64,000 nucleotides of DNA, from the sequence record PZ452596.1. One strand, 5' to 3'. The position numbers and the translations under genes are program-made. Positions 1 through 64,000 of the stretch are shown here, in pieces. Below the pieces are notes generated by a model. It searched no databases. It worked only from the letters and a program-made list of their open reading frames with translations, and was not told the origin of the DNA. How positions within the stretch are numbered: position 1 is the stretch's first letter; each line of letters opens with the position of its first letter. The stretch is from a phage.

Positions 1-100
1 GTACCATCAGACTTTTCAAAAACTACGTTTGAAACACCCATGGACAATTTAGTTTTCAAAATTTCACGAATTGCTACTTTTTGTTCAGTCGTCAGTTTCA
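1..100 (-). CDS. hypothetical protein, N-terminal part only (runs off window start)
   Basis: ATG at 100..98 right after stop of upstream ORF; translation MKLTTEQKVAIREILKTKLSMGVSNVVFEKSDG... Confidence 0.35.
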
Positions 101-101
101 T

Positions 102-338
102 TTATTTACCTATCACAGTTTTAATATGAGTTGTTCCACGTTCTTTAAGAGTGGAAAGCAATTTTTGGCATTTTTCTAAATCAGATTTCCAACTATACGG
201 TCTATCAATACAAACCCAGTTTGACTTATAATACTGCTTCCATTTAGAGAAAAAATACTTCTTATACTCTACAGCAAATGAAATGTTCTCGTTGGAATAA
301 GAACTAATTGCAGTGAGTTGTACCAAACGAAATTTCAT
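102..338 (-). CDS. hypothetical small protein downstream of cd
   Basis: 78-aa ORF tightly packed (start overlaps cd stop); no motif recognised. Confidence 0.45.
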   Translation of the reverse strand: MKFRLVQLTAISSYSNENISFAVEYKKYFFSKWKQYYKSNWVCIDRPYSWKSDLEKCQKLLSTLKERGTTHIKTVIGK

Positions 339-919
339 TATTCACCACAGAATTCGTTGATATTTTCCCAGTTTAACTTATTTAAGTTTTTCTTAGGAAC
401 ATTAAACACTTCAATACCTGCATTTCGCAGAATATCATCCCAGCCAGGTTTATTTTTATCGTATGTTTCACAATAAACTAGCTTTTTAATACCAGATTGA
501 GCTATCGCTTTTGCGCAATCCGGACAAGGAGAAAGTGTTACATACATAGTAGCACCTTCAATAGAAGAACCATTTCGTGCAGCAAACAAAATTGCATTTA
601 GTTCAGCATGAATTTCATTTTTAGATGACCATTCCGAGTGAGCACTACGATGTTCTTTCGCCAAGACAAAACGATCAGTTGAACCAAATGATACGCATTC
701 AGGCTTATGGCCTTGAATGATAGTATGTTTAGGCTTATTCAACAACCATCCTTGCTCAGCAGCATAATCACAACAGTTCACACCCCCTGCGGGTGAACCA
801 TTATACCCAGTAGAAATAATACGTCCATTCTTTTCAATTACTGCTCCTACCTTCCAGGAGCAACATTTTGATTCTTGTGATACTAAATATGCAATTTGAA
901 GTACTGTACTCGCTTTCAT
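338..919 (-). CDS. cd: dCMP deaminase
   Basis: 193 aa; zinc-deaminase motifs (HAELNAI, SPCPDCAKAI); matches T4 Cd by recall. Confidence 0.93.
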   Translation of the reverse strand: MKASTVLQIAYLVSQESKCCSWKVGAVIEKNGRIISTGYNGSPAGGVNCCDYAAEQGWLLNKPKHTIIQGHKPECVSFGSTDRFVLAKEHRSAHSEWSSKNEIHAELNAILFAARNGSSIEGATMYVTLSPCPDCAKAIAQSGIKKLVYCETYDKNKPGWDDILRNAGIEVFNVPKKNLNKLNWENINEFCGE

Positions 920-1254
920 TTCATAATCACCAGATAAGCAGATTTAGCAGTTTCAACACGATAAATTTCGTGACGAAGTTTAGTTATACTTTTAATAACA
1001 GAACTAATTATATTCTGCCCATCTTTAAAGCGGTTTTTCTTATCAATAAAAACTGCGCCAACCATCTTTTTGTGAAGCTCAACTGGATACTTCGTCACAA
1101 TAATAGCATCATACACAGAAGGATGAATACTATTCACCAGAGTATCATTCATTAAAGTTATTCTAATGAACTGTGCTGTTTCAGAATCAAGCGCTCTATG
1201 ATCGCCAGTATCATTTTCAAGACAATTATCAATTATATCAGTTAAATTCATCAT
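916..1254 (-). CDS. hypothetical protein (cd-pseT cluster)
   Basis: 112-aa ORF, stop/start overlap with neighbours. Confidence 0.5.
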   Translation of the reverse strand: MMNLTDIIDNCLENDTGDHRALDSETAQFIRITLMNDTLVNSIHPSVYDAIIVTKYPVELHKKMVGAVFIDKKNRFKDGQNIISSVIKSITKLRHEIYRVETAKSAYLVIMK

Positions 1255-1490
1255 AGTACGCCATACACCCTTTGTGCTTCAACTAATCCATCAAAATCCA
1301 GTTTAAGATGCGATATTTGATCGCCATCACCTGGATTCACAATTACTAATACTGAACGAGGAGTTTCGGTAATAACACGAACCGATGTTTCAGGAAATCG
1401 TTCAGAAACCTTATTTACTAATTCCTGTGCAAATAGTTTAACTTTTTCTTGGAATTCTTTAACAGTAATTGGTTTTTCACTTAGTAGCAT
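1251..1490 (-). CDS. hypothetical protein (cd-pseT cluster)
   Basis: 79-aa ORF, overlapping stop/start. Confidence 0.5.
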   Translation of the reverse strand: MLLSEKPITVKEFQEKVKLFAQELVNKVSERFPETSVRVITETPRSVLVIVNPGDGDQISHLKLDFDGLVEAQRVYGVL

Positions 1491-2011
1491 GTTGATCCCA
1501 GCTCCTTACTTTCAACGTTTTTAACTAATTTGACAGAAACTAATTCAGCATCTTGGGTAATCATTACCGGACCTTCTTCATACTCTTCAAGATATTCTAG
1601 AGCTTTCTTTTTAGCTTCTTCCTTCGTATCAGTTTGAGCATAGATATAGAACATACAACCAGTAATACCTACTACTTTCCACTTAATTTCTTTATCAGTT
1701 TTAATTTCAAATTTACTTACAGAATCATCTTTTTGAACTTCTTCGAAAAAAGAATATTCTAACATATAAGCAATTGAAAATAACGGGCTAACTTTATAGG
1801 ATTCACCCATTACATCAACAGCTTTATACCAACAATCATCAATTTCGCGTTTAATGCTAATAACATTTTTCGCAGGATCTATTTTTACTTTAAATGAATT
1901 TTCCCCAATAAACTGGGCAATTCGTTTATTAGCCCCGCAAGTTTCATTAAAAATATCTTTATATCCAGCTTTAAAGCGATAAACCTTATCTTCTTCAAAC
2001 CATTCGCTCAT
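1481..2011 (-). CDS. hypothetical protein (cd-pseT cluster)
   Basis: 176-aa ORF preceded by early-promoter-like element. Confidence 0.55.
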   Translation of the reverse strand: MSEWFEEDKVYRFKAGYKDIFNETCGANKRIAQFIGENSFKVKIDPAKNVISIKREIDDCWYKAVDVMGESYKVSPLFSIAYMLEYSFFEEVQKDDSVSKFEIKTDKEIKWKVVGITGCMFYIYAQTDTKEEAKKKALEYLEEYEEGPVMITQDAELVSVKLVKNVESKELGSTCY

Positions 2012-2034
2012 TTCAATTTCCTCATTTGTTTTGG

Positions 2035-2075
2035 TAGAGCTATAATATCACAACTCTACCGTAAAGTAAACCATT
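2035..2075 (-). promoter_or_regulatory. early (sigma-70 type) promoter candidate
   Basis: minus strand GTTTAC -17- ATATTAT; flanked by inverted repeat GGTAGAG/CTCTACC. Confidence 0.4.
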
Positions 2076-2349
2076 AAATCGCTTTGAATTCCGCAGTTTG
2101 AGATTCAAAACGAATGTCGCCTTTGATAACTAGCTCAGCATCAAGACCAAATACGACAATGATATGCGCGGAACCTGGATACAACGTGATGGCAACAGAA
2201 TCCACCTGGTCTGGAAGCAAAGTATTCAATACATGAGTCACTTGAGCGTGGATTCGAAGCTCAGCTGCATTATCAAGTTTTTCAAACATATTATTAGCGA
2301 TAATTTGGCTAAACACTACTTCTACGATTTTAGAGTAAGTCGGAAACAT
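2074..2349 (-). CDS. hypothetical protein (cd-pseT cluster)
   Basis: 91-aa ORF. Confidence 0.5.
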   Translation of the reverse strand: MFPTYSKIVEVVFSQIIANNMFEKLDNAAELRIHAQVTHVLNTLLPDQVDSVAITLYPGSAHIIVVFGLDAELVIKGDIRFESQTAEFKAI

Positions 2350-2413
2350 ATTTACCTCACATAATTTTCTTCAAGCCAATTAATAATATCCCAAGTTTCA
2401 TGGTGCAAAGCCA

Positions 2414-3614
<1,201 letters not shown>

Positions 3615-3618
<4 letters not shown>

Positions 3619-3851
3619 TTATTTTTCTCAACCAATGATTGAATATAATCATGCAGGTCTTTAGATGCTTTACCCCACTTATTTTGATATTCATTTTTGA
3701 GATTAGCACGTGATTGAGCTAATAAAACATCATTAGTTGGAGGTAAAGATTCTAATCGTTGAATCTGGCGACCATAAATCATTGCAGCCATCTCGGATTC
3801 ATAAATCAATTCTTTGAGATGTTCAAATTGATGCCATGAAATCATTTGCAT
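3615..3851 (-). CDS. hypothetical protein (pseT-alc cluster)
   Basis: 78-aa ORF. Confidence 0.5.
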
Positions 3852-4141
3852 TTATCCTCTTTTAGCTCTTGACGATAATAACATATCATAGTTTTCTGGT
3901 CATGTACATATCGTTTTACATCATTAAGCCAAATACGAAATTCCTGGGAATCTTCAAATGGCATACCGACCCAAGCTTTACCATCAATAACTTTAACTTG
4001 CCAAGATAGTTTAGCTTCGTCATATGACTTTATCTGTACAGGCCAATTAGGATGAACTGTTTCTTTCTTTACTTCTAGAGGCTTTGTCGAACAACCAACT
4101 AGAAGACCAATAGATAATATTACTGCTGATAGTTTAATCAT
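3842..4141 (-). CDS. predicted lipoprotein
   Basis: N-terminus MIKLSAVILSIGLLVGCS: signal peptide with lipobox L-V-G-C. Confidence 0.5.
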   Translation of the reverse strand: MIKLSAVILSIGLLVGCSTKPLEVKKETVHPNWPVQIKSYDEAKLSWQVKVIDGKAWVGMPFEDSQEFRIWLNDVKRYVHDQKTMICYYRQELKEDKCK

Positions 4142-4491
4142 TTAGAAAGGTCCTGGATGTCTTCTGCGAACTTGTTGAAGGAGTTGTTGATTTGTTTTTC
4201 AACCAATCCTGGCTTATGAGCCACCACATCCGCCTTCTTTGCGTCTTTGCGCAGTTTTTCATTTTCACGCTCAATAGCAGCAATTGCCTCACGATTTTTA
4301 TTATTCATCGCATCAATATAATTATACTGAATTCGCAAATTATTTAATGCTAAGGCGTTTTCATTGGCCGTTTTTGTAATTTCAGTAACTGATGTTTCTA
4401 ATCTTTCTACCTTATTTTTTAAAATAATAGATGTTCCGCCAAATGCTATTACAAGTAATAGCAATCCAGCTGTAAAATTACTTACATGCAT
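4138..4491 (-). CDS. hypothetical membrane-anchored protein
   Basis: 117 aa; N-terminal hydrophobic helix then charged, coiled-coil-like region. Confidence 0.5.
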   Translation of the reverse strand: MHVSNFTAGLLLLVIAFGGTSIILKNKVERLETSVTEITKTANENALALNNLRIQYNYIDAMNNKNREAIAAIERENEKLRKDAKKADVVAHKPGLVEKQINNSFNKFAEDIQDLSK

Positions 4492-4988
4492 AAAGTTTTA
4501 ATAACCTCTATAATATCGTCTTGAGAAAGACCGTTAATTAAAATATGATGTTCAGCTGGAGATTTAGAAATTTTAAAGCATGCCTCAACATCTTCTGCCA
4601 TATCCGATGCACTACGATTTGGATTACTAATTCCAAGGCGGTGTTTTCCCGTCAAAGGATTAACGATGATATAGCATTTGCAGCTATTGATATGAACATT
4701 AGGCTGAGTCTGATTAATGAACACTTCACAATCATACTTAGCGAGTTGATTTTCTAAAAAGACTTTCATTTCCTCAACCGCATCAGGAAGCATATCACGG
4801 GCTTGCTCAAGACGACGATTTCGATATTCTTTAATGGTCGTTTTCCGCTTGACTTGCTTTGCTAAATCTTTCTTAAGATCGGTGATATATCCAACTCGAC
4901 GATTTCCTTTGAATACAGAAATCCCATCTGTAGTATCACCGTATGCTTCAACGACCATTTCAGTAGTAATAAGCTGTAAATCCATCAT
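4482..4988 (-). CDS. alc: Alc, inhibitor of host transcription
   Basis: 168-aa ORF between pseT and rnlA, matches T4 Alc size and position. Confidence 0.85.
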   Translation of the reverse strand: MMDLQLITTEMVVEAYGDTTDGISVFKGNRRVGYITDLKKDLAKQVKRKTTIKEYRNRRLEQARDMLPDAVEEMKVFLENQLAKYDCEVFINQTQPNVHINSCKCYIIVNPLTGKHRLGISNPNRSASDMAEDVEACFKISKSPAEHHILINGLSQDDIIEVIKTLCM

Positions 4989-4994
4989 AAAGTC

Positions 4995-5049
4995 CTCATG
5001 TTATGTCAGTAAGTCTACTATAACACAACACGAGGGACTTGTAAACAGC

Positions 5050-5050
<1 letters not shown>
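4995..5050 (-). promoter_or_regulatory. early promoter candidate upstream of alc
   Basis: minus strand GTTTAC -18- TATAGT. Confidence 0.4.
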
Positions 5051-6637
<1,587 letters not shown>

Positions 6638-6664
6638 AATAAAATGGGCCTTGCGGCCCACTCC

Positions 6665-7843
6665 TTAAAAGTATTTTTTAAAACTCATCATAACTTTATC
6701 ATCAACATCATTATCAATCTGTGCAACAAGATAAGATGACAGTTCTACTTCTTGTGGCGCGGATTGAACATTATCAGAATTAAGATATTCACGAATCCAA
6801 GGATATGGATGTTTAACCGGAGCATCGGTAATTGGGCATGGAAGACCGCACTGTTTCATACGAGATACAGTTAAGTAATCAATAAAGCTCCACATGCTAT
6901 TTGTATTTAATCCAGGAACATCGCCATCTTTAAATAAATGAACTGCCCAATCTTTTTCTTGGCGGTTAACTTCCATGAAAATATCAACTGCTTCTTGTTC
7001 ACACTCTTGAGCAATTTTAACCCATTGATCGCCATCAGTACCAGATTGAAGTTGACGAATAATATATTGGGTGCCTTTAAGGTGAAGCTGTTCATCGCGT
7101 GCAATGAACTTCATAATCTTGGCATTACCTTCCATGATTTCCATGTTCTTATGGAAGTTAAAGGTACATGCGAAAGATACATAAAAACGAATAGCTTCCA
7201 ATGCGTTGATTACATGCAAACAGAGGTAAAGAGATTTCATTAGCTCACGCTTCCAATATGTCTCATGCTCAATAGCATCTTCAATAACGTCTTCGTCTGC
7301 ATTAATTTCTTTTTGGTATTCGATATCAGCTTTAGCGTTTTCCCAATAACGAGTTTTAATCAGAACATCATCATAATAACGTCCAATGGATTCAGCACGT
7401 TTCATAATAGCTTCATCTAATACAATTTCATCAAATACCTTCGATGGATCAGTATAAAGATTTCGCATGATATGTGTATATGAACGGCTGTGAATAGTTT
7501 CACTAAAAGTCCATGTAGCAACCCATGTATCAAGGCTTGGGTCTGAAATTAATGACATAAGTACAGCAGACGGTGCACGTCCCTGAATGCTATCTAGAAG
7601 TGATTGATACTTCAAGTTATTAGTAAAAATATCTTGCTGATACTGAGGAAGCTTGTTAAATTGTGCAGCATCCATCATTAAGTTTACTTCTTCAGGCCGC
7701 CAGAAAAATGACAATTGCTTTTCGGTTAAATCTTCAAAAACTTTATGACGTTGAATATCATAACGCGCAATACCAAGACCTGAACCGAAGAACATAGGTT
7801 CTTTTAAAACATCAACTGGATTTGTATTAAAAACTGTGCTCAT
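6665..7843 (-). CDS. nrdB: ribonucleotide reductase small subunit
   Basis: 392 aa, uninterrupted (no group I intron, unlike T4 nrdB). Confidence 0.93.
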   Translation of the reverse strand: MSTVFNTNPVDVLKEPMFFGSGLGIARYDIQRHKVFEDLTEKQLSFFWRPEEVNLMMDAAQFNKLPQYQQDIFTNNLKYQSLLDSIQGRAPSAVLMSLISDPSLDTWVATWTFSETIHSRSYTHIMRNLYTDPSKVFDEIVLDEAIMKRAESIGRYYDDVLIKTRYWENAKADIEYQKEINADEDVIEDAIEHETYWKRELMKSLYLCLHVINALEAIRFYVSFACTFNFHKNMEIMEGNAKIMKFIARDEQLHLKGTQYIIRQLQSGTDGDQWVKIAQECEQEAVDIFMEVNRQEKDWAVHLFKDGDVPGLNTNSMWSFIDYLTVSRMKQCGLPCPITDAPVKHPYPWIREYLNSDNVQSAPQEVELSSYLVAQIDNDVDDKVMMSFKKYF

Positions 7844-7894
7844 AAATTTTCCACTTAGTTAATAGATAGTGACTCGTCCGTGAGTCAAATTATA

Positions 7895-10159
7895 TCATAA
7901 TTTACAGGATGAACAATCTTCAGCTTTTGGAGTTTCTATTTCATAATCATCAGTACCAGAACCATCACGGGTATTATGATAATAGAAATTTTTTCCGCCA
8001 AAATACCAAAAATACAAAAGGTCATCAATCATTATTGACATTGGAACCTTGCCTTTAGGGAAGATTTGGGGGTCATAATATGTATTCGCTGAAGCTGATT
8101 GACATACCCATTTCAGCATAATAGCTACCTGCGTAAGATAAGGTTTATTACCTTTCTTAGCTAATTTCCATGTATAATCATAGAGGTCTATGTTATGCTC
8201 AATATTGGGCACGACTTGATTAAAGGAGCCCTCTTTTGATTCTTTAACAGAGACTGGTCCACGTGGAGGCTCGATACCGTTTGTACTGTTAGAAACTTGG
8301 GAAGATGACTCACATGGCATAAGTGCTGATAATGTGCTATTACGGATGCCAAAGAGCTTAAGGTCTTCCCGCAGCGACGACCAGTCACAAACGTATTTTG
8401 GAGCTGCGATTTGGTCAATCTTTTTATTGTACCAGTCGATAGGTAATTCGCCTCGAGACCAACGAGTGTCTGAATAATATTCACAAGGTCCTTTTTCTTT
8501 GGCGAGCTTAATGGATGCTTTAATGAGTCCATACTGTAATCTCTCAAATAGTTCATGCGTTAAATCGTTAGCATCTTCATAAGAAGCAAAGTTACTTGCC
8601 AGCCAAGCTGCATAGTTAGTAACACCTACACCGAGGTTACGACGCTTTTTAGCTTTTTCTGCTTCAGGAACTGGATATCCTTGGTAATCCAAAAGATTAT
8701 CAAGAGCACGAACTTGGACTTCTGCCAATTCATTAATTTTATCTTGGTCTTGCCAGTCAAAATTATCTAGTACGAATGCAGATAACGTGCACAAGCCAAT
8801 TTCAGCATCAGGACTATTCACATCATTTGTTGGAATAGCAATTTCACAGCACAAGTTACTCTGACGAATAGGTGCCTTTTCACGAATAAACGGAGTATAG
8901 TTATTCGTATTATCAATGAACTGTACATAAATCCTTGCTGTTCCTGAACGTTCAGTCATGAGCAATTCAAATAGTTCACGGGCTTTAATACGCTTTTTAC
9001 GAATATTAGGGTCTTTTTCTGCTGCTTCATATAATTCACGGAAACGGTCTTGGTCTTTAAAATAAGAATAATAAAGCTCGCCACCCATTTCATGCGGACT
9101 GAACAAAGTAATGTAATCGTTCTTTCCGAATCGTTCCATCATCAAATCATTCAGTTGAACACCATAATCCATATGACGAATGCGGTTTTCTTCTACGCCT
9201 TTGTTATTTTTCAAAACGAGAAGATTTTCAACTTCCAAATGCCAAATAGGATAATAAGCAGTAGCAGCGCCGCCACGAATTCCACCCTGTGAACATGATT
9301 TAACTGCAGTCTGAAAATGTTTCCAAAAAGGAATAACACCAGTATGGCGTACTTCACCCATGCCAATCTTAGAACCTTCGGCACGAATCATACCAACGTT
9401 AATACCAATTCCAGCGCGTTTAGAGATATATTCTACAATCGAAGCGGAAGCCTTATTGATAGACTTTAATGAATCACCTGCCTCAATAACAACACATGAA
9501 CTAAACTGTCGAGTCGGAGTACGGCAACCAGCCATAATAGGAGTTGGCAATGAAATCTGTCGAGTAGATACTGCTTCATAAAAACGGATAACATGTTTTA
9601 ATCTATCAACAGGTTCATCTTGATGCAATGCCATTCCAATAGTCATAAATGCAAACTGCGGAGTTTCATAAATTTGACCAGTGGTTTTATCTTTAACTAG
9701 ATATTTTTCTTTTAATTGCATCGCTCCGGAATAAGTAAATTCCATATCCCTCTCGTGCTTAATTTTTGATTCTAAAAATGTAATTTCTTCTGCTGAATAT
9801 TTTGACAATAATTCAGGGTCGTATTTACCTTCATTTACGCAGTAAGAAATATGGTCAATAAATGAACGTGGTTCATATTGTCCGTAAACATGCTTACGAA
9901 GAGCAAACATTAAACAGCGTGCAGCTACGTATTGATAATCAGGCTCTTCAACTGAAATAGAATTCGCAGCAGCCTTAATTACAATGGTTTGAATGTCATC
10001 AGTGGTCATTCCATCACGGAGATATGATTTAATATTTTCATATAATTCATAAGGATCTACAGATGTTCCTTCAGCTGCCCAAGATAAAACTTTAATAATT
10101 TTTTGCGGGTCAAAGCTCTGAGAAACACCACTACTTTTGATAACATTAATTAATTGCAT
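7895..10159 (-). CDS. nrdA: ribonucleotide reductase large subunit
   Basis: 754 aa, same length as T4 NrdA. Confidence 0.95.
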   Translation of the reverse strand: MQLINVIKSSGVSQSFDPQKIIKVLSWAAEGTSVDPYELYENIKSYLRDGMTTDDIQTIVIKAAANSISVEEPDYQYVAARCLMFALRKHVYGQYEPRSFIDHISYCVNEGKYDPELLSKYSAEEITFLESKIKHERDMEFTYSGAMQLKEKYLVKDKTTGQIYETPQFAFMTIGMALHQDEPVDRLKHVIRFYEAVSTRQISLPTPIMAGCRTPTRQFSSCVVIEAGDSLKSINKASASIVEYISKRAGIGINVGMIRAEGSKIGMGEVRHTGVIPFWKHFQTAVKSCSQGGIRGGAATAYYPIWHLEVENLLVLKNNKGVEENRIRHMDYGVQLNDLMMERFGKNDYITLFSPHEMGGELYYSYFKDQDRFRELYEAAEKDPNIRKKRIKARELFELLMTERSGTARIYVQFIDNTNNYTPFIREKAPIRQSNLCCEIAIPTNDVNSPDAEIGLCTLSAFVLDNFDWQDQDKINELAEVQVRALDNLLDYQGYPVPEAEKAKKRRNLGVGVTNYAAWLASNFASYEDANDLTHELFERLQYGLIKASIKLAKEKGPCEYYSDTRWSRGELPIDWYNKKIDQIAAPKYVCDWSSLREDLKLFGIRNSTLSALMPCESSSQVSNSTNGIEPPRGPVSVKESKEGSFNQVVPNIEHNIDLYDYTWKLAKKGNKPYLTQVAIMLKWVCQSASANTYYDPQIFPKGKVPMSIMIDDLLYFWYFGGKNFYYHNTRDGSGTDDYEIETPKAEDCSSCKL

Positions 10160-10476
10160 AAGTCCTCAACTTGAAAATCGTCTTTAAACAATCGGTTAAC
10201 TATATGAGCTATTATATCACCATGACACGGCTTTGGTTTACATGTGCATCCTAGCCTCATTCCACGTAAAGGCTCTAAATGTGCTTTAGTTATTTCTCCG
10301 GATTTAATTCGACGTATAAAATCTTTTTTGAATAATTCAATGGCAGCCTCCCGGCTGCCAGCATCTTTACCGACGTAATTTCCCCAAAATGTACCGCGGT
10401 GAATATTAACATCAAAGTCGGATTTATATTTATTCACTACCTGGCATAGACGGCCCGCGCGGTGATAATTCGTCAT
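10150..10476 (-). CDS. hypothetical protein (nrdA.1 position)
   Basis: 108-aa ORF immediately downstream of nrdA. Confidence 0.55.
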
Positions 10477-10705
10477 ATTGTTTTTCCGTTAAAACAGTAA
10501 TATCATAGTAACAATCTGAAGAAGTTTTAACTGTAGAAATTTTATTATCAAAATACTCACGAGTCATTTTATGAGTATAATATTTTTTGCCATAAATGAT
10601 AATAGGCTGATTTGGTCCTGGAACTTCTAACTCGCTTGGATTAGGAAGTGTAAAAAGAACGACACCAGAAGTATCTTTAAATCGTAAAATCATATATCCT
10701 CGCAA
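10430..10705 (-). CDS. hypothetical protein (nrdA.2 position)
   Basis: 91-aa ORF; start uncertain, overlaps previous ORF. Confidence 0.45.
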
Positions 10706-10716
10706 TTAAATTAAAA

Positions 10717-11577
10717 TTATACCGCCATTTTTCCTTTCAAGACACCGTGGGACTGATAATCTTTGAGAACGAAATCTTTAGGCCTGAGTTTAAGAATGTA
10801 TTCCAATTGTTCTTTAGTAGAAAGATAGCGGAATTTATAAGGCAATCCGCCTATTACCAGTTCACAAAGCTCTTTAGGTTCACGACGTAAAATTTCTTTA
10901 CATTGTTCTACGTGATTCATATAGATATGAGTATTACCGCCAGAAAATATCAAATCTCCAGGAATAAGATTACACATCTTAGCTACAATATGAACTAACG
11001 CAGCATATGATGCAATATTAAATGGAAGGCCGAGAAAAACATCTACTGATCGTTGATACCACTGCAAATCTAAATAGCCATTACGCACATTAAACTGATA
11101 GAACACATGACAAGGCGGTAATGCCATATATTTAAGTTCAGCTGGATTCCACGCAGAAACAATTTGACGCCTATCATTTGGCAGTTTTTTAATACGATCA
11201 ACAACTTCTATAATTTGGTCTACACCGCCAAAATCACGCCACTGTTTTCCATAAATTGGACCAAGTTCACCGCTATGGTATCCTAAATCTTTTGCTTGAT
11301 TTTCGTAATTTTCATCCCAGACTGTTTTGCCTTGAATTAATGAATCATGTTGAATTAATCGTAAATCATTGACATTTGTGCTTCCTGATAAAAACCAAAG
11401 CAGCTCAGCAATGCAAGCTTTCCAGGCGAGCTTCTTAGTTGTTACCGCAGGAAAACCTTTAGTTAAATCCCAGCGCAATTTAGTACCGAACAAAGCAATT
11501 GTTCCTGTGCCTGTTCGGTCATCGGTTTCATAGCCATTTTCAAAAATGTCTTTAATTAAATCTTGGTATTGTTTCAT
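10717..11577 (-). CDS. td: thymidylate synthase
   Basis: 286 aa, ThyA active-site region ALPPCH; uninterrupted (no td intron or I-TevI). Confidence 0.95.
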   Translation of the reverse strand: MKQYQDLIKDIFENGYETDDRTGTGTIALFGTKLRWDLTKGFPAVTTKKLAWKACIAELLWFLSGSTNVNDLRLIQHDSLIQGKTVWDENYENQAKDLGYHSGELGPIYGKQWRDFGGVDQIIEVVDRIKKLPNDRRQIVSAWNPAELKYMALPPCHVFYQFNVRNGYLDLQWYQRSVDVFLGLPFNIASYAALVHIVAKMCNLIPGDLIFSGGNTHIYMNHVEQCKEILRREPKELCELVIGGLPYKFRYLSTKEQLEYILKLRPKDFVLKDYQSHGVLKGKMAV

Positions 11578-11622
11578 TTAGTACCTTATATAAATTATAA
11601 TACATTTTATGGAGCTAAATAA

Positions 11623-11982
11623 TCAATACGGTTTAGCATCAAATTTTCTTTCGATTTCAGGAGTGAAATATAATTCTTTACCGCGTTTAGAAAAGCGACC
11701 AATAATATGATAATTATTCTCATCAAACGTAATATTGCCAATATCCATGGCTTTCAACCAAATATCGATATTTCTATCCAGTTTTATATCAAAATTCCAA
11801 TACGGAGAACTATTACCGAAAATACTGCAAGCGGATTCAGTGAAACAACTACTATAAATCTTGTCTTTAGGAACTACTAATTGATAGACGCCTTTAATAA
11901 ACTGAGGACCCTGCCATTTTGGTTGTTTCGCGTCTTTTTCTAATAGAATAGGGTAATAATTAAAGTTCATATTTTCCGCCAC
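11623..11982 (-). CDS. hypothetical protein inserted between frd and td
   Basis: 119-aa ORF (MAENMNFNYYPILLEKD...) with its own spacing; no motif recognised. Confidence 0.5.
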   Translation of the reverse strand: MAENMNFNYYPILLEKDAKQPKWQGPQFIKGVYQLVVPKDKIYSSCFTESACSIFGNSSPYWNFDIKLDRNIDIWLKAMDIGNITFDENNYHIIGRFSKRGKELYFTPEIERKFDAKPY

Positions 11983-11990
11983 GCGTTATT

Positions 11991-12813
<823 letters not shown>

Positions 12814-12829
<16 letters not shown>

Positions 12830-13173
12830 TGAAAGGGGCCAGAAGCAAATCCGCTATCTTTAATCATTTTAACTAAAGTTACCATTCCTCTGTTAACTGC
12901 TTGTGAGATTTCATCAAAAACTTCATCACTATCACCATAAAGATCGCTAAAAAGTTCTAACACGTTCTTCTGAACTTTTAATTTACAGCCAACAAATTCG
13001 CCTACAGTAAATTCGTTTCCGCCAACTCCAGCGTAAAACGTAATTACACCAGTTAATGGTCTTTCACTAGAACATAGGTCGTGTGATAAATTAATATAAG
13101 CCGTCCCGGGTGCAGTTTTAAGTTGGCAACGAATACTTACTCGAGCAATTCCAGCTACACGAATGTCAGACAT
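12814..13173 (-). CDS. hypothetical protein (frd-32 cluster)
   Basis: 119-aa ORF. Confidence 0.5.
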
Positions 13174-13183
13174 ATTATTTTCC

Positions 13184-13426
13184 TCAAATAGACTTTTTCA
13201 CAATTTTCCAATCAGCTTTAAACTGCTCGACGTCAGAATGGTAAATCCAAAATCCTGCGCTTTCTCCATCCTCATAAAGAGGGCATCCATCACATTCATC
13301 TTCCCACCCCATATCGCGTAAAAGGTGTTCAGCTTTTTCAACAAGTTCAGAATCTTTACCGATGATATTAAAATACCATTTACCTCTAACTTCTGAATCT
13401 TTGATACTCTGACGTTGTAATCTCAT
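13184..13426 (-). CDS. hypothetical protein (frd-32 cluster)
   Basis: 80-aa ORF with CDGC motif. Confidence 0.5.
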   Translation of the reverse strand: MRLQRQSIKDSEVRGKWYFNIIGKDSELVEKAEHLLRDMGWEDECDGCPLYEDGESAGFWIYHSDVEQFKADWKIVKKSI

Positions 13427-13514
13427 TTTATTCTCCTTAGCAAGCTTTAATCAAAAGATATAAACAGACCAACATAACTGCTGCCATAATATAAGGTGCG
13501 AACATTTTCTTTTC

Positions 13515-13570
13515 TCCATTAGTTTTGATAGGGTAATAGTATCACACTACTACCCTGTTGTAAACAATTA
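13515..13570 (-). promoter_or_regulatory. early promoter candidate
   Basis: minus strand TGTTTAC followed by -10-like element; member of dispersed repeat family. Confidence 0.4.
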
Positions 13571-13861
13571 TTTTTGAATTTTATCGAGCCACTTACCAAG
13601 CTTAATCATTTCTTTAGTAGCCTTTTCCATACTTCTGAACTTAACCAATAGAGGATAGGTATCGACACCCATAACTAAACTGGTTACAAGACTGTGTTCA
13701 CCCACAAGCCATAATGAATACGTTTGAATATCGAGCCCGTAATTTCTGTCTTTATGGACCCGTACACCCATCACTTCAAATTTCTCACTAGCTTTTTCTA
13801 CCGCATCCAGGAAATCATCTTTAGTCATATTAGGCCTTAAAAGTTTTTCGCAAAAGTTCAA
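13568..13861 (-). CDS. hypothetical protein (frd-32 cluster)
   Basis: 97-aa ORF. Confidence 0.5.
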   Translation of the reverse strand: MNFCEKLLRPNMTKDDFLDAVEKASEKFEVMGVRVHKDRNYGLDIQTYSLWLVGEHSLVTSLVMGVDTYPLLVKFRSMEKATKEMIKLGKWLDKIQK

Positions 13862-14216
13862 TGATTTCGTCTACATTGTTTTCGTCAACAATGCAGTGAA
13901 TTTTTGTTACGCCAGAAACCTTGTCTTCGATTTCATCTTCTTCAGAAGTCGGTTCTTTATATTCGCGGAAACAATAAAACTCTTCTTCACGAAGTTCAAA
14001 ATAATCATCATCCATACCATCATCATTATAGATTTCACCATTAGCACAAATGATTTCGGTTACATAATCAAAGCCATCTAAACTTAATATTGATTTAACT
14101 TCAAACCAACCACCATTTTCTTGAATGATGCCGACCATACTAGCATTTGATGAACTAATATCAATGAAAGATTTAATATGACGTGGATTTAACTCGTATT
14201 TTTTGCCGATTTCCAT
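13830..14216 (-). CDS. hypothetical acidic protein (frd-32 cluster)
   Basis: start taken at second ATG (14216), which has SD GAGGAAAA; 128 aa. Confidence 0.5.
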   Translation of the reverse strand: MEIGKKYELNPRHIKSFIDISSSNASMVGIIQENGGWFEVKSILSLDGFDYVTEIICANGEIYNDDGMDDDYFELREEEFYCFREYKEPTSEEDEIEDKVSGVTKIHCIVDENNVDEIIELLRKTFKA

Positions 14217-14238
14217 TTTGATTTTCCTCATTTTAATA

Positions 14239-14272
14239 GGGGCTTGATAGCCCCTTGATAACCCCTTGATAA
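14239..14272. repeat. short tandem repeat with hairpin potential
   Basis: GGGG CTTGATAG CCCC TTGATAA CCCC TTGATAA: about 2.5 copies of an 11-nt unit, intergenic. Confidence 0.6.
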
Positions 14273-14503
14273 TTATTGTTCAATCAGTCCCATGTAAAAT
14301 TCTGCGTCTTCAGAATCCATGCCATCACAATATTCATTAGCCATAAAGCGGGTGAGGTCTTCAAGAGGACCTTCAATGACAATAGAAAAATTGCAATAAT
14401 TGGGATCATCGTGAATACTTGTGATACTAAGTTCAGGATAACGATTACGAATAATTTCTTCGATATATTCAAAATCAACGATGTCAATATCAACTTTAGC
14501 CAT
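14273..14503 (-). CDS. hypothetical acidic protein (frd-32 cluster)
   Basis: start at MAKVDIDIV with SD AAAGAGGAAAA; 76 aa. Confidence 0.5.
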
Positions 14504-14529
14504 ATTATTTTCCTCTTTAATCATCAGCA

Positions 14530-14590
14530 GTATTGCCGATAGTTGTATAGTACCATGGAAGAACAGGGATGTAAACAGTTTTGCGAAAAA
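14530..14590 (-). promoter_or_regulatory. T4-type early promoter (repeat family copy)
   Basis: minus strand GTTTACA -spacer- GGTACTATACAACTATC...; shares ~45 bp with copies at 31205, 34836, 62068. Confidence 0.5.
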
Positions 14591-14607
14591 ATTTTTGAAA
14601 TAAAAAA

Positions 14608-14626
14608 GGGGACCCTAGAGGTCCCC
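14608..14626 (-). terminator. rho-independent terminator after gene 32
   Basis: GGGGACC-CTAGA-GGTCCCC hairpin followed on minus strand by TTTTTTATTT. Confidence 0.8.
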
Positions 14627-14649
14627 CAATTAATTAGTAATATAATCTA

Positions 14650-15558
14650 TTAAAGGTCATTCAAAAGGTCATCCAGGTCCGTGTCATCAGCACTAGATGA
14701 ACTGCCAGAGCTTGAGCTCATAAAATCATCTTCAGTTTTTGTATTGAAGTCATCAACATTGAATGCATCCAAATCATCAGCAACTTTATCAGCTTTCTTA
14801 GCAGCAGTTGCAGCGGCACCGCCCATCACAGCAGTTCCCATAACTTGACCGAATTTAGTATTCAGTTCTTCAAACGATTTGAATTTATCTTTAGAAGTCA
14901 TTTCAGAAAGGTCAACCATTTGTTCGAACAGTTCTTTCTGGAAAGATTCATCATCAATGTTTGGAATCGCAGATTGATTCAGGAATTTAGATTCATCGTA
15001 GTTACTAAATCCAGAAACTTGTTTAACTTTCAGTACAAAGTTAGCACCTTCCCACGGACAAGTTACATCAACCGGAGTTTCACCCATTTCGACATCAACT
15101 GCAATCATCGCGTTGATTTTATCCCAGATTTTCTTACCGAAACGGTATTTAAATACTTTACCTTCGTTTTCTGGAGCAGCTGGGTCTTTTACTACAAGAA
15201 TGTTAGCCCAGTAAGAAGTTTTGCGTTTAATAAGACTGTACTCTTTATTGTCAGTGTTGTATAGATCATTTTTACTAATGTACTGACATACTGGACAAGA
15301 ATCGTAATCACCGTGGGTAGATGAGCAATTTTCGATATACCATTTACCGTTTTTCTTGAAACCGTGATTTACAAGAATTGCGAATGGTGCTTGTTCATCA
15401 TTTTTAGACGGAAGAAAACGAATTACTGCTTGACCGTTACCCGCATTATCGAGTTTCAGTTTCCACTCGCCTTTATCTTCAGAAGAAAAACCACCTTTAT
15501 TTCCAGCCAGTTTAGCCATTTGTGCAGCGAGTTCAGCAGTAGATTTACGTTTAAACAT
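14650..15558 (-). CDS. 32: single-stranded DNA-binding protein gp32
   Basis: 302 aa, acidic Ser/Asp-rich C-terminal tail; matches T4 gp32. Confidence 0.95.
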
Positions 15559-15640
15559 TTTTATTTCCTTTTTAATTTAATTAACAGTTGGTGCTATGAC
15601 GATGTATGACCTCATAGCTGGTCAGTGAGATAATTATAAT
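15559..15640 (-). promoter_or_regulatory. gene 32 leader / autoregulatory translational operator region
   Basis: AU-rich unstructured leader UUAAAUUAAAAAGGAAAUAAAA before AUG; operator role known from T4. Confidence 0.5.
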
Positions 15641-15641
15641 C

Positions 15642-15649
15642 TATTTATA
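15642..15649 (-). promoter_or_regulatory. late promoter core TATAAATA upstream of gene 32
   Basis: exact TATAAATA on minus strand. Confidence 0.4.
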
Positions 15650-15657
15650 ATAAGCAA

Positions 15658-16311
15658 TTAATACTTGCAGGATTTCACAGTTTCAATGAAAACACTTTTA
15701 GCTTTCTGTGAATCAATATTTAAAATTTTTCTATAAGCTTTTAACTTTATAGAAAAATTATTCCAAACTAAATTATCAGTCTGTTCATCATGTTTATCAA
15801 TTATATTTAAAAACGAATCAAGTAAGATAAACGTCTCAAACGAAATTATATTCGATTGAAGCAGTTTAAAAATATAACTTGACTGAACTTTTGGATTATA
15901 TTCAAAGATTTCTTTAAAAGCAGAAACTTCAACTTTCTTACTAAAATAATAAATGTTGCGAATATCTTCTTCAAACTTAAATTTAATTTGCTTTAAGCGT
16001 CCGATATATTCACGATAAAACACAAGTGCATCAGCGTCAGAGATGTCACCAATCCAAGCATCTTGGTTAGCAACAAGATTGCTTATAAAGATTAAAGCAA
16101 GTTCCTTTAATTTATATTTTTCTGATAACTTCTGGAAAAAATACTTATCCCTTCGCTTTTGATAAGCGGCATCAGACACCCGCATGCACCAATTATACTT
16201 AATTACATCATACTTTCCATTCATATGCTGTTTTATCATTAAGTATAATTTATAAACTGATTTACCATCAATGTATCTTTCACCACCAGCAGGCATGCGG
16301 AGTTTAATCAT
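15658..16311 (-). CDS. 59: helicase loader gp59
   Basis: 217 aa, same length and position as T4 gp59. Confidence 0.9.
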   Translation of the reverse strand: MIKLRMPAGGERYIDGKSVYKLYLMIKQHMNGKYDVIKYNWCMRVSDAAYQKRRDKYFFQKLSEKYKLKELALIFISNLVANQDAWIGDISDADALVFYREYIGRLKQIKFKFEEDIRNIYYFSKKVEVSAFKEIFEYNPKVQSSYIFKLLQSNIISFETFILLDSFLNIIDKHDEQTDNLVWNNFSIKLKAYRKILNIDSQKAKSVFIETVKSCKY

Positions 16312-16646
16312 AGCAGAAAATCTAATGTATTAGTTTTTTCACAACGAACAACAGAAGGACGTAAAAGATTTTCGTCAATGGCTTCTGACTGAATTTTTTC
16401 AATTATACCCGAAGGAATAAATTTAGCAAATTGAGTTTCAGGAATAGAATTTTCTTCTAAGAATGCTGTTGTAGCTTCAAGATAACTCATTCCAAACTCT
16501 TCTACCATTTTTTCAATAATAAATCCATTTTCTTGACGATCAAGAAGCTTTGCGATTTCATCTTTTTCCTTTTTAAGGGAAAGTTCTTTTTCTGAAAGCC
16601 CGGCCTCATCGACCGGGCGAATATCATTTAGAGAAAACTGTGTCAT
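16308..16646 (-). CDS. 33: late transcription co-activator gp33
   Basis: 112 aa from MTQFSLNDIRP...; position 59-33-dsbA. Confidence 0.85.
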   Translation of the reverse strand: MTQFSLNDIRPVDEAGLSEKELSLKKEKDEIAKLLDRQENGFIIEKMVEEFGMSYLEATTAFLEENSIPETQFAKFIPSGIIEKIQSEAIDENLLRPSVVRCEKTNTLDFLL

Positions 16647-16893
16647 AAAGTTCAACTACCTCTTCAGTTTCAGCTTCAAACACATCACGGTTATCTTTAT
16701 GATACAAAGCTAATAGACGATTAAACATCTTACCATCAACGCCAAGTTCATCTTTGGCACGAATTCGAATGTCTTTAATCAATTCATTATAACCGGAAAT
16801 TTTCAGTTTATGATCAGATGCTTCTTTAATAAATTTAGCCAAGTCTTCGCCATGGATAGCTTCATCAAATTCAACCATTTCTTTTTTAGCCAT
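16624..16893 (-). CDS. dsbA: dsDNA-binding protein DsbA
   Basis: 89 aa, position between rnh and 33. Confidence 0.85.
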   Translation of the reverse strand: MAKKEMVEFDEAIHGEDLAKFIKEASDHKLKISGYNELIKDIRIRAKDELGVDGKMFNRLLALYHKDNRDVFEAETEEVVELYDTVFSK

Positions 16894-16901
16894 TATTCAC
16901 C

Positions 16902-17819
16902 TCAAAATTCATTAATGCTATTAGTTAATTTAGAAAGACCCGCTTTTACAAAATATGAATAAATTTTGCCACGCGGTGGTAATTTATATGAATTATAGTA
17001 ATTCACAATGTTTGAAGCAATATTATCAGGAATATAATCAAAATCAATTAGAACTAAATTTTCTTTATAACGATTATATTCAGATTCTGTGAGAAGCACC
17101 TTAGCTTGCTCACGGTCATTAGCAATAGCTTCAACGATTGAAGTTTTCATTGAAGGAGTTCGTTCACCTTCAACTTTGGTAAACCAAAAGTCAGATCGTA
17201 CTTTAACTGAAGCAACGTTATCCTTTTTGTCGCCTTTAAGGATTTTAGTCATACAGTCAATTTCAGCAGAACCGCTTTTAATTTTAACCCATTTCTTATG
17301 CATCGGTGACCATTGCTTAACATTTGGGTATTTGTGAAGTTGAGTAAAGTCACCATCCGATGAAATGATTAAAATCTTGTGTCCTTCTAAAGAGAACTTT
17401 TTAACAAGAACAGCAATGTGGTCATCTGCTTCATACTTATCAATATCCATAACAATGTATGGCATATAAGCTTTTAATTCATCTATAACTTTGTGGCTGG
17501 ATTCAAAATAACCTTCCCAGTCCCAAGTCGATTCTTCTCGTGCTTTTCCACGGTTTTTCTTGTAATAATACGCGAAATCACGACGCCAGTATCCAGATTT
17601 CGCGTTATCAATACACAGTACAATTTTAGTGTATCCAAGCGTTTTTGCTTTTTTGACATTAAACTTAATTGAGTTCAATATCAAATGACGAACCATTGAT
17701 AAATTAATTTTTTCTTTATCTGGGAAGTTTACCAGAGCAGTTGAAAGCGCAATTTGACTAAAGTCAATAAAGCAAATTCCTTCTTTGTAATCTTCATCCA
17801 GCATCATTTCTAAATCCAT
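16902..17819 (-). CDS. rnh: RNase H (5'-3' exonuclease, FEN family)
   Basis: 305 aa from MDLEMMLDEDYKEG...; matches T4 Rnh. Confidence 0.9.
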   Translation of the reverse strand: MDLEMMLDEDYKEGICFIDFSQIALSTALVNFPDKEKINLSMVRHLILNSIKFNVKKAKTLGYTKIVLCIDNAKSGYWRRDFAYYYKKNRGKAREESTWDWEGYFESSHKVIDELKAYMPYIVMDIDKYEADDHIAVLVKKFSLEGHKILIISSDGDFTQLHKYPNVKQWSPMHKKWVKIKSGSAEIDCMTKILKGDKKDNVASVKVRSDFWFTKVEGERTPSMKTSIVEAIANDREQAKVLLTESEYNRYKENLVLIDFDYIPDNIASNIVNYYNSYKLPPRGKIYSYFVKAGLSKLTNSINEF

Positions 17820-17881
17820 ATGAACCTCGTTCAATTAGTGAGATTTCTATTATATACCATCCAAATCTTAAAGTAAACAAG

Positions 17882-17889
17882 TATAAATA
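17882..17889 (+). promoter_or_regulatory. late promoter core (gene 34)
   Basis: exact TATAAATA about 35 nt upstream of gene 34 ATG. Confidence 0.7.
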
Positions 17890-17923
17890 CTTATTATTGA
17901 AAACACAATAGGAGCCCGGGAGA

Positions 17924-20900
17924 ATGGCCGAGATTAAAAGAAAGTTCAGAGCAGAAGATGGTCTGGACGCAGGTGGCGATAAAATAATCAACGTAGCTTT
18001 AGCTGATCGTGCCGTAGGAACTGACGGTGTTAACGTTGATTACTTAATTCAAGAAAACACAGTTCAACAATACGATCCAACTCGTGGATATTTAAAAGAT
18101 TTTGTAATCATTTATGATAACCGCTTTTGGGCTGCTATAAATGATATTCCAAAACCAGCAGGAGCTTTTAATAGCGTACGCTGGAGAGCGTTACGTACTG
18201 ATGCAAACTGGACAACTGTTTCATCAGGACCTTATCAATTAAAATCGGGTGAATCAATTTCAGTTGATACTGCAGCTGGTAATGACATTACATTTACTTT
18301 ACCATCTACCCCAATTGACGGTGATACTATCGTTCTCCAAGATATTGGAGGAAAACCTGGAGTTAATCAAGTTTTAATTACAGCTCCGGTACAAAGCATT
18401 GTAAATTTTAGAGGTCAGCAAGTACGTTCAGTACTAATGACTCATCCAAAATCACAGATAGTTTTAATTTTTAGTAATCGTCTGTGGCAAATGTATGTCG
18501 CTGATTATAGTAGAGAAGCTGTAGTTGTAACGCCTGCGAGTCTCTATCAGGCGCAATCAAACGATTTTATCGTACGTAGATTTACTTCTGCTTCAGCAAT
18601 TAATATTAAACTTCCAAGATTTGCCAATCATGGCGATATTATTAATTTCGTTGATTTGGATAAATTAAATCCTCTTTATCACACAATTGTTACTACATAT
18701 GATGAAACAACTTCAGTACAAGAAGTTGGAACTCATTCCATTGAAGGTCGTACATCGATTGACGGTTTCTTGATGTTTGATGATAATGAGAAATTGTGGA
18801 GATTGTTTGATGGGGATAGTAAAGCACGTTTACGCATTATAACAACTAATTCTAATATTCGTCCAAATGAAGAAGTCATGGTATTTGGCGCGAATAATGG
18901 AACAACCCAAACAATTGAACTTCAGCTTCCGACTGATATTTCTGTTGGTGATACTGTCAAAATTTCCATGAATTACATGAGAAAAGGACAAACGGTTAAA
19001 ATCAAAGCTGCAGGTGAAGATAAAATTGCTTCTTCAGTTCAATTGCTGCAATTCCCAAAACGCTCAGAATATCCACCTGAAGCTGAGTGGGTTACAGTTC
19101 AAGAATTAGTTTTTAACGGTGAAACTAATTATGTTCCAGTTTTGGAGCTTGCTTATATTGAAGATTCTGATGGAAAATATTGGGTTGTACAGCAAAACGT
19201 TCCAACTGTAGAAAGAGTAGATTCTTTAAATGATTCTACTAGAGCAAGATTAGGGGTAATTGCTTTAGCTACACAAGCTCAAGCTAATGCTGATTTAGAA
19301 AATTCTCCACAAAAAGAATTGGCAATTACTCCAGAAACGTTAGCTAATCGTACTGCTACAGAAACTCGTAGAGGTATTGCAAGAATAGCAACTACTGCTC
19401 AAGTTAACCAGGATACTACATTCTCTTTTGCTGATGATATTATCATCACTCCTAAAAAGCTGAATGAAAGAACAGCTACTGAAACTCGCAGAGGTGTTGC
19501 TGAAATTGCTACACAGCAAGAAACTAATACAGGAACCGATGATACTACAATCATCACTCCTAAAAAGCTTCAAGCTCGACAAGGTTCTGAATCATTATCT
19601 GGTATTGTAACTTTTGTATCTACTGCAGGTGCTACTCCAGCTTCTAGCCGTGAATTAAATGGTACGAATGTTTATAATAAAAACACTAATAATTTAGTTG
19701 TTTCACCTAAAGCTTTGGATCAGTATAAAGCTACTCCAACACAGCAAGGTGCAGTAATTTTAGCAGTTGAAAGTGAAGTAATTGCTGGACAAAGTCAGGA
19801 AGGATGGGCAAATGCGGTTGTAACACCAGAAACGTTACATAAAAAGACATCAACTGATGGAAGAATTGGTTTAATTGAAATTGCTACGCAAAGTGAAGTT
19901 AACACAGGAACTGATTATACTCGTGCAGTCACTCCTAAAACTTTAAATGACCGTAGAGCAACTGAAAGTTTAAGTGGTATAGCTGAAATTGCTACGCAAG
20001 TTGAATTCGACGCAGGCGTCGACGATACTCGTATCTCTACACCATTAAAAATTAAAACCAGATTTAATAGTACTGATCGTACTTCTGTTGTTGCTCTATC
20101 TGGATTAGTTGAATCAGGAACTCTCTGGGACCATTATACCCTCAATATTCTTGAAGCAAATGAGACACAACGTGGTACACTTCGTGTAGCTACACAAGTT
20201 GAAGCTGCTGCAGGAACATTAGATAATGTTTTAATAACTCCTAAAAAGCTTTTAGGTACTAAATCTACTGAAGCGCAAGAAGGTGTTATTAAAGTTGCAA
20301 CTCAGTCTGAAACTGTGACTGGAACATCAGCAAATACTGCTGTATCTCCAAAAAATTTAAAATGGATCGTGCAGAGCGAACCTACTTGGGCAGCAACTAC
20401 TGCAGTAAGAGGCTTTGTTAAAACTTCATCTGGTTCAATTACATTCGTTGGTAATGATACGGTAGGTTCAACACAGCCATTAGAATCATATGAGAAAAAT
20501 AGCTATGCAGTATCACCATATGAATTAAACCGTGTATTAGCAAATTATCTGCCGTTAAAAGCAAAAGCTGTAGATAGTAATTTATTGGATGGTCTAGATT
20601 CATCTCAGTTCATTCGTAGGGATATTGCGCAGACGGTTAATGGTTCACTAACCTTAACCCAACAAACGAATCTGAGTGCCCCTCTTGTATCATCTAGTAC
20701 TGCTACGTTTGGTGGTTCAGTTACGGCAAATAGTGTACTAACTATTTCTAATACTGGAACAGAAACTCATCTGATTTTTGAGAAAGGACCTCAAACTGGA
20801 ACTAACCAAGCACAGACGGTGACTATTAGAGTGTGGGGTAATCAATTTAGTGGGGAATCAGATACAACACGTTCTACTGTATTTGAAGTTGGTGATGAAA

Positions 20901-21793
20901 CGTCTAATCACTTTTATTCTCAGCGCAATAAAGCTGGAAATATAACATTTAATATCAACGGTACAGTAACACCTATAAATGTTAATGCTTCAGGAACATT
21001 GAATGCAAATGGTGTAGCAACATTTGGTAATTCAGTCACTGCAACTGGTGAAATTATTTCTCGAAGCGCAAATGCTTTCCGTGCTATTAACGGAAATTAT
21101 GGTTTCATTGTTCGCAATGATGGATCAGTAACGAATTTTATGCTTACTGCATCGGGTGATCAGACTGGCGGATTTAATGGATTGCGTCCTTTAGCTATCA
21201 ATAATGCATCTGGTCAAGTAACGATTGGTGAAAGCTTAATCATTGTCAAAGGTGCTACTATAACTTCAGGTGGTTTAACTGTTAACTCGAGAATTCGTTC
21301 TCAGGGTACTAAAACATCTGACTTATATACCCGTGCGCCAACATCTGATACTGTAGGATTCTGGTCAATCGATATTAACGATTCAGCCACTTATAACCAG
21401 TTCCCGGGTTATTTTAAAATGGTTGAAAAAACTAATGAAGTGACTGGACTTCCATACTTAGAACGTGGCGAAGAAGTTAAATCTCCTGGTACATTGACTC
21501 AGTTTGGTAATACACTTGATTCGCTTTACCAAGATTGGATTACTTATCCAACTACCCCAGAAGCACGCACCACTCGCTGGACACGTACATGGCAGAAAAC
21601 CAAAAACTCTTGGTCAAGTTTTGTTCAGGTATTTGACGGAGGTAACCCTCCTCAGCCATCTGATATTGGTGCTTTACCATCTGATAATGCTATAATGGGT
21701 AATCTTACTATTCGTGATTTCTTACGAATTGGTAATGTTCGCATTATTCCTGACCCAGTGAATAAAACTGTTAAATTTGAATGGGTTGAATAA
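17924..21793 (+). CDS. 34: long tail fibre proximal subunit gp34
   Basis: 1289 aa, same length as T4 gp34; SD AGGAG; late promoter TATAAATA upstream; internal fibre repeats. Confidence 0.95.
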   Translation: MAEIKRKFRAEDGLDAGGDKIINVALADRAVGTDGVNVDYLIQENTVQQYDPTRGYLKDFVIIYDNRFWAAINDIPKPAGAFNSVRWRALRTDANWTTVSSGPYQLKSGESISVDTAAGNDITFTLPSTPIDGDTIVLQDIGGKPGVNQVLITAPVQSIVNFRGQQVRSVLMTHPKSQIVLIFSNRLWQMYVADYSREAVVVTPASLYQAQSNDFIVRRFTSASAINIKLPRFANHGDIINFVDLDKLNPLYHTIVTTYDETTSVQEVGTHSIEGRTSIDGFLMFDDNEKLWRLFDGDSKARLRIITTNSNIRPNEEVMVFGANNGTTQTIELQLPTDISVGDTVKISMNYMRKGQTVKIKAAGEDKIASSVQLLQFPKRSEYPPEAEWVTVQELVFNGETNYVPVLELAYIEDSDGKYWVVQQNVPTVERVDSLNDSTRARLGVIALATQAQANADLENSPQKELAITPETLANRTATETRRGIARIATTAQVNQDTTFSFADDIIITPKKLNERTATETRRGVAEIATQQETNTGTDDTTIITPKKLQARQGSESLSGIVTFVSTAGATPASSRELNGTNVYNKNTNNLVVSPKALDQYKATPTQQGAVILAVESEVIAGQSQEGWANAVVTPETLHKKTSTDGRIGLIEIATQSEVNTGTDYTRAVTPKTLNDRRATESLSGIAEIATQVEFDAGVDDTRISTPLKIKTRFNSTDRTSVVALSGLVESGTLWDHYTLNILEANETQRGTLRVATQVEAAAGTLDNVLITPKKLLGTKSTEAQEGVIKVATQSETVTGTSANTAVSPKNLKWIVQSEPTWAATTAVRGFVKTSSGSITFVGNDTVGSTQPLESYEKNSYAVSPYELNRVLANYLPLKAKAVDSNLLDGLDSSQFIRRDIAQTVNGSLTLTQQTNLSAPLVSSSTATFGGSVTANSVLTISNTGTETHLIFEKGPQTGTNQAQTVTIRVWGNQFSGESDTTRSTVFEVGDETSNHFYSQRNKAGNITFNINGTVTPINVNASGTLNANGVATFGNSVTATGEIISRSANAFRAINGNYGFIVRNDGSVTNFMLTASGDQTGGFNGLRPLAINNASGQVTIGESLIIVKGATITSGGLTVNSRIRSQGTKTSDLYTRAPTSDTVGFWSIDINDSATYNQFPGYFKMVEKTNEVTGLPYLERGEEVKSPGTLTQFGNTLDSLYQDWITYPTTPEARTTRWTRTWQKTKNSWSSFVQVFDGGNPPQPSDIGALPSDNAIMGNLTIRDFLRIGNVRIIPDPVNKTVKFEWVE

Positions 21794-21801
21794 GAGGTAT
21801 T

Positions 21802-22917
21802 ATGGAAAAATTTATGGCAGAGTTTGGACAAGGATATGTCCAAACGCCATTTTTATCGGAAAGTAATTCAGTAAGATACAAAATAAGTATAGCGGGTTCT
21901 TGCCCGCTTTCTACTGCAGGACCATACGTTAAATTTCAGGATAATCCTGTAGGAAGTCAAACATTTAGCGCAGGCCTTCATTTAAGAGTTTTTGACCCTT
22001 CCACCGGAGCATTAGTTGATAGTAAGTCATATGCTTTTTCGACTTCAAATGATACTACATCAGCTGCCTTTGTTAGTTTCATGAATTCTTTTTCAAGTAA
22101 TAGACTTGTTGCTATATTAACTAGCGGAAAGGTTAATTTTCCTCCTGAGGTAGTATCTTGGCTAAGAGCCGCGGGAACGTCTGCTTTTCCATCTGATTCT
22201 ATATTGTCAAGATTTGACGTATCATATGCTGCCTTTTATACTTCTTCTAAAAGAGCTATTGCATTAGAACATGTTAAACTAAGTAATAGAAAAAGCACAG
22301 ATGACTATCAAACTATTTTAGATGTTGTATTTGACAGTTTAGAAGACGTTGGAGCTACGGGATTTCCTAAAAGAACATATGAAAGCGTTGAGCAATTTAT
22401 GTCAGCGGTTGGTGGAACTAATAACGAAATTGCACGTTTACCAACTTCATCCGCGATAAGTAAATTATCTGATTATAATTTAATTCCTGGCGATGTTCTT
22501 TATCTTAAAGCGCAGCTATATGCTGATGCCGATTTACTTGCGCTTGGAACTACAAATATATCTATCCGTTTTTATGATGAATCGAATGGATATATTTCTT
22601 CAACACATGCTGAGTTTACTGGACAAGCTGAGACATGGGAATTAAAGGAAGATTATGTAGTTATTCCAGAAAATGCAGTAGGATTTACAATATATGCACA
22701 AAGAACTGCACAAGCAGGTCAAGGTGGCATGAGGAATTTAAGTTTTTCTGAAGTATCAAGAAATGGCGGAATTTCAAAACCTGCAGAATTTGGCGTCAAT
22801 GGTATTCGAGTTAATTATGTCTGTGAATCTGCTTCACCTCCAGATATAATGGTACTTCCTACACAAGCATCGTCTAAAACTGGTAAAGTGTTTGGACAAG
22901 AATTTAGAGAAGTTTAA
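21802..22917 (+). CDS. 35: long tail fibre hinge (knee) protein gp35
   Basis: 371 aa, follows gene 34 by 8 nt. Confidence 0.9.
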   Translation: MEKFMAEFGQGYVQTPFLSESNSVRYKISIAGSCPLSTAGPYVKFQDNPVGSQTFSAGLHLRVFDPSTGALVDSKSYAFSTSNDTTSAAFVSFMNSFSSNRLVAILTSGKVNFPPEVVSWLRAAGTSAFPSDSILSRFDVSYAAFYTSSKRAIALEHVKLSNRKSTDDYQTILDVVFDSLEDVGATGFPKRTYESVEQFMSAVGGTNNEIARLPTSSAISKLSDYNLIPGDVLYLKAQLYADADLLALGTTNISIRFYDESNGYISSTHAEFTGQAETWELKEDYVVIPENAVGFTIYAQRTAQAGQGGMRNLSFSEVSRNGGISKPAEFGVNGIRVNYVCESASPPDIMVLPTQASSKTGKVFGQEFREV

Positions 22918-22922
22918 ATTGA

Positions 22923-22949
22923 GGGAGCCTTCGGGTTCCCTTTTTCTTT
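22923..22949 (+). terminator. rho-independent terminator after gene 35
   Basis: GGGAGCC-UUCG-GGUUCCC hairpin followed by TTTTTCTTT. Confidence 0.7.
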
Positions 22950-22961
22950 ATAAATACTATT
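22949..22961 (+). promoter_or_regulatory. late promoter (gene 36)
   Basis: exact TATAAATACTATT 19 nt upstream of gene 36 ATG. Confidence 0.75.
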
Positions 22962-22979
22962 AAAATAAAGGGGCATACA

Positions 22980-23636
22980 ATGGCTGATTTAAAAGTAGGT
23001 TCAACAACCGGAGGCTCTGTCATTTGGCATCAAGGAAATTTTCCATTGAATCCAGCCGGTGACGATGTACTCTATAAATCATTTAAAATATATTCAGAAT
23101 ATAACAAACCGCAGGCTGCTGATAACGATTTTGTTTCTAAAGCTAATGGTGGTACTTATTTAAATAAAGTAATTTTTAATAAAGGAATGACTGTTCCTGG
23201 CGCAGGGTCAGGCGATAATGGTATTTTTGCTGGTCCTGGTGATAGTGCCACGTATGATACTACAAATATGGATATTGTTTCGTGGTATGGTATTGGTTTT
23301 AAATCATCACAAGGAACAGCAGGTAGAACTGTAGTAATTAACACACGAAATGGAGATATTAGCTCAAAGGGCGTAATTGAAGCATCACAAATCCGTGTAA
23401 CTTCGTTATCACCAGTAAATAATTATGACCTTACGCGGAAAGATTATGTTGATGGAGCAATAAATATTGTTACAGCAAACGCAAACTCTAGGGTATTACG
23501 CTCTGGAGACACTATGACAGGAAATTTAACTGCGCCAAACCTTTTTTCACAGAATCCTGCATCTCAACCCTCACATGTTCCACGATTTGATCAAATTGTT
23601 ATTAAGGATTCTGTTCAAGATTTCGGCTATTATTAA
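22980..23636 (+). CDS. 36: long tail fibre distal connector gp36
   Basis: 218 aa; late promoter TATAAATACTATT immediately upstream. Confidence 0.9.
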   Translation: MADLKVGSTTGGSVIWHQGNFPLNPAGDDVLYKSFKIYSEYNKPQAADNDFVSKANGGTYLNKVIFNKGMTVPGAGSGDNGIFAGPGDSATYDTTNMDIVSWYGIGFKSSQGTAGRTVVINTRNGDISSKGVIEASQIRVTSLSPVNNYDLTRKDYVDGAINIVTANANSRVLRSGDTMTGNLTAPNLFSQNPASQPSHVPRFDQIVIKDSVQDFGYY

Positions 23637-23644
23637 GAGGACTT

Positions 23645-26600
23645 ATGGCTACTTTAAAACAAATACAATTTAAAAGAAGCAAAACTGCAGGAGCACGTCC
23701 TGCCGCTTCAGTATTAGCCGAAGGTGAATTGGCTATAAACTTAAAAGACCGTGTACTTTTTACTAAAGATGACCAAGGAAATATCATTGATCTTGGTTTT
23801 GCTAAGGGCGGTAGTATTGACGGGAATGTTATTCATATAGGAAACTATAATCAAACTGGTGATTATACTTTAAATGGCGTCTTCACTCAGACTGGTAATT
23901 TTAATTTAACTGGTATTGCTCGAGTAACTCGCGATATTATTGCTGCTGGGCAGATTATGACTGAAGGCGGAGAACTTATTACAAAAAGTTCAGGTACAGC
24001 GCATGTTCGTTTTTTCGATGGCAATAGTCGCGAACGTGGAATCATTTATGCCCCGGCTAATGATGGTTTAACTACACAAGTACTTAATATCAGGGTTCAA
24101 GACTACGCCGCTGGTAGCGAAAGCACTTATGCATTTTCAGGCAGTGGCCTATTTACTTCACCTGAAGTATCAGCATGGAAATCTATTTCGTCTCCACAAA
24201 TTCTGACCGACAAAGTTATTACAAACGGGAAGAAGGCAGGAGATTATGATATCTATTCATTAGCAAATAACACCCCATTATCTGAAAGCACTACTGCTAT
24301 TAATCATCTTCGTGTCATGCGTAATGCCGTTGGTTCTGGTATTTTCCATGAAGTTAAAGATAATGATGGGATAACCTGGTATGCCGGTGACGGGTTGGAG
24401 GCTTATCTTTGGTCGTTTACGTGGTCCGGTGGGTTGAAAGCGGGTCATTCTATTTCTATAGGTACCCCAGGCGGTCCAAAAGGATATTCTGAATTAGGAA
24501 CGGCCTCAATTGTTCTTGGGGATAATGATACCGGATTTAAATGGCATCAGGACGGATATTATTTCAGCGTCAATAATGGAACAAAAACGTTTTTATTTAG
24601 TCCCAGAGAAACAACTAGCCTAAGAAAATTTGTAGCTGGATATTCTACTAACGGAACCGATTTAACTACTCCTCCAACTGAAAATTATGCTCTTGCTACT
24701 GTAGTAACATACCACGATAATAACGCGTTTGGAGATGGTCAGACTCTTTTAGGATATTATCAAGGCGGTAACTATCATCATTATTTCCGCGGCAAGGGTA
24801 CTACAAACATTAATACTCATGGCGGTTTGTTAGTTACTCCAGGTAATATTGATGTTATTGGCGGTTCTGTTAATATTGATGGTATAAATAATTCTTCTAC
24901 CCTGCTATTTAGAGGCAACACAACTGGTAGTAGTTCAGTTGATAATATGACAATTTCCGTTTGGGGCAATACGTTTACTAATCCTAGTGTAGGTAATCGT
25001 AAAAACGTCATGGAAATTTCTGATGCAACTAGTTGGATGAGCTATATTCAAAGACTTACAACAGGTGAAGTAGAAATGAACGTTAACGGTTCATTTGAAT
25101 CATCTGGTGTTACTGCTGGAAATAGAGGAGTTCACACAACAGGCGAAATTTCATCTGGAGCAGTGAATGCGCTTCGCATTTGGAACGCAGATTATGGAGC
25201 TATTTTTAGACGTTCAGAAGGTAGTCTTCATATTATTCCAACTGCTTACGGTGAAGGTAAACACGGCGATATCGGTCCACTTCGCCCGTTTAGTATGGCT
25301 TTAGATACTGGTAAAGTTACTATTCCAGATTTACAATCAAGTTACAATACGTTCGCTGCTAACGGTTATATTAAATTTGTTGGTCATGGAGCGGGTGCCG
25401 GCGGTTATGACATTCAATATGTTCAAGCGGCTCCTATTTTCCAGGAAATCGATGATGATGCTGTAAGCAAATATTATCCTATTGTTAAACAGAAGTTTTT
25501 AAACGGTAAATCCGTTTGGTCTTTAGGTACTGAAATTAATTCAGGTACATTTGTTTTACATCATTTAAAAGAAGACGGAACTCAAGGACATACGTCTCGT
25601 TTTAATCAAGACGGTACTGTTAACTTCCCAGATAACGTTCAGGTCGGCGGCGGTGAAGCTACTATTGCTCGCAATGGTAATATCTTCTCCGATATTTGGA
25701 AACCGTTTACTTCTGCAGGTGATACTACAAATATTCGCGATGCTATTGCGACTCGTGTTTCGAAAGAAGGCGACACGATGACCGGTAAGTTGATTATTAG
25801 AAGAGATTCTGACGCTATTAACTTAGCTGCGCCTTCGACAACTGATGCAAGTTACCTTCTTTCTACAGGCGCTGGTGAAAATCTATGGTATATTGGTAAA
25901 GGCGGCGCTGATAATACTGTATCATTTTACAACTATAAAACCAATGGGGCTGTGCAAATTAACTCTATTGGTGAAATCGCGCTGATTCCACAAGGTGCTG
26001 CAACATTTAACTTCAACCGTGATCGTCTCTATATAAATGGGTCTCAATGGACTGCACATCAAGCTGGTGACTGGGTTAACCAATGGCGTCAAGAAGCTCC
26101 TATATTTGTGGATTTTGGTAGTGTCGGCAATGACTGCTATTATCCTATTATTAAAGGAAAATCTGTTATTACGAATGAAGGATACGTATCTGGTGTTGAT
26201 TTCGGTATGCGCCGTATCACTAACCAATGGGCTCAGGCTATTATCCGTGTTGGTAACCAGGAAAATGCTAGCGATCCGCAAGCTATCTTCGAATTCCACC
26301 ATAATGGAAACATGTACGTTCCTGACATGGTTAAAGCTGGAGTAAGATTATCAGCTGGTGGAGGTGACCCTGTATGGACAGGCGCATGTGTTGTTATTGG
26401 TGATAATGACACTGGGTTAGTTCATGGCGGTGACGGTCGTATTAACATGGTTGCAAATGGAGTGCATATTGCTTCATGGTCGTCCGCTTACCATCTCCAT
26501 GAAGGTCTTTGGGATACCACCGGTGCTTTGTGGACTGAACACGGAAGAGCTATTATTTCTTTTGGTCATTTAGTTCAAGAAAGTGATGCCTATTCCACAT

Positions 26601-26959
26601 TTGTCCGCGATGTTTATGTCCGTTCTGATATTCGTGTTAAAAAAGACCTTGTTAAATTTGAAAATGCTTCTGAGAAGCTTTCTAAAATTAACGGTTACAC
26701 TTATATGCAGAAGCGAGGCCTAGATGAAGAAGGCAATCAGAAATGGGAACCTAACGCCGGTTTGATAGCTCAAGAAGTTCAAGCTATTTTGCCTGAATTA
26801 GTTGAAGGTGACCCTGATGGCGAAGCTTTACTTCGTTTGAACTATAACGGTGTAATTGGTTTAAATACAGCTGCAATCAATGAGCATACTGCAGAAATTG
26901 CGGAACTTAAATCAGAAATTGAAGAACTTAAAGCATTAGTTAAATCATTGTTAAAATAA
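23645..26959 (+). CDS. 37: long tail fibre distal subunit gp37 with C-terminal intramolecular chaperone domain
   Basis: 1104 aa; C-terminal ~120 aa ([10 protein letters not shown]...[15 protein letters not shown]...coiled coil) resembles auto-cleaving chaperone domains of phage fibres. Confidence 0.9.
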
Positions 26960-26990
26960 TAAGAGGGGCTTCGGCCCCTTGGAGGTTTAT

Positions 26991-27767
26991 ATGGCAGTAA
27001 CAGGACCGTGGGTAGGATCGTCTGCAGTAGTTAATACAGGACAAAATTGGATGTCCAGCGCGGCCCAACGATTAAGAATGGGTACTCCATTTTGGATGAG
27101 TAATATGATAGGTCGATCTGTTGAAGTAATTCATACACTTGGAGCAGATCATAACTTCAATGGTCAATGGTTCCGAGATAGATGTTTTGAGGCAGGTAGT
27201 GCACCTATAGTGTTTAATATCACTGGAGATTTAGTATCATATTCTAAAGATGTTCCTTTATTCTTCATGTATGGAGATACACCGAATGAATATGTTCAGT
27301 TGAATATACACGGCGTAACGATGTATGGACGTGGCGGTAATGGCGGTAGCAATAGTCCTGGTTCAGCTGGAGGTCATTGTATTCAAAACGATATTGGTGG
27401 GAGACTAAGAATTAATAATGGTGGAGCTATTGCTGGAGGTGGCGGCGGTGGCGGCGGCGGATATTATTCTCCTTTTTCACAAATGAGATTGACTTTTGGA
27501 GGTGGCGGCGGGCGTCCGTTTGGCGCACCGGGCGGATCTATTGATATGCAATCAGGAGCAACTGCTGGTACTATTTCTGCGCCTGGCGCAGGGTCTGTGA
27601 ACGGTATCTATAGCGGCGGTGGCGGTGGCGAAGTTGGCTCCGCAGGAGGTAGATGTAATATTCGTGGTCAAGGATCTGAATACGATGGCGGAGCTGCTGG
27701 TTATGCCGTCATAGGGTCTACACCGACATGGCAAAACGTTGGAGCAATATATGGTCCAAGAGTATAA
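26991..27767 (+). CDS. 38: tail fibre tip adhesin gp38 (T2-type, glycine-rich)
   Basis: start at MAVTGPW with SD GGAGG; poly-Gly tracts (GGGGGGGGG, GGGGG) separating variable segments. Confidence 0.85.
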
Positions 27768-27797
27768 TTTGAATAAATATCCTTAAAAGGAGGGTCT

Positions 27798-28454
27798 ATG
27801 GCAGCACCTAGAATATCATTTTCGCCCTCTGATATTCTGTTGGGTGTTCTAGATCGCTTGTTCAAAGATAACGCTACCGGGAAGGTTCTTGCTTCCCGAG
27901 TAGCTGTCGTAATTCTTTTATTTATGATGGCGATTGTTTGGTATAGGGGAGATAGTTTCTTTGAGTACTATAAGCAATCAAAGTATGAAACATACAGTGA
28001 AATTATTGAAAAGGAAAGAAATGCACGCTTTGAATCTGTCGCCCTGGAACAACTCCAGATAGTTCATATATCATCTGAGGCAGACTTTAGTGCGGTGTAT
28101 TCTTTCCGCCCTAAAAACTTAAACTATTTTGTTGATATTATAGCATACGAAGGAAAATTACCTTCAACAATAAGTGAAAAATCACTTGGAGGATATCCTG
28201 TTGATAAAACTATGGATGAATATACAGTTCATTTAAATGGACGTCATTATTATTCCAACTCAAAATTTGCTTTTTTACCAACTAAAAAGCCTACTCCCGA
28301 AATAAACTACATGTACAGTTGTCCATATTTCAATTTGGATAATATCTATGCTGGAACAATAACCATGTACTGGTATAGAAATGATCATATAAGTAATGAC
28401 CGCCTTGAATCAATATGTTCTCAGGCGGCCAGAATATTAGGAAGGGCTAAATAA
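27798..28454 (+). CDS. t: holin
   Basis: 218 aa, one N-terminal TM helix plus large periplasmic domain; matches T4 T. Confidence 0.93.
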   Translation: MAAPRISFSPSDILLGVLDRLFKDNATGKVLASRVAVVILLFMMAIVWYRGDSFFEYYKQSKYETYSEIIEKERNARFESVALEQLQIVHISSEADFSAVYSFRPKNLNYFVDIIAYEGKLPSTISEKSLGGYPVDKTMDEYTVHLNGRHYYSNSKFAFLPTKKPTPEINYMYSCPYFNLDNIYAGTITMYWYRNDHISNDRLESICSQAARILGRAK

Positions 28455-28727
28455 TTATTTGTTCGTATACATCTCTAGATATCGATATACACCCTCAAAA
28501 CCCTCGTTGAATTCGTCGATGAGGGTTTTCTTATCTTCTTGAGTTAATTCAGAAACAATTTTACGGAATGAATTCTGATTTAATTTTCTACCTTCATGCG
28601 TTACTCCAATCTCATTCAGAAATGCAATAAAATTAGCACGATTCTCAACAATATCTTCTCTGGAAAATTTAATCAAAATAGACGCAACAGTAATAATTTC
28701 ACGAACTGTATCAATGTTTTTATTCAT
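28455..28727 (-). CDS. asiA: anti-sigma-70 factor AsiA
   Basis: 90 aa, matches T4 AsiA; convergent with t, stop codons abut. Confidence 0.9.
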   Translation of the reverse strand: MNKNIDTVREIITVASILIKFSREDIVENRANFIAFLNEIGVTHEGRKLNQNSFRKIVSELTQEDKKTLIDEFNEGFEGVYRYLEMYTNK

Positions 28728-28739
28728 TAACTATACCAC

Positions 28740-28892
28740 TCAATTAGTTGACTTTGTTATAATATCATCAGACGCTTGATTTGTAAACTGGTCTGTGTTA
28801 TTTTCTTCAAAAATTTTTTCTACGAATTCCTTGAACGACTCGCGTTCCTGAGCTGCATTATGCTCGATTACCTTTTCAAGATTATGACTCAT
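28740..28892 (-). CDS. hypothetical small acidic protein
   Basis: 50-aa ORF (MSHNLEKVIEHNAAQ...) found by hand; ATGA overlap with arn stop. Confidence 0.35.
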   Translation of the reverse strand: MSHNLEKVIEHNAAQERESFKEFVEKIFEENNTDQFTNQASDDIITKSTN

Positions 28893-29167
28893 TCGAAATA
28901 ATCTTCAATTTCGTAATCATGGACGTAAATCATTATAGTTTTTAATATATCATCAATACTTTTTCCTGGAGCTGGAATTACGTAAAAATATCCTGCTTTT
29001 GAGAGGTTTTTATAAGTTCCAACCAAGAAATCATTATTCTCGAGATGTAATTCTTCAACTAATTCATTAACAATTGAATGGTATAAATTTGGTAGAAACT
29101 TATATAGCTTTTCTAGAATATCAATTTTGATTGTATATTGAACCACAGATTGAGAATCAATAATCAT
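28889..29167 (-). CDS. arn: Arn, anti-restriction protein (McrBC inhibitor)
   Basis: 92 aa, acidic; matches T4 Arn by recall and position. Confidence 0.8.
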   Translation of the reverse strand: MIIDSQSVVQYTIKIDILEKLYKFLPNLYHSIVNELVEELHLENNDFLVGTYKNLSKAGYFYVIPAPGKSIDDILKTIMIYVHDYEIEDYFE

Positions 29168-29250
29168 AGACCTTCCCCTTATGTTTCTGTTTGCGATTAG
29201 ATTCTTTAAACGCTTTCTTCTTATCTTTATGGACAGAAGCTTTATTAAAA

Positions 29251-29469
29251 TTATGTTTTGCGACTAAATTGTTCATAATTCTGAATTACCTCTCTTAAAC
29301 ATTTGCATGTGAATGAAAACTTTTTAGCTACACCACATTCAAATATATGTTCTCTTAAATCACGTGTGTCAGTATATCCCATCTCAACGATAAAATGCCG
29401 TATTAGATTTTTATCTTTATCATTGAGAGAATTAAAATAGTCAGATTTTGAATTAATTTCCCTGGCCAA
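29251..29469 (-). CDS. hypothetical protein (arn-motA cluster)
   Basis: 72-aa ORF with Cys pairs. Confidence 0.45.
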   Translation of the reverse strand: MAREINSKSDYFNSLNDKDKNLIRHFIVEMGYTDTRDLREHIFECGVAKKFSFTCKCLREVIQNYEQFSRKT

Positions 29470-29749
29470 ATTGAATCACCTTCAGTTGACGTTTTAGCTC
29501 TTTTATCATTTCTTCGTTCATCGCAATATAAAGATCGCGTAAAGCAGGTTTTAGCATGTCATTTATTATAGAACTAAATGGGCATACATAATCTTTTCCT
29601 ACAAGCTTTTTGGTGAATTCCATATCACAGAACTTAAATCCCGGCTCATTGGTATAAATTCCCCAATTAGTTGACATCATTTTATTAGCATATTCCAGTG
29701 CCTGGATTTGATTCATAATTCCATCAATTTGAAACTTTTTAATATTCAT
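29453..29749 (-). CDS. hypothetical protein (arn-motA cluster)
   Basis: 98-aa ORF. Confidence 0.45.
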   Translation of the reverse strand: MNIKKFQIDGIMNQIQALEYANKMMSTNWGIYTNEPGFKFCDMEFTKKLVGKDYVCPFSSIINDMLKPALRDLYIAMNEEMIKELKRQLKVIQFGQGN

Positions 29750-30210
29750 TAGTAAAGGTCCTCAGAGTAAAGTTCTTTTTCACTACCACCACGTTCAATA
29801 CGTACTTGTCCAGCGTAAGTTGCAATAATCATTGCTTCTTCACGTGTCCAATAATTACTATATTGGTCAATAAACCCCTGGTCATCATCACAAACTTGCT
29901 GAGTCACTAATTGAGGTTTAACTATATCTAAAACTGCTGCCATATCTTTAGAATAATGACGAGCACCTGGAATAATAAGAGTTCGTCCATCTTTTAATTT
30001 AAAACGGTTGGCTGCGCAAACAATCCGTCGTTGATACTTTTGGTTTTCATCCCAGTATGCAGACTGCCAACAGATTTCAGGAACTTCTTTTAGAATATCT
30101 TCTTCTGTGCATTTATAACCATGCGCTTTAAATTTTTCAGCAAGACTTTCTGGAGTTTCACGAGATAAAGGAACATTCAGCATTTTTAAACGATTGATAA
30201 ATGGGTTCAT
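29749..30210 (-). CDS. hypothetical protein (arn-motA cluster)
   Basis: 153-aa ORF. Confidence 0.5.
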
Positions 30211-30536
30211 TTAAACCATCCTTTAATACGTTGCCACAAAGTTTTCTGTTGAGCTTTGTTAACACCAATTGAGCGAATAACTGGTTGAGATTCCTGGAAT
30301 TCTTTATAATCAGCAAGGTAAATTTCGTAAGCTGCATTTGTAAATGAACTTATCGCTGCCATAAAATTATTGCGAATACCTACTGGAGCATCTTTACTTT
30401 CACGAATAATCATGTATTTACCAGTCTTAATCTTTACGATAGTTCCAAGATAAGCTCCATGATACCAGATGTCCCAACCCTCTTGAGTAGGTTCTGCACA
30501 ACGACGAAGTTCATTAACAATTTCTAACTTGTTCAT
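30207..30536 (-). CDS. hypothetical protein (motA.1 position)
   Basis: 109-aa ORF immediately upstream of motA. Confidence 0.5.
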
Positions 30537-30546
30537 TATTTATTCC

Positions 30547-31182
30547 TCACAGTTCAGATGCTACAGCGATTACTGCTTCAATGTTTTCTGCCGAGCGTTT
30601 AATGTCAAGATACACATTACCGTTTTTAGCGATTTTACATGACATTCCGATGTCAGTAAATTTCTGAATATGATGTTCCATCATTTTGTATCCAAAAATT
30701 CGCATATTTCCATTGTTGTTAATTTCAAAATTGCGAATTCCGTGAGTGCGTTTTTCTAAAATAGCGAGATAATTACTACGATAAGTTTCAACCTTTTTAA
30801 GAACAAATCCATTTTCATCTAAAAGTTTTAACATGAAGTCTTTATCTTCTTCCATATCAGAAGTAATCTCGCGAGCTTTACGAGTTGCTCGTTTTTTCAG
30901 CAGTTCCGGAGCATTTTCCTGTGCATATAAAGTTGCTGCATTTGAAATAATATCCTGAGCTTCACCAGTAATGATTAATCCATCACCAGATTTCTCCACC
31001 AGGCCTTTTTTAATCAATACCCCAATATTACTATTAACTACTGCGTTACCTAAATCTGGATGCACCTCACGAACTTCTGCAGCTGTAATGAAATCTTTCT
31101 TAGCAATAGTAATTAAAATCGCAGCAGTTTTTTCATTCAGAACATCGTTAGAAGCTTTGATGATGTAAGTTACTTTAGACAT
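30547..31182 (-). CDS. motA: middle-transcription activator MotA
   Basis: 211 aa, same length as T4 MotA. Confidence 0.9.
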   Translation of the reverse strand: MSKVTYIIKASNDVLNEKTAAILITIAKKDFITAAEVREVHPDLGNAVVNSNIGVLIKKGLVEKSGDGLIITGEAQDIISNAATLYAQENAPELLKKRATRKAREITSDMEEDKDFMLKLLDENGFVLKKVETYRSNYLAILEKRTHGIRNFEINNNGNMRIFGYKMMEHHIQKFTDIGMSCKIAKNGNVYLDIKRSAENIEAVIAVASEL

Positions 31183-31204
31183 TTTCTAATCTCCGTAATT
31201 CTGT

Positions 31205-31265
31205 ATCAGTAGTTGATAGTTGTATAGTACCACAGTATGCTTTGGTTGTAAACCGTTTTGTGAAA
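31205..31265 (-). promoter_or_regulatory. T4-type early promoter upstream of motA (repeat family copy)
   Basis: minus strand GTTTACA... GGTACTATACAACTATCAACTAC. Confidence 0.5.
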
Positions 31266-31284
31266 AAAATTTTTAAATAAAAAA

Positions 31285-31304
31285 GGGAGAGCCGAGGCTC
31301 TCCC
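31285..31304 (-). terminator. rho-independent terminator between motA promoter region and gene 52 operon end
   Basis: GGGAGAGCC..GGCTCTCCC hairpin followed on minus strand by TTTTTTATTT. Confidence 0.7.
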
Positions 31305-31309
31305 TAAAA

Positions 31310-31459
31310 TTACTGCATGACTGTGATAACTGTCATGATAACACGTTGAATTCCGAACGCAAGAAGACCTCCTGCTACAGCTGGAACAACGCCTAACCCC
31401 GCCAGTAAAATGCTACCAGATACTAATGCAGCGCTTGTAATACCAATGAATGGACTCAT
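31310..31459 (-). CDS. small hydrophobic membrane protein
   Basis: 49 aa (MSPFIGITSAALVSGSILLAGLGVVPAVAGG...); ATGA overlap with gene 52 stop; below ORF-track cutoff. Confidence 0.4.
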   Translation of the reverse strand: MSPFIGITSAALVSGSILLAGLGVVPAVAGGLLAFGIQRVIMTVITVMQ

Positions 31460-32784
31460 TTGATTTCCTCTAAATCTTTGGTGTATTCTGTAACTACATC
31501 AGTAGTTTTCCAATATTCGTTTTCTTCTTTTTTAGCTTTAGCTTCTTCAGCAAGTTTCTTCGCTTCATCGGAAGTCATATGAAAAATATTCATTCCAACT
31601 AGTTTATCAACATAAGAAGAATACATATCAATTTTCGAAAGTTCTTCGGTCAGTTCTTTACGAGTTTTACCCTGTACAACAATTTCACCTGAAATTACTT
31701 TCTTAATGAAATGCGCCTTGGCAAAGGCTAAACGAAAAGCTGATTCAGTTTCTTTGATTTTGTTATCAATTCGTTTTTGGACATAAGTTTTACGAACTTC
31801 AACAAAGTCTTTAATTAAATCAACTACGTTATCGTAAACTTGCAGTTTTCCTTTCTCATTAATAACCGTAATATTCTGAGAACGACGCTCAATCAACCCA
31901 AAGTCTTTCATAATTTTTGCATGGCGTTCTTCTTCATTATCGCTCAAAGAATATTCTTTACGGAATTTAACTTTGAACCCAAAACCATGCTCACCACAAG
32001 CATCATCCCATGTAATGAAGCCTTTATCTTCAAGTGGGTCTAAGATTTTACTCACATAAGTTTCACGATCATACTTATACGGAATCTCAGTGATATGCAT
32101 TTGAGTTCGTGAAGTAAACTTATATGTTCCACGAATTTCATATTGGCCATCAATCTCAACGACTTCACCACGAAATTCTGGGAATTCTACCTTCGGTTTA
32201 GTTACTTTCTTTCCTTGAAGAGCTTGTAATACAGCTTTCTTGACAGAAGAAACACTATGAGGAAGAATGTAAGTTGCATAACCAGTTGCAATACCGGAAA
32301 CGCCATTAAGAAGAACAGTAGGAATAATAGGCAAATAGAAAGCAGGCGGAATATGTTCTTTATCTTGATGTACCGGAGCATATTCAGTATCTTTATATAC
32401 GTTATAGAAATTTTTACTTACACGAGCAAAAATATAACGACTTGCCGCTGCCTTTTGGACAGTACGAGAACCAAAGTTTCCTTGACCGTCTAACAAAGGA
32501 AAGTTATTATTCCAAGTATTAGCCATCAAAGCCCCCGCATCTTGTGCAGAGTTTTCACCATGATGATATCCAAGGTCAGCTACACCACCTGCAATAGAAG
32601 CAAGTTTGTGAAACTTATCTTTATTTCCTCGCGCCAAATCAAGAGCTCGAGCAATAACAAATCGTTGAACTGGCTTAAATCCATCAATCATATTTGGAAT
32701 AGCACGATTTTCAACCGTGTACATAGCATAAGCCAATGCTTCATTATCAATGATACTTTTTAAATCGCGATTATTCAGTTGCAT
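31456..32784 (-). CDS. 52: DNA topoisomerase II medium subunit gp52
   Basis: 442 aa, GyrA-like region; matches T4 gp52. Confidence 0.95.
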   Translation of the reverse strand: MQLNNRDLKSIIDNEALAYAMYTVENRAIPNMIDGFKPVQRFVIARALDLARGNKDKFHKLASIAGGVADLGYHHGENSAQDAGALMANTWNNNFPLLDGQGNFGSRTVQKAAASRYIFARVSKNFYNVYKDTEYAPVHQDKEHIPPAFYLPIIPTVLLNGVSGIATGYATYILPHSVSSVKKAVLQALQGKKVTKPKVEFPEFRGEVVEIDGQYEIRGTYKFTSRTQMHITEIPYKYDRETYVSKILDPLEDKGFITWDDACGEHGFGFKVKFRKEYSLSDNEEERHAKIMKDFGLIERRSQNITVINEKGKLQVYDNVVDLIKDFVEVRKTYVQKRIDNKIKETESAFRLAFAKAHFIKKVISGEIVVQGKTRKELTEELSKIDMYSSYVDKLVGMNIFHMTSDEAKKLAEEAKAKKEENEYWKTTDVVTEYTKDLEEIK

Positions 32785-32788
32785 AAAT

Positions 32789-32929
32789 TTACCATACTAG
32801 TGAATGTAGTGCCATAATAACATCAGAAATGAAAAGCACGACTTGAATTAATCCGAACATTACTCCATAATATAGTGCTACTAATAAAGTAGCAAGGGCT
32901 AATGAATAGCCCAAGATTTTCTTAATCAT
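32789..32929 (-). CDS. small hydrophobic membrane protein (ac / 52.1-like position)
   Basis: 46-aa ORF MIKKILGYSLALATLLVALYYGV... found by hand. Confidence 0.35.
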   Translation of the reverse strand: MIKKILGYSLALATLLVALYYGVMFGLIQVVLFISDVIMALHSLVW

Positions 32930-33080
32930 TAGTAGATAACAACACAAATGTTAAATATGCACACATACCCTGAGCTAAAGCTTGCGAAAACACACTGCTG
33001 GCATCAATACAGATAGTTAAAACACATGCTACTATCCAACAAATAAATGAAATAACTCCTAATAATTTTGCAATATTCAT
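32922..33080 (-). CDS. small hydrophobic membrane protein (ac-like position)
   Basis: 52-aa ORF MNIAKLLGVISFICWIVACVLTIC... found by hand. Confidence 0.35.
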   Translation of the reverse strand: MNIAKLLGVISFICWIVACVLTICIDASSVFSQALAQGMCAYLTFVLLSTND

Positions 33081-33087
33081 ATTTTCC

Positions 33088-33168
33088 TCACTGGCGTCCG
33101 AAGACGCCTTTAGTTTTAAGATTATTACGATAGAACTGCATCACGTGTTCGTTGTGGAAATTACTCAT
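33088..33168 (-). CDS. stp: Stp peptide (activator of host PrrC anticodon nuclease)
   Basis: 26-codon ORF translating to [26 protein letters not shown]; start overlaps ndd stop by 1 nt; not in ORF track. Confidence 0.8.
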
Positions 33169-33626
33169 TAATATGCCTGCAAAACGAATTTAAAATTATC
33201 AGCCAACATACGGTTCATTTCTTCAAGTGTTTGATACTCAGAATGATGATTACGAGTAAACGCTAAAGCTAACTGTCCTTTTCCAAATCCCGTCGTCAGA
33301 GGTTTCATCTTAGAAGCAGGCAGATAAAATACTGTGTATGGAACATTGTTATTTGCAATAGTACGTGCAAGCTGAGACCGACGTTGACGAATATGACTTA
33401 GAACTGCACTGAATCCTTGCTTAGAACGCTGATTACCTACATAAAATCGTGCTGACACACATGGATTACTAAATGGACGACCATCTAATTTACTTACTAA
33501 AAAGTAAAATCCAGGTTTAGATAAAATATCTTTATGCGGAGTTCCCAAAAACCACTCACCGCCCTTGATTGTACCAATAACAGTAGCGCCTGCATTATTC
33601 AGATCAGTAACAGTCATGTATTTCAT
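33168..33626 (-). CDS. ndd: nucleoid disruption protein Ndd
   Basis: 152 aa from [18 protein letters not shown]...; track ORF is N-terminally over-extended. Confidence 0.9.
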
Positions 33627-33684
33627 ATTAATTTCCTCTAAATTATTTTCTACTCCAAGGCCGCATGAATACGCGGCCATTAAA

Positions 33685-33900
33685 TTAATCGTCGCAGTCG
33701 ACGCTCAATTCCCAAAACTCTTCTACAGTATAAGTTTCAGTATCATTTTCAATACAGAAACGTTCATTACTATTATTTGCTAAAGTAGCATTAACTGTCG
33801 GTTTCTCGCCAGTGCTCTTAAGAGGTGAAATACGAATTAACTGATCACCATTATCTAAACAAAAAATTTCACCAACTTTTACATCTTTAAAGATTTTCAT
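33685..33900 (-). CDS. hypothetical protein (ndd-denB cluster)
   Basis: 71-aa ORF. Confidence 0.45.
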
Positions 33901-34015
33901 AATTCACCTCAAGGAGTATAAAATCCAAATGCAGTTGTTGACCATCCCATCCAATACGGGAAATTTGCGCCAATGTAAAACATGAGAATATAAAACCAAC
34001 CACTCAGCAAATTCA

Positions 34016-34234
34016 TCATTTTACATCATTCCAAATTGTTTCAACTACAGATTTTAAGCCATTTTGATGAATGTCCATTCCGACAACTGCCATCAAATAG
34101 ATTCCAACTACAACTGAACCCAAGGCGAAAATCAGCATGAAAATGAATAAAGCCGGAAAAATATTATCGAAAAACCATTCAATAAATGTAAAAGCACTAC
34201 GTTTACGCTTCATATTTTCCTCACATAAATCCAA
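34016..34234 (-). CDS. small membrane protein (ndd-denB cluster)
   Basis: 72-aa ORF with hydrophobic helix. Confidence 0.4.
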   Translation of the reverse strand: MDLCEENMKRKRSAFTFIEWFFDNIFPALFIFMLIFALGSVVVGIYLMAVVGMDIHQNGLKSVVETIWNDVK

Positions 34235-34334
34235 AATAAGCGTTTAATACATCAATCATTAAAACGATTGGGAATATACTCAAAACTATTAGTATTATAA
34301 CTACATTCCATATAGCTTTAACAATCTTTTTCAT
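34221..34334 (-). CDS. small membrane protein (ndd-denB cluster)
   Basis: 37 aa from MKKIVKAIWNVVIILIVLSIFPIV...; early promoter just upstream. Confidence 0.35.
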   Translation of the reverse strand: MKKIVKAIWNVVIILIVLSIFPIVLMIDVLNAYFGFM

Positions 34335-34344
34335 TTTCTGTTCC

Positions 34345-34405
34345 TCCGTAGTTGATAGGGTAATAATACCACAGAGGAACAGTCTTGTAAACAACTTTTT
34401 AAAAA
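34345..34405 (-). promoter_or_regulatory. T4-type early promoter (repeat family copy)
   Basis: minus strand GTTTACAAGACTGTTCC... ; variant -10. Confidence 0.45.
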
Positions 34406-34608
34406 TATTCGTAATAAATGTGAATACCAATCACCACTGCCGAAACTTGTGCAACCCACCACGCACAAGCAATAAGTACAGAATTAAAAATTTTCATAAT
34501 AACCTCATCACAAAAGTAAATGTTAAACAAATTAATGGAATACTAATTAACCAAACAAAACACCACCATAATGAACTCATAGTTCAATCTCAACGATTTT
34601 CATTTTAC

Positions 34609-34827
34609 TCAATAATCCGCTAAAAGATCGACGATTGCATCACGAAGACACTTATTCGCAATACGTTTAAGAGCAATTTCAGTTTCTGGAGCATTTTGAA
34701 TAATCATTGAATTCAATTCAGCCTCAGCAAACTGAAGTTCTTTAACTAATTCAGCTTTATATTTTCCTTGCCCTTTCTTAGCTTTTGCTCGTTTTAATTC
34801 AGCTGTAGTAAACATTTTATTCTCCAA
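34609..34827 (-). CDS. hypothetical protein (ndd-denB cluster)
   Basis: 72-aa ORF preceded by early-promoter repeat. Confidence 0.45.
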   Translation of the reverse strand: MENKMFTTAELKRAKAKKGQGKYKAELVKELQFAEAELNSMIIQNAPETEIALKRIANKCLRDAIVDLLADY

Positions 34828-34831
34828 ATCC

Positions 34832-34895
34832 GTATCAGTTGATAGTTGTATATTACCACAGTCCTTGTGGTATGTAAACAGTTTTGTGAAAAAAT
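34832..34895 (-). promoter_or_regulatory. T4-type early promoter (repeat family copy)
   Basis: minus strand CTGTTTACATACCACAAGG...GGTAATATACAACTATCAAC. Confidence 0.45.
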
Positions 34896-34899
34896 TTTT

Positions 34900-35457
34900 T
34901 TAAATGGAAAGATACCATCCATTGTAGTTGCTTTTTCTTACAACCTTACGAAGGTCTTCTCTATCACCGATGAATTTCGGAGTGTACTGGATGACACCTG
35001 GATGAATTTCTTTAGTGTTGAATATAATTATACAGTCAGCGACTTGGTGATTCAGAATGGGCCCTAGATTTATTCCAGAACCGTATGGATACTCTCCGCT
35101 GCATCCGGTTGTTACCGAAATCCATCGTGAGTCAGTTTGATGTGTTTTGACTTCTACACGAAGCCCACAGTATTTTGGATGCGCCAATACATCCCATGCA
35201 TATGTATATGGGTCATTAACATCCTCTTGGCCTTTGTTAACATACCCGCTTAGCCAATCTGCTACAAAAAATTCTGCGTACACAGCGATACGGCATCTTT
35301 CGATAACTTCTGCCTTATCCTGATTTGGGTTTTGTTTTAAAGAGTATCTTGCAGTATCAGCAATTTTGACCTTCATTTCATTGGTTAAATCGCTGTTCGA
35401 TAGAGTAAATGTCGGAATCTGAAATAGTCTCTGTAGCCCCGGATTCGTTTTCTGCAT
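34900..35457 (-). CDS. denB: endonuclease IV (dC-specific)
   Basis: 185 aa, same length and position as T4 DenB. Confidence 0.88.
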   Translation of the reverse strand: MQKTNPGLQRLFQIPTFTLSNSDLTNEMKVKIADTARYSLKQNPNQDKAEVIERCRIAVYAEFFVADWLSGYVNKGQEDVNDPYTYAWDVLAHPKYCGLRVEVKTHQTDSRWISVTTGCSGEYPYGSGINLGPILNHQVADCIIIFNTKEIHPGVIQYTPKFIGDREDLRKVVRKSNYNGWYLSI

Positions 35458-35525
35458 TTAAACTTTCCTTTATGTCGGAATCACTGATATTCATATAATA
35501 AATCATAATTTCTCTTAAAACAAAA

Positions 35526-35537
35526 GGGCCGAAGCCC
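35526..35537 (-). other. UUCG-tetraloop hairpin immediately 3' of stop codon
   Basis: minus strand GGGC-UUCG-GCCC directly after TAA of the 64-aa ORF; identical copy at 35752. Confidence 0.5.
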
Positions 35538-35540
35538 TTA

Positions 35541-35735
35541 TTATTTGAATTGTGCAATTCTTTTCTCTAGACATTCAGCATAAGATTTCATTGAAATGAA
35601 CTGTGAAAGCAGCAGTTCTTGCTCAACTGCACTAACCGTTAGAAACTTTGCGCTTTCTAAAAATTTACTAAGCGCATTAATTTTGAGCATTAATTGATCG
35701 TATTCTTCTTTTACTCGTGCTTGATAACCTAACAT
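35541..35735 (-). CDS. hypothetical small protein between rIIB and denB
   Basis: 64-aa ORF flanked by two identical UUCG-loop hairpins. Confidence 0.45.
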   Translation of the reverse strand: MLGYQARVKEEYDQLMLKINALSKFLESAKFLTVSAVEQELLLSQFISMKSYAECLEKRIAQFK

Positions 35736-35751
35736 AATTTTCCTTAGTTAA

Positions 35752-35763
35752 GGGCCGAAGCCC
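35752..35763 (-). other. UUCG-tetraloop hairpin immediately 3' of rIIB stop codon
   Basis: identical 19-nt element TAAGGGCUUCGGCCCUU as at 35526. Confidence 0.5.
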
Positions 35764-36702
35764 TTATTTAAATTGTTCAGTAACGTCTTCAACTACTTCG
35801 TATTGGCAGGTACGCATTTTAGCGTCGTTGTAATCAATCGGAATTGATACTACATCGCGAGGATGTACTTTAACTTTTACAACTCGGCTGGTTGAACTGC
35901 CAAAGTGACGAATATAAGATTTAGAACACACATGCAGACCGCGAGAACAAGTTTGTGTATCATCGTCATTCACACGAGTACGTGGCATTTTAACTACTTT
36001 ACCCGGACTGTTATCAAATGTGTTTGAGTGACAGTCAAAGTAATTGCTGCGAACTACTTTCCAAGCATAGAAGTAACCATCTTCTGTAATTTCAATATCG
36101 TTTGCTACCAAGAAATCAAAGAGTCGAGATACCGCTTTTTGGCTTGGGTTTTCCAGCAGATTTTCCAAGAACGGAAAATAAAATTCAAAGTTTTCGCCTT
36201 TTTCCATCGAGTCAAGAATACGATCAACTAAACCGGACCGCAATTCGATATTTTGATAGAACAAGCTTCCACCTTCAATTCGAACATCGCCGGAAATATA
36301 TTTTTCAACAGCGCGACGAACATTAATTTTTTGCACAGCTTCTTCCAGCTTATCCGCTACAAGCAGATTAAGAATTTCCTGGAAGTTTGAATGAGTATTA
36401 GGAGTTGCGTTATAAGTTACGCCATCAACAGTAATTGAAATGAATTTTTTAGATGCATTCCAAATAATGTCAGATTTAGCAACTGGAGCAATAACTGCAT
36501 CGCTATTAACTTTAACTGTAATATCACCGCTAATAGTAACTTTAGGGTGTTTAGCTTCTTCAGCATTTTTCAAAACACGACGGATTGTGTCAACCGATAC
36601 ACCTTGCCAATCAGCCAATTCCTGTTGGGTGTAATTACCACTTGAATACAGTTTAACAATTTCAGCTTGTTCATTTTTGGTCAGGCATTTAATATTGTAC
36701 AT
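35764..36702 (-). CDS. rIIB: rIIB protein
   Basis: 312 aa, matches T4 rIIB. Confidence 0.95.
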   Translation of the reverse strand: MYNIKCLTKNEQAEIVKLYSSGNYTQQELADWQGVSVDTIRRVLKNAEEAKHPKVTISGDITVKVNSDAVIAPVAKSDIIWNASKKFISITVDGVTYNATPNTHSNFQEILNLLVADKLEEAVQKINVRRAVEKYISGDVRIEGGSLFYQNIELRSGLVDRILDSMEKGENFEFYFPFLENLLENPSQKAVSRLFDFLVANDIEITEDGYFYAWKVVRSNYFDCHSNTFDNSPGKVVKMPRTRVNDDDTQTCSRGLHVCSKSYIRHFGSSTSRVVKVKVHPRDVVSIPIDYNDAKMRTCQYEVVEDVTEQFK

Positions 36703-36713
36703 AATTTTCCTTA

Positions 36714-38891
36714 TTAGGCCGCAAGGGCCTTCATAGTTTTAGCGATTTGGGAAACTTCATCATCACTTAAAGAGTTGCGATAACCGATGAAGTCGGAAAC
36801 AATACGGAATTTCTTGGTAAACTCAGCAACCATTTTATCACTGTTTTTTGAAGCATTATTTGATAATACATCAAAAAGATTAGTTACTGTCCAGATGTCA
36901 TGACCGATAGTATCTTTTCCACCATTAAAATATACACCCTGTAATGAACTAACCATATTAGCGAGTCGTGTATATTCTTCAGAAACTTCATCTACACTGA
37001 AGTACTTCATCATAAAATCTAGCTCAGGATACTTGATAATTTTATCAATATATCGTTTAGCTGAACTTGAATAACCTACATACTTATCATAATCTACATC
37101 ATCAAAAGCATCTACATATAAATCACGCAAAGCTTCAAAAATACATTGGCACTGACCGAGTTCTTTTACCTTTTTCTGTAAAAGCGGACGAATAACATAA
37201 AATTCATTAATGCCAATAAGATTAGCCATACGAATCAAAATATTCATAGATGGATGACAAAGAGATGTAGTACCATCCATAGAAAAAATATCAGAACGAT
37301 GCATATACGCTACATAACCAGTAATTTCATCTGCTTCTGACGTGAGCGTAAATAATTCCTCTTTTTCCCAGCGCCCGTCTTTAATTTCAAACTTAAATGC
37401 TGTAGCAGCTTTAGGACGAGGAGCTTTACTTTTAACTACCTTTGGAATATAGCTTTTAACTAAAGCTTCAATTTCTGACAAATAATGAATGTTAACTTCA
37501 TCACTTTCAAACATTGCCATAATATCAGGAAGCAAATCAATCTGCGATTCTACTTCTGGGTTAATAAACAGAAGACGCTCATTGTGATGAATATTCAAAG
37601 TGTTATTAAATTCACTATCATCTAACGCACGTGCTAATCCACGAACAATATTAACACGATTTTTAATATTATCAATAACGATATTAATTTTTGTTGTATT
37701 AATACCAAACAGACGATAACTTGATGCAACGGCTGAAGTTTCATGGCTTTGCTTAATACGTTTCAGCCGAGGGTCAAGATTTACTTCATACACAACCCCT
37801 GCATTACATAACTTACTATCAGGTTCAAACATGCTCTGCATCTTCTTATATGACAGATTTTTAGTCGTGAATTTGACTGAATTACTAATCATATAATCTC
37901 GAGCAGAATACCCCATCTTCATTAATTCGCGATATGTATGACGAGGAGATGTAGATTCTTTAAATCGTTTTACATCTTCATTAAATGCTTTCTCACTGAG
38001 TTCTTTAACTCGTTCAATAATATTTTTACGAGTACGATCATCCAGTGAAAGAGCCTCACGAGATGGAGCAATATCAAGTGAACCCATTGGGAACTTAATG
38101 TAATTCACTTCATTGCGAATGCTTAGCCAGTTACGGTCTCTAATAACACCATCGATAGGATAAACAATACCGCCATAGATAGCATATAATCCACCGCGAT
38201 CAGGCCAGTATCTTTCTGGATTTACGCCATAATAATCATCAAAATCCGGAAAATAATCAATTTCGCGGTCAAGACCATTAATGATAGCCAAATCTTTGAA
38301 CGGTCGCATGATATAAGAAACTTCATAAGCAAAGTTTCTAAAGTCTTTTTCTTCAACTGGAACTACGATTTCAATACCAGTTTTATCATCTGGACCCATT
38401 TCTTTTACGAATGTAGGTTTAATCTGTGGGCCATCACCATCCATATAAGCTACATAACCACGAATTTCACCTTTATGATACGAAGTAATACTAAACGTAT
38501 CAGTATAACTAAACGGAGATTTAGAACCTAAACCAAATCCGCCAATGAAATCGTTAGATTCAGCCTTAGATGAACTGAAGTATGAATTATACAGACCAGG
38601 AGAATTATCATCACCCTGAATATCAAAATCACTCATACCTGGACCAAAATCTCGGCAAACAAATCGTGGATCTAAACGTCCAGGAACTTGAATGATAAAT
38701 TTTTCAGGATTTCCATTGAGAGCATGGGCATCAATCATGTTGGTAATCAATTCACGGACTACTGCGCGAATTTTGTTTGTATACAAATCAGATGACAGAA
38801 TTTTAAATACTTTAGGAGATGCTGTGATGCTAAATGCTTTTGATTTAGAACCATTACCAAGAATTGTTTCTTTTTCAGTGGTGATAATCAT
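36714..38891 (-). CDS. rIIA: rIIA protein
   Basis: 725 aa, N-terminal GHKL-like ATPase region; matches T4 rIIA. Confidence 0.95.
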
Positions 38892-38901
38892 AATTTCCTC
38901 A

Positions 38902-39105
38902 TTAATTCATATTACGCTTAATAACTTCAGCAACTTCTAGTAGTTCATCTTTAGTTGCGGTGTCGGATTGAATTTTATCTCTAATATCTTTAAAGCGGTT
39001 TTTAAATTCTTCGGCTTCTCCCATATCGAAAAAGCGTTGAATGATTCTATATTCTCGATAAACTGCTTTATCAAAAAGTTCTAAATTTACTCTATATGAT
39101 TTCAT
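38902..39105 (-). CDS. hypothetical protein (rIIA.1 position)
   Basis: 67-aa ORF. Confidence 0.5.
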
Positions 39106-39124
39106 TTCAATATCCTCATTTGCC

Positions 39125-39165
39125 CAATTAATTATACCACATCCTTGTGGTAAAGTAAACTACTG
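39125..39165 (-). promoter_or_regulatory. early promoter upstream of rIIA.1/rIIA
   Basis: minus strand GTTTAC -16- GGTATAAT. Confidence 0.5.
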
Positions 39166-40980
39166 GCTCATCCATTCTTTACGAAGGTCAGCATTATCTC
39201 CCATGAGCATTTCAAAAAGCTCTTTCCAGTTCTCAGGAAGTTTAACAACATCATATACTGGATTTTGAATCATCTCACGATATTCAGATTTTTCCAAAGA
39301 GCCAAGTCCCTTAATATAACGGATACTATGTTTAGGTAGAGCATCTTTAGCACTCTCATATTCAGCGACTGTATAAAACCATTCTTGTTTTTTACCGACC
39401 TGAGCGATGATTACAGGAGTTTTGACAAAGCGAATTCGTCCTTGCTCAAACAATTCTGGCCAATTACTAAAAAATCCGAGCAGAGAAGGATAAATGCTTC
39501 CTAAACCATCATGGTCAGCATCAGTCATAATAGCAATATTATGATAATTCAAGTTTTCAGCTTTTTCACCTAGAACTAAACCCGTGATTGCGCAAATATC
39601 AAACAGTTCTTTGTTTTTAAGCATATCAGCATATGACATACCCCAACTGTTGAGAACTTTACCACGCAATGGATAACCACCATGAAGTTCTTTATCACGA
39701 ACATCAATAAGATATCCGATAGCAGAATCACCCTCAGTCAAGAAAAGAGTAGTGTCAGCATCTTTACCACAAAGATTCGCTTTAATATGTTTATGAACCT
39801 TAGCTTTAGAAGCCTTTTTAGCTGCTTTAGTTTCTGCTGCTTTTTCTGCTGCCAATTTACGAGCTAATGCTGCTTCAATAATTGGCATCAAAATTGCTTC
39901 ATTATTTAGAATAGCGCGTGAAATCTTTTTAGCATCAAGTTGAATATGACTACGGATTTCACCAAATGGAGAAGTCAAACGCTCTTTAGTTTGAGAATCA
40001 AATCGCATGTTTTTCATATCACGAACAAACATAACGATAGTCAAACATTCTTTGACACGTGCTTTAGTTACATCAATTTTGAACTTACGTTTGATTTGTG
40101 GAATAAGGTCTTCACAAATATCATCCATAACACAGTCAATGTGATGGCCACCATTCTTAGTGTGAATGTTATTCACATAAGTTAATTGACGAAATCCATC
40201 CGGTGAACGACCAACCGCAATAGAACAATTTTCTTGTTCTTGAACAATAGCATGTTCATCATACTGTCGTGCATATTTCTTAAAATTGCCCTGAACCTTT
40301 TTACCATTAAAGGTAAATTGAATATCAGGATAAACAACAGCAAGTGTCTGGAGACGATCCAGTGTAATGTCAAGATAAACTTGGGACAGCTCATTAGTTT
40401 CAAATGACATAAAATCAGGAATGAAAGTAACACGAGTTCCTTTCCATTTTCCAGGAATATCTTCCCATGATTTATTTTCCATGCCATTTGAACAACGAAC
40501 TACAATATTATTTTGACCATCACCAGTTTCACCGACAAACATCACAGAAAAAATGTTTGTCAAACTAGAACCAACACCATTCATACCACCGGTGACGCGT
40601 TCTTTATCATCACCGAAGTTACCACCTGCTTTTGGAATAGTCCACGCAGCAACAGGACCAGGAATTTCTTCACCTGTAGGTGTTTTAACCATCGCCTGTG
40701 GAATACCGCGACCGTTATCTTCAACTGTTACCTGATTATTTTTAATAGTAACATTAATTTTATTTGCGAATTTAAACTTAGTACGAATACCTTCATCTAC
40801 TGAGTTATCAATAATTTCATCAATAAGCTTAACAAGACCAGGTACATACTGAACACTTTCCCATTTACCAAACAGAAAGCGCTCATGCATTTCATTAGCA
40901 GAAGAGCCAATATACATGCCGCTACGCTTTTTGATATGTTCAATATCGCTCAGAATTTTAATTTCATTCTTAATCATCAC
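39160..40980 (-). CDS. 39: DNA topoisomerase II large (ATPase) subunit, unsplit gene 39
   Basis: 606-aa GyrB-like ORF in one frame; in T4 this protein is split into genes 39 and 60. Confidence 0.9.
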   Translation of the reverse strand: MMIKNEIKILSDIEHIKKRSGMYIGSSANEMHERFLFGKWESVQYVPGLVKLIDEIIDNSVDEGIRTKFKFANKINVTIKNNQVTVEDNGRGIPQAMVKTPTGEEIPGPVAAWTIPKAGGNFGDDKERVTGGMNGVGSSLTNIFSVMFVGETGDGQNNIVVRCSNGMENKSWEDIPGKWKGTRVTFIPDFMSFETNELSQVYLDITLDRLQTLAVVYPDIQFTFNGKKVQGNFKKYARQYDEHAIVQEQENCSIAVGRSPDGFRQLTYVNNIHTKNGGHHIDCVMDDICEDLIPQIKRKFKIDVTKARVKECLTIVMFVRDMKNMRFDSQTKERLTSPFGEIRSHIQLDAKKISRAILNNEAILMPIIEAALARKLAAEKAAETKAAKKASKAKVHKHIKANLCGKDADTTLFLTEGDSAIGYLIDVRDKELHGGYPLRGKVLNSWGMSYADMLKNKELFDICAITGLVLGEKAENLNYHNIAIMTDADHDGLGSIYPSLLGFFSNWPELFEQGRIRFVKTPVIIAQVGKKQEWFYTVAEYESAKDALPKHSIRYIKGLGSLEKSEYREMIQNPVYDVVKLPENWKELFEMLMGDNADLRKEWMSQ

Positions 40981-41046
40981 TTATCCTCGTTTGGTTTCGG
41001 GAATATTATACTCCGGTAATCATAAAGCTAAAGGCCCGAAGGCCTT

Positions 41047-41307
41047 TTATTTAAAACGAATAGTTGAATCCTTAAAGAACAGCCCAGAACATACTGTTCC
41101 TTCTACTTTCTGCCCGGTAGGTCCAATAGCACGAAATCCAGTATGCTGGAAATCATTTTCAGAGCAACCGAACCAATTATATCCAGTGATTTCAATATTA
41201 GTAAAACCACTTGAAGACAAAACTTTGGTTGCATTATCAGCATCAGTACATCCTACTAAAGACACTACTAATACTAATGCTGCGATAGAACGATTAATAT
41301 ATTTCAT
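41047..41307 (-). CDS. predicted lipoprotein
   Basis: start at MKYINRSIAALVLVVSLVGCTD: signal peptide plus lipobox L-V-G-C; about 86 aa. Confidence 0.5.
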   Translation of the reverse strand: MKYINRSIAALVLVVSLVGCTDADNATKVLSSSGFTNIEITGYNWFGCSENDFQHTGFRAIGPTGQKVEGTVCSGLFFKDSTIRFK

Positions 41308-41311
41308 AATT

Positions 41312-41683
41312 TCACTTAAATTTAATGGCTTGAAGAAGACTAATAACTCCCAAGCGACTTCTTTCATCTTTAACTGTAAAAGAAAGAGGGTCACCAGACT
41401 TCATAGTAATAGTGCATTCAAAATCAAAACCTTCGGGAACTTCTTCGAATAGGTCAAATTCTTCATCATAAATTAGAACACTACTTTGCAGACTGTGAAG
41501 AGTTTTTCCAGCATTTCCAGATGCTGTACCAATCATTGTAACATTATGACCTTTCATATCTTCAACGATAAATTCACTAGTCAATATTACAGCATTAATA
41601 GAACTATTCCTATTACTAGCAGAAAGTAGAAATTTCTGTTCTTCACCTTCGCGAATACGATATTTCTTACCCATTTTAAACAT
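41312..41683 (-). CDS. hypothetical protein (gene 39 upstream cluster)
   Basis: 123-aa ORF. Confidence 0.5.
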   Translation of the reverse strand: MFKMGKKYRIREGEEQKFLLSASNRNSSINAVILTSEFIVEDMKGHNVTMIGTASGNAGKTLHSLQSSVLIYDEEFDLFEEVPEGFDFECTITMKSGDPLSFTVKDERSRLGVISLLQAIKFK

Positions 41684-41694
41684 AATTATCCCTT

Positions 41695-41862
41695 AAGTAA
41701 GTCGTAAAATCCGCCATTCACATGCTTAGGAGCAGAAGCCCGACGAGTAGACAAACGATGACATTTAGGGCAAACATCATTTTCTCGTTCAGAAATCTTT
41801 TTAATTTTTTCATATTCATGCCCGCAATCTTCAGATTGGCATTTATAATCATACATTGGCAT
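41695..41862 (-). CDS. small zinc-ribbon protein
   Basis: 55 aa MPMYDYKCQSEDCGHEYE...CPKCHRL: CxxC-x17-CxxC; found by hand. Confidence 0.45.
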
Positions 41863-41864
41863 AA

Positions 41865-42284
41865 TTATTCCTTAAAATGTGCTTTCAACATCTGATACAA
41901 GGACCATGCCTGTTCATTATTTTCAATAGTAACTTTCATTACCGGGAATTCTGTGAAATCTTCTATTTGTTCTTGCTCTTCCTGCTCTTGTTCTTTAGCA
42001 TCCTGATATGGATTTTCAACTTCATCAAAGAACCCAGCTTCGTTAGTAGAAAGCCAGATAAAGTTTTCGTCAAGGATATCACCATGTGTTGCATATCCAA
42101 CTGTGCCAGTAGATGTCACAATTTTAGTAGGACGACCAAGATGGTCAACATCTAAAATTTTAAAAGGATGCATACCTAAACGGCGTGCATAGATTCCGTT
42201 ATCAGTATGGTCTTTAATAAAATTTTCTTGAGCCTGTTTATTTTTAAATTGATACCATTTATTAACTTCAAATTTAATAGCCAT
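41865..42284 (-). CDS. hypothetical acidic protein (goF position in T4)
   Basis: 139-aa ORF; name by position only. Confidence 0.4.
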
Positions 42285-42499
42285 TAATAAATTTCCTTCC
42301 AGTAAGTTGTGCCATCTTCAGTAATTTCACGAAATACACCGTAAATTGGTTGTTTATCACCAACCTTTTCATACACATAAACCGAAGTCAAGTGAGTAAA
42401 CTTGATGGTGTGTTCCTTTTGAACTACTACCAAATCTGGATCGAATAATACATCTTCAAATTCGTCATTAGTGCAGTTCTGAACAATTTTACGTTTCAT
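42284..42499 (-). CDS. hypothetical protein (cef position in T4)
   Basis: 71-aa ORF; T4 Cef is 71 aa by recall. Confidence 0.4.
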
Positions 42500-42512
42500 T
42501 ACAATTTCCTCA

Positions 42513-42782
42513 TTAATTGAACAGTGGAGCGATACGTTTCAGAAGAGTAGCAGCACCTTTGGCAAATTTTACATCATGAAAAACAGTTTCTTCTTCCGTT
42601 ACAACACGAGCTTTAATGTTTTCACAATCCCAATTTTTGCGAACAATCTTCAAAAGCTGCAGTAAATCTTTACATTCAGCAATATCGATAACACATCCAC
42701 GAGAATCTTCCATTATCGCACGATAACCGTAAGCCATACCATAATCATTGAAAGATTGCTCGATGATAATTAAATTTTCCAT
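42513..42782 (-). CDS. hypothetical protein
   Basis: start at MENLIIIEQ; track ORF start overlaps the upstream early promoter. Confidence 0.45.
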   Translation of the reverse strand: MENLIIIEQSFNDYGMAYGYRAIMEDSRGCVIDIAECKDLLQLLKIVRKNWDCENIKARVVTEEETVFHDVKFAKGAATLLKRIAPLFN

Positions 42783-42804
42783 TTTATTCTCCAAGTTTTT
42801 CTGT

Positions 42805-42870
42805 ATCAGTAGTTGATATTGATATAGTACCATAATCAACTACTGATGTATATAGTTTTATGAAAAAAAT
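42805..42870 (-). promoter_or_regulatory. T4-type early promoter (repeat family copy, diverged)
   Basis: shares CAGTAGTTGATA...TAGTACC core with other copies. Confidence 0.4.
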
Positions 42871-42888
42871 TTTAAACTTTATGCAAAT

Positions 42889-43308
42889 TTATGCTAAAGC
42901 TGCTTCGCACCATTTTTTAATTTGGAATTCAGGAACTACCATGAACTGGCCTGCAAAAACAATATTGTAGAGCTTGACACCATCTTCTACCCAACGGTCC
43001 GAAATAAAACCAGCGACTTGATTCGTTGTCCATGGAGTTCCATCTGTTGCCGCCGCAATTGTGAATTTATGGTCTTTTACAACTAAAACTGAAGAACAAA
43101 GTTTCCATTTAAATGCGCTTTCTTCTGGCTCAATGAACTGACTTGAGACATAACCAATGTTACCATCAGCGTCACGAACTTTAACCTCGTTACGACCAAA
43201 AACTGGATCACTTACAGAAAGAACTTCAACCAGCTTTCCTGCAACTTTAGAACGAGAAGCAACGGATACATATACGTAATCACCAGTAGAGAGATTTACA
43301 ATATTCAT
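42889..43308 (-). CDS. MotB-region paralog 1
   Basis: 139 aa; shares SRSKVAGKLVEV N-terminal motif and GFISDRWVEDGVKLYNIVF C-terminal motif with next ORF. Confidence 0.5.
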   Translation of the reverse strand: MNIVNLSTGDYVYVSVASRSKVAGKLVEVLSVSDPVFGRNEVKVRDADGNIGYVSSQFIEPEESAFKWKLCSSVLVVKDHKFTIAAATDGTPWTTNQVAGFISDRWVEDGVKLYNIVFAGQFMVVPEFQIKKWCEAALA

Positions 43309-43317
43309 AATAATTCC

Positions 43318-43836
43318 TTAAGCTTTACGAGGAGAAGCATAACGAGTGATTTCAGATTCTTCAACAACCCGGAAGTCACCTAAGAATACGATATTGTAGA
43401 GCTTTTCACCATCTTCAACCCATTGGTCTGTGATGAAGCCACACATCCTATCAGTTTTACTTGGACCAGCGAAATCATCAATATAATCGAATTCTTCATC
43501 AGTTACAAATTCAACGCCTTTACACAACGCCCATTTAAATTGTGCATTAGACTCAGTGGATTCAACTTCTTCAACAGAAGCAAAATGAGAGCTAACACGA
43601 GTTTCCAGAAATTTAGGACTTACGTAAGCGTACTGAGTTTCAGTTTTTCCAGAACTAGGAATGATTCGAACTTTAACTTCTTTAACACGACCAGTACCAT
43701 TAGTACGAAGTCCTACCACTTCAACTAGACGACCTGCAGCTTTAGAACGAGATGCAGACGATACACGCTTAATTTCACCGATAGTAATCATAATTTTTCT
43801 CTCTTTGTTGTTAAGATTTATACTCCGCAGGACCAT
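43318..43836 (-). CDS. MotB-region paralog 2 (MotB-like by position and size)
   Basis: 172 aa; SRSKAAGRLVEV and GFITDQWVEDGEKLYNIVF motifs. Confidence 0.5.
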   Translation of the reverse strand: MVLRSINLNNKERKIMITIGEIKRVSSASRSKAAGRLVEVVGLRTNGTGRVKEVKVRIIPSSGKTETQYAYVSPKFLETRVSSHFASVEEVESTESNAQFKWALCKGVEFVTDEEFDYIDDFAGPSKTDRMCGFITDQWVEDGEKLYNIVFLGDFRVVEESEITRYASPRKA

Positions 43837-43863
43837 TATACTCTGGTCCCAAGAGTTTGTAAA

Positions 43864-44301
43864 TTAGCTTACACGAACATTAATCACTGCGCTGCGAGGA
43901 ACTACAGAGTACTCTCCAGCATGAACTACGTTCAGAAGTTCAACACCATCTTCAATCCACTGATCAGTCACCCATCCACCCACAGGATTCGCGAATGGAC
44001 GACGAATATAAACTGCCTTACACAGCAGATCAGTTGGATCTTCAGGTTTTTCAATTTCTGTCAATAGACTAAAATCTTTTTCATAAATAATAAGCGATGA
44101 TACCATTCCATAATAGTTTCTAATTTCAATATACATCATACCGATAAGAATTCCGCTATTAACACTAATAACAGTAAAAGGATATCCGCCAGTTAAACCA
44201 AGAAGTTCACAAAACTTATTATGAGCTGTATTAGACAGTACCGAAAAATTCTTAATTTCATCAAATTTTTTCAATTGATAAACAGCATTATTTTTAATCA
44301 T
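43864..44301 (-). CDS. MotB-region paralog 3 (C-terminal domain only)
   Basis: 145 aa; C-terminal GGWVTDQWIEDGVELLNVVHAGEYSVVP homologous to the two preceding ORFs. Confidence 0.5.
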   Translation of the reverse strand: MIKNNAVYQLKKFDEIKNFSVLSNTAHNKFCELLGLTGGYPFTVISVNSGILIGMMYIEIRNYYGMVSSLIIYEKDFSLLTEIEKPEDPTDLLCKAVYIRRPFANPVGGWVTDQWIEDGVELLNVVHAGEYSVVPRSAVINVRVS

Positions 44302-44311
44302 GATTTTCTCT

Positions 44312-44815
44312 TTAATCTAAAGTAATAAAGCCTTTTAATTCGGCATGTGATTTGCGGAACATTACTTGGTGCCCGCCAATGATAACTTGATCATCTGGAA
44401 CTTCGTATACAGCGAGATAAAATCCTTTAGAAGATAATTCTTCACGCTCTTCTCGTGTGAACCATCTCATCATATCATATTCGCTAGCGAAAGCAAAATG
44501 ATAAAGAGCTATAAACCATCCTGGAATATAGTGATCTACGCCTACATATTCTTCTTTCTCAAAATTAGTATTAATTGCTATATTAGCATTTTTAACTAAT
44601 AATTTGTCTTCGTGTGGAAGAGGAATTCTTTTATTATCATTACTATGATGCATAAAATTAGGTCTGTCATAACCTACGTGTAATAACCACTCTTCGCTCC
44701 ATGAATCTATTATACTCCTGTATGGCGTTATTTGAACACAAAGATTTCGACGTATTGTTATAGCATCTTCATTATTAAGAATACTAAAAGATGATTCAAC
44801 ACGATAAATTTTCAT
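44312..44815 (-). CDS. hypothetical protein (dexA.1 position)
   Basis: 167-aa ORF downstream of dexA with early promoter upstream. Confidence 0.5.
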   Translation of the reverse strand: MKIYRVESSFSILNNEDAITIRRNLCVQITPYRSIIDSWSEEWLLHVGYDRPNFMHHSNDNKRIPLPHEDKLLVKNANIAINTNFEKEEYVGVDHYIPGWFIALYHFAFASEYDMMRWFTREEREELSSKGFYLAVYEVPDDQVIIGGHQVMFRKSHAELKGFITLD

Positions 44816-44829
44816 TTTATTATCCTCAG

Positions 44830-44880
44830 TAGCTATAGTGTTATAATACCATAACTAACCGAGGAAGTAAACAACTTTTT
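44830..44880 (-). promoter_or_regulatory. early promoter candidate downstream of dexA
   Basis: minus strand GTTTAC with GGTATTATAAC -10 region. Confidence 0.4.
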
Positions 44881-45562
44881 ATCGTTTTGTTGGAAGAGAC
44901 AGAGGATCGCACTCTTCCTCTGACGGAGCATCTTCAAGACCCATAGCGTATCGCAAAGCATACTTCATCATCAGGATGTCTTTCGCGCAGTCATGAATAG
45001 AATCATGTGCAACGAATCCATCTAAAGTTCCTTTTGGAAGAGGACACGTGGTCATATCACGAACAAGCAGAAGTGCTTCAATTCTGGTACGAATATCACG
45101 CTGATTCCAGAATTTACAAGGTTCTAACTTAAATGTATCAAGCTCATTCTCGGAAACGCCGTTAAGACGTTGAATATCGCGAATGAGATCGACTAAAATT
45201 GGAAAATCAAACGACATTCCACGGCACCAACCTTGAGATTTCCAAGGATCGATGTTATGTGCATTGATGTAATCATTAAATTTTGCAATACCATCGATAG
45301 TGCTTACATCTTCATCGGATGGTGCAATATTTTTTCGAGCTTCAGGAGACTGGTTTTTCCACCATTCGATAGTGCTTTTAGTAAAAAGACGATGTCCTTT
45401 TTGGCTTTTTAAATCAAATTTGATTTTAATGCCACGTGAAACTAATTCATCAAATGTTTCAACAACTTCTGGGTTAGGGTCAAAGGCAATAACAGCCAAA
45501 TCAATAACAGCTGCTTTTTCACCACTTCCCATTGTTTCAAAATCTATAATAAAATCAAACAT
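44879..45562 (-). CDS. dexA: exonuclease A (DnaQ-like 3'-5' exonuclease)
   Basis: 227 aa, DFETMG exonuclease motif at N-terminus; matches T4 DexA. Confidence 0.9.
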   Translation of the reverse strand: MFDFIIDFETMGSGEKAAVIDLAVIAFDPNPEVVETFDELVSRGIKIKFDLKSQKGHRLFTKSTIEWWKNQSPEARKNIAPSDEDVSTIDGIAKFNDYINAHNIDPWKSQGWCRGMSFDFPILVDLIRDIQRLNGVSENELDTFKLEPCKFWNQRDIRTRIEALLLVRDMTTCPLPKGTLDGFVAHDSIHDCAKDILMMKYALRYAMGLEDAPSEEECDPLSLPTKR

Positions 45563-45819
45563 TAAACTTTCCTCGCTAAATCGCGAATTTGGCCTACAGT
45601 ATAGTCTTGAATATAAACTTTATTAATAGGCTCATCAATAAATTTTGCCATAGATTCAATATCTTTTTGTATCTTTTCAAGACTGTATACTATCTTTGAA
45701 GCTTTTTCACGAATAGTAATATTTTCAGGACCTGGATTTTCTTCAATGACAGCTTTAACATTTGTCATAAGAGATTTAAACTGGTACCAACTCAACTCAA
45801 TCATTAATAATCGCCTCAT
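45562..45819 (-). CDS. hypothetical protein, paralog A (dexA-dda spacer)
   Basis: 85 aa; similar to adjacent 86-aa ORF. Confidence 0.45.
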   Translation of the reverse strand: MRRLLMIELSWYQFKSLMTNVKAVIEENPGPENITIREKASKIVYSLEKIQKDIESMAKFIDEPINKVYIQDYTVGQIRDLARKV

Positions 45820-46057
45820 AAAGATAGCTAATTTCGCCTAAAACGTAATCATTGATTGTAACAGTTTTCACTTCACCACAAAAGAATTCTAACGCAATTA
45901 AATCTCGTTCAATTTCTTCTAATTGAAGCATCAACTTACTAGATTCAATTTTTACAGTTTCACGATTTTTACCATGAGCAATTTCATAAATTTCGCTAAC
46001 TTTATCCTGAAGAAGATAAAACTGATCTTTAGTTATTTCCACGAATAGCTTCCTCAA
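45797..46057 (-). CDS. hypothetical protein, paralog B (dexA-dda spacer)
   Basis: 86 aa; aligns with paralog A (MRxL..E..QF..L...V..I.E...NDY..G.I). Confidence 0.45.
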   Translation of the reverse strand: MRKLFVEITKDQFYLLQDKVSEIYEIAHGKNRETVKIESSKLMLQLEEIERDLIALEFFCGEVKTVTINDYVLGEISYLYEAIIND

Positions 46058-46289
46058 ATTTAATTAGTAATTTACAGACACTTTCATCTAGTGTAATTAC
46101 CGTATCTGTATTACTGTGATATGATTGTTTTTCAATTCGTTTAATTGCTAATATAGTATCACTTATAAGATAAAGCTTATGAAGGAGCTCAGCTCCTGTT
46201 ATCATAACATTAAGATTATCTTGCTTATTAGTATGCTTCCTTATACCATCTATTAGACGATTTAAATATTTTGAATTGATGTTAATCAT
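46029..46289 (-). CDS. hypothetical protein (dexA-dda spacer)
   Basis: 86-aa ORF. Confidence 0.45.
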   Translation of the reverse strand: MININSKYLNRLIDGIRKHTNKQDNLNVMITGAELLHKLYLISDTILAIKRIEKQSYHSNTDTVITLDESVCKLLIKFEEAIRGNN

Positions 46290-46295
46290 ATATCC

Positions 46296-47615
46296 TCACA
46301 CATAAAATACGTCATAACGACCACGGGTAACACCAACATAAAGAAGTTGTTGAGCCAATTCAGCATCTGCATAATGAATACAAGGTGTATAAATGAAAGC
46401 ACGGTCTACAGACATACCCTGAGCTTTATGGAATGTTGATGCAGGAAGTGCTTTCACTTTACTAAACTGTGATTTAGCATCCCAAAAATCACTCCACGGA
46501 GCTTTTCCGCCTTTGTTCCAATTTTTATAAGTTTCTGCCGTTTTACCTAAAAATAGGTTAAACTTATATAGCTCTTCATCAGATGAAATTATTTTAATCT
46601 TTTCACGATAATATTCATCATCGCCGTAAGTTTCTACTGTTAAATCCCAATGACGAATTAAGTATTCTCCATGAACACCACGGGCTTTAACAAACGTTGA
46701 TGTATACTCTGCTTCTATAATACGAACTAATTGTCCGTTATTAAAAATAATTTCTGACACAGGCTTTCCATCAATTTTATATGTTTTAATTAATGGTTCC
46801 TGCATTACAATAATTTCACCAACAATAAAATCTTTATCAGTTTCAAAAATCTTTTTACGAATAATGCTATTTAACTTGTCAACGGATTTATTCGTAAATG
46901 CCATTACGCGATTTTCAAACAAATCATCTAGTGATTTGACAATTGAAAAATAATTTACCATAAAATCGCGTAAAGCGGTATCACCAGTAAATCCACGTAC
47001 TCCATGACCGTCAACAACTTTATCATAAATCCACTTACCGTTGCGAACATCAGTAGCTACATCAATAATAGGAGCATTACTGCGTTTAACTTCAGTAAGT
47101 TCACACTGATAAAAATCTTTGTGTGTAAAGAATGGACTGATATAAGCAGTATTTTCTCCTGGATCAACAGGTCTAATTTGCTTATTATCACCTATTCCAA
47201 TTATAGTACACCAAGGTGGAATAGTTGAAAGCAGAATTTTAAATAGCTTTCTATCATACATTGACACTTCGTCGCAGATTAATACCCTGCATTTAGCTAA
47301 ATCTGGTACTTCCTTCTGTTCAAAAAGAACGTTTTCTTCATACGTAACTGGGTTAATTTTAAGAATACTATGAATAGTACTCGCTTCTTTCCCCGACAGT
47401 TTTGAAAGAATCTTTTTAGCTGCATGTGTAGGAGCTGCTAAAATAATACCAGTTTCACCCGTAGATATTAAAGCTTCAATGATGAATTTAGTAAGAGTAG
47501 TCTTACCGGTACCAGCAGGTCCATTAATAGTTACATGATGTTTCTTTTCTTTAATAGCCCTCATAACGATGTTAAAGGCATTTTTCTGGCCTTCTGTCAA
47601 ATCATCAAATGTCAT
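46296..47615 (-). CDS. dda: Dda DNA helicase (SF1B)
   Basis: 439 aa, Walker A GPAGTGKTT; matches T4 Dda. Confidence 0.95.
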   Translation of the reverse strand: MTFDDLTEGQKNAFNIVMRAIKEKKHHVTINGPAGTGKTTLTKFIIEALISTGETGIILAAPTHAAKKILSKLSGKEASTIHSILKINPVTYEENVLFEQKEVPDLAKCRVLICDEVSMYDRKLFKILLSTIPPWCTIIGIGDNKQIRPVDPGENTAYISPFFTHKDFYQCELTEVKRSNAPIIDVATDVRNGKWIYDKVVDGHGVRGFTGDTALRDFMVNYFSIVKSLDDLFENRVMAFTNKSVDKLNSIIRKKIFETDKDFIVGEIIVMQEPLIKTYKIDGKPVSEIIFNNGQLVRIIEAEYTSTFVKARGVHGEYLIRHWDLTVETYGDDEYYREKIKIISSDEELYKFNLFLGKTAETYKNWNKGGKAPWSDFWDAKSQFSKVKALPASTFHKAQGMSVDRAFIYTPCIHYADAELAQQLLYVGVTRGRYDVFYV

Positions 47616-47923
47616 CGGAAAGTCCCTGCAATTGGAATACTAACAATACGCCCAGTATCTAAAATTCGCTGATATAATCTTTGTGTGTCTACGTCAGGCT
47701 TAACATGTTTAACTTCTATTTTATTAAACCAAAATTTACGTGGAGTCTCAACTAATCTTGGAATTCCCTTACCTAAAGCTAGTTGATACTGCTCTTTAAG
47801 AGTGGTAAATACTTTATCAGCAATCTTCCATTCAAAAAATACAGCAGGACGATGTTCATCGAGCGGAACTGGCGCCGTAAATCCGTCTTTGTCTCGGTAA
47901 ACTATCGCATATACATAAACCAT
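47612..47923 (-). CDS. hypothetical protein (dda.1 position)
   Basis: 103-aa ORF overlapping dda start. Confidence 0.5.
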   Translation of the reverse strand: MVYVYAIVYRDKDGFTAPVPLDEHRPAVFFEWKIADKVFTTLKEQYQLALGKGIPRLVETPRKFWFNKIEVKHVKPDVDTQRLYQRILDTGRIVSIPIAGTFR

Positions 47924-47924
47924 A

Positions 47925-48671
47925 TTATCCTCGGATAAGTTTAAAAATTGAACAATTTAGCGGGTATCCTCTTTTTAATTTGAGTTTATCAATAAATGAT
48001 AAGTTTTGAAACCGCTCTACACCTTGAATAATTTTATCACACATATCATATTGCATTTCTGCTTCTGACAACTTTTTCACAATTTTCCAATCCGAGCCTT
48101 TAAGAAGAACGTTCAGTTTAACAACTTCAGCGCCTTCTGCTATACGAGAACCATCAATACGAGCTTTAAGTGCTATAATTCTTAGCTTAATGTCAGAGGT
48201 CTGTTTTGACTTAGAAAGCTGAGAAATGTGTTCAATTCGGTTTTCACGTTTTTTCTGTATAGCTTTAATTTGATTATAAGTCTTTTTGATTTTAGCCCAT
48301 TTCTTTTCATCTAAATTTAGTTTATGAACTTTTTTCGCAGATGAACGACCAATTCGCAAAGCAAACAAATCACGTTTTTCAATCAACTCCTCTAAAGTAT
48401 AATCAGAACGAAATGTATTATACTTTTTCTTTACTGCAATAACATTCCCTTTAATGTATCCAACGTTATTATCAAAACGTTCTAATGATAATTTCTCTCC
48501 TTCAATACGATTATCAAAAGGTTCTCCCGAGTAAGCACAAACTTTTTGATCTAAAATGTTCTTAATGTAATTGAAGTCTAAGTTAAAATCTTTAGAACGT
48601 CTTTTTGCAGATGCCTGAGTGTGCTCTAAACGACGTTTAATTTTACGAATTTGATTATTAGACAGTTTCAT
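47925..48671 (-). CDS. srd: Srd-like protein (position-based)
   Basis: 248-aa basic ORF between dda.1 and modA; contains CAYSGEPF...SLERFDNNVGYIKGNV motif. Confidence 0.45.
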   Translation of the reverse strand: MKLSNNQIRKIKRRLEHTQASAKRRSKDFNLDFNYIKNILDQKVCAYSGEPFDNRIEGEKLSLERFDNNVGYIKGNVIAVKKKYNTFRSDYTLEELIEKRDLFALRIGRSSAKKVHKLNLDEKKWAKIKKTYNQIKAIQKKRENRIEHISQLSKSKQTSDIKLRIIALKARIDGSRIAEGAEVVKLNVLLKGSDWKIVKKLSEAEMQYDMCDKIIQGVERFQNLSFIDKLKLKRGYPLNCSIFKLIRG

Positions 48672-48796
48672 ATTTTTCTCACATCTTACAGACGATTTAA
48701 TACTTTATTACTATAACATTTTTACCTTAACTTGTAAACAACTTTATGTAAAAATGCTTTAAAAATTTCATGGTATAATGAATCTAAGTCCTTCCA

Positions 48797-49399
48797 TTAT
48801 AGATTAAATCCTTCAAAATCAAGAGTATAGATAGTGTATGTTGAATACTTTTTATACTCATATCTATCTGCAATTCTAAATACACTTCCAGCTGGTATCA
48901 TTACTTCTTGTTCATCTGAAACTAATTCCATATTACGATAACGATGGCTATCCGGAAACTTAAAGTTTGGATTGTATTCTTTACAGCGTAGAGCTTTTAT
49001 AGCATACTCCTGGAAATTGAATACCATAGGAGCTTTGAATTCAAAAATAACTTGTGTGTTATACTCTAAACCGGAAGCAAAATGTAGAGCTATATTTTTA
49101 TCATATGAAGCTGATACGACTTTATCAAATGTAATAATATCAATTCCTTGATTTAATACTTGCTTAGTCTCAGCTGGAACACCTCTCCAAAGAGGTTTAT
49201 CGTTTGGAACCAAACGAGATTTGATTATTTCATTTAACCAAGAATGATCGTCTGGTTTATTAGTAATACAATGAATTAAAAGTTCAATTTCAGATAAATT
49301 AAACCCTTCAGAAAGTAATTCTTCACGAATAGAAGCACGCACCGATGCATCCATTGATTTTATTTTAAAATCTTTTAGTTGCATTACTGAGTATTTCAT
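48797..49399 (-). CDS. modA: ADP-ribosyltransferase ModA
   Basis: 200 aa, same length and position as T4 ModA. Confidence 0.85.
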   Translation of the reverse strand: MKYSVMQLKDFKIKSMDASVRASIREELLSEGFNLSEIELLIHCITNKPDDHSWLNEIIKSRLVPNDKPLWRGVPAETKQVLNQGIDIITFDKVVSASYDKNIALHFASGLEYNTQVIFEFKAPMVFNFQEYAIKALRCKEYNPNFKFPDSHRYRNMELVSDEQEVMIPAGSVFRIADRYEYKKYSTYTIYTLDFEGFNL

Positions 49400-50019
49400 T
49401 CAACTACCTCAATATCATAAACTTTAAATGTTCCAAATGAATCGTGTAATTTTTCTTTTGAAATAGAAGTTATTCTATACTTTCCAATTGGAATCATCCA
49501 TTCTTGTTCACGCACAATCATCATTAAGTTGTCAGTACGCTCTGAATCTAGCCCATCAGTATCTTCATACGTGTACTTAAACTCAGTATTAGGAGAAGAA
49601 AGTATAATATCGCTGATATGGTCAGAATAATTAAAAGCTTTATCAGTTTTTAAGCGAAATATTATTTCAGTGAAATACTCAACATAAGAAAAACCACATG
49701 CTGTGTGCAAACTAGTAGTAAATGAATCTACCCTGTTCGTTGAAAACACTTCTCCAACTTGTAAATCTTTAATGAGTTCTTTTGTCGATTTTGATATACC
49801 ACGATATAACTGATAAGGTGATTTAGTTAAATGCTTTTTAATGATTTTATTCAACTGCCTATGAAGAGCTTCATTCTTTTTGGCTTCCATACATTGCCAA
49901 AGAACGGATTGTTCAAAGTCAGTAAATTTTTCACAGACTTTTTTATACATATCATATTGAAAATCAACGCTTTCAGCTTTTATAGATAACTGTTCAACAT
50001 CTTCAAGATTAATAATCAT
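49396..50019 (-). CDS. modB: ADP-ribosyltransferase ModB
   Basis: 207 aa, paralogous to ModA; early promoter upstream. Confidence 0.85.
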   Translation of the reverse strand: MIINLEDVEQLSIKAESVDFQYDMYKKVCEKFTDFEQSVLWQCMEAKKNEALHRQLNKIIKKHLTKSPYQLYRGISKSTKELIKDLQVGEVFSTNRVDSFTTSLHTACGFSYVEYFTEIIFRLKTDKAFNYSDHISDIILSSPNTEFKYTYEDTDGLDSERTDNLMMIVREQEWMIPIGKYRITSISKEKLHDSFGTFKVYDIEVVE

Positions 50020-50034
50020 GATAGCCTCCGTATA

Positions 50035-50085
50035 CTTCAGAAGCTATCATATCATTGTTAGAAAGGAAAGTAAACAACTTTTTGA
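50035..50085 (-). promoter_or_regulatory. early promoter candidate upstream of modB
   Basis: minus strand AAGTTGTTTAC then -10-like ATGATATGATA. Confidence 0.4.
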
Positions 50086-50086
50086 A

Positions 50087-50269
50087 TTATTTTGCCCAGG
50101 GAGCCCAGGGCGGAGGGTCAAGATGGTATGAAGCTAGTTCTTCTAGAAGAGCATCTGGGGCTTCAATTCCATAATTCTGTAATACTATACGGTACTCTTT
50201 CTTATAATCACTAGAATCATTCTGGATATTCGTAGAATGATTATCTTCTAACATCTCAAATAAATCCAT
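50087..50269 (-). CDS. hypothetical small acidic protein
   Basis: 60-aa ORF. Confidence 0.4.
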   Translation of the reverse strand: MDLFEMLEDNHSTNIQNDSSDYKKEYRIVLQNYGIEAPDALLEELASYHLDPPPWAPWAK

Positions 50270-50277
50270 ATTAATTC

Positions 50278-50559
50278 CTAGCGATAAAAACCAAAATAAC
50301 GATTAGCTTCAATAATCTTTCTTTCTTCTTCGGACATTCTCCAGCGTAGTCCAACGTCAAAATGAGCCCAGACCATCTTAACAAATGCATTTATATCTTT
50401 AATATCTTCAATAATGAATGTTTTACTTTTCGAAGGTTGACTCGCTAATTTAACTTTATCATCTTCAAACAGGTCAAAAAGACCATATTCGTGAGCTCTT
50501 TTATAGCCTTTAATAGTTAAAGCTTCAGAAGAAGAAAATGGTGAATCTGTATTCTGCAA
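50278..50559 (-). CDS. hypothetical protein, possibly 3' part of a frame-disrupted gene
   Basis: 93-aa ORF begins at TTG; same frame stays open to 50673 with no ATG; upstream 28-codon ORF ends in another frame. Confidence 0.35.
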   Translation of the reverse strand: MQNTDSPFSSSEALTIKGYKRAHEYGLFDLFEDDKVKLASQPSKSKTFIIEDIKDINAFVKMVWAHFDVGLRWRMSEEERKIIEANRYFGFYR

Positions 50560-50900
50560 AATATCTTCAGTATGCTTTATAATTAGAATAACATTTTCTG
50601 GATATTTTCTTTCTTTTATATCTTTAATTAAAAAATCCGGATTTTCTGCTAAAGGAATAATTAATGAGCATTTTTATCAAGCGTATTTACTGATTTACCT
50701 TCTTTAGACATAAATTCTATTGAATATAGTTTTGCTACTTCAATCATGTGATTTCCTTTTGCCTACTAATGGACCGTCAGGAATTTTGTTTTCCTGAATG
50801 TATTTCTCATTTTCTTCCATCATTTTACTGCCAATTTTAAGAAGCAAATCCATTGCTTCATTTGCTTTTGCTTTAGCCTCTTCCAATGTCATATCTTTGT

Positions 50901-51104
50901 TCATGATTTATCACCATAGATGTCTCTCATCAATTTAAGCGCTGAGCGCTCTAATTTCTTTTCTTTCTCAGCACTAATCATTGATTTCATCCATTCTTCC
51001 GATTCGTTCTGCATTTCTTTATTTGCTTGTTCAACCCAACCATCATCAATATACATTGAGTTTGGTCTATTGAACCATTCAAGAATCTTCTTGAAAGCTT
51101 TCAT
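50901..51104 (-). CDS. hypothetical protein
   Basis: 67-aa ORF. Confidence 0.4.
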
Positions 51105-51564
51105 TTATTTTACCTAAAATAATAGTAGGAGCATCGTCAAATTTATGAATTTTTAGCAAATTTGGATTTAAATTATTCCATAAAGAGGTAATAAAATATG
51201 ATAGCGCACTTTCGTCCGTAATTATAAATTTATTTCCCTTATCTATTTTCCAGTCATATATTGAATCATATGAATAGAAGGACAATGGTTTATTATTATA
51301 ATATGCTTCACTAACATCAATATAGTTAGATTTAGTAAATGCTTGAATTGCCATAAATGGAGAATTTTGTACAGTTTCAATAATTCCGATCTTTTTAAGT
51401 TTTATTTCAACATCTTCTGGAATTGGCATTGAAATAAAATCTTCTACTAGATACATATTATTGTCATATCTTTTATCAATCATTACTGCTACGGTAATTG
51501 GAACATCCTTGACAAACGCCATACTAATACTATTGATAGACATTTCAAACAAAATTGCTTCCAT
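51079..51564 (-). CDS. hypothetical protein (mrh position in T4)
   Basis: 161 aa from MEAILFEMS; name by position only. Confidence 0.4.
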
Positions 51565-51572
51565 AATTTTCC

Positions 51573-51917
51573 TCAATCACAAGATGTAGATGAACAACTA
51601 GAATCACAAGAACTTCCGCATGAATCGCCCGTCCATACATGAACAGGAACATTAGTATCATATGAATCAGAACTAGATTGTGTATTCTGTGTGTTAGATG
51701 ATGTAGTAGGTACTGACCATCGCCAAGGATTTTTATAATATTCTTGGGCTTCTTCATAAGTCATAGTAACTGCTTCTACTGTTCCATCTCCCATATAAAC
51801 ATACTCAACTACAGTTAAAGGAAGGTAGTCATTTGAAATAGGAACTACACCTTCCCCAGGAGTCGTAGAGAAAAAATCCGTAAAGAAACTTTTAAACCAA
51901 TTAAAGATAAACATCAC
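51573..51917 (-). CDS. hypothetical protein with Cys/Ser-rich C-terminal tail
   Basis: 114 aa; hydrophobic N-terminus; C-terminus [18 protein letters not shown]. Confidence 0.45.
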
Positions 51918-52126
51918 AAAAATCCTCTTTGAAATTCGACTCTTTGAAATCCACCCCAGTCAGTATATCGCATTTCAGCATTGAACTCGACTGAACCATC
52001 TGCATGCATCATGAATGAATGCGTGACGACATCACAATCCCAGCTTTTCATACCCCATTTATCAGCGATAGCTTTATCAAGAACCTTCTGGAGGTCTTCA
52101 TTTGGTTTAATCCAACGATTTAACAT
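51914..52126 (-). CDS. hypothetical protein
   Basis: 70-aa ORF. Confidence 0.45.
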   Translation of the reverse strand: MLNRWIKPNEDLQKVLDKAIADKWGMKSWDCDVVTHSFMMHADGSVEFNAEMRYTDWGGFQRVEFQRGFL

Positions 52127-52204
52127 AGTGTTCTCCTCTATAAGATATTTTTATTATACCACACTCATTTTGACATGTAAACCATAAAATGAAAAAAGGA
52201 ATCC

Positions 52205-52226
52205 CGGAGGATTCCTTAAAATATTT
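52205..52226 (-). terminator. rho-independent terminator after soc
   Basis: AAGGAATCC-CGGA-GGATTCCTT hairpin followed on minus strand by TTTTTTTCATTTT. Confidence 0.75.
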
Positions 52227-52482
52227 AACCACCGACACCTGGTGTCGGTGTAACAGTCCAAAGACCTTCATTAGCAGTGATCCATTCAGTACGCTGATTT
52301 TCTTCATATACTGTAGAATATGCTGCTTTTTCAGAAGGGAATGTCTGATAATGAGCACCAGAAATTTTGTGAACATCAGAATAAAGAGGGAAAGCTACAG
52401 AAATTTCTTTACCCTGAATTGTACCACCATCAACTGCTTGGTCAAATGTTTTGATATTAACATAACCGCGAGTACTAGCCAT
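52225..52482 (-). CDS. soc: small outer capsid protein Soc
   Basis: 85 aa MASTRGYVNIKTFDQ...; late promoter TATAAATA upstream, terminator downstream. Confidence 0.88.
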   Translation of the reverse strand: MASTRGYVNIKTFDQAVDGGTIQGKEISVAFPLYSDVHKISGAHYQTFPSEKAAYSTVYEENQRTEWITANEGLWTVTPTPGVGG

Positions 52483-52512
52483 GTAATTCTCCTTTTATTT
52501 AAATTACATGAT

Positions 52513-52520
52513 TATTTATA
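52513..52520 (-). promoter_or_regulatory. late promoter core (soc)
   Basis: exact TATAAATA on minus strand about 30 nt upstream of soc ATG. Confidence 0.65.
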
Positions 52521-52550
52521 ATAAATTCTCGCGGCTTTTAAGACGAGCTG

Positions 52551-53069
52551 TTAATAACCTCGGTCTTGACGAGCAAAGTTTTCAGCATTTTTCAGATAAT
52601 AAAGTTTAAAGATTTCTTCTGCTGTAAGACCAAGACCTTGGAACATGTTCAGAACGAAATGGAGAATATCAATCATTTCAAATTTAATTTCCAATTGGTC
52701 TTGTGGAGACAAATCAGTAATCAAAGTTTCACGGCGTTCACCATGCTGCGACTTCCAAGGTTTCCATACAGCAGATGCATCTTTTTCACCATTGCTCATA
52801 CCACCAAGAGAAGTCAGAAGTTCGCGGAATTCATCATCAATATAATCTTTCTGATTGCGTAGCCAATCAACAACTTCACCTGCAGTAGCCAAATCATCAG
52901 GATGACGGTTATATTCAGGTTTATCTTTAGCTAAACGAACCTGTAGAGATTTCTGCATATCAAGCATAACCTGCAGCGGGTCTTTTTCGTCACCGAGAAT
53001 ATCCCAATATTCATTTTGAGCTTTATCAGCGCCTTCAATCAGTTGTGAGCATTCATTAAAGTAAGCCAT
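52551..53069 (-). CDS. 56: dCTP pyrophosphatase (dCTPase/dUTPase, MazG-like) gp56
   Basis: 172 aa from MAYFNECSQLIEGADKA...; track ORF start is a GTG over-extension. Confidence 0.88.
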   Translation of the reverse strand: MAYFNECSQLIEGADKAQNEYWDILGDEKDPLQVMLDMQKSLQVRLAKDKPEYNRHPDDLATAGEVVDWLRNQKDYIDDEFRELLTSLGGMSNGEKDASAVWKPWKSQHGERRETLITDLSPQDQLEIKFEMIDILHFVLNMFQGLGLTAEEIFKLYYLKNAENFARQDRGY

Positions 53070-53140
53070 TATTTTTCCTTTCAATTCGTGGGTTAGTAGA
53101 TCAATTATACAATAAATATATAAAGCAATAAGGAGGACAT

Positions 53141-53341
53141 ATGGTACAAAAATTAATGGCACTTGTTAATGCCATCAAAGGTAATAAAAAGCGTATAGCT
53201 TTTACTATTTCTGCTATGGTAGGAATTTTACTCTGGAACTTTATTTTATCACCAATTGCAATTGCGCATGGTGTTAATATTCCAGTAGTTACTCTTGATA
53301 CATTTGTAGATTTAGCATTTGCTTTAGTTGGGTTAATTTAA
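53141..53341 (+). CDS. putative small membrane protein, antisense to the early transcription unit
   Basis: 66-aa ORF with strong SD (TAAGGAGG, 6 nt spacer); two hydrophobic segments. Confidence 0.3.
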   Translation: MVQKLMALVNAIKGNKKRIAFTISAMVGILLWNFILSPIAIAHGVNIPVVTLDTFVDLAFALVGLI

Positions 53342-54366
53342 ATCTTAGCATATTTAGATAACCGCATTTTAGCCATTAACCCCTGGGCAATATTATTTTT
53401 CATATATTCCATAATTTGTTCAGGGGTTGCACCTTCCTTTCTAATCATATCATTAACATCTTTTGATTTCCAGGGAGATTTATCCCAAAACATAACCCTT
53501 TCTCCTGCATCAACTAATTTAGTCATTCGTTTAATAGTGTCAGGGTGACGAGGTTCATTATCTAAAACCCACACACGTCTATCTTTAAATGGAACAACTT
53601 CTAGGTCTAATTGACCACCTGTAATAGCTATACCATTTTCAATAAAAAGTGAATCTATAGGTCCTTCTAGAACATATACATCACCATCTTTAACTCGTTC
53701 GACTCCATAGATTTTTGTTGCTTCAGGATAAGCTTTGATAGTGATATATTTTTGGGGAGCATCTTTCTTTAATGCACGTCCTTGAAAAGACTCGGCTTTT
53801 CCATTAGCATTATAAATTGGAATAACAAGACGAGGCTCAGGTATTTCCTTTTTATATGTTCCCGGTGCTATGCTATTAACTAATTTAGGCCATTCAGTTG
53901 TAAACCAAAGATATTTCCATTTATCCTTTGGAATACAACGAGCTTTTACATATTTTATAATTGCATGGTCTTCCTCCAGTTTATCTAATCGAACACATGA
54001 CGGAAGAGATTTAATTATTTTCTTCTCAGGTTGTTTAGGAAGTTCTTTAGGTTTTTCTACTGGACGACTTTTACCTTTTTCTTTTCTTATTTCAAAGATA
54101 TACTCACGATATAAATCAGGTTCAAACTCCTTTAAATATATTCCGATTGGTGCATGATAGTTACAGTTATAACAATGAATATTTCCTTCATTATTATCAC
54201 CATAATACCATCCACGAGCTTTATTCTGGTCGGTTTTTGAATCTCCACAAACAGGGCATCTAAACCGCAATTTAAAAGTTGAACTATTATTTACTTGTGT
54301 GAATTTAGGTAAATGAGCCAATGCACGATACGCAAACTCATTATCAATCCAAGGTATTGATGACAT
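53338..54366 (-). CDS. 61: DNA primase gp61
   Basis: 342 aa, zinc-binding CPVCGDS...CYNCNYH; matches T4 gp61. Confidence 0.95.
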   Translation of the reverse strand: MSSIPWIDNEFAYRALAHLPKFTQVNNSSTFKLRFRCPVCGDSKTDQNKARGWYYGDNNEGNIHCYNCNYHAPIGIYLKEFEPDLYREYIFEIRKEKGKSRPVEKPKELPKQPEKKIIKSLPSCVRLDKLEEDHAIIKYVKARCIPKDKWKYLWFTTEWPKLVNSIAPGTYKKEIPEPRLVIPIYNANGKAESFQGRALKKDAPQKYITIKAYPEATKIYGVERVKDGDVYVLEGPIDSLFIENGIAITGGQLDLEVVPFKDRRVWVLDNEPRHPDTIKRMTKLVDAGERVMFWDKSPWKSKDVNDMIRKEGATPEQIMEYMKNNIAQGLMAKMRLSKYAKI

Positions 54367-54368
54367 TT

Positions 54369-54533
54369 TTACTCTTCTTTTTCTTTAGATTCCTCTTTTT
54401 TCTTTTTAGGAATCTGTTCAGGACCTTTATTTACTACAGCACCTGATGTTGTTCCAGTAGAGATATTTTCAGGATTACCACCTGAATCTCCAGCAACCAT
54501 ATCTTCTTTAATAAATTCTTTATATGTTTTCAT
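54369..54533 (-). CDS. hypothetical small protein
   Basis: 54-aa ORF MKTYKEFIKEDMVAG... found by hand; ATG lies inside the 49-bp repeat. Confidence 0.35.
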   Translation of the reverse strand: MKTYKEFIKEDMVAGDSGGNPENISTGTTSGAVVNKGPEQIPKKKKEESKEKEE

Positions 54534-54579
54534 ATTAACCTCTATTCATAAAAGCATTAAAAATTTGGTCATCAATAGA
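54531..54579. repeat. 49-bp direct repeat, copy 1
   Basis: catattaa[c]ctctattcataaaagcattaaaaatttggtcatcaataga; 48/49 identical to copy 2. Confidence 0.9.
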
Positions 54580-54891
54580 TGGAATAGCAACCTTTTCGGC
54601 ATCATTTAGCAAATCATTAATTTCATCAGATAGCATAACACATGTGCCTTTATTTCCTGTAATTGTTACTGCACAATTACGAACGTTTTCTTTATCAAAT
54701 TTTAGGTTAATATTTTCGTAGTGAAAATCCTTTAATGCCGAGTATATCTTTAAAATGAAATTGTCTTTTACTACAATAAACCCAACTTCACTATTAAAAC
54801 GTGGTTCATGGAAACTGTAATAAACCTTTTCATCTATGAAATCGTATGAAATTTTTTCCATTTTTAAATATGAAAATTCAGAACTATACAT
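54535..54891 (-). CDS. 61.x-family paralog (short)
   Basis: 118 aa; C-terminal SIDDQIFNAFMNR identical to next ORF; one copy of GFIVVKDN domain. Confidence 0.5.
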   Translation of the reverse strand: MYSSEFSYLKMEKISYDFIDEKVYYSFHEPRFNSEVGFIVVKDNFILKIYSALKDFHYENINLKFDKENVRNCAVTITGNKGTCVMLSDEINDLLNDAEKVAIPSIDDQIFNAFMNRG

Positions 54892-54937
54892 ATTAATCTC
54901 TATTCATAAAAGCATTAAAAATTTGGTCATCAATAGA
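54889..54937. repeat. 49-bp direct repeat, copy 2
   Basis: same sequence 358 bp away; spans C-terminal 13 codons, stop and next ATG of the paralog. Confidence 0.9.
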
Positions 54938-55534
54938 AATATTTACTTTAGACTGTTTTTCAGATGGCAATTCATATCCACATATTACAATTTTATGATC
55001 AATATCAAAATACACAGAAGCAATATGATTAATGATATTTTCAGTGAAGTCTAAATCAACATCAATATCTTTTTGACCACAGCCCAAAGGATAAATAATG
55101 CGAGTAATTCGATTATCTTTAACAAATATTCCACCGACATACTCTGTACTGCGTTTAAAGTCTACACGCCGACGAAATGAAAAATATTCAGGCTCTCTAT
55201 GAGCTCGGCTCATAGGACACAACGAGTAACTAGAATAAGAGATGTCAAATCCTACACCTTCAATATGAGCCAACGTGTCATGATTAAACCAATTATAATC
55301 GTACGCCAAATCCATTATATTGTAATATGTGAAAGGCACCGGATTAACATCATGTGTTGTACCTTTAAAATCTGCCCAGGCAACGATTTCGTTATCTTTA
55401 ACAATTACAAAAATTGTGCCAATAAGATATCCACGGTTATTTTCATCAGGCGTTATATTATAACATTGTGCATCAGGAAATTTACCGTATTTAAACGGTG
55501 GATTTTTGTGCATATAATAAATCATATTATTCAC
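54893..55534 (-). CDS. 61.x-family paralog (long; 61.2 position)
   Basis: 213 aa; two copies of the G.I.V.KDN domain; same C-terminal 13 aa as the short paralog. Confidence 0.5.
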   Translation of the reverse strand: MNNMIYYMHKNPPFKYGKFPDAQCYNITPDENNRGYLIGTIFVIVKDNEIVAWADFKGTTHDVNPVPFTYYNIMDLAYDYNWFNHDTLAHIEGVGFDISYSSYSLCPMSRAHREPEYFSFRRRVDFKRSTEYVGGIFVKDNRITRIIYPLGCGQKDIDVDLDFTENIINHIASVYFDIDHKIVICGYELPSEKQSKVNISIDDQIFNAFMNRD

Positions 55535-55820
55535 CTGTGATTTCGGTTACGATATTTTTGTTATTAAAGTTTTTATCGCAATACAGAACATAATTATACT
55601 GCATTACACCACCAGACTTAAGCTGTTTTTGTACTTCAGCTTTCATTTCAGGACGATCACGCTCAACGATATTCATAATATCTGCTTCAATCTGAGTTTC
55701 AACCTCAGTCTGATCTGCAGTCATAGACCATTCGCACAAATCTTTATCATAACCCGCCATAGCAGGCTGAGCAGCACAAGAAGCCAAAGCAAAAATTGCA
55801 GCAAAAATAAATTTTTTCAT
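55527..55820 (-). CDS. sp: Spackle periplasmic protein (lysozyme inhibitor / superinfection exclusion)
   Basis: 97 aa, signal peptide MKKFIFAAIFALASCAAQPAMA; matches T4 Sp. Confidence 0.85.
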   Translation of the reverse strand: MKKFIFAAIFALASCAAQPAMAGYDKDLCEWSMTADQTEVETQIEADIMNIVERDRPEMKAEVQKQLKSGGVMQYNYVLYCDKNFNNKNIVTEITGE

Positions 55821-55880
55821 GATAATCTCCTCAGTAGTTTATGTTTATATAGTATCTCAATTTCCAACAAAAGTAAATAG

Positions 55881-56183
55881 TTATTTTAAAACTTCTGCGT
55901 AATCACATGTTACAAACTGTTTCTCTAGCTTGACGATTTTACGAAAGTATCTTTTACATTGACGAATCTGCCGCTTCGTAGGGCGCACAGCAAACTTAAT
56001 AAATTCTACTCGACCAAATGGAGGGCTTTCTTCCGCTGGAATATCTAACACCAATTCCCACGTATCCGCAATAAGTGCCTTGAATTGAGTATTTTTCCTG
56101 ACATTATACGGAGTAGGTTTAAATAAAACCGTATGCATATTACCCTCGCCAATCAGATTCAAAAACTTTTTTATCATTAACAA
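55881..56183 (-). CDS. hypothetical protein (61.4 position)
   Basis: 100-aa ORF. Confidence 0.5.
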   Translation of the reverse strand: MLMIKKFLNLIGEGNMHTVLFKPTPYNVRKNTQFKALIADTWELVLDIPAEESPPFGRVEFIKFAVRPTKRQIRQCKRYFRKIVKLEKQFVTCDYAEVLK

Positions 56184-56331
56184 ATGCTTTAACTAAAGCT
56201 TTATTAACTTCAGCGAGTTGTGAAGTGACCCATAGAACTTGGTCTCTATCAGACACATCCATAGTGATTTCTTTGGTAAACATATTACCATTTTCAAACC
56301 AGCCAATAAAAACAACCTTTGCTAATTCCAT
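56140..56331 (-). CDS. dmd: Dmd-like antitoxin (inhibitor of RnlA/LsoA)
   Basis: 63-aa ORF immediately downstream of gene 41, the T4 dmd position; sequence identity not verified. Confidence 0.55.
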   Translation of the reverse strand: MELAKVVFIGWFENGNMFTKEITMDVSDRDQVLWVTSQLAEVNKALVKAFVNDKKVFESDWRG

Positions 56332-56349
56332 AACAATCTCCCCATTTAA

Positions 56350-56395
56350 CCAACAAGACTACTATACCATAGTCTTGTCAGCTTGTAAACTAAAA
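56350..56395 (-). promoter_or_regulatory. early promoter candidate upstream of dmd
   Basis: minus strand GTTTACA then ATGGTATAGT -10-like. Confidence 0.4.
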
Positions 56396-57817
56396 TTTTA
56401 ATTCATTTGCTAAAGCATCTAACTGAGCTCGAGTGGATTCATTTCTTTGATAGCGATTCTGTTCAGCCTGAATCTGTTGTGAACCTGCTACTTCACTCAC
56501 TTCAGTTGGAGTAGAATCTTGTTCAATTTCTACCCATTTTTGATTTCCTTTTTGAACACCCATCAAAAACTTATTCCACTTATTCTTATCACCATATCGT
56601 GATTTGATTTGCTTAATGAGTTGCTGTTCAGCAGCTGCTAGCTCCTCGGTTTCAATGACCGCAAGCATAAAATCAGCTGTCGCTGGAAGACCAGCAGATT
56701 CTGCGATATCACTCATGTTAACATCAGAAGAGTCCCAAGCTTGTTTACCGACCTGTGCTGCAGTCCAAAGAACAGTTTCGGTTTCAACAGCAAGAGCACG
56801 CAATTCCTCTGCAATAGCTTTAACAGTTGTGTAACTATTTTCTGAATAAACTCTAATGCGGCAAGATTTACAAATACCTAGATAGTCGACAATAATGATT
56901 GTTGGAACAAAATTCTTTTTGAGCTTCAATTCATTCAAGAGAGACCTGAATGTGTTAGCATCTGCCCCACCAGTAGGGTACTGTTTAACAATTAAACGAC
57001 CGAGAGTAGATTTCTCACGCCATTTTTCCATTTTTCCTTTATACTCAGCGTAAGAAATATGCCCATCATCAATGTCATCAAGAGAAACATCAAGCATATT
57101 AGCATCAATACGCTTAGCACAGACTTCTTCTGCCATTTCCATGGAAATGTAAAGAACATTATGTCCGAGCTGCAAATAATCTGCTGCCAATGAACACAGA
57201 CCTAATGACTTACCAACGTTAACGCCAGCCATTAAAACGTTCAGTGTTCCAGTCTCAGCTCCACCTTTAGTAATTTTGTTCAGAATTCTGAGTTTAAATG
57301 GAACCTTACGAGCTTTATTCATATAAGATAGCCAACGTGCTTCGTAGTCATCCATCCAATCATGACCAACGTAACTATCAAATGAAATTGATAATGCCTG
57401 GCGCATGATGTCAGGAATAGCACCAACATCCGGCATTTTCTTATTTCGTTTTTCCGGAGGAAGCTCAGCATTAGTTTGAATTTCGATTATTTTAGACGTA
57501 GCATTAAACATCGCCCTTTGCTGAACATATTTTTCTGTTTCTTTTACTAACCAGCTGTGGTCTTCCGGAGAATCAGCCAGTTTTGAAATAAGTGTTTTTA
57601 CACCAGAATATTCTGTTTCAGTAAATGAACTATTTTCTAATGCAACATTTAACGCATTAATAGATGGAACGCTATGATACTCATTAACATGAGATTTAAT
57701 TAATTTGAATGTATTTTTAGCTGGACCACTTTCAAAATATTCTGAATCCATATATGGCCAAACTTTTGAAAAATAAGCTTGATCAAATATGAGATGAGAA
57801 AGAATAATTTCTACCAC
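56390..57817 (-). CDS. 41: replicative DNA helicase gp41 (DnaB family)
   Basis: 475 aa, Walker A GVNVGKS; matches T4 gp41. Confidence 0.95.
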   Translation of the reverse strand: MVEIILSHLIFDQAYFSKVWPYMDSEYFESGPAKNTFKLIKSHVNEYHSVPSINALNVALENSSFTETEYSGVKTLISKLADSPEDHSWLVKETEKYVQQRAMFNATSKIIEIQTNAELPPEKRNKKMPDVGAIPDIMRQALSISFDSYVGHDWMDDYEARWLSYMNKARKVPFKLRILNKITKGGAETGTLNVLMAGVNVGKSLGLCSLAADYLQLGHNVLYISMEMAEEVCAKRIDANMLDVSLDDIDDGHISYAEYKGKMEKWREKSTLGRLIVKQYPTGGADANTFRSLLNELKLKKNFVPTIIIVDYLGICKSCRIRVYSENSYTTVKAIAEELRALAVETETVLWTAAQVGKQAWDSSDVNMSDIAESAGLPATADFMLAVIETEELAAAEQQLIKQIKSRYGDKNKWNKFLMGVQKGNQKWVEIEQDSTPTEVSEVAGSQQIQAEQNRYQRNESTRAQLDALANELKF

Positions 57818-57826
57818 ACTTACTCC

Positions 57827-58189
57827 TTAAAAGAATTTAAATTTTTTCTTTGACCTTTTATTAAATGCATCTTGCAGTTGCATTGTAATACATTTTTCTA
57901 CATGAGGAGCTAACTCAGCTTTTCTTTCTTGGTCAAGAACAGCAAAGTCCATTACAACCTTTCCATCAACCCAATCCAGTTTAGTTACATACACTATATG
58001 TGTAGAACCATCTTCTAGTTTAATGACAATCTCCTGGATAACATTTTCCATAGCGGATTTAATTATCTTAAGAGACTCATTAAAAAGACGTTCTTTTCTT
58101 TCTTCTTCCCCCTCCGAAGAGGGGGATTCATCGATAATTTCTAGATCTAAGTCTAAATCATCTTTATTCATTAAATTCTTCCATATCAC
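57827..58189 (-). CDS. 40: head vertex assembly chaperone gp40
   Basis: 120-aa ORF between 41 and uvsX. Confidence 0.8.
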   Translation of the reverse strand: MIWKNLMNKDDLDLDLEIIDESPSSEGEEERKERLFNESLKIIKSAMENVIQEIVIKLEDGSTHIVYVTKLDWVDGKVVMDFAVLDQERKAELAPHVEKCITMQLQDAFNKRSKKKFKFF

Positions 58190-59345
58190 TTAACTGCTCG
58201 AGGTCAGTTTCTAAATCAGCAGCTGATTTACTTTTACTTTCTGGAGATTTAAATTTTTCAACCTTTGAGTTAATCAATTCATCAACTTCAGCTTCAACAA
58301 TTTCATTACTATCAATAGCACCTAACTGATAAGCACGTTTAATAGCATCTCGGAATGGTTGATGCTTAAATAAAGGACCCCAGAATGTAGTGCAGTTGGT
58401 ATCTTTTGCACGCCAAGATTTTTCTTCGCGAATCATCTCGCCGGTTTCTTCATCAAGAAATTCACGAGCATACCAGCCATTTTTAGGTTTTACCACGAAT
58501 CCTAATTCTAGAGCCATATCTAACAATCCAGAATAAGGATCGATACCACCGTCAAATTTAACATCAATAAAGAATTTACTTTTTTCTTTAACGGTACGAG
58601 ATTTTTCTACATTTAGAACAAATTGATACCCCTGAAGATCAGAACCATCTTTAATTTGGCGTTTACCGATAATGAATACAGTATCAGCCGAATACATTAC
58701 GCCTGTACCACCTGTCATCACGGTTTTACTAAACATTTCAATTGTTTCAATTGTATGGTTAACCGCAACACATGGAATATTTTTAATGCTAAAATAAGGA
58801 GTAACAATACGGAATAATGACTTCAGTGATTTAGCACGAGTCATATCTGCCACAGATTTTTCATTCAAGGCATCTTCCGTTTCTTTCTTAGAAGCCATAT
58901 TACCGATTGAGTCGATGAATACAATAACCTTTTCACCACGCTCAATAGCTTCAAGCTGATTCACCATATCAATTTTCAGCTGTTCAACTGACTGAATTGG
59001 CGTATGAATTACTCGTTCCGGGTCAACTCCCATGGATCGCAAATAAGCTGGAGTAATACCAAATTCGCTATCATAGAATAGACAAACCGCGTCAGGATAT
59101 TTGTTCAAATATGCCGCAACCATAGTCAAAGACATATTTGATTTAAAGTGTTTAGAAGGCCCTGCGAAAATAGTTAAACCAGACTGCATACCGCCATCAA
59201 TCGCACCAGAAATAGCAATATTAAGCATTGGGATTTTTGTACGGATTACATCCTTTTCATTAAAGAATTTAGATGTAGTCAGTTCAGCAGTCATTTTAGA
59301 AGTGGAAGCTTTAATCAAACGGGATTTTAAATCTGCAATAGACAT
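58164..59345 (-). CDS. uvsX: UvsX recombinase (RecA-like)
   Basis: 393 aa, matches T4 UvsX. Confidence 0.95.
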   Translation of the reverse strand: MSIADLKSRLIKASTSKMTAELTTSKFFNEKDVIRTKIPMLNIAISGAIDGGMQSGLTIFAGPSKHFKSNMSLTMVAAYLNKYPDAVCLFYDSEFGITPAYLRSMGVDPERVIHTPIQSVEQLKIDMVNQLEAIERGEKVIVFIDSIGNMASKKETEDALNEKSVADMTRAKSLKSLFRIVTPYFSIKNIPCVAVNHTIETIEMFSKTVMTGGTGVMYSADTVFIIGKRQIKDGSDLQGYQFVLNVEKSRTVKEKSKFFIDVKFDGGIDPYSGLLDMALELGFVVKPKNGWYAREFLDEETGEMIREEKSWRAKDTNCTTFWGPLFKHQPFRDAIKRAYQLGAIDSNEIVEAEVDELINSKVEKFKSPESKSKSAADLETDLEQLSDMEEFNE

Positions 59346-59422
59346 TCATTTTTTCCATAGGCATCATTATATTTTCCTCACTGGTTAAAGATAGAGTAAT
59401 TATAACACAATAAATTTAGGCA

Positions 59423-60271
59423 TTAATCAACTGCTATTGGATGAATAGCATTAAACTTATGAAATGCTTCTGATTTTTCTTTACGCGAAACGCACATGCG
59501 AAGAACCTTTAATGGTTCGTCTTCTTCACCCAACGATTTTCGTTTTTCAATATTAGAAGTTTTCCAACGAGCTTGCTCTGGAAACTCTCTATTGATTTGC
59601 TCGAGCGCTCTATTATGTTTAGAATTACTGCGAATTGAACTGCACCCGCCGGGAGCTTGTGCTTTTCCGGATACAACTAGATATTTGAACAAGGCCAAAT
59701 GCGGATAACCTTGATTAATTAAATTGAGAAATGCATACATATCTTCGCACAAATCAATTTTTCCATACCCAATTTGTTCTGTCGTAAGTTTTCCAAGGTC
59801 ATACCATGTATTCGTGAATCCATATGAATTTTCACGATAATTACCCCAAGATGAAGTAATTTTAAAAATAGGTAGACGAGCATGACCGTGATAATATCCG
59901 CAATCCATAGCATCTTCAACGTATTGAATCAATTCGTAGAATTGTTCACGGGTTAATTGATTGACTTTATCTACACAGCGACGATCATCTCTTTTTCGCA
60001 TTGAGCTCATACGAATAGTAGTATCATCGTCAATCATCCAGATTCGTTGACCTGCATACATATCAGTAATTGCTTTACGAGTACCAGCAATTCCATTTAC
60101 GTCATCAGGAATAGTTATAATTTTAGCTCTAGACCCATAGGCATCATAATAAGCTTTTTCTTCATGTTCACGTACTACAATATGGGGTTCATAATCAGTC
60201 GGAAACATATCAAGGGCAGAAACTGCCCCGACACGCTGATAACTTGGAATTACGAATTGAATCATTTCCAC
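59423..60271 (-). CDS. putative GT-A-fold glycosyltransferase at the beta-gt locus
   Basis: 282 aa; FVIPSYQR N-terminus and IWMIDDDTT (DxD) motif; does not resemble T4 beta-glucosyltransferase. Confidence 0.6.
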   Translation of the reverse strand: MEMIQFVIPSYQRVGAVSALDMFPTDYEPHIVVREHEEKAYYDAYGSRAKIITIPDDVNGIAGTRKAITDMYAGQRIWMIDDDTTIRMSSMRKRDDRRCVDKVNQLTREQFYELIQYVEDAMDCGYYHGHARLPIFKITSSWGNYRENSYGFTNTWYDLGKLTTEQIGYGKIDLCEDMYAFLNLINQGYPHLALFKYLVVSGKAQAPGGCSSIRSNSKHNRALEQINREFPEQARWKTSNIEKRKSLGEEDEPLKVLRMCVSRKEKSEAFHKFNAIHPIAVD

Positions 60272-61002
60272 TCACCGTTATAATCTTTTTTCACAATATG
60301 AGTTTCGCCAGTATTCCACCAATGATCAACCAAGTAAAAATGACGAGAATATACATGAAGACTTCCAACATTCCATATAATAGAACCTGCTTTATACTGA
60401 CGAGTTGAATCGCCTGCATTCAAATCAGATACTAATTTATCTAATACGTATTTTTGCCATGCATAATCATTACGGAATCCGAAGACCACGTCATTTGAGC
60501 GCATGCTTACTACTGCATTGACTTTCTTATCACGAATCAGGTACTGTACTGTATTCGTACACATGAAATCTGACATACCATCTTTATTGTAGTCAAATTG
60601 CATGGATGGACGAGTATAAATCATGATACCACGTCGAGAATCAGGATTTTGACCAAGTTCAGCTAAACACATGTCATATTGAGCATAGTTATCTTCTGAC
60701 CAGATAGCCCAACCATAATTCGAGTTAATTTCACCTTTAGAAGATGCTACTTGTTGCCAAATCTTCGGTGTTTCACCCGGAATATCTTTAACGAACAAGC
60801 TCTTAGATTTATACCATTCAAGTTCACGCTGAATGTATTCATCATTAAGAGCGCCAAAAATAAACGGTTCATCTGCTACAAATGATGCGCCAATAATTTC
60901 AATAGTTTTAACACCAGTTTTATCAACTACGAAATCTTTTTCTTTTAATGCAAGCCCCAAATGAAGACGGATTTCTTCAACTGTCATAGAGTCACTAATC
61001 AT
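60262..61002 (-). CDS. 42: dCMP hydroxymethylase gp42
   Basis: 246 aa, ThyA-like fold; matches T4 gp42. Confidence 0.95.
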   Translation of the reverse strand: MISDSMTVEEIRLHLGLALKEKDFVVDKTGVKTIEIIGASFVADEPFIFGALNDEYIQRELEWYKSKSLFVKDIPGETPKIWQQVASSKGEINSNYGWAIWSEDNYAQYDMCLAELGQNPDSRRGIMIYTRPSMQFDYNKDGMSDFMCTNTVQYLIRDKKVNAVVSMRSNDVVFGFRNDYAWQKYVLDKLVSDLNAGDSTRQYKAGSIIWNVGSLHVYSRHFYLVDHWWNTGETHIVKKDYNGEWK

Positions 61003-61009
61003 TTAAACC

Positions 61010-61159
61010 TCAATTGATACATTCATATTTAACTTGTAACAGTAATAAACCCCAACCTAAAATAATAGTCGGAATCATAAGAGGAACCGTTACACTATAG
61101 TATATACTTATTATAATCATCAAGATTAAAAGCAACACTGCTATAATTTTGCTTTTCAT
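61010..61159 (-). CDS. small hydrophobic membrane protein (imm.1 position)
   Basis: 49 aa MKSKIIAVLLLILMIIISIYYSV... found by hand; ATGA overlap with imm. Confidence 0.35.
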   Translation of the reverse strand: MKSKIIAVLLLILMIIISIYYSVTVPLMIPTIILGWGLLLLQVKYECIN

Positions 61160-61407
61160 TCCTTCTCTCTGATGATAATTACTTGATTTGGCTGTGCAGA
61201 CTTTTTGGTTTCACCCGCAATTGACCAAATAAATGTAATAAACCAACCAATAATTGACCAGTTAAACAGCAAAGACGTGAAAAAGATTCCTACTGTCGAT
61301 TTTGACCCACGCATCAAGGCGATAAACCATGGAAGCATGTATATAATAATAGCCAACACACCTGAAACTAAAACCATAAAAATTGAACCTGCTACTAAAG
61401 TTTCCAT
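61156..61407 (-). CDS. imm: Imm, immunity to superinfection membrane protein
   Basis: 83 aa, two TM helices; matches T4 Imm. Confidence 0.9.
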   Translation of the reverse strand: METLVAGSIFMVLVSGVLAIIIYMLPWFIALMRGSKSTVGIFFTSLLFNWSIIGWFITFIWSIAGETKKSAQPNQVIIIREKE

Positions 61408-61414
61408 GTTTTCC

Positions 61415-61795
61415 TCACTTAGTCAAATTTTTTACACATGAATTATAAGAATTCACTACATACTCCATCGGAGCATTTTTACCAGTACGCCATTGGTAAT
61501 TATTAGCCCAATTAGCCCAAAGCTCGGCGCAGTAGTTTTCAATTTTTTCTTCGCGTGTAATTACATCCGAATTACGATATGCTTGAGCAGATTCATCTGG
61601 ACGAATAGCTTCGTCAAAATTCGCCTGCATTTGTTCTACTGTTTGCTTTGGAGCTTCTTTATAACACTTGACATTAGGATTATAAAATTTGCTTGAACAG
61701 TTTACAATTTTTCCTACATCAGACTGATTTACTACCGGTCCTTGAGCTACACAACCAGTAAGACCTAATGCAATAACCAAAATAGCGATTTTCAT
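61415..61795 (-). CDS. predicted lipoprotein
   Basis: 126 aa; MKIAILVIALGLTGCVAQG: signal peptide plus lipobox L-T-G-C. Confidence 0.5.
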   Translation of the reverse strand: MKIAILVIALGLTGCVAQGPVVNQSDVGKIVNCSSKFYNPNVKCYKEAPKQTVEQMQANFDEAIRPDESAQAYRNSDVITREEKIENYCAELWANWANNYQWRTGKNAPMEYVVNSYNSCVKNLTK

Positions 61796-61807
61796 AATAA
61801 TTTCCTC

Positions 61808-62059
61808 TTAAAACTTAACAAATAACTTTAAAGCATCTTCAGTTTTAATTCCTTTTCTTACACCCATAACAGAAATTGGCTGTGACTGAAATTTTCCTTT
61901 ACCATTATAAATTTCTAATCCAGTAACCATTCCATTTTGTTCTATAATACCGTAAGTGTTACCTTCATTTTCAAATTCTTTAACTTTAAAGAGTTTATTA
62001 GCTTTTTCTGCGTTAACAACTTTTAAATTTTGAATAAAATTAGTTTGAATATTTTTCAT
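61808..62059 (-). CDS. hypothetical protein
   Basis: 83-aa ORF directly downstream of an early promoter repeat. Confidence 0.45.
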   Translation of the reverse strand: MKNIQTNFIQNLKVVNAEKANKLFKVKEFENEGNTYGIIEQNGMVTGLEIYNGKGKFQSQPISVMGVRKGIKTEDALKLFVKF

Positions 62060-62067
62060 TTTGTGTT

Positions 62068-62128
62068 CCTCCGTAGTTGATAGTTGTATAGTACCATGGA
62101 AGAACAGTCTTGTAAACAGTTTTGTGAA
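62068..62128 (-). promoter_or_regulatory. T4-type early promoter downstream of gene 43 terminator (repeat family copy)
   Basis: near-identical to copies at 14535 and 31210. Confidence 0.5.
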
Positions 62129-62204
62129 AATTTTTTAGGGAATTCTAAAGGTCCAGAATCATCTGTTTTTCATAAGTATAGATTTATATTACTTGTATGA
62201 AAAA

Positions 62205-62220
62205 GGGACCCGGAGGTCCC
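62205..62220 (-). terminator. rho-independent terminator after gene 43
   Basis: GGGACC-CGGA-GGTCCC hairpin followed on minus strand by TTTTTCAT. Confidence 0.75.
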
Positions 62221-62233
62221 TAGATTTATTCTA

Positions 62234-64000
62234 TCAGCCAAACAGGAAGTCTAACGAAGCTTTTTCTTCATAGTCCATACCAGCCGATTCACACATGCCT
62301 GCAAGCGGTTTAACAAACGATTTTTGGAACAAAGTTGAGTAGTCAATCCAAGACAGTACGTCAGAACGAATTTCTTTTGGAAGTTCTGTGCCCGACGGCC
62401 AAGCAATGCACTTGTCACCAAATGGATTTCCTTCACGCAATGGAAGAACCATTACTTTATTTCCATCCAAAATTGGAGCTACACCCAGACCACTAACAGC
62501 TCGACGATAAGTTAGCACACCACGAATATGGAACGGGCATTTAAATCCTGGCCAACCTTTATCATCATATTTCGCTATATCGTTCGCAGTTTTTACTTCA
62601 GCAATAACTTTATAGTCAAGTTGACGATATTCTTTCTCGAAGTTCTTGTAATATTCTTGGACAGACTCTTCACCTTCCTGAAGAATACGACGAATACTTT
62701 CTTCAAGAGCTTCTTGCACTGCTTTAGGCGTTGAACTTTGCTGAGTTTCCATACCCATGATTTTTAGATGCGGTTCAGCAAATCGCTTATCTTCCATATC
62801 ATAAACGTTCAGAGCATAACGCTTTTTCGCTTTCCAAAATCCGCCAATGCCCTTTGAACCAAGTGGAGGGCAAGAAATAGCTTCACGGTCCATATGCATC
62901 AGATGCTCGCGGTTATTCATATAATCACATAACTCACGATATGCAACATCAATCATAGGTTCCATCTTTTTCTTACCAAACTGATTCATGAATTCAACTA
63001 AATCATTTTGTTCTTTAAAGCGGTCAAGACCTACTTTTTCAATTACTTTATCTACACAAACATATACCGAATCAGTATCACCTGCTGCAATGAAATCTTC
63101 GCCATTAGTTCCGCATACTTTATTCAGATATTCATTAATTTTACGAGCAATCCACTGAATACCAACTTGGCCGAAAATTGTGATAGCAGTAGCATTTCGC
63201 AAATCATAGTAACGAAAATGAATATTACCAAGAGCACCGTAAAGACTGTTAATAAGAATTTTACGGTTCAGCTGATTTGTGTTAGCAAGTGTAGCTGCTT
63301 TTTCACATTCTTCAATCAAACTATTGAGAACAGATTCGGTGTAATTCGATAGTTCATTTAAGAAATCATCACTGAACTTAACATATCGTTCAACTTCAGG
63401 TTTAGTTGAACAAGACCCTGCGCCTTTCATAATAATCTTTTTAATAGCTTCGGCATTCATTTCTTCAGCGAACATTTTCTTTTTCCAGTCTTTACGCTGG
63501 AAAAATACTTTAGCGATTTCCTTTGGAATGATACCTTCTTGATGCTTATCATACATCCATCCATTCGGAGAACAAGAATATTCATCACTCGGTTTAGGAG
63601 CTGTTCCTGCGATATATTCATGAATTGGATGAACTTTAAACTGCCCACGAATAGTCTCAGGACTAATGTTAACCTGACGAATAATGCTCGGATACAGAGA
63701 CGTCAAGTCAAAACTCATAATGTATCGACGAGCAATCGGTTTAGGTTCAAACACAAATGCACCCGGAAAACTTTGTTTAACGTGCGAACCTTGTTGAGGA
63801 ATAACCTTATGTTCACCTTTCAATGAGTTAAAAATAATAGCATCCCAAGTTTTAATAGGACTCATTACACCAGAAAAAGGCATTTTAGCATAATAAGACA
63901 TACTTAAAACTAGATCGATAAACCCGCGAATTTTATCAATTGCTTGAACTGATTCTACGTCAATGATGTTATAACTAATGTATCGTTGATGATTAGTCTC
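62234..64000 (-). CDS. 43: DNA polymerase gp43, C-terminal part (gene continues past window end)
   Basis: family B polymerase motifs (SLYPSI, YGDTDS); frame stays open from 63901 to window end. Confidence 0.95.
   Translation of the reverse strand, partial: ETNHQRYISYNIIDVESVQAIDKIRGFIDLVLSMSYYAKMPFSGVMSPIKTWDAIIFNSLKGEHKVIPQQGSHVKQSFPGAFVFEPKPIARRYIMSFDLTSLYPSIIRQVNISPETIRGQFKVHPIHEYIAGTAPKPSDEYSCSPNGWMYDKHQEGIIPKEIAKVFFQRKDWKKKMFAEEMNAEAIKKIIMKGAGSCSTKPEVERYVKFSDDFLNELSNYTESVLNSLIEECEKAATLANTNQLNRKILINSLYGALGNIHFRYYDLRNATAITIFGQVGIQWIARKINEYLNKVCGTNGEDFIAAGDTDSVYVCVDKVIEKVGLDRFKEQNDLVEFMNQFGKKKMEPMIDVAYRELCDYMNNREHLMHMDREAISCPPLGSKGIGGFWKAKKRYALNVYDMEDKRFAEPHLKIMGMETQQSSTPKAVQEALEESIRRILQEGEESVQEYYKNFEKEYRQLDYKVIAEVKTANDIAKYDDKGWPGFKCPFHIRGVLTYRRAVSGLGVAPILDGNKVMVLPLREGNPFGDKCIAWPSGTELPKEIRSDVLSWIDYSTLFQKSFVKPLAGMCESAGMDYEEKASLDFLFG

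Follow-up and report, generated by a model that had tools for sequence, protein, structure and literature searches.

The stretch of phage DNA analysed here (sequence record PZ452596.1, 64,000 nt; hereafter the window) contains a short interval between gene 56, encoding a dCTPase/dUTPase, and gene 61, encoding the DNA primase. Over bases 52400-54500, the window matches phage RB27 (KM607000/NC_025448) at 100% identity and many further Tequatrovirus genomes at 96-98%. The first and last 200 bases of the window map to RB27 positions 128467 and about 27287, respectively, and the window is therefore a circular permutation of the RB27 genome. Genes 56 and 61 both lie on the minus strand and are separated by 268 nt (53070..53337), in agreement with the ~270 bp given in an earlier reading made from the sequence alone (hereafter, the sequence-only reading). 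In this interval, facing the opposite way, is an open reading frame (ORF) of 66 codons with a strong Shine-Dalgarno sequence; the sequence-only reading had described this antisense frame, and its coordinates hold (Table 1). A spacer of 71 nt separates the ORF from gene 56, and at its other end the ORF stop codon interlocks with that of the primase gene, giving an overlap of 4 nt between the two coding sequences.

Table 1. Features of the 56-61 junction, in window coordinates.
Feature	Position	Strand	Details
Gene 56 (dCTPase/dUTPase)	52551..53069	-	start codon CAT at 53067-53069
MotA-type middle promoter of gene 56 (predicted)	53104..53128	-	read from sequence; MotA box TTGCTTTA (53128..53121), 11-nt spacer, -10 TATAAT (53109..53104)
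AATAAATA, late-promoter motif (T4 TATAAATA with A at -13)	53111..53118	+	22 nt before ATG; 7/8 match
Site of T4 extra ~0.9 kb (dam + upstream region), absent here	53128..53129		alignment, side-by-side sequences
Shine-Dalgarno TAAGGAGG	53129..53136	+	4 nt ahead of ORF ATG
66-aa CDS (RB27_032 'dam.1'; RB32ORF030w; PHROG 2024)	53141..53341	+	product MVQKLMALVNAIKGNKKRIAFTISAMVGILLWNFILSPIAIAHGVNIPVVTLDTFVDLAFALVGLI
Hairpin (11-bp stem, 4-nt loop, then U-run)	53153..53178	-	-12.4 kcal/mol, inside ORF 5' end
Gene 61 (DNA primase)	53338..54366	-	convergent with 66-aa ORF

The length of the ORF by itself is within chance expectation, and several spurious plus-strand ORFs of 95-113 aa lie antisense to real neighbouring genes in the window. 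The ORF stands above chance because the opposite strand is non-coding, because it is preceded by a Shine-Dalgarno sequence and a late-promoter motif, and because it is conserved across genera. It is 100% identical to the annotated RB27 coding sequence RB27_032 (which carries the note 'dam.1') and is annotated as RB32ORF030w in phages RB32, RB51 and RB14. An hmmscan search matched residues 2-66 to positions 1-65 of the 65-position profile of PHROG 2024 (E=1.5e-31). Using tblastn, the ORF was found in 693 phage records, 687 of them at a coverage of at least 80%, with 90-100% identity across Tequatrovirus. Orthologs in the same place and orientation, and of nearly the same length, are found in Mosigvirus (52-55% amino acid identity), Gaprivervirus (46-51%), Dhakavirus JS98, Klebsiella phage Biddle_MM4 and Jiaodavirus JIPh_Kp122. 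The position on the opposite strand between 56 (or dam) and 61 is common to RB27, T4, T6, JK42, phiC120, JS98, Biddle_MM4 and JIPh_Kp122, and the record of TH40, which has no annotation, contains the same flanking sequence around the ORF. The tail-to-tail overlap with gene 61 recurs in T4, T6, Mosigvirus and Biddle. The JS98 protein aligns to the family profile with a probability of 94.8% (hhalign, E=5e-8), and Foldseek adds a 63-aa protein of Enterobacter phage CIP9 to the family.

In Krischvirus (MIZ4) and Slopekvirus (VAC13), gene 61 is followed directly by gene 56, with 7-14 nt between them and no reversed ORF, and in Erwinia phage COW86c the 61-56 gap holds an unrelated 94-aa ORF on the same strand as its neighbours. 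This distribution marks the gene as an insertion that only some of the Tevenvirinae have. In searches for wider relatives, a word-indexed search of 5.8 billion proteins returned near-identical sequences only, a phmmer search of 1.8 billion representatives returned about five real relatives together with long repetitive proteins whose matches we regard as compositional, and a scan of IMG/VR yielded 10 loci, all belonging to the same clades. No paralogs of the ORF were found within RB27.

T4 itself carries the gene. Its dam-61 intergenic region (17625-17935) encodes an ORF that is 98.5% identical at the amino acid level and has the same overlap with gene 61; the difference is that its upstream neighbour in T4 is dam, which is missing from RB27. 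The T4 reference records (NC_000866.4 and AF158101.6) have no gene annotated at this site, while automated re-annotation of one T4 assembly does call it, and the homologous ORF in the 61-56 interval of the JS98 reference (NC_010105) is likewise uncalled. We found no paper mentioning 'dam.1' or RB32ORF030w, and nothing on the ORF in the literature on T4 ribosome profiling, small late membrane proteins or transcription start sites. That the ORF is annotated as a hypothetical protein in RB27 and relatives is already known; new here are the conserved late-promoter motif and, in RB27, its nesting inside the middle promoter of gene 56/oriA, as well as how far the family extends and the omission of the gene from the T4 and JS98 reference annotations.

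The sequence-only reading had offered two options for the ORF, namely a real small membrane protein with its own regulation or an artefact of AT-rich sequence. In pairwise Nei-Gojobori comparisons, dN/dS was about 0.1-0.3 within genera and 0.08-0.54 between them, with a value of 0.68 in one close Gaprivervirus pair that has few substitutions. Variable sites within Tequatrovirus fall 6, 2 and 13 times at codon positions one, two and three. This pattern indicates that the ORF is under purifying selection. A non-functional frame, either open by chance in AT-rich DNA or a by-product of constraint on the other strand (the 61-to-56 spacer RNA, the oriA region), would be in keeping with the omission from the T4 and JS98 references, the many spurious antisense ORFs of similar or greater length in the window, the minus-strand hairpin within the ORF and a T6 start codon that reads ATT. 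However, the frame stays open at the same length in clades with only 20-55% amino acid identity, its substitutions fall mostly at third codon positions with dN/dS below 1, and its ATG, Shine-Dalgarno sequence and late motif are maintained even where the DNA upstream is non-homologous. No minus-strand frame over the ORF is conserved (the longest is 25 aa), and the hairpin is not conserved outside Tequatrovirus. Conservation driven by the minus strand was rejected on the basis of the codon-position pattern and the missing frame, and we consider a non-functional frame extremely unlikely. Judged by these comparisons, the 66-codon frame is a real gene conserved across several Tevenvirinae genera. 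Of the two options, the real small membrane protein is thus supported by conservation, purifying selection and the late-promoter motif, while the artefact finds no support in a frame that is conserved across genera and under purifying selection.

The ATT found in T6 replaces the ATG of the small ORF (NC_054907, locus 2501-2701), and expression of the ORF may therefore be dispensable. The T6 coding sequence is annotated from Met6 as a 'putative head morphogenesis protein', a label without visible basis. Three IMG/VR contigs that encode the T6-type protein have ATG as the start.

The second feature of the junction is a gene that is absent. The sequence-only reading had placed dam between genes 56 and 61 on the T4 map and proposed that the present phage lacks it at this locus. 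The T4 records agree on the first point, giving the order 56, dam (16846-17625), a 310-nt gap and 61, and the 268-nt gap of RB27 is too small for a dam-sized gene. When the junction is aligned, T4 has dam there and T6 does not, and the additional ~0.9 kb of T4 is flanked on one side by the MotA box that belongs to the gene 56 promoter and on the other by the ribosome-binding site of the ORF. Krischvirus has a dam gene (46% identical) elsewhere on its map, and the search was therefore extended to all of RB27: tblastn with T4 Dam against the window and the remaining 101 kb gave no match at E<=1, and no methyltransferase is listed in the RB27 annotation over record positions 14187-19287 and 27000-129500. 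A dam gene elsewhere in RB27 was rejected, as the remaining genome gave no match.

The arrangement of gene 56, reversed ORF and gene 61 without dam is also found in T6, Mosigvirus (JK42, phiC120) and Gaprivervirus (TH40). At a threshold of at least 90% identity, T4-type Dam occurs in ~182 records of the phage collection versus ~503 for the small ORF, and of the close relatives with the ORF, just a third or so also carry a T4-type dam. Together, the dam-less relatives and the other map position in Krischvirus lead us to conclude that dam behaves as a variable accessory gene. Relatives more often lack dam at this site than have it, and the RB27 arrangement is no peculiarity; the 56-61 junction differs from one T-even phage to another, and RB27 has its dam-less form.

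We then consider how a gene reversed relative to its neighbours could be expressed. In T4, early and middle transcripts all run counterclockwise, and only late transcripts are found in either polarity (PMC2988020). The plus strand at this locus is the clockwise strand, and a plus-strand gene here would therefore have to be late. Immediately upstream of the ORF is a variant of the T4 late-promoter motif (Table 1), a -10 element that needs no -35 partner, with a predicted transcription start near 53124. Among 50 listed T4 late promoters, 32 have the perfect TATAAATA, and an A at -13, as seen here, is the commonest natural variant, present at nine of the 50 sites (PMC2988020).

The motif follows the gene through its family. 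In each clade, the last ~35 nt before the ATG contain a sequence of the form nATAAATA: AATAAATA in RB27, Mosigvirus and JS98 (22, 21 and 21 nt from the ATG, respectively), GATAAATA in T4 (21 nt), CATAAATA in Gaprivervirus (16 nt), a perfect TATAAATA in Biddle_MM4 (20 nt), and both CATAAATA and GATAAATA in Jiaodavirus (12 and 33 nt). It is mostly a 7/8, non-consensus match whose first base varies (A, G, C, T). T4 and RB27 share the motif despite having non-homologous DNA upstream of about -30, and the Shine-Dalgarno core AGGAG(G/A) is also kept across all clades. Across both strands of the window, ATAAATA occurs 14 times against an expectation of 37.4 +/- 6.3, a depletion of about 2.7-fold that fits selection against stray late promoters. 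The copies located at most 35 nt before ORF starts belong to the known late genes 34, 36, t and soc and to the 66-aa ORF, and another is situated 83 nt ahead of gene 32. The holin gene t (at about 27.8 kb of the window) has the same AATAAATA variant 18 nt before its ATG, together with AAGGAGG. In general layout the ORF resembles the late genes t and soc, which encode small products and have a strong Shine-Dalgarno sequence and, 18-30 nt ahead of the ATG, a motif of the TATAAATA type, although the ORF product resembles neither T nor Soc in sequence or fold. A scan for sigma-70 promoters on the plus strand nearby revealed no convincing candidate. We conclude that the ORF is probably expressed late from the predicted promoter; its transcription would be late only, by RNA polymerase modified by gp55, gp33 and gp45, starting at about 53124.

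This late motif shares its DNA with a promoter of the opposite strand. For T4, record X01416 annotates the mot-box and -10 of promoter P(M)16.53 ahead of gene 56 (then named '69'), and the predicted MotA-type middle promoter of RB27 aligns with both elements. In the T4 records (NC_000866, AF158101), the oriA primer RNA is the gene 56 transcript, and by alignment the predicted RB27 promoter is the homolog of the T4 oriA primer promoter. RB27 and T6 both have the plus-strand late motif within the middle-promoter spacer. The JS98 copy falls just beyond the mot-box, and by eye the Mosigvirus arrangement resembles that of JS98. In T4, by contrast, the late motif is 0.9 kb from the gene 56 middle promoter, beyond dam. 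A single stretch of 25 bp in RB27 would thus drive middle transcription leftwards and late transcription rightwards.

The other end of the ORF implies a further encounter between the two strands. The tail-to-tail overlap of the ORF with gene 61 leaves no room for a terminator, so that a late transcript must enter gene 61 in antisense, and early and middle transcripts running from 61 to 56 would in turn be antisense to the ORF. The minus-strand hairpin inside the 5' end of the ORF, which places it between gene 61 and the middle promoter of gene 56, is terminator-like and could attenuate read-through from 61 to 56, although this is uncertain. The T4 hairpin is weaker (-8.9 kcal/mol), and none is evident in Mosigvirus, Gaprivervirus or Dhakavirus; a conserved terminator was rejected, as the hairpin is confined to Tequatrovirus.

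Such a convergent layout could point to a role at the level of RNA, in which the late plus-strand RNA would act as an antisense RNA that shuts down the primase and 56 read-through mRNA, the peptide being secondary, or, by analogy with type I toxins, a hydrophobic peptide would be silenced early by the antisense early mRNA. The sense and antisense RNAs must overlap, given the 4-nt tail-to-tail overlap without terminator room, and the convergent layout is conserved. However, conservation at the protein level shows selection on the peptide itself, and Jiaodavirus keeps the gene with no overlap with 61, having a 17-nt gap instead. Furthermore, no dedicated antisense promoter or sRNA was seen: the antisense RNA here would be ordinary early or middle read-through from 61, with no separate sRNA promoter in our scan. 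We therefore regard a primarily RNA-level role as improbable.

The encoded product is predicted to be a membrane protein. The sequence-only reading had attributed two hydrophobic segments to it, and both stretches are present: in 15-residue Kyte-Doolittle windows, residues 19-43 reach 2.07 and residues 49-66, which include two Asp, reach 1.95. An AlphaFold2 model built on a 12-sequence alignment (pLDDT 82) has helices at residues 2-12, 16-42 and 52-63. The second segment is probably not a membrane span, since its helix in the model has only 12 residues and the segment contains the two Asp. Five Lys/Arg residues are found in residues 4-18 and none beyond the long helix, His43 being the sole basic residue after position 18. 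Residues W32, N33, P38, G44, P48 and G64 are invariant in an alignment of eight sequences, and inspection of the Jiaodavirus protein by eye shows that the WN, P, HG and P motifs are kept there.

On this model, the product would be a bitopic peptide of the inner membrane, its basic, amphipathic N-terminus facing the cytoplasm, with a single transmembrane helix at approximately residues 19-42, which would include the invariant Trp32-Asn33 and Pro38. About 24 acidic, hydrophobic residues at the C-terminus would lie outside the membrane. The cytoplasmic location of the N-terminus, and the periplasmic location of the last 24 residues, follow from the positive-inside rule. A polar Asn in the middle of the helix suggests association between helices, either with itself or with a partner.

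The same residues could be read as a secretory pre-peptide, which differs from the bitopic peptide only in the final form of the protein. Residues 1-42 would then be a long Sec signal peptide cut by signal peptidase I after Ala42, and the acidic, hydrophobic 24-residue peptide HGVNIPVVTLDTFVDLAFALVGLI would be released into the periplasm late in infection. The sequence has a basic n-region followed by a hydrophobic core, a helix-breaking Pro at -5, small residues at -3 and -1 and then a near-invariant (H/Q/N)-G; by inspection, the pattern P-x-[A/L]-x-[A/S/T] | [H/Q/N]-G is found in nine of nine clade representatives. As the -3/-1 rule is satisfied in all nine, a 24-residue C-terminal peptide might be released. 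T4 Spackle is a cleaved periplasmic protein, and the Spackle encoded in the window (55527..55820, minus strand) has what looks like a classical N-terminal signal peptide. On the other hand, a core of ~18-24 residues preceded by an 18-residue n-region exceeds the usual length in cleaved signal peptides and is what signal anchors typically have, AlphaFold gives one unbroken helix from 16 to 42, and small residues commonly end transmembrane helices anyway. We therefore favour the uncleaved, bitopic form and consider cleavage unlikely.

Given that the product is small, hydrophobic and probably expressed late, a holin or pinholin-like lysis protein also has to be weighed. Holins have at least one transmembrane domain, and residues 19-42 are hydrophobic and predicted to be helical; the homolog in phage OE5505 is named 'Holin' in UniRef and BFVD, and the layout of promoter and ribosome-binding site resembles that of gene t, described above. 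However, the name comes from a single UniProt entry, and nothing was seen to support it. The protein matches no Pfam or NCBIfam family, those of holins included, and only one membrane span is convincing. The charged, hydrophilic C-terminal tail of holins is missing, as the protein ends in ...DLAFALVGLI and its orthologs are alike; on this feature we rejected the 'Holin' label. Moreover, the phage already has the holin gene t (~27.8 kb) and a distant lysozyme gene e (RB27 62418-62912). A holin thus appears very unlikely.

Searches of Pfam, NCBIfam and PADLOC revealed no relatives of known function, and Foldseek against BFVD recovered same-family members only. Because no functional homolog was found, a role at the envelope has predicted topology and timing as its two supports, and the most speculative step of the proposed mechanism is that the product would act at the cell envelope late in infection. 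There its most plausible action would be to bind a different membrane protein, one from the machinery of lysis, lysis inhibition or superinfection. Small single-pass membrane regulators are known both from bacteria, as with AcrZ and MgtS of E. coli, and from phages, as with the T4 antiholin RI. The ORF product resembles these in its small size, in a single hydrophobic helix with a polar residue in its middle and in having no enzymatic domain, a likeness that suggests action by binding to a larger membrane protein. It should be noted that there is no homology between them and the ORF product, and the comparison is one of analogy only.

Taken together, the reading we favour, to which we assign a probability of roughly 80%, is that the dam-less RB27 junction carries a genuine small gene on the late strand, encoding a late-transcribed bitopic membrane peptide that would act at the envelope late in infection. 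We favour a small, late modulator acting at the envelope, with low confidence in any specific role. We speculate further that the gene may specify an unstudied late envelope factor of T-even phages, either the 66-residue bitopic protein or the released 24-residue periplasmic peptide, that would contact a partner membrane protein via its invariant Trp-Asn/Pro helix and in this way tune lysis timing, lysis inhibition or superinfection exclusion, with its synthesis gated by nesting in the oriA promoter and by convergent early transcription; in this full form the proposal is rather unlikely.

The finding is solid but modest. T4 is among the best-annotated viruses, yet the 310-bp gap near oriA that appears 'empty' in its reference holds a gene conserved in multiple genera. 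If the late membrane product is real, it would be a small addition to the envelope and lysis toolkit of the T-even phages, and the junction would be a compact case of middle and late promoters nested on opposite strands. The absence of dam, on the other hand, is ordinary.

The surroundings of the junction differ from T4 and T6 in other small respects. The spacing between soc and gene 56 (52483..52550) is only 68 nt, and in RB27 this interval has neither the segF homing endonuclease gene found at this place in T4 nor the two small ORFs of T6. Between 61.1 and 61.2 lies a 118-aa ORF without a T4 gene name (RB27_035, 54535..54891, minus strand); it is paralogous to the C-terminal half of 61.2 (54893..55534, minus strand), with 34% identity over 105 aa and a shared C-terminal SIDDQIFNAFMNR. 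A second reversed mini-gene is present in an early region: RB27 55.7, of 28 aa, located at 39417-39503 on the plus strand amid early genes of the minus strand.

Follow-up and report, generated by a model that had tools for sequence, protein, structure and literature searches.

The 49-bp direct repeat found in phage RB27 between the primase gene 61 and the helicase gene 41 is probably the shared 3' module of two AdfA-family genes, an old pair whose ends have been held nearly identical by stacked constraints. Both genes would have kept the same 49-base ending because it encodes a strictly conserved C-terminal tail and, in T4, serves as the promoter of the primase gene. Given this dual role, we regard the repeat as an old, constrained sequence and not as the product of a recent duplication; RB27 would have two copies because two members of the family lie in tandem.

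Gene content of the cluster between genes 61 and 41

The analysed window, the whole 64-kb stretch of DNA under study, corresponds to phage RB27 (100% identity, with annotation), and the locus is the well-known T4-type cluster between helicase 41 and primase 61. All genes, promoters and repeat copies given below lie on the minus strand, and the order in the cluster is dmd, 61.4, sp, adfA (61.2), a 118-aa AdfA-related gene and 61.1. The upstream boundary is gene 41, coding for the replicative helicase (56390–57817; ORF call and annotation), which dmd adjoins, as expected of Dmd. Downstream of the cluster is gene 61, coding for the DNA primase and served by the promoter P61 (53338–54366; ORF call and RefSeq annotation). 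A sigma-70 early-type promoter (TTTACA, 17 nt, TG-TATAGT) is located upstream of dmd at 56361–56389; MT682714 likewise has a promoter annotation on this sequence.

The first gene, dmd (56140–56331), codes for the antitoxin against RnlA and LsoA, as indicated by a full-length match to Pfam Dmd (PF17587, E 2.9e-27), by PHROG 2102 and by the annotation. It is followed by gene 61.4 (55881–56138; DUF7279 according to Pfam and annotation) and by sp (61.3; 55527–55820), which encodes the Spackle periplasmic protein (Pfam T4_Spackle, PF25676, E 1.5e-45, residues 1–96 of 96). A previous reading of this DNA, made from the sequence alone, had already named spackle and a Dmd-like ORF, and both assignments proved correct. 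Directly downstream of sp, and upstream of 61.1 and 61, as is usual for the AdfA slot, lies adfA, the gene of anti-DarT factor A (PF23813, 450.5 bits, E 8e-136; RefSeq note '61.2'). It spans 54893–55525 (210 aa) from the RefSeq start, the ATG at 55525, and 54893–55534 (213 aa) as an ORF read from a GTG. Next come the short AdfA-related gene RB27_035, of the RB32ORF033c type (54535–54891, 118 aa; ORF call, Pfam AdfA at 34.1 bits), and gene 61.1 (54369–54533, 54 aa; ORF call and annotation). The two ORFs of 118 and 213 aa are therefore present as the sequence-only reading described them. NCBIfam gave no match for any small protein of the cluster.

The repeat and the middle promoter P61

A repeat search and translation recovered the repeat reported by that reading, with copies of 49 nt at 54531–54579 (downstream) and 54889–54937 (upstream), 48/49 identical and spaced by 358 nt. 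Both ORFs terminate in SIDDQIFNAFMNR and one further residue, G in the short protein and D in the long one. The repeat had been described as encoding these 13 shared residues, which it does; it also extends past the coding sequence, through the stop codon and into the ATG of the next gene. Each copy takes in the last 13 shared codons of one gene, one more sense codon, the stop codon, a T and the start codon of the next gene. In the downstream copy the 118-aa gene ends, with Gly as the extra residue, and the ATG belongs to 61.1; in the upstream copy adfA ends, with Asp as the extra residue, and the ATG belongs to the 118-aa gene. When up to 3 mismatches were allowed, these two copies were the only ones in the whole 64-kb window, where 0.00 were expected (100 shuffles). 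The lone mismatch between them, GGT to GAT, is within the promoter spacer, which doubles as the Shine-Dalgarno sequence. Moreover, the downstream copy is identical in sequence to the 61.2/61.1 junction of T4. An inverted repeat inside adfA (54979–54997 and 55313–55331) was judged to have arisen by chance.

The T4 promoter P61 was reportedly described by Marshall, Sharma and Hinton in 1999, as listed in Hinton 2010. Its start site is 19122 (Hinton review, PMC2988021, Table 1), and the MotA middle consensus is (a/t)(a/t)(a/t)TGCTTtA, 12±1 bp from the −10 element (PMC2988021). In the T4 genome (NC_000866), position 19122 is 7 nt past the hexamer TAATAT (19134–19129), which straddles the stop of 61.2 and the start of 61.1, and AATGCTTTT is found 12 nt upstream of this hexamer. 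At the sequence level, the repeat in Tequatrovirus coincides with this mapped middle promoter.

Both RB27 copies have what defines a middle promoter, a MotA box 12±1 bp upstream of a sigma-70 −10 element TAnnnT: each shows TAATGCTTTT (9/10 consensus positions), a 12-nt spacer, then TAATAT, in which TAA is the stop codon and the last two bases begin the following ATG, with one T in between. In the first predicted P61-type, MotA-dependent promoter (54532–54558), the MotA box AATGCTTTT is at 54558–54550 and the −10 TAATAT at 54537–54532, with a predicted +1 near 54525, 8 nt inside gene 61.1. In the second predicted P61-type sequence (54890–54916), the box is at 54916–54908 and the −10 at 54895–54890, with a predicted +1 near 54883, within the 5' end of the 118-aa gene. 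The window contains 6 occurrences of the MotA-box/−10 pattern where 1.26 would be expected, and both tails are annotated as 'promoter' in GenBank MT682714.

Thus, where T4 has one P61, RB27 would carry two P61-type promoters 358 bp apart, because it has two repeat copies, each with a box and a −10 element; the additional one would initiate inside the short gene. The downstream copy is the same as T4 P61 base for base, from the MotA box through +1, whereas the upstream copy retains the box, the spacing and the −10 and differs in the spacer only. The match to the mapped P61 start concerns the downstream RB27 copy only, through its sequence identity to T4. From this sequence identity we infer promoter activity for either copy in RB27, such activity being documented for the T4 copy only. 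In other genera the core of the MotA box is altered (TGCCTT, TGCATT, CGCTT); promoter constraint can therefore not explain the conservation of the tail there. We found no discussion in the accessible literature of the overlap between P61 and the conserved AdfA tail codons.

A conserved C-terminal tail in the slot downstream of sp

Whatever their body, all the proteins detected in the slot immediately after sp bear the tail, with the consensus (S/A)(I/V)DDQIFNAFM(N/K)(R/K)(G/D). At least five body types are concerned, namely the two-domain AdfA and proteins of 145, 118, 120 and 125 aa. Among 83 instances of the core DDQIFNAFM there were 11 distinct core sequences with 7 variable sites, all of them third codon positions, and not a single amino-acid change. 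The core is also invariant in the alignments A1 and A2 and in the distant members P0006, P0022 and P0025. In addition, the final tail codons AGAGGT constitute the Shine-Dalgarno sequence of the next gene. The module would therefore have up to three roles: it codes for the invariant C-terminal tail, would act in Tequatrovirus as the MotA/AsiA-dependent middle promoter P61, and would provide the Shine-Dalgarno for the following gene. These stacked constraints would keep the ends nearly identical, possibly aided by occasional gene conversion.

Gene conversion could also have acted by itself, keeping the tails identical while the promoter-like DNA of the upstream copy is incidental. Such concerted evolution would be in keeping with the finding that paralogous tails within one Tequatrovirus genome differ at 0–3 of 45 nt, compared with 7 of 45 for orthologous tails between genera. 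It would also agree with the tail of the 145-aa gene in UPEC01 and RZ, which has the synonymous variants CAG and TTC of the short gene, absent from VR25, and with the position FM(N/K)R, which is N in the two Tequatrovirus paralogues and K in the two of Gaprivervirus. However, the paralogue tails of VR25 differ at 7 of 45 nt, which equals the between-genus level, and homogenisation is therefore at best sporadic. Moreover, the Gaprivervirus-specific codons all shift to G/C at third positions and could therefore reflect composition, and the identity seen in Tequatrovirus is explained by the mapped promoter together with the peptide constraint. We thus consider it unlikely that concerted evolution alone accounts for the repeat.

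Relationship of the short protein to AdfA

With a gathering cut-off of 27 bits for PF23813, both ORFs exceed the threshold, the short one over columns 113–211 of the profile. Pairwise alignment of the two ORFs, as the sequence-only reading had proposed, gave 36 identical residues out of 105 (BLASTP), 13 of which belong to the tail; outside the tail, amino-acid identity is about 25% and there is no further nucleotide repeat. Once its tail was removed, the short protein had no Pfam match at E<=10. In hhalign, this tail-less body aligned to AdfA with a P of ~0.002 (0.0025) and a probability of 12–22%. Shuffle tests of this body against AdfA gave z = 3.2–3.9; the 3.9 was obtained with the body of the C-terminal half, and its score was attained by 6 out of 2000 shuffles. 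The short body of Gaprivervirus gave z = 4.5 against the N-terminal half. Comparisons by hhalign among the tail-less families (AdfA N-half, AdfA C-half, short and 145-aa) were weak (P 0.001–0.24), the alignments being shallow (Neff ~1.6). The 145-aa body showed no significant similarity to any other body (shuffle z <= 1.9), and a sequence search of the PDB with the AdfA profile gave nothing relevant.

In the AlphaFold model of AdfA, of moderate confidence (pLDDT 69.6), either half of the protein consists of five strands with a helix after them. The AF2 model of the short protein (pLDDT 83) shows one such set of five strands plus helix. An additional strand and helix come next, and the chain closes with a flexible tail helix whose pLDDT is low. 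A VKDN motif is located at the strand 3–4 hairpin in all three domains, and the G-x-I-x-V-K-D-N hairpin is found at an equivalent point of the fold in the short protein and in each half of AdfA. Foldseek matches among the short protein, AdfA and the 145-aa Gaprivervirus protein were reciprocal, with a probability of 1.0 and E-values of 5e-4 to 3e-3 that include the shared tail.

These models suggest that AdfA contains twice, and the short protein once, the same five-strand-plus-helix domain. The sequence-only reading had claimed precisely two copies versus one; the element order and the VKDN hairpin speak for it, while the tail-less sequence comparisons lend it marginal support. The short protein appears to resemble most closely the C-terminal half of AdfA, the half that bears DarT1-specificity. 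The two proteins have in common the Pfam threshold, the tail, this apparent likeness to the half with the specificity residue, and the adjacency of their genes; they are unlike in having one domain versus two and in that the Pfam score of the 118-aa protein depends on its tail.

An alternative is that the bodies are unrelated and that a mobile tail-plus-promoter cassette was joined to each of them, the 118-aa protein then being no true paralogue of AdfA. The missing Pfam match of the tail-less short protein, the dissimilarity of the 145-aa body to all others and the occurrence of one tail on at least five body types in one slot would fit this scenario. We find it improbable all the same, as the short protein and both halves of AdfA have the same secondary-structure order and hairpin placement, the shuffle z reaches 3.9 with the AdfA C-half and 4.5 for Gaprivervirus with the N-half, and the AdfA and 145-aa structure matches have a Foldseek probability of 1.0.

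Distribution and age of the gene pair

We found adfA in a total of 487 records and the short gene in roughly 300 sequenced phage records, in ~270 of which it is 95–100% conserved. Counts specific to the junctions put both genes in ~158 records and the short gene without adfA in ~144; the blastn count of the T4 junction was left out of these architecture counts because pieces can join across the 358-bp insertion. RB27, AR1, RB18 and others have both genes, T4 has adfA only, and T2, SV76 and SHFML-11 have the short gene only, with a leftover AGAGGTTAATATG past the sp stop. Orthologues of the short gene that are 45–50% identical exist in Gaprivervirus, and more distant tail-bearing genes occupy the same slot in two further T4-like lineages. 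A profile search of 1.84 billion representatives yielded five real relatives only, all from T4-like phages; two other matches were repetitive proteins and were regarded as spurious. Scans of metagenomes and IMG/VR added few loci.

The sequence-only reading had taken the repeat as a sign of recent duplication. A recent tandem duplication of the 3' half of adfA, with the repeat as the remnant of a young duplicate in an unstable, expanding locus, would fit the 48/49 identity of the tails, the adjacency and common orientation of the genes, and the match of the short gene to the C-terminal half of the AdfA profile. However, a recent segmental duplication has high identity over the whole unit, and here the repeat covers only 49 of 358 nt: identity ends abruptly at the Ser codon, the remainder of the unit being diverged at both nucleotide and protein level, as described above. 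The high conservation of the short gene, its orthologues in another genus, the distant members in other lineages and the coincidence of the repeat with a mapped T4 promoter also count against this proposal, and no genome with three copies was seen among those compared. A recent duplication is therefore very unlikely. The doubt that the repeat could be an assembly or annotation artefact can be dismissed, since the identical two-gene arrangement with the repeat recurs in many independent isolates and metagenome contigs. Tequatrovirus genomes or contigs that were sequenced independently and show it number at least 11, and ~158 GenBank records cover the junction.

Recombination across the repeat could plausibly remove the short gene. 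An identity of 40–49 bp would be a natural substrate for T4 homologous recombination, and such a loss would yield exactly the T4 arrangement; T4-type genomes do carry exactly the junction predicted for recombination across the repeat.

Counter-defence function of AdfA and possible role of the short protein

AdfA is the subject of papers by LeRoux et al. in 2022 and Johannesman et al. in 2024, and the literature facts on AdfA used here were taken from the 2024 follow-up. AdfA is T4 gp61.2, anti-DarT factor A, and binds DarT1 of the DarTG1 toxin-antitoxin defence (PMC11257639). The statement in the sequence-only reading that 61.2 inhibits a toxin-antitoxin defence was essentially right, since the long ORF is AdfA, published as a DarT1 binder; the systems it named for 61.2 (ToxIN, RnlAB and LsoAB) were not, the relevant one being DarTG, while RnlA and LsoA are targets of Dmd. 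His at the position of Arg164 of RB69 is the AdfA allele that binds DarT1 (PMC11257639), and the long ORF has His at the equivalent position, in ...TENIINHIASVYF.

This specificity position, His or Arg in AdfA, is occupied by an invariant Cys in the short family. We found no reported function for the 118-aa protein, for which the GenBank note states only 'some similarity to gp61.2; RB32ORF033c'. It is known that T2 without adfN is 10^4-fold more sensitive to DarTG1. Given that T2 has the short gene and no adfA, the short protein does not neutralise that DarT1 at its native level. Most likely, it binds or inhibits a toxin stoichiometrically, be it a DarT-like one or another, and differs from AdfA in specificity; its flexible tail helix would contact a conserved partner.

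Discussion

Studies of DarTG counter-defence score phages by the presence or absence of adfA. Our results indicate that T2 and ~144 other phages scored as adfA-less in fact carry a single-domain relative, and that ~158 carry both genes, which makes the short gene a candidate neutraliser of other DarT variants or other toxins. With its codons overlapping a mapped middle promoter, the invariant peptide tail offers a clear case of dual coding. It should be noted that deleting or recoding the 3' end of adfA may change primase transcription, which is relevant to the reading of adfA knock-outs; the published T4 adfA deletion removes residues 65–196 and spares the tail. More generally, short repeats of near-perfect identity can exist in T4-type genomes for reasons other than recent duplication.

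Taken together, these observations allow a broader and more doubtful proposal, which we put forward tentatively. The slot would house a family of toxin-neutralisers with fast-changing bodies, an invariant tail and a portable recombination joint formed by the tail codons, the promoter, the Shine-Dalgarno and the stop/start junction. T-even phages could then stack, swap or drop counter-defence cassettes while primase expression is undisturbed. The 118-aa protein would inhibit a defence other than E. coli DarTG1, and all members of the family would use the tail to recruit the same conserved partner.

Promoter-early stem-loop (PeSL) cassettes were reportedly proposed by Arbiol, Comeau and Krisch in 2010 to mediate modular shuffling in T4-type phages. 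The repeat described here resembles them in being a short conserved regulatory repeat at gene boundaries, in a plastic region whose flanking genes are variably present, whereas the RB27 element is a middle promoter, without a stem-loop, inside the coding sequence of a conserved peptide tail. With regard to function, the small phage proteins Dmd and AdfB bind host toxins directly and thereby neutralise them, and AdfN, also small, does so by reversing the modification. These phage countermeasures against toxin-antitoxin systems are of the same sort as AdfA, and one of them, Dmd, shares its cluster with adfA.

Organisation of the cluster between genes 61 and 41

The 2.1-kb region at 54300-56400 matched Enterobacteria phage RB27 (NC_025448/KM607000) at 100% identity and many further Tequatrovirus genomes at 93-95%. 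From gene 41 to gene 61, all genes lie on the minus strand: gene 41 helicase (56390-57817), dmd (56140-56331; Pfam Dmd, E 2.9e-27), 61.4 (55881-56138; Pfam DUF7279 match), sp (55527-55820; Pfam T4_Spackle, E 1.5e-45), 61.2 or adfA (54893-55525; Pfam AdfA PF23813, E 8.4e-136), the unnamed RB27_035 (54535-54891; 118 aa), hereafter the short gene, 61.1 (54369-54533) and gene 61 primase (53338-54366). Gp61.2 is 213 aa long from an upstream GTG and 210 aa from the ATG, as in RefSeq. The short protein matched columns 113-211 of the 211 in Pfam AdfA at 34.1 bits (cut-off, 27 bits), and PHROGs agreed with Pfam, the two AdfA-like genes forming separate, cross-hitting families. Between gene 41 and dmd is a near-consensus sigma-70 promoter with extended -10 (TTTACA, 17 nt, TG-TATAGT; 56361-56389, minus strand), which probably drives early expression of the cluster from dmd to 61.

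At the far end of the cluster, the dam methyltransferase gene found between genes 56 and 61 in T4 and T2 is absent from RB27; in its place, a 66-aa hydrophobic ORF annotated 'dam.1' (53141-53341, plus strand) shares 4 nt with gene 61 where the two 3' ends overlap. The match of gp61.1 (54 aa) to a 154-164-aa protein at the equivalent position in RB69-like phages is limited to the C-terminal third of that protein (phrog_2086 columns 109-154; e.g., locus L013, 3552-4046).

The repeat is an old gene-end module

A single strong direct repeat came out of a repeat search, its copies at 54531-54579 and 54889-54937, with 48 of 49 nt identical and a spacing of 358 nt, and a whole-window search allowing up to three mismatches found no third copy (none expected by chance); the 49-bp repeat and shared C-terminal tail described in the sequence-only reading were thus confirmed in all details. 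On the coding strand (TCT ATT GAT GAC CAA ATT TTT AAT GCT TTT ATG AAT AGA G(G/A)T TAA T ATG), each copy comprises the gene's final 14 codons, its stop, one T and the next gene's start codon. Identity starts sharply at the Ser codon; farther upstream, adfA and the short gene are unrelated at the nucleotide level.

The same reading took the repeat as a sign of recent duplication, which is wrong. In the BLASTP alignment of AdfA and the short protein, 36/105 residues are identical; the tail accounts for 13, and the bodies (proteins minus tail) are ~25% identical. The short gene of Gaprivervirus (VR25, UPEC01, RZ) is 45-50% identical to that of RB27. There it is preceded, instead of by AdfA, by a 145-aa protein (phrog_8539) with the same tail. 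Further T4-like phages carry the 145-aa type alone, or 120-aa or 125-aa proteins with different bodies; without exception, these three types directly follow sp and have DDQIFNAFM(N/K)R(G/D) as their C-terminus. When 1.84 billion representative proteins were searched exhaustively by profile, only five real relatives emerged, all of this tail-bearing T4-like slot type. As a gene-end module, the repeat is old and under multiple constraints, and a known promoter forms part of it.

By tblastn, the short gene occurs in 337 phage records and adfA in 487, mostly at 60-90% identity; given that 271 of the 337 are at least 95% identical, the short gene is the more conserved. Three of the four possible gene-content states were found in Tequatrovirus: adfA only (T4, ECML-134), both genes (RB27, AR1, RB18, PaulHMueller, PhiZZ23, KAW1E185 and others) and the short gene only (T2, SV76, SHFML-11, ph0021), while the state lacking both was not found among the Tequatrovirus loci read. 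Junction-specific blastn suggests that ~158 records carry both genes and that ~144 carry only the short one. In T2-type genomes, TT AGAGGTTAATATG comes after the sp stop; it corresponds to the final two codons of the tail plus stop and start, and reads as a scar left by the loss of a family member upstream. A Logan contig (SRR23924977; L060, 4370-4395) carries at the tail end a tandem 9-nt duplication, AGAGGCTAA AGAGGCTAA, that doubles the last two codons and stop and resembles the post-sp scar AGAGGTTAA of T2-type phages.

Two side observations concern the same slot. In Gaprivervirus, a second 61.4-like gene directly follows the short gene (VR25_036, annotated as similar to T4 gp61.4, L003 2859-3080; L005 2811-3032), so the 61.4 family is likewise duplicated within the cluster. 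In 2 of ~17 sampled genomes (vB_Eco_T-01, PQ438391, L048 1277-1633; metagenome contig UMED01024097, L026), the short gene is frameshifted at an A-run close to codon 10, which leaves an ORF restarting at Met11.

Gene conversion could also keep the tails alike. Within one Tequatrovirus genome, paralogous tails differ at 0-3 of 45 nt, compared with 7 of 45 for orthologous tails between genera. In UPEC01 and RZ, the tail of the 145-aa gene has the synonymous variants of the short gene; the 145-aa gene of VR25 lacks them, and the two VR25 tails differ at 7 sites. Occasional homogenisation is plausible, but gene conversion is unnecessary to explain the RB27 tails.

Promoter P61 and the constraints on the tail

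In GenBank MT682714 (phage Lutter), AATGCTTTTATGAATA(A/G)AGGTTAATAT is annotated 'promoter' at both tails. P61 is an experimentally identified T4 middle promoter for gene 61 with its start site at 19122, and the MotA-box consensus, (a/t)(a/t)(a/t)TGCTTtA, lies 12+/-1 bp from the -10 (Hinton review PMC2988021, citing for P61 Marshall, Sharma and Hinton 1999). In T4 (NC_000866), 61.2 stops at 19134-19132 and 61.1 begins with the ATG at 19130-19128; AATGCTTTT (19155-19147) lies 12 nt upstream of the hexamer TAATAT (19134-19129), whereas 19122 falls exactly 7 nt downstream. The AdfA tail codons N-A-F-M-N-R-G, together with the stop and the start codon that follows, thus contain P61. The P61 start site falls 8 nt into 61.1, and full-length gp61.1 therefore cannot be made from middle transcripts.

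Across the P61 stretch, the downstream RB27 copy is identical to T4 (minus strand; MotA box 54558-54550, -10 54537-54532, predicted +1 near 54525), and the upstream copy (minus strand; MotA box 54916-54908, -10 54895-54890) differs by one spacer base; judged by sequence, RB27 has P61 twice. In the 64-kb window, the generic motif WWTGCTTY-N13-TANNNT was counted 6 times (1.26 expected). For the upstream copy, transcription is predicted to begin downstream of the short gene's first ATG.

The core codons DDQIFNAFM occur in 11 distinct nucleotide versions among 83 tail instances from all loci, counted with a regex demanding this exact core; variation is confined to 7 sites, all third codon positions, without any amino-acid change. 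The core is also present in every family member from whole-protein searches. In AlphaFold models, the bodies are well predicted (short protein pLDDT 83, core >90), and the tail is a short helix (pLDDT 51-58) after a linker varying in length and sequence. Such an invariant, flexible tail is the signature of a putative tethered binding motif for a conserved partner. Since P61 coincides with the invariant tail codons and the junction, the Tequatrovirus repeat is held by three overlapping constraints: peptide, promoter, and the GAGG Shine-Dalgarno plus stop/start junction. Other genera have not conserved the MotA-box core, and there the peptide alone explains tail conservation.

In 16 of 16 sampled tandem-gene genomes, the last two tail codons were AGA GAT or AAA GGT in the upstream copy versus AGA GGT downstream (54890-54900 versus 54532-54542; loci L003, L005, L007, L022-L024, L027, L044, L045, L048-L050, L052, L053). 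These changes convert the GAGG before the short gene, kept in T2-type genomes where that gene stands alone, to GAGA or AAGG, which might tune its translation.

AdfA and the short protein

The anti-defence character proposed for the cluster was largely right, holding for AdfA and Dmd. Spackle is a superinfection-exclusion protein, not an anti-defence protein. The suggestion that 61.2 inhibits a host toxin-antitoxin defence was borne out: gp61.2 was named AdfA, anti-DarT factor A, and acts against DarT1 (PMC11257639). ToxIN, RnlAB and LsoAB, previously proposed for testing, are not the systems of AdfA; RnlA and LsoA are targets of Dmd. R164H gives the RB69 AdfA allele DarT1 binding, and T4, T6 and most relatives have His naturally (PMC11257639; PMC11481870), as does RB27 at the aligned position, in ...TENIINHIASVYF. 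The first ~60 AdfA residues form two very different alleles, T4-like (MLYQMHKCKDTYKYKG...) and RB69-like (MIYYMHKNPPFKYGKFPDAQ...), and RB27, though a Tequatrovirus, has the RB69-like form (compared with T4 61.2, L002 2001-2627). Each form is found alongside the short gene as well as in its absence, a sign of mosaic recombination within adfA.

In the AlphaFold model of AdfA (pLDDT 69.6), strands 2-8, 20-26, 38-43, 46-51 and 57-64 and helix 67-77 of the N-half recur in order in the C-half (strands 100-105, 114-121, 126-136, 139-144 and 153-159, helix 162-173), followed by tail helix 198-207. The short protein has strands 8-17, 22-29, 34-42, 45-51 and 56-64, helix 67-78, an extra strand and helix, and tail helix 106-115. 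G-x-I-x-V-K-D-N-x-I marks the strand 3-4 hairpin in all three domains. With Foldseek against BFVD, the short model matched a Gaprivervirus orthologue (E 1e-11), a 212-aa AdfA (5e-4) and the VR25 145-aa protein (9e-4), and AdfA matched the short family in return (3e-3). The doubled domain ascribed to the long ORF fits the element order and hairpin, but sequence similarity between tail-less AdfA and the short protein is marginal. AdfA probably comprises two copies of the short protein's domain, and AdfA and the short protein are likely true paralogues. Searches including PDB by AdfA profile and NCBIfam identified no known fold or family.

The novelty is modest: a single-domain AdfA relative, as yet uncharacterised, is widespread and occurs even in phages described as adfA-less. 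Literature searches returned nothing on it, its sole mention being in GenBank notes ('some similarity to gp61.2; RB32ORF033c'). New are its membership of a slot-specific family of tail-sharing proteins and an invariant peptide dual-coded with P61, present as two candidate copies in RB27. T2, which has the short gene and no adfA, is 10^4-fold sensitive to E. coli DarTG1 when adfN is missing, and hence the short gene gives no DarTG1 protection at native level. In AdfA, specificity is set by His/Arg164 (RB69 numbering) in the C-half helix, and the short family has an invariant Cys at the aligned position. Toxin binding by the short protein is a tentative proposal; our best inference is a stoichiometric binder akin to the C-terminal half of AdfA, with a different specificity.

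Follow-up and report, generated by a model that had tools for sequence, protein, structure and literature searches.

The gene between uvsX and gene 42 of phage RB27: a probable T2/T6-type beta-glucosyl-HMC-alpha-glucosyltransferase and its allelic variants

We identified RB27_043, the gene between uvsX and gene 42 of Enterobacteria phage RB27, as very probably a T2/T6-type beta-glucosyl-HMC-alpha-glucosyltransferase (ba-gt), i.e., an enzyme that would add a second glucose to glucosylated hydroxymethylcytosine (hmC) in the phage DNA, giving gentiobiosyl-hmC. The gene was studied in a stretch of phage DNA of 64,000 nucleotides (PZ452596.1; the whole stretch is called the window below). The identification, as made in the initial annotation, is already published throughout and concerns a known gene in an annotated phage: RB27 appears in Table 1 of Thomas et al. 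2018 with an alpha-gt (91% identity to T4's), with no b-gt, and with a ba-gt that is 99% identical to T2's (PMC6024577).

In the mechanical ORF list, the gene is a minus-strand ORF at 59423..60271 with a GTG start and 282 aa, whose translation begins MEMIQFVIPSYQRVG and includes IWMIDDDTTIRM; the initial annotation gave no strand. By chance, about 4e-5 open frames of 282 codons would be expected (both strands of the window, 35.5% GC), so this ORF is not due to chance. The 849-nt ORF is 100% identical to RB27 (KM607000.1/NC_025448.1), and RB27 positions 2288-27287 are 100% identical to the final 25 kb of the window. The length of 282 aa given in the initial annotation holds for the mechanical ORF from GTG, but not for the annotated orthologues in RB27, T2, TB37 and Geo, all of which start from the ATG at 60265 and have 280 aa. 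The two additional codons (GTG GAA) are probably not translated within the ba-gt protein; the gene 42 stop and the ba-gt start overlap as ATGA, and T2 has the same overlap. The placement of the gene between uvsX and 42 was borne out by the flanking ORFs, both on the minus strand (Table 1 lists the coordinates of all features). The order 42, ba-gt, uvsX is common to RB27, T2 and T6, in agreement with the earlier statement that T2 and T6 carry a different glucosyltransferase in the slot of T4 beta-gt; synteny of TAGT (TET-associated glycosyltransferase) with T4 beta-GT has also been reported (2026 AEM paper, PMC13390438).

Table 1. Features of the ba-gt locus of RB27 (window coordinates)
Feature	Position	Strand	Remarks
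uvsX recombinase, downstream neighbour defining the locus	58164..59345	minus	flanking ORF
ba-gt–uvsX spacer, 77 bp, without segA	59346..59422	minus	sequence comparison
ba-gt / TAGT CDS, RB27_043	59423..60265	minus	280 aa + TAA stop; CDS annotated in KM607000.1
GGCSSIR, residues 206-212	59630..59650	minus	conserved family motif; G206 89/90, G207 90/90, R212 87/90
E174-D175 ('ED')	59741..59746	minus	D175 90/90, E174 73/90; candidate catalytic base
DDD, residues 79-81	60023-60031	minus	codons GACGATGAT read directly; DxD motif
FVIPSYQR, residues 4-11	60233-60256	minus	family consensus IVIPTYxR; R11 90/90
Gene 42, dCMP hydroxymethylase	60262..61002	minus	flanking ORF
GTG GAA, two extra codons 5' of the annotated ATG	60266..60271	minus	inside the end of gene 42

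The RB27 protein has a single Pfam match, PF20691 (TAGT; 38.9 bits, gathering cut-off 27.5), and its PHROGs match is phrog_842, 'beta-glucosyl-HMC-alpha-glucosyltransferase' (E 2e-89); NCBIfam has no model for it. We compared the RB27 locus with its counterparts in T2 (three records), T6, T4 and two phages of the Durham Collection (TB37 and Geo). The ba-gt proteins of T2 and T6 (also called g-gt; PF20691 TAGT; PHROG 842) have 280 aa and are 99% identical to the RB27 protein. Only 2 of the 280 residues differ between RB27 and T2 (R11 and P251 in RB27, H11 and S251 in T2), and three substitutions separate RB27 from T6 (Y40, D55 and R106 in RB27 are N, G and H in T6); no difference in function is expected between the T6 and RB27 enzymes. 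The ba-gt of TB37 (OZ035850.1), an isolate separate from RB27, has the same amino-acid sequence as that of RB27 with 0 differences, the two genes differing by 18 silent nucleotide differences.

For conservation, we searched 1.84 billion cluster representatives exhaustively with HMMER, which yielded 336 relatives (E <= 0.001) and was used for the deep alignment; a word-indexed homologue search had returned 11 proteins. In the alignment of 90 near-full-length relatives (19–77% identity to the RB27 protein), R11, D80, D175 and G207 are invariant, and I6, P7, R63, I66, D79, D81, G186, G206, R212 and P229 are conserved in at least 90% of the homologues. The initial annotation had described FVIPSYQR and DDD motifs typical of GT-A enzymes; both motifs can be read in the sequence, and the three aspartates of DDD are found in 88, 90 and 89 of the 90 homologues, respectively. 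The structural model of the RB27 protein is a single Rossmann-like alpha/beta/alpha domain with GT-A topology, in which strand E3-7 covers the FVIPSYQR region (strand beta-1 and loop of the nucleotide-sugar-binding half of GT-A enzymes) and DDD directly follows strand E74-78. As modelled, the protein has a GT-A, GT2-like fold, and the TAGT of T6 has likewise been modelled as GT-A, sister to GT2 (2026 NAR paper, PMC13216743). A single-sequence search against PDB chains gave chance matches only (E > 1), and a profile search of PDB sequences with the 90-sequence alignment gave nothing significant (the only suggestive match is AvpGT, a GT2 enzyme, E 0.63), so the GT-A assignment rests on the structural model, not on sequence. 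Sequence searches found no solved structure for any member of the TAGT family. Cellular GT2-like GT-A enzymes (TarS, TarP, AvpGT, K4CP, SpsA and cellulose synthase) share only 8–16% sequence identity with the RB27 protein, and their acceptors are polysaccharide, teichoic acid or lipid-linked glycan, whereas the acceptor of the RB27 enzyme would be a sugar on DNA.

The proposed pathway starts with gene 42 next door, which supplies the hmC that replaces cytosine in RB27 DNA. The RB27 alpha-gt, beyond the window at a distance of about 12 kb (record positions 34949-36151; 3950-5152 of the fetched region), would then put one alpha-linked glucose onto most hmC residues, and ba-gt would transfer a second glucose from UDP-glucose, beta-1,6 onto the first, giving gentiobiosyl-hmC. 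By analogy with GT-A/GT2 enzymes, DDD would hold the metal and the diphosphate of UDP-glucose, the N-terminal IPSYQR loop with the invariant R11 would bind the nucleotide-sugar, and D175 would be the likely catalytic base; it is a candidate for this role in an inverting GT-A enzyme because, as in GT2 enzymes, it lies about 95 residues past the DxD motif. The RB27 ba-gt is presumably an inverting, metal-dependent transferase, the inverting mechanism being suggested by the beta-linked product and the GT2-like fold. In T2 and T6, beta-1,6-glucosyl-alpha-glucosyl (gentiobiosyl) hmC is made by ba-gt (PMC6024577). Deletion of ba-gt in T6 leaves alpha-glucosyl-hmC only and increases the sensitivity to the Brig1 glycosylase (PMC11078745), and T6 with g-gt deleted behaves in the same way in BapA assays (PMC13160076).

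TAGT homologues are diverse: 336 representatives were found at E <= 0.001, and the homologues occur together with alpha-gt, together with beta-gt or alone, with specificities that are mostly putative (PMC13216743), which would leave room for an RB27 enzyme that uses another sugar or acts directly on hmC, so that the RB27 modification is not gentiobiosyl-hmC. We consider this very improbable, as the RB27 protein is the same as that of TB37 and shares 99% identity with the T2 and T6 enzymes, whose product is gentiobiosyl-hmC (PMC13390438, PMC11078745), and no substitution in T2 or T6 falls in an invariant column, except T2's own R11H.

Taking RB27_043 as a T2/T6-type ba-gt, we predicted the sugar pattern of RB27 from that of TB37. 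The virion DNA of TB37, studied by HPLC/MS, contains about 1/3 5-hmdC and about 2/3 alpha-gentiobiosyl-mdC, with alpha-glucosyl-mdC at a low level; beta-glucosyl-mdC went undetected in the Durham phages (PMC13390438). Besides the identical TAGT protein, TB37 has a near-identical alpha-gt (99.5% identity to that of RB27), and the same T6-like pattern is therefore predicted for RB27. The RB27 virion DNA is predicted to contain about 2/3 gentiobiosyl-hmC, about 1/3 bare hmC, a trace of alpha-glucosyl-hmC and no beta-glucosyl-hmC, a pattern that should be T6-like rather than T4-like or T2-like.

Two allele classes of alpha-gt protein can be told apart, with about 91% identity between them: one contains RB27, TB37 and T2 (at least 99.2% identity among members) and the other contains T4, T6 and Geo. 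The RB27 alpha-gt shares 99.2% identity with that of T2 and 91% with those of T6 and T4, and the TB37 and T2 proteins are 99.8% identical to each other. This membership in the T2 class, together with the content of only about 5% gentiobiosyl-hmC in T2 DNA (PMC6024577), would fit a weak, T2-like allele in RB27, with DNA that is mostly mono-alpha-glucosylated and carries a few percent of gentiobiosyl-hmC. We regard such an outcome as highly unlikely: TB37 combines a T2-class alpha-gt with the ba-gt of RB27, yet has about 2/3 gentiobiosyl-hmC (PMC13390438), and R11 is kept in RB27 and lost in T2. The T2 case does mean that near-identity alone does not fix the ratio of mono- to di-glucose, since the T2 enzyme is near-identical to that of RB27 yet T2 DNA has so little gentiobiosyl-hmC. 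The alpha-gt class does not track the gentiobiosylation level; we considered it as a cause of the difference between T2 and T6 and rejected it, because TB37 has a T2-class alpha-gt and high gentiobiosylation (PMC13390438).

The R11 codon lies at 60233-60235 of the window, and T2 has H at this position despite R in all 90 homologues. The H11 allele is confined to seven T2 records and SV76, the record of the latter being as long as one of those of T2. The difference between T2 and T6, the latter with about 72% gentiobiosyl-hmC, is classical. The portions of the T-even phage literature that we consulted offer no explanation for the low gentiobiosylation of T2. We propose R11H as the simplest candidate cause, as T2 and TB37 have near-identical alpha-gt, R11H and P251S are the only differences between their ba-gt proteins, and their gentiobiosyl-hmC contents are about 5% and about 2/3, respectively. 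Extending this, we tentatively suggest, at a little short of an even chance, that a natural series of alleles at this locus governs how much hmC carries one glucose and how much carries two, with R11 enzymes (RB27, TB37) fully active, the R11H enzyme of T2 hypomorphic, and an amber codon 10 in one laboratory stock of T6. The single T2 substitution, and not alpha-gt or expression, would then cause the difference between T2 and T6. If so, RB27 would be T6-like in its sugars despite having a T2-class alpha-gt.

We note two further variants of the gene. The ba-gt of Geo (23868-24710 of the fetched region) carries seven substitutions as compared to RB27 (I50V, M89I, R95K, C97R, V101I, A202S and Q203H), and Geo DNA is intermediate, with hmC, alpha-glucosyl and gentiobiosyl forms at about 1:2:2 (PMC13390438). 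In the T6 record MH550421, codon 10 of ba-gt is TAG instead of CAG (region 4951-4953, corresponding to 60236-60238 of the window); because of this amber codon, the CDS is annotated from M20, with 261 aa and without the IPSYQR strand. The amber codon may be a stock mutation or a sequencing error. A truncation of the T6 reference protein by this codon was rejected, as AP018814/NC_054907 has CAG there.

T4 beta-gt (PF09198) resembles the RB27 enzyme in its slot downstream of gene 42, in the use of UDP-glucose and in having phage hmC DNA as its target. It differs in that it has 351 aa and a GT-B fold (PMC13216743) and directly attaches beta-linked glucose to bare hmC instead of extending alpha-glucosyl-hmC. 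The gene order in T4 also differs (42, b-gt, segA, uvsX), with the homing-endonuclease gene segA between b-gt and uvsX. BLASTP of the RB27 protein against T4 beta-gt (351 aa) gave nothing (best E 2.2 across 8 residues), which confirms the lack of resemblance noted initially. PF20691 being its sole Pfam match, the RB27 protein has no match to PF09198. The RB27 model consists of a single GT-A domain, and GT-B structures are absent from its top structural matches. The reading as a divergent beta-glucosyltransferase of the T4 type that acts on hmC directly, which the shared genomic position and the 'b-gt' gene label in KM607000.1 would favour, has next to no probability given the absence of both sequence similarity to T4 beta-gt and a PF09198 match, and given the modelled GT-A fold as opposed to the GT-B fold of T4 beta-gt (PMC13216743).

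The full label of RB27_043 in KM607000.1 is 'b-gt: beta-glucosyl-HMC-alpha-glucosyl-transferase'. We rejected the 'b-gt' part of such labels as evidence for a beta-gt, since the RB55 and RB59 records put the ba-gt product name on a T4-type b-gt. In RB55 (KM607002.1) and RB59 (KM607003.1), the gene at 24364-25419 (in each record) is 100% identical to T4 b-gt and its product is labelled 'beta-glucosyl-HMC-alpha-glucosyl-transferase'. In these RB records, the two unrelated enzymes cannot be told apart by product name.

A search of the phage collection found the RB27-type gene, at an identity of at least 90%, in 475 records and the T4-type b-gt in 29. Almost all of the 475 are records of Tequatrovirus phages of Escherichia, Shigella, Yersinia, Salmonella and Citrobacter. 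RB27 has no entry among the 15 of these 29 T4-type records that were listed. In this collection, ba-gt is the common state and T4 beta-gt the exception; the combination of alpha-gt and TAGT has been described as common, and the T4 combination of alpha-gt and beta-gt as rare (2026 NAR paper, PMC13216743).

Which host defences a T-even phage escapes is determined by the sugar pattern of its hmC, and the published defences concerned include type IV restriction (GmrSD, BrxU), the glycosylases Brig1 and BapA, and CRISPR-Cas. Resistance to Brig1 and BapA is conferred by gentiobiosyl-hmC but not by alpha-glucosyl-hmC (PMC11078745, PMC13160076). As RB27 has both alpha-gt and ba-gt, its profile of sensitivity to these defences becomes predictable. 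The annotation of ba-gt in RB27 is itself routine and leaves the understanding of these systems unchanged.

A scan for sigma-70 promoters around ba-gt found 10 sites, as compared to 10.2 expected in shuffled sequence, i.e., no excess. RB27, T2, T6 and TB37 share one and the same 77-bp spacer between ba-gt and uvsX (100% identity), whereas the adjacent gene differs at 18–43 nucleotides. The spacer contains ATGCCTAA, followed by 12 nt and then TATAAT, an arrangement resembling a T4 MotA-dependent middle promoter, which would serve uvsX.
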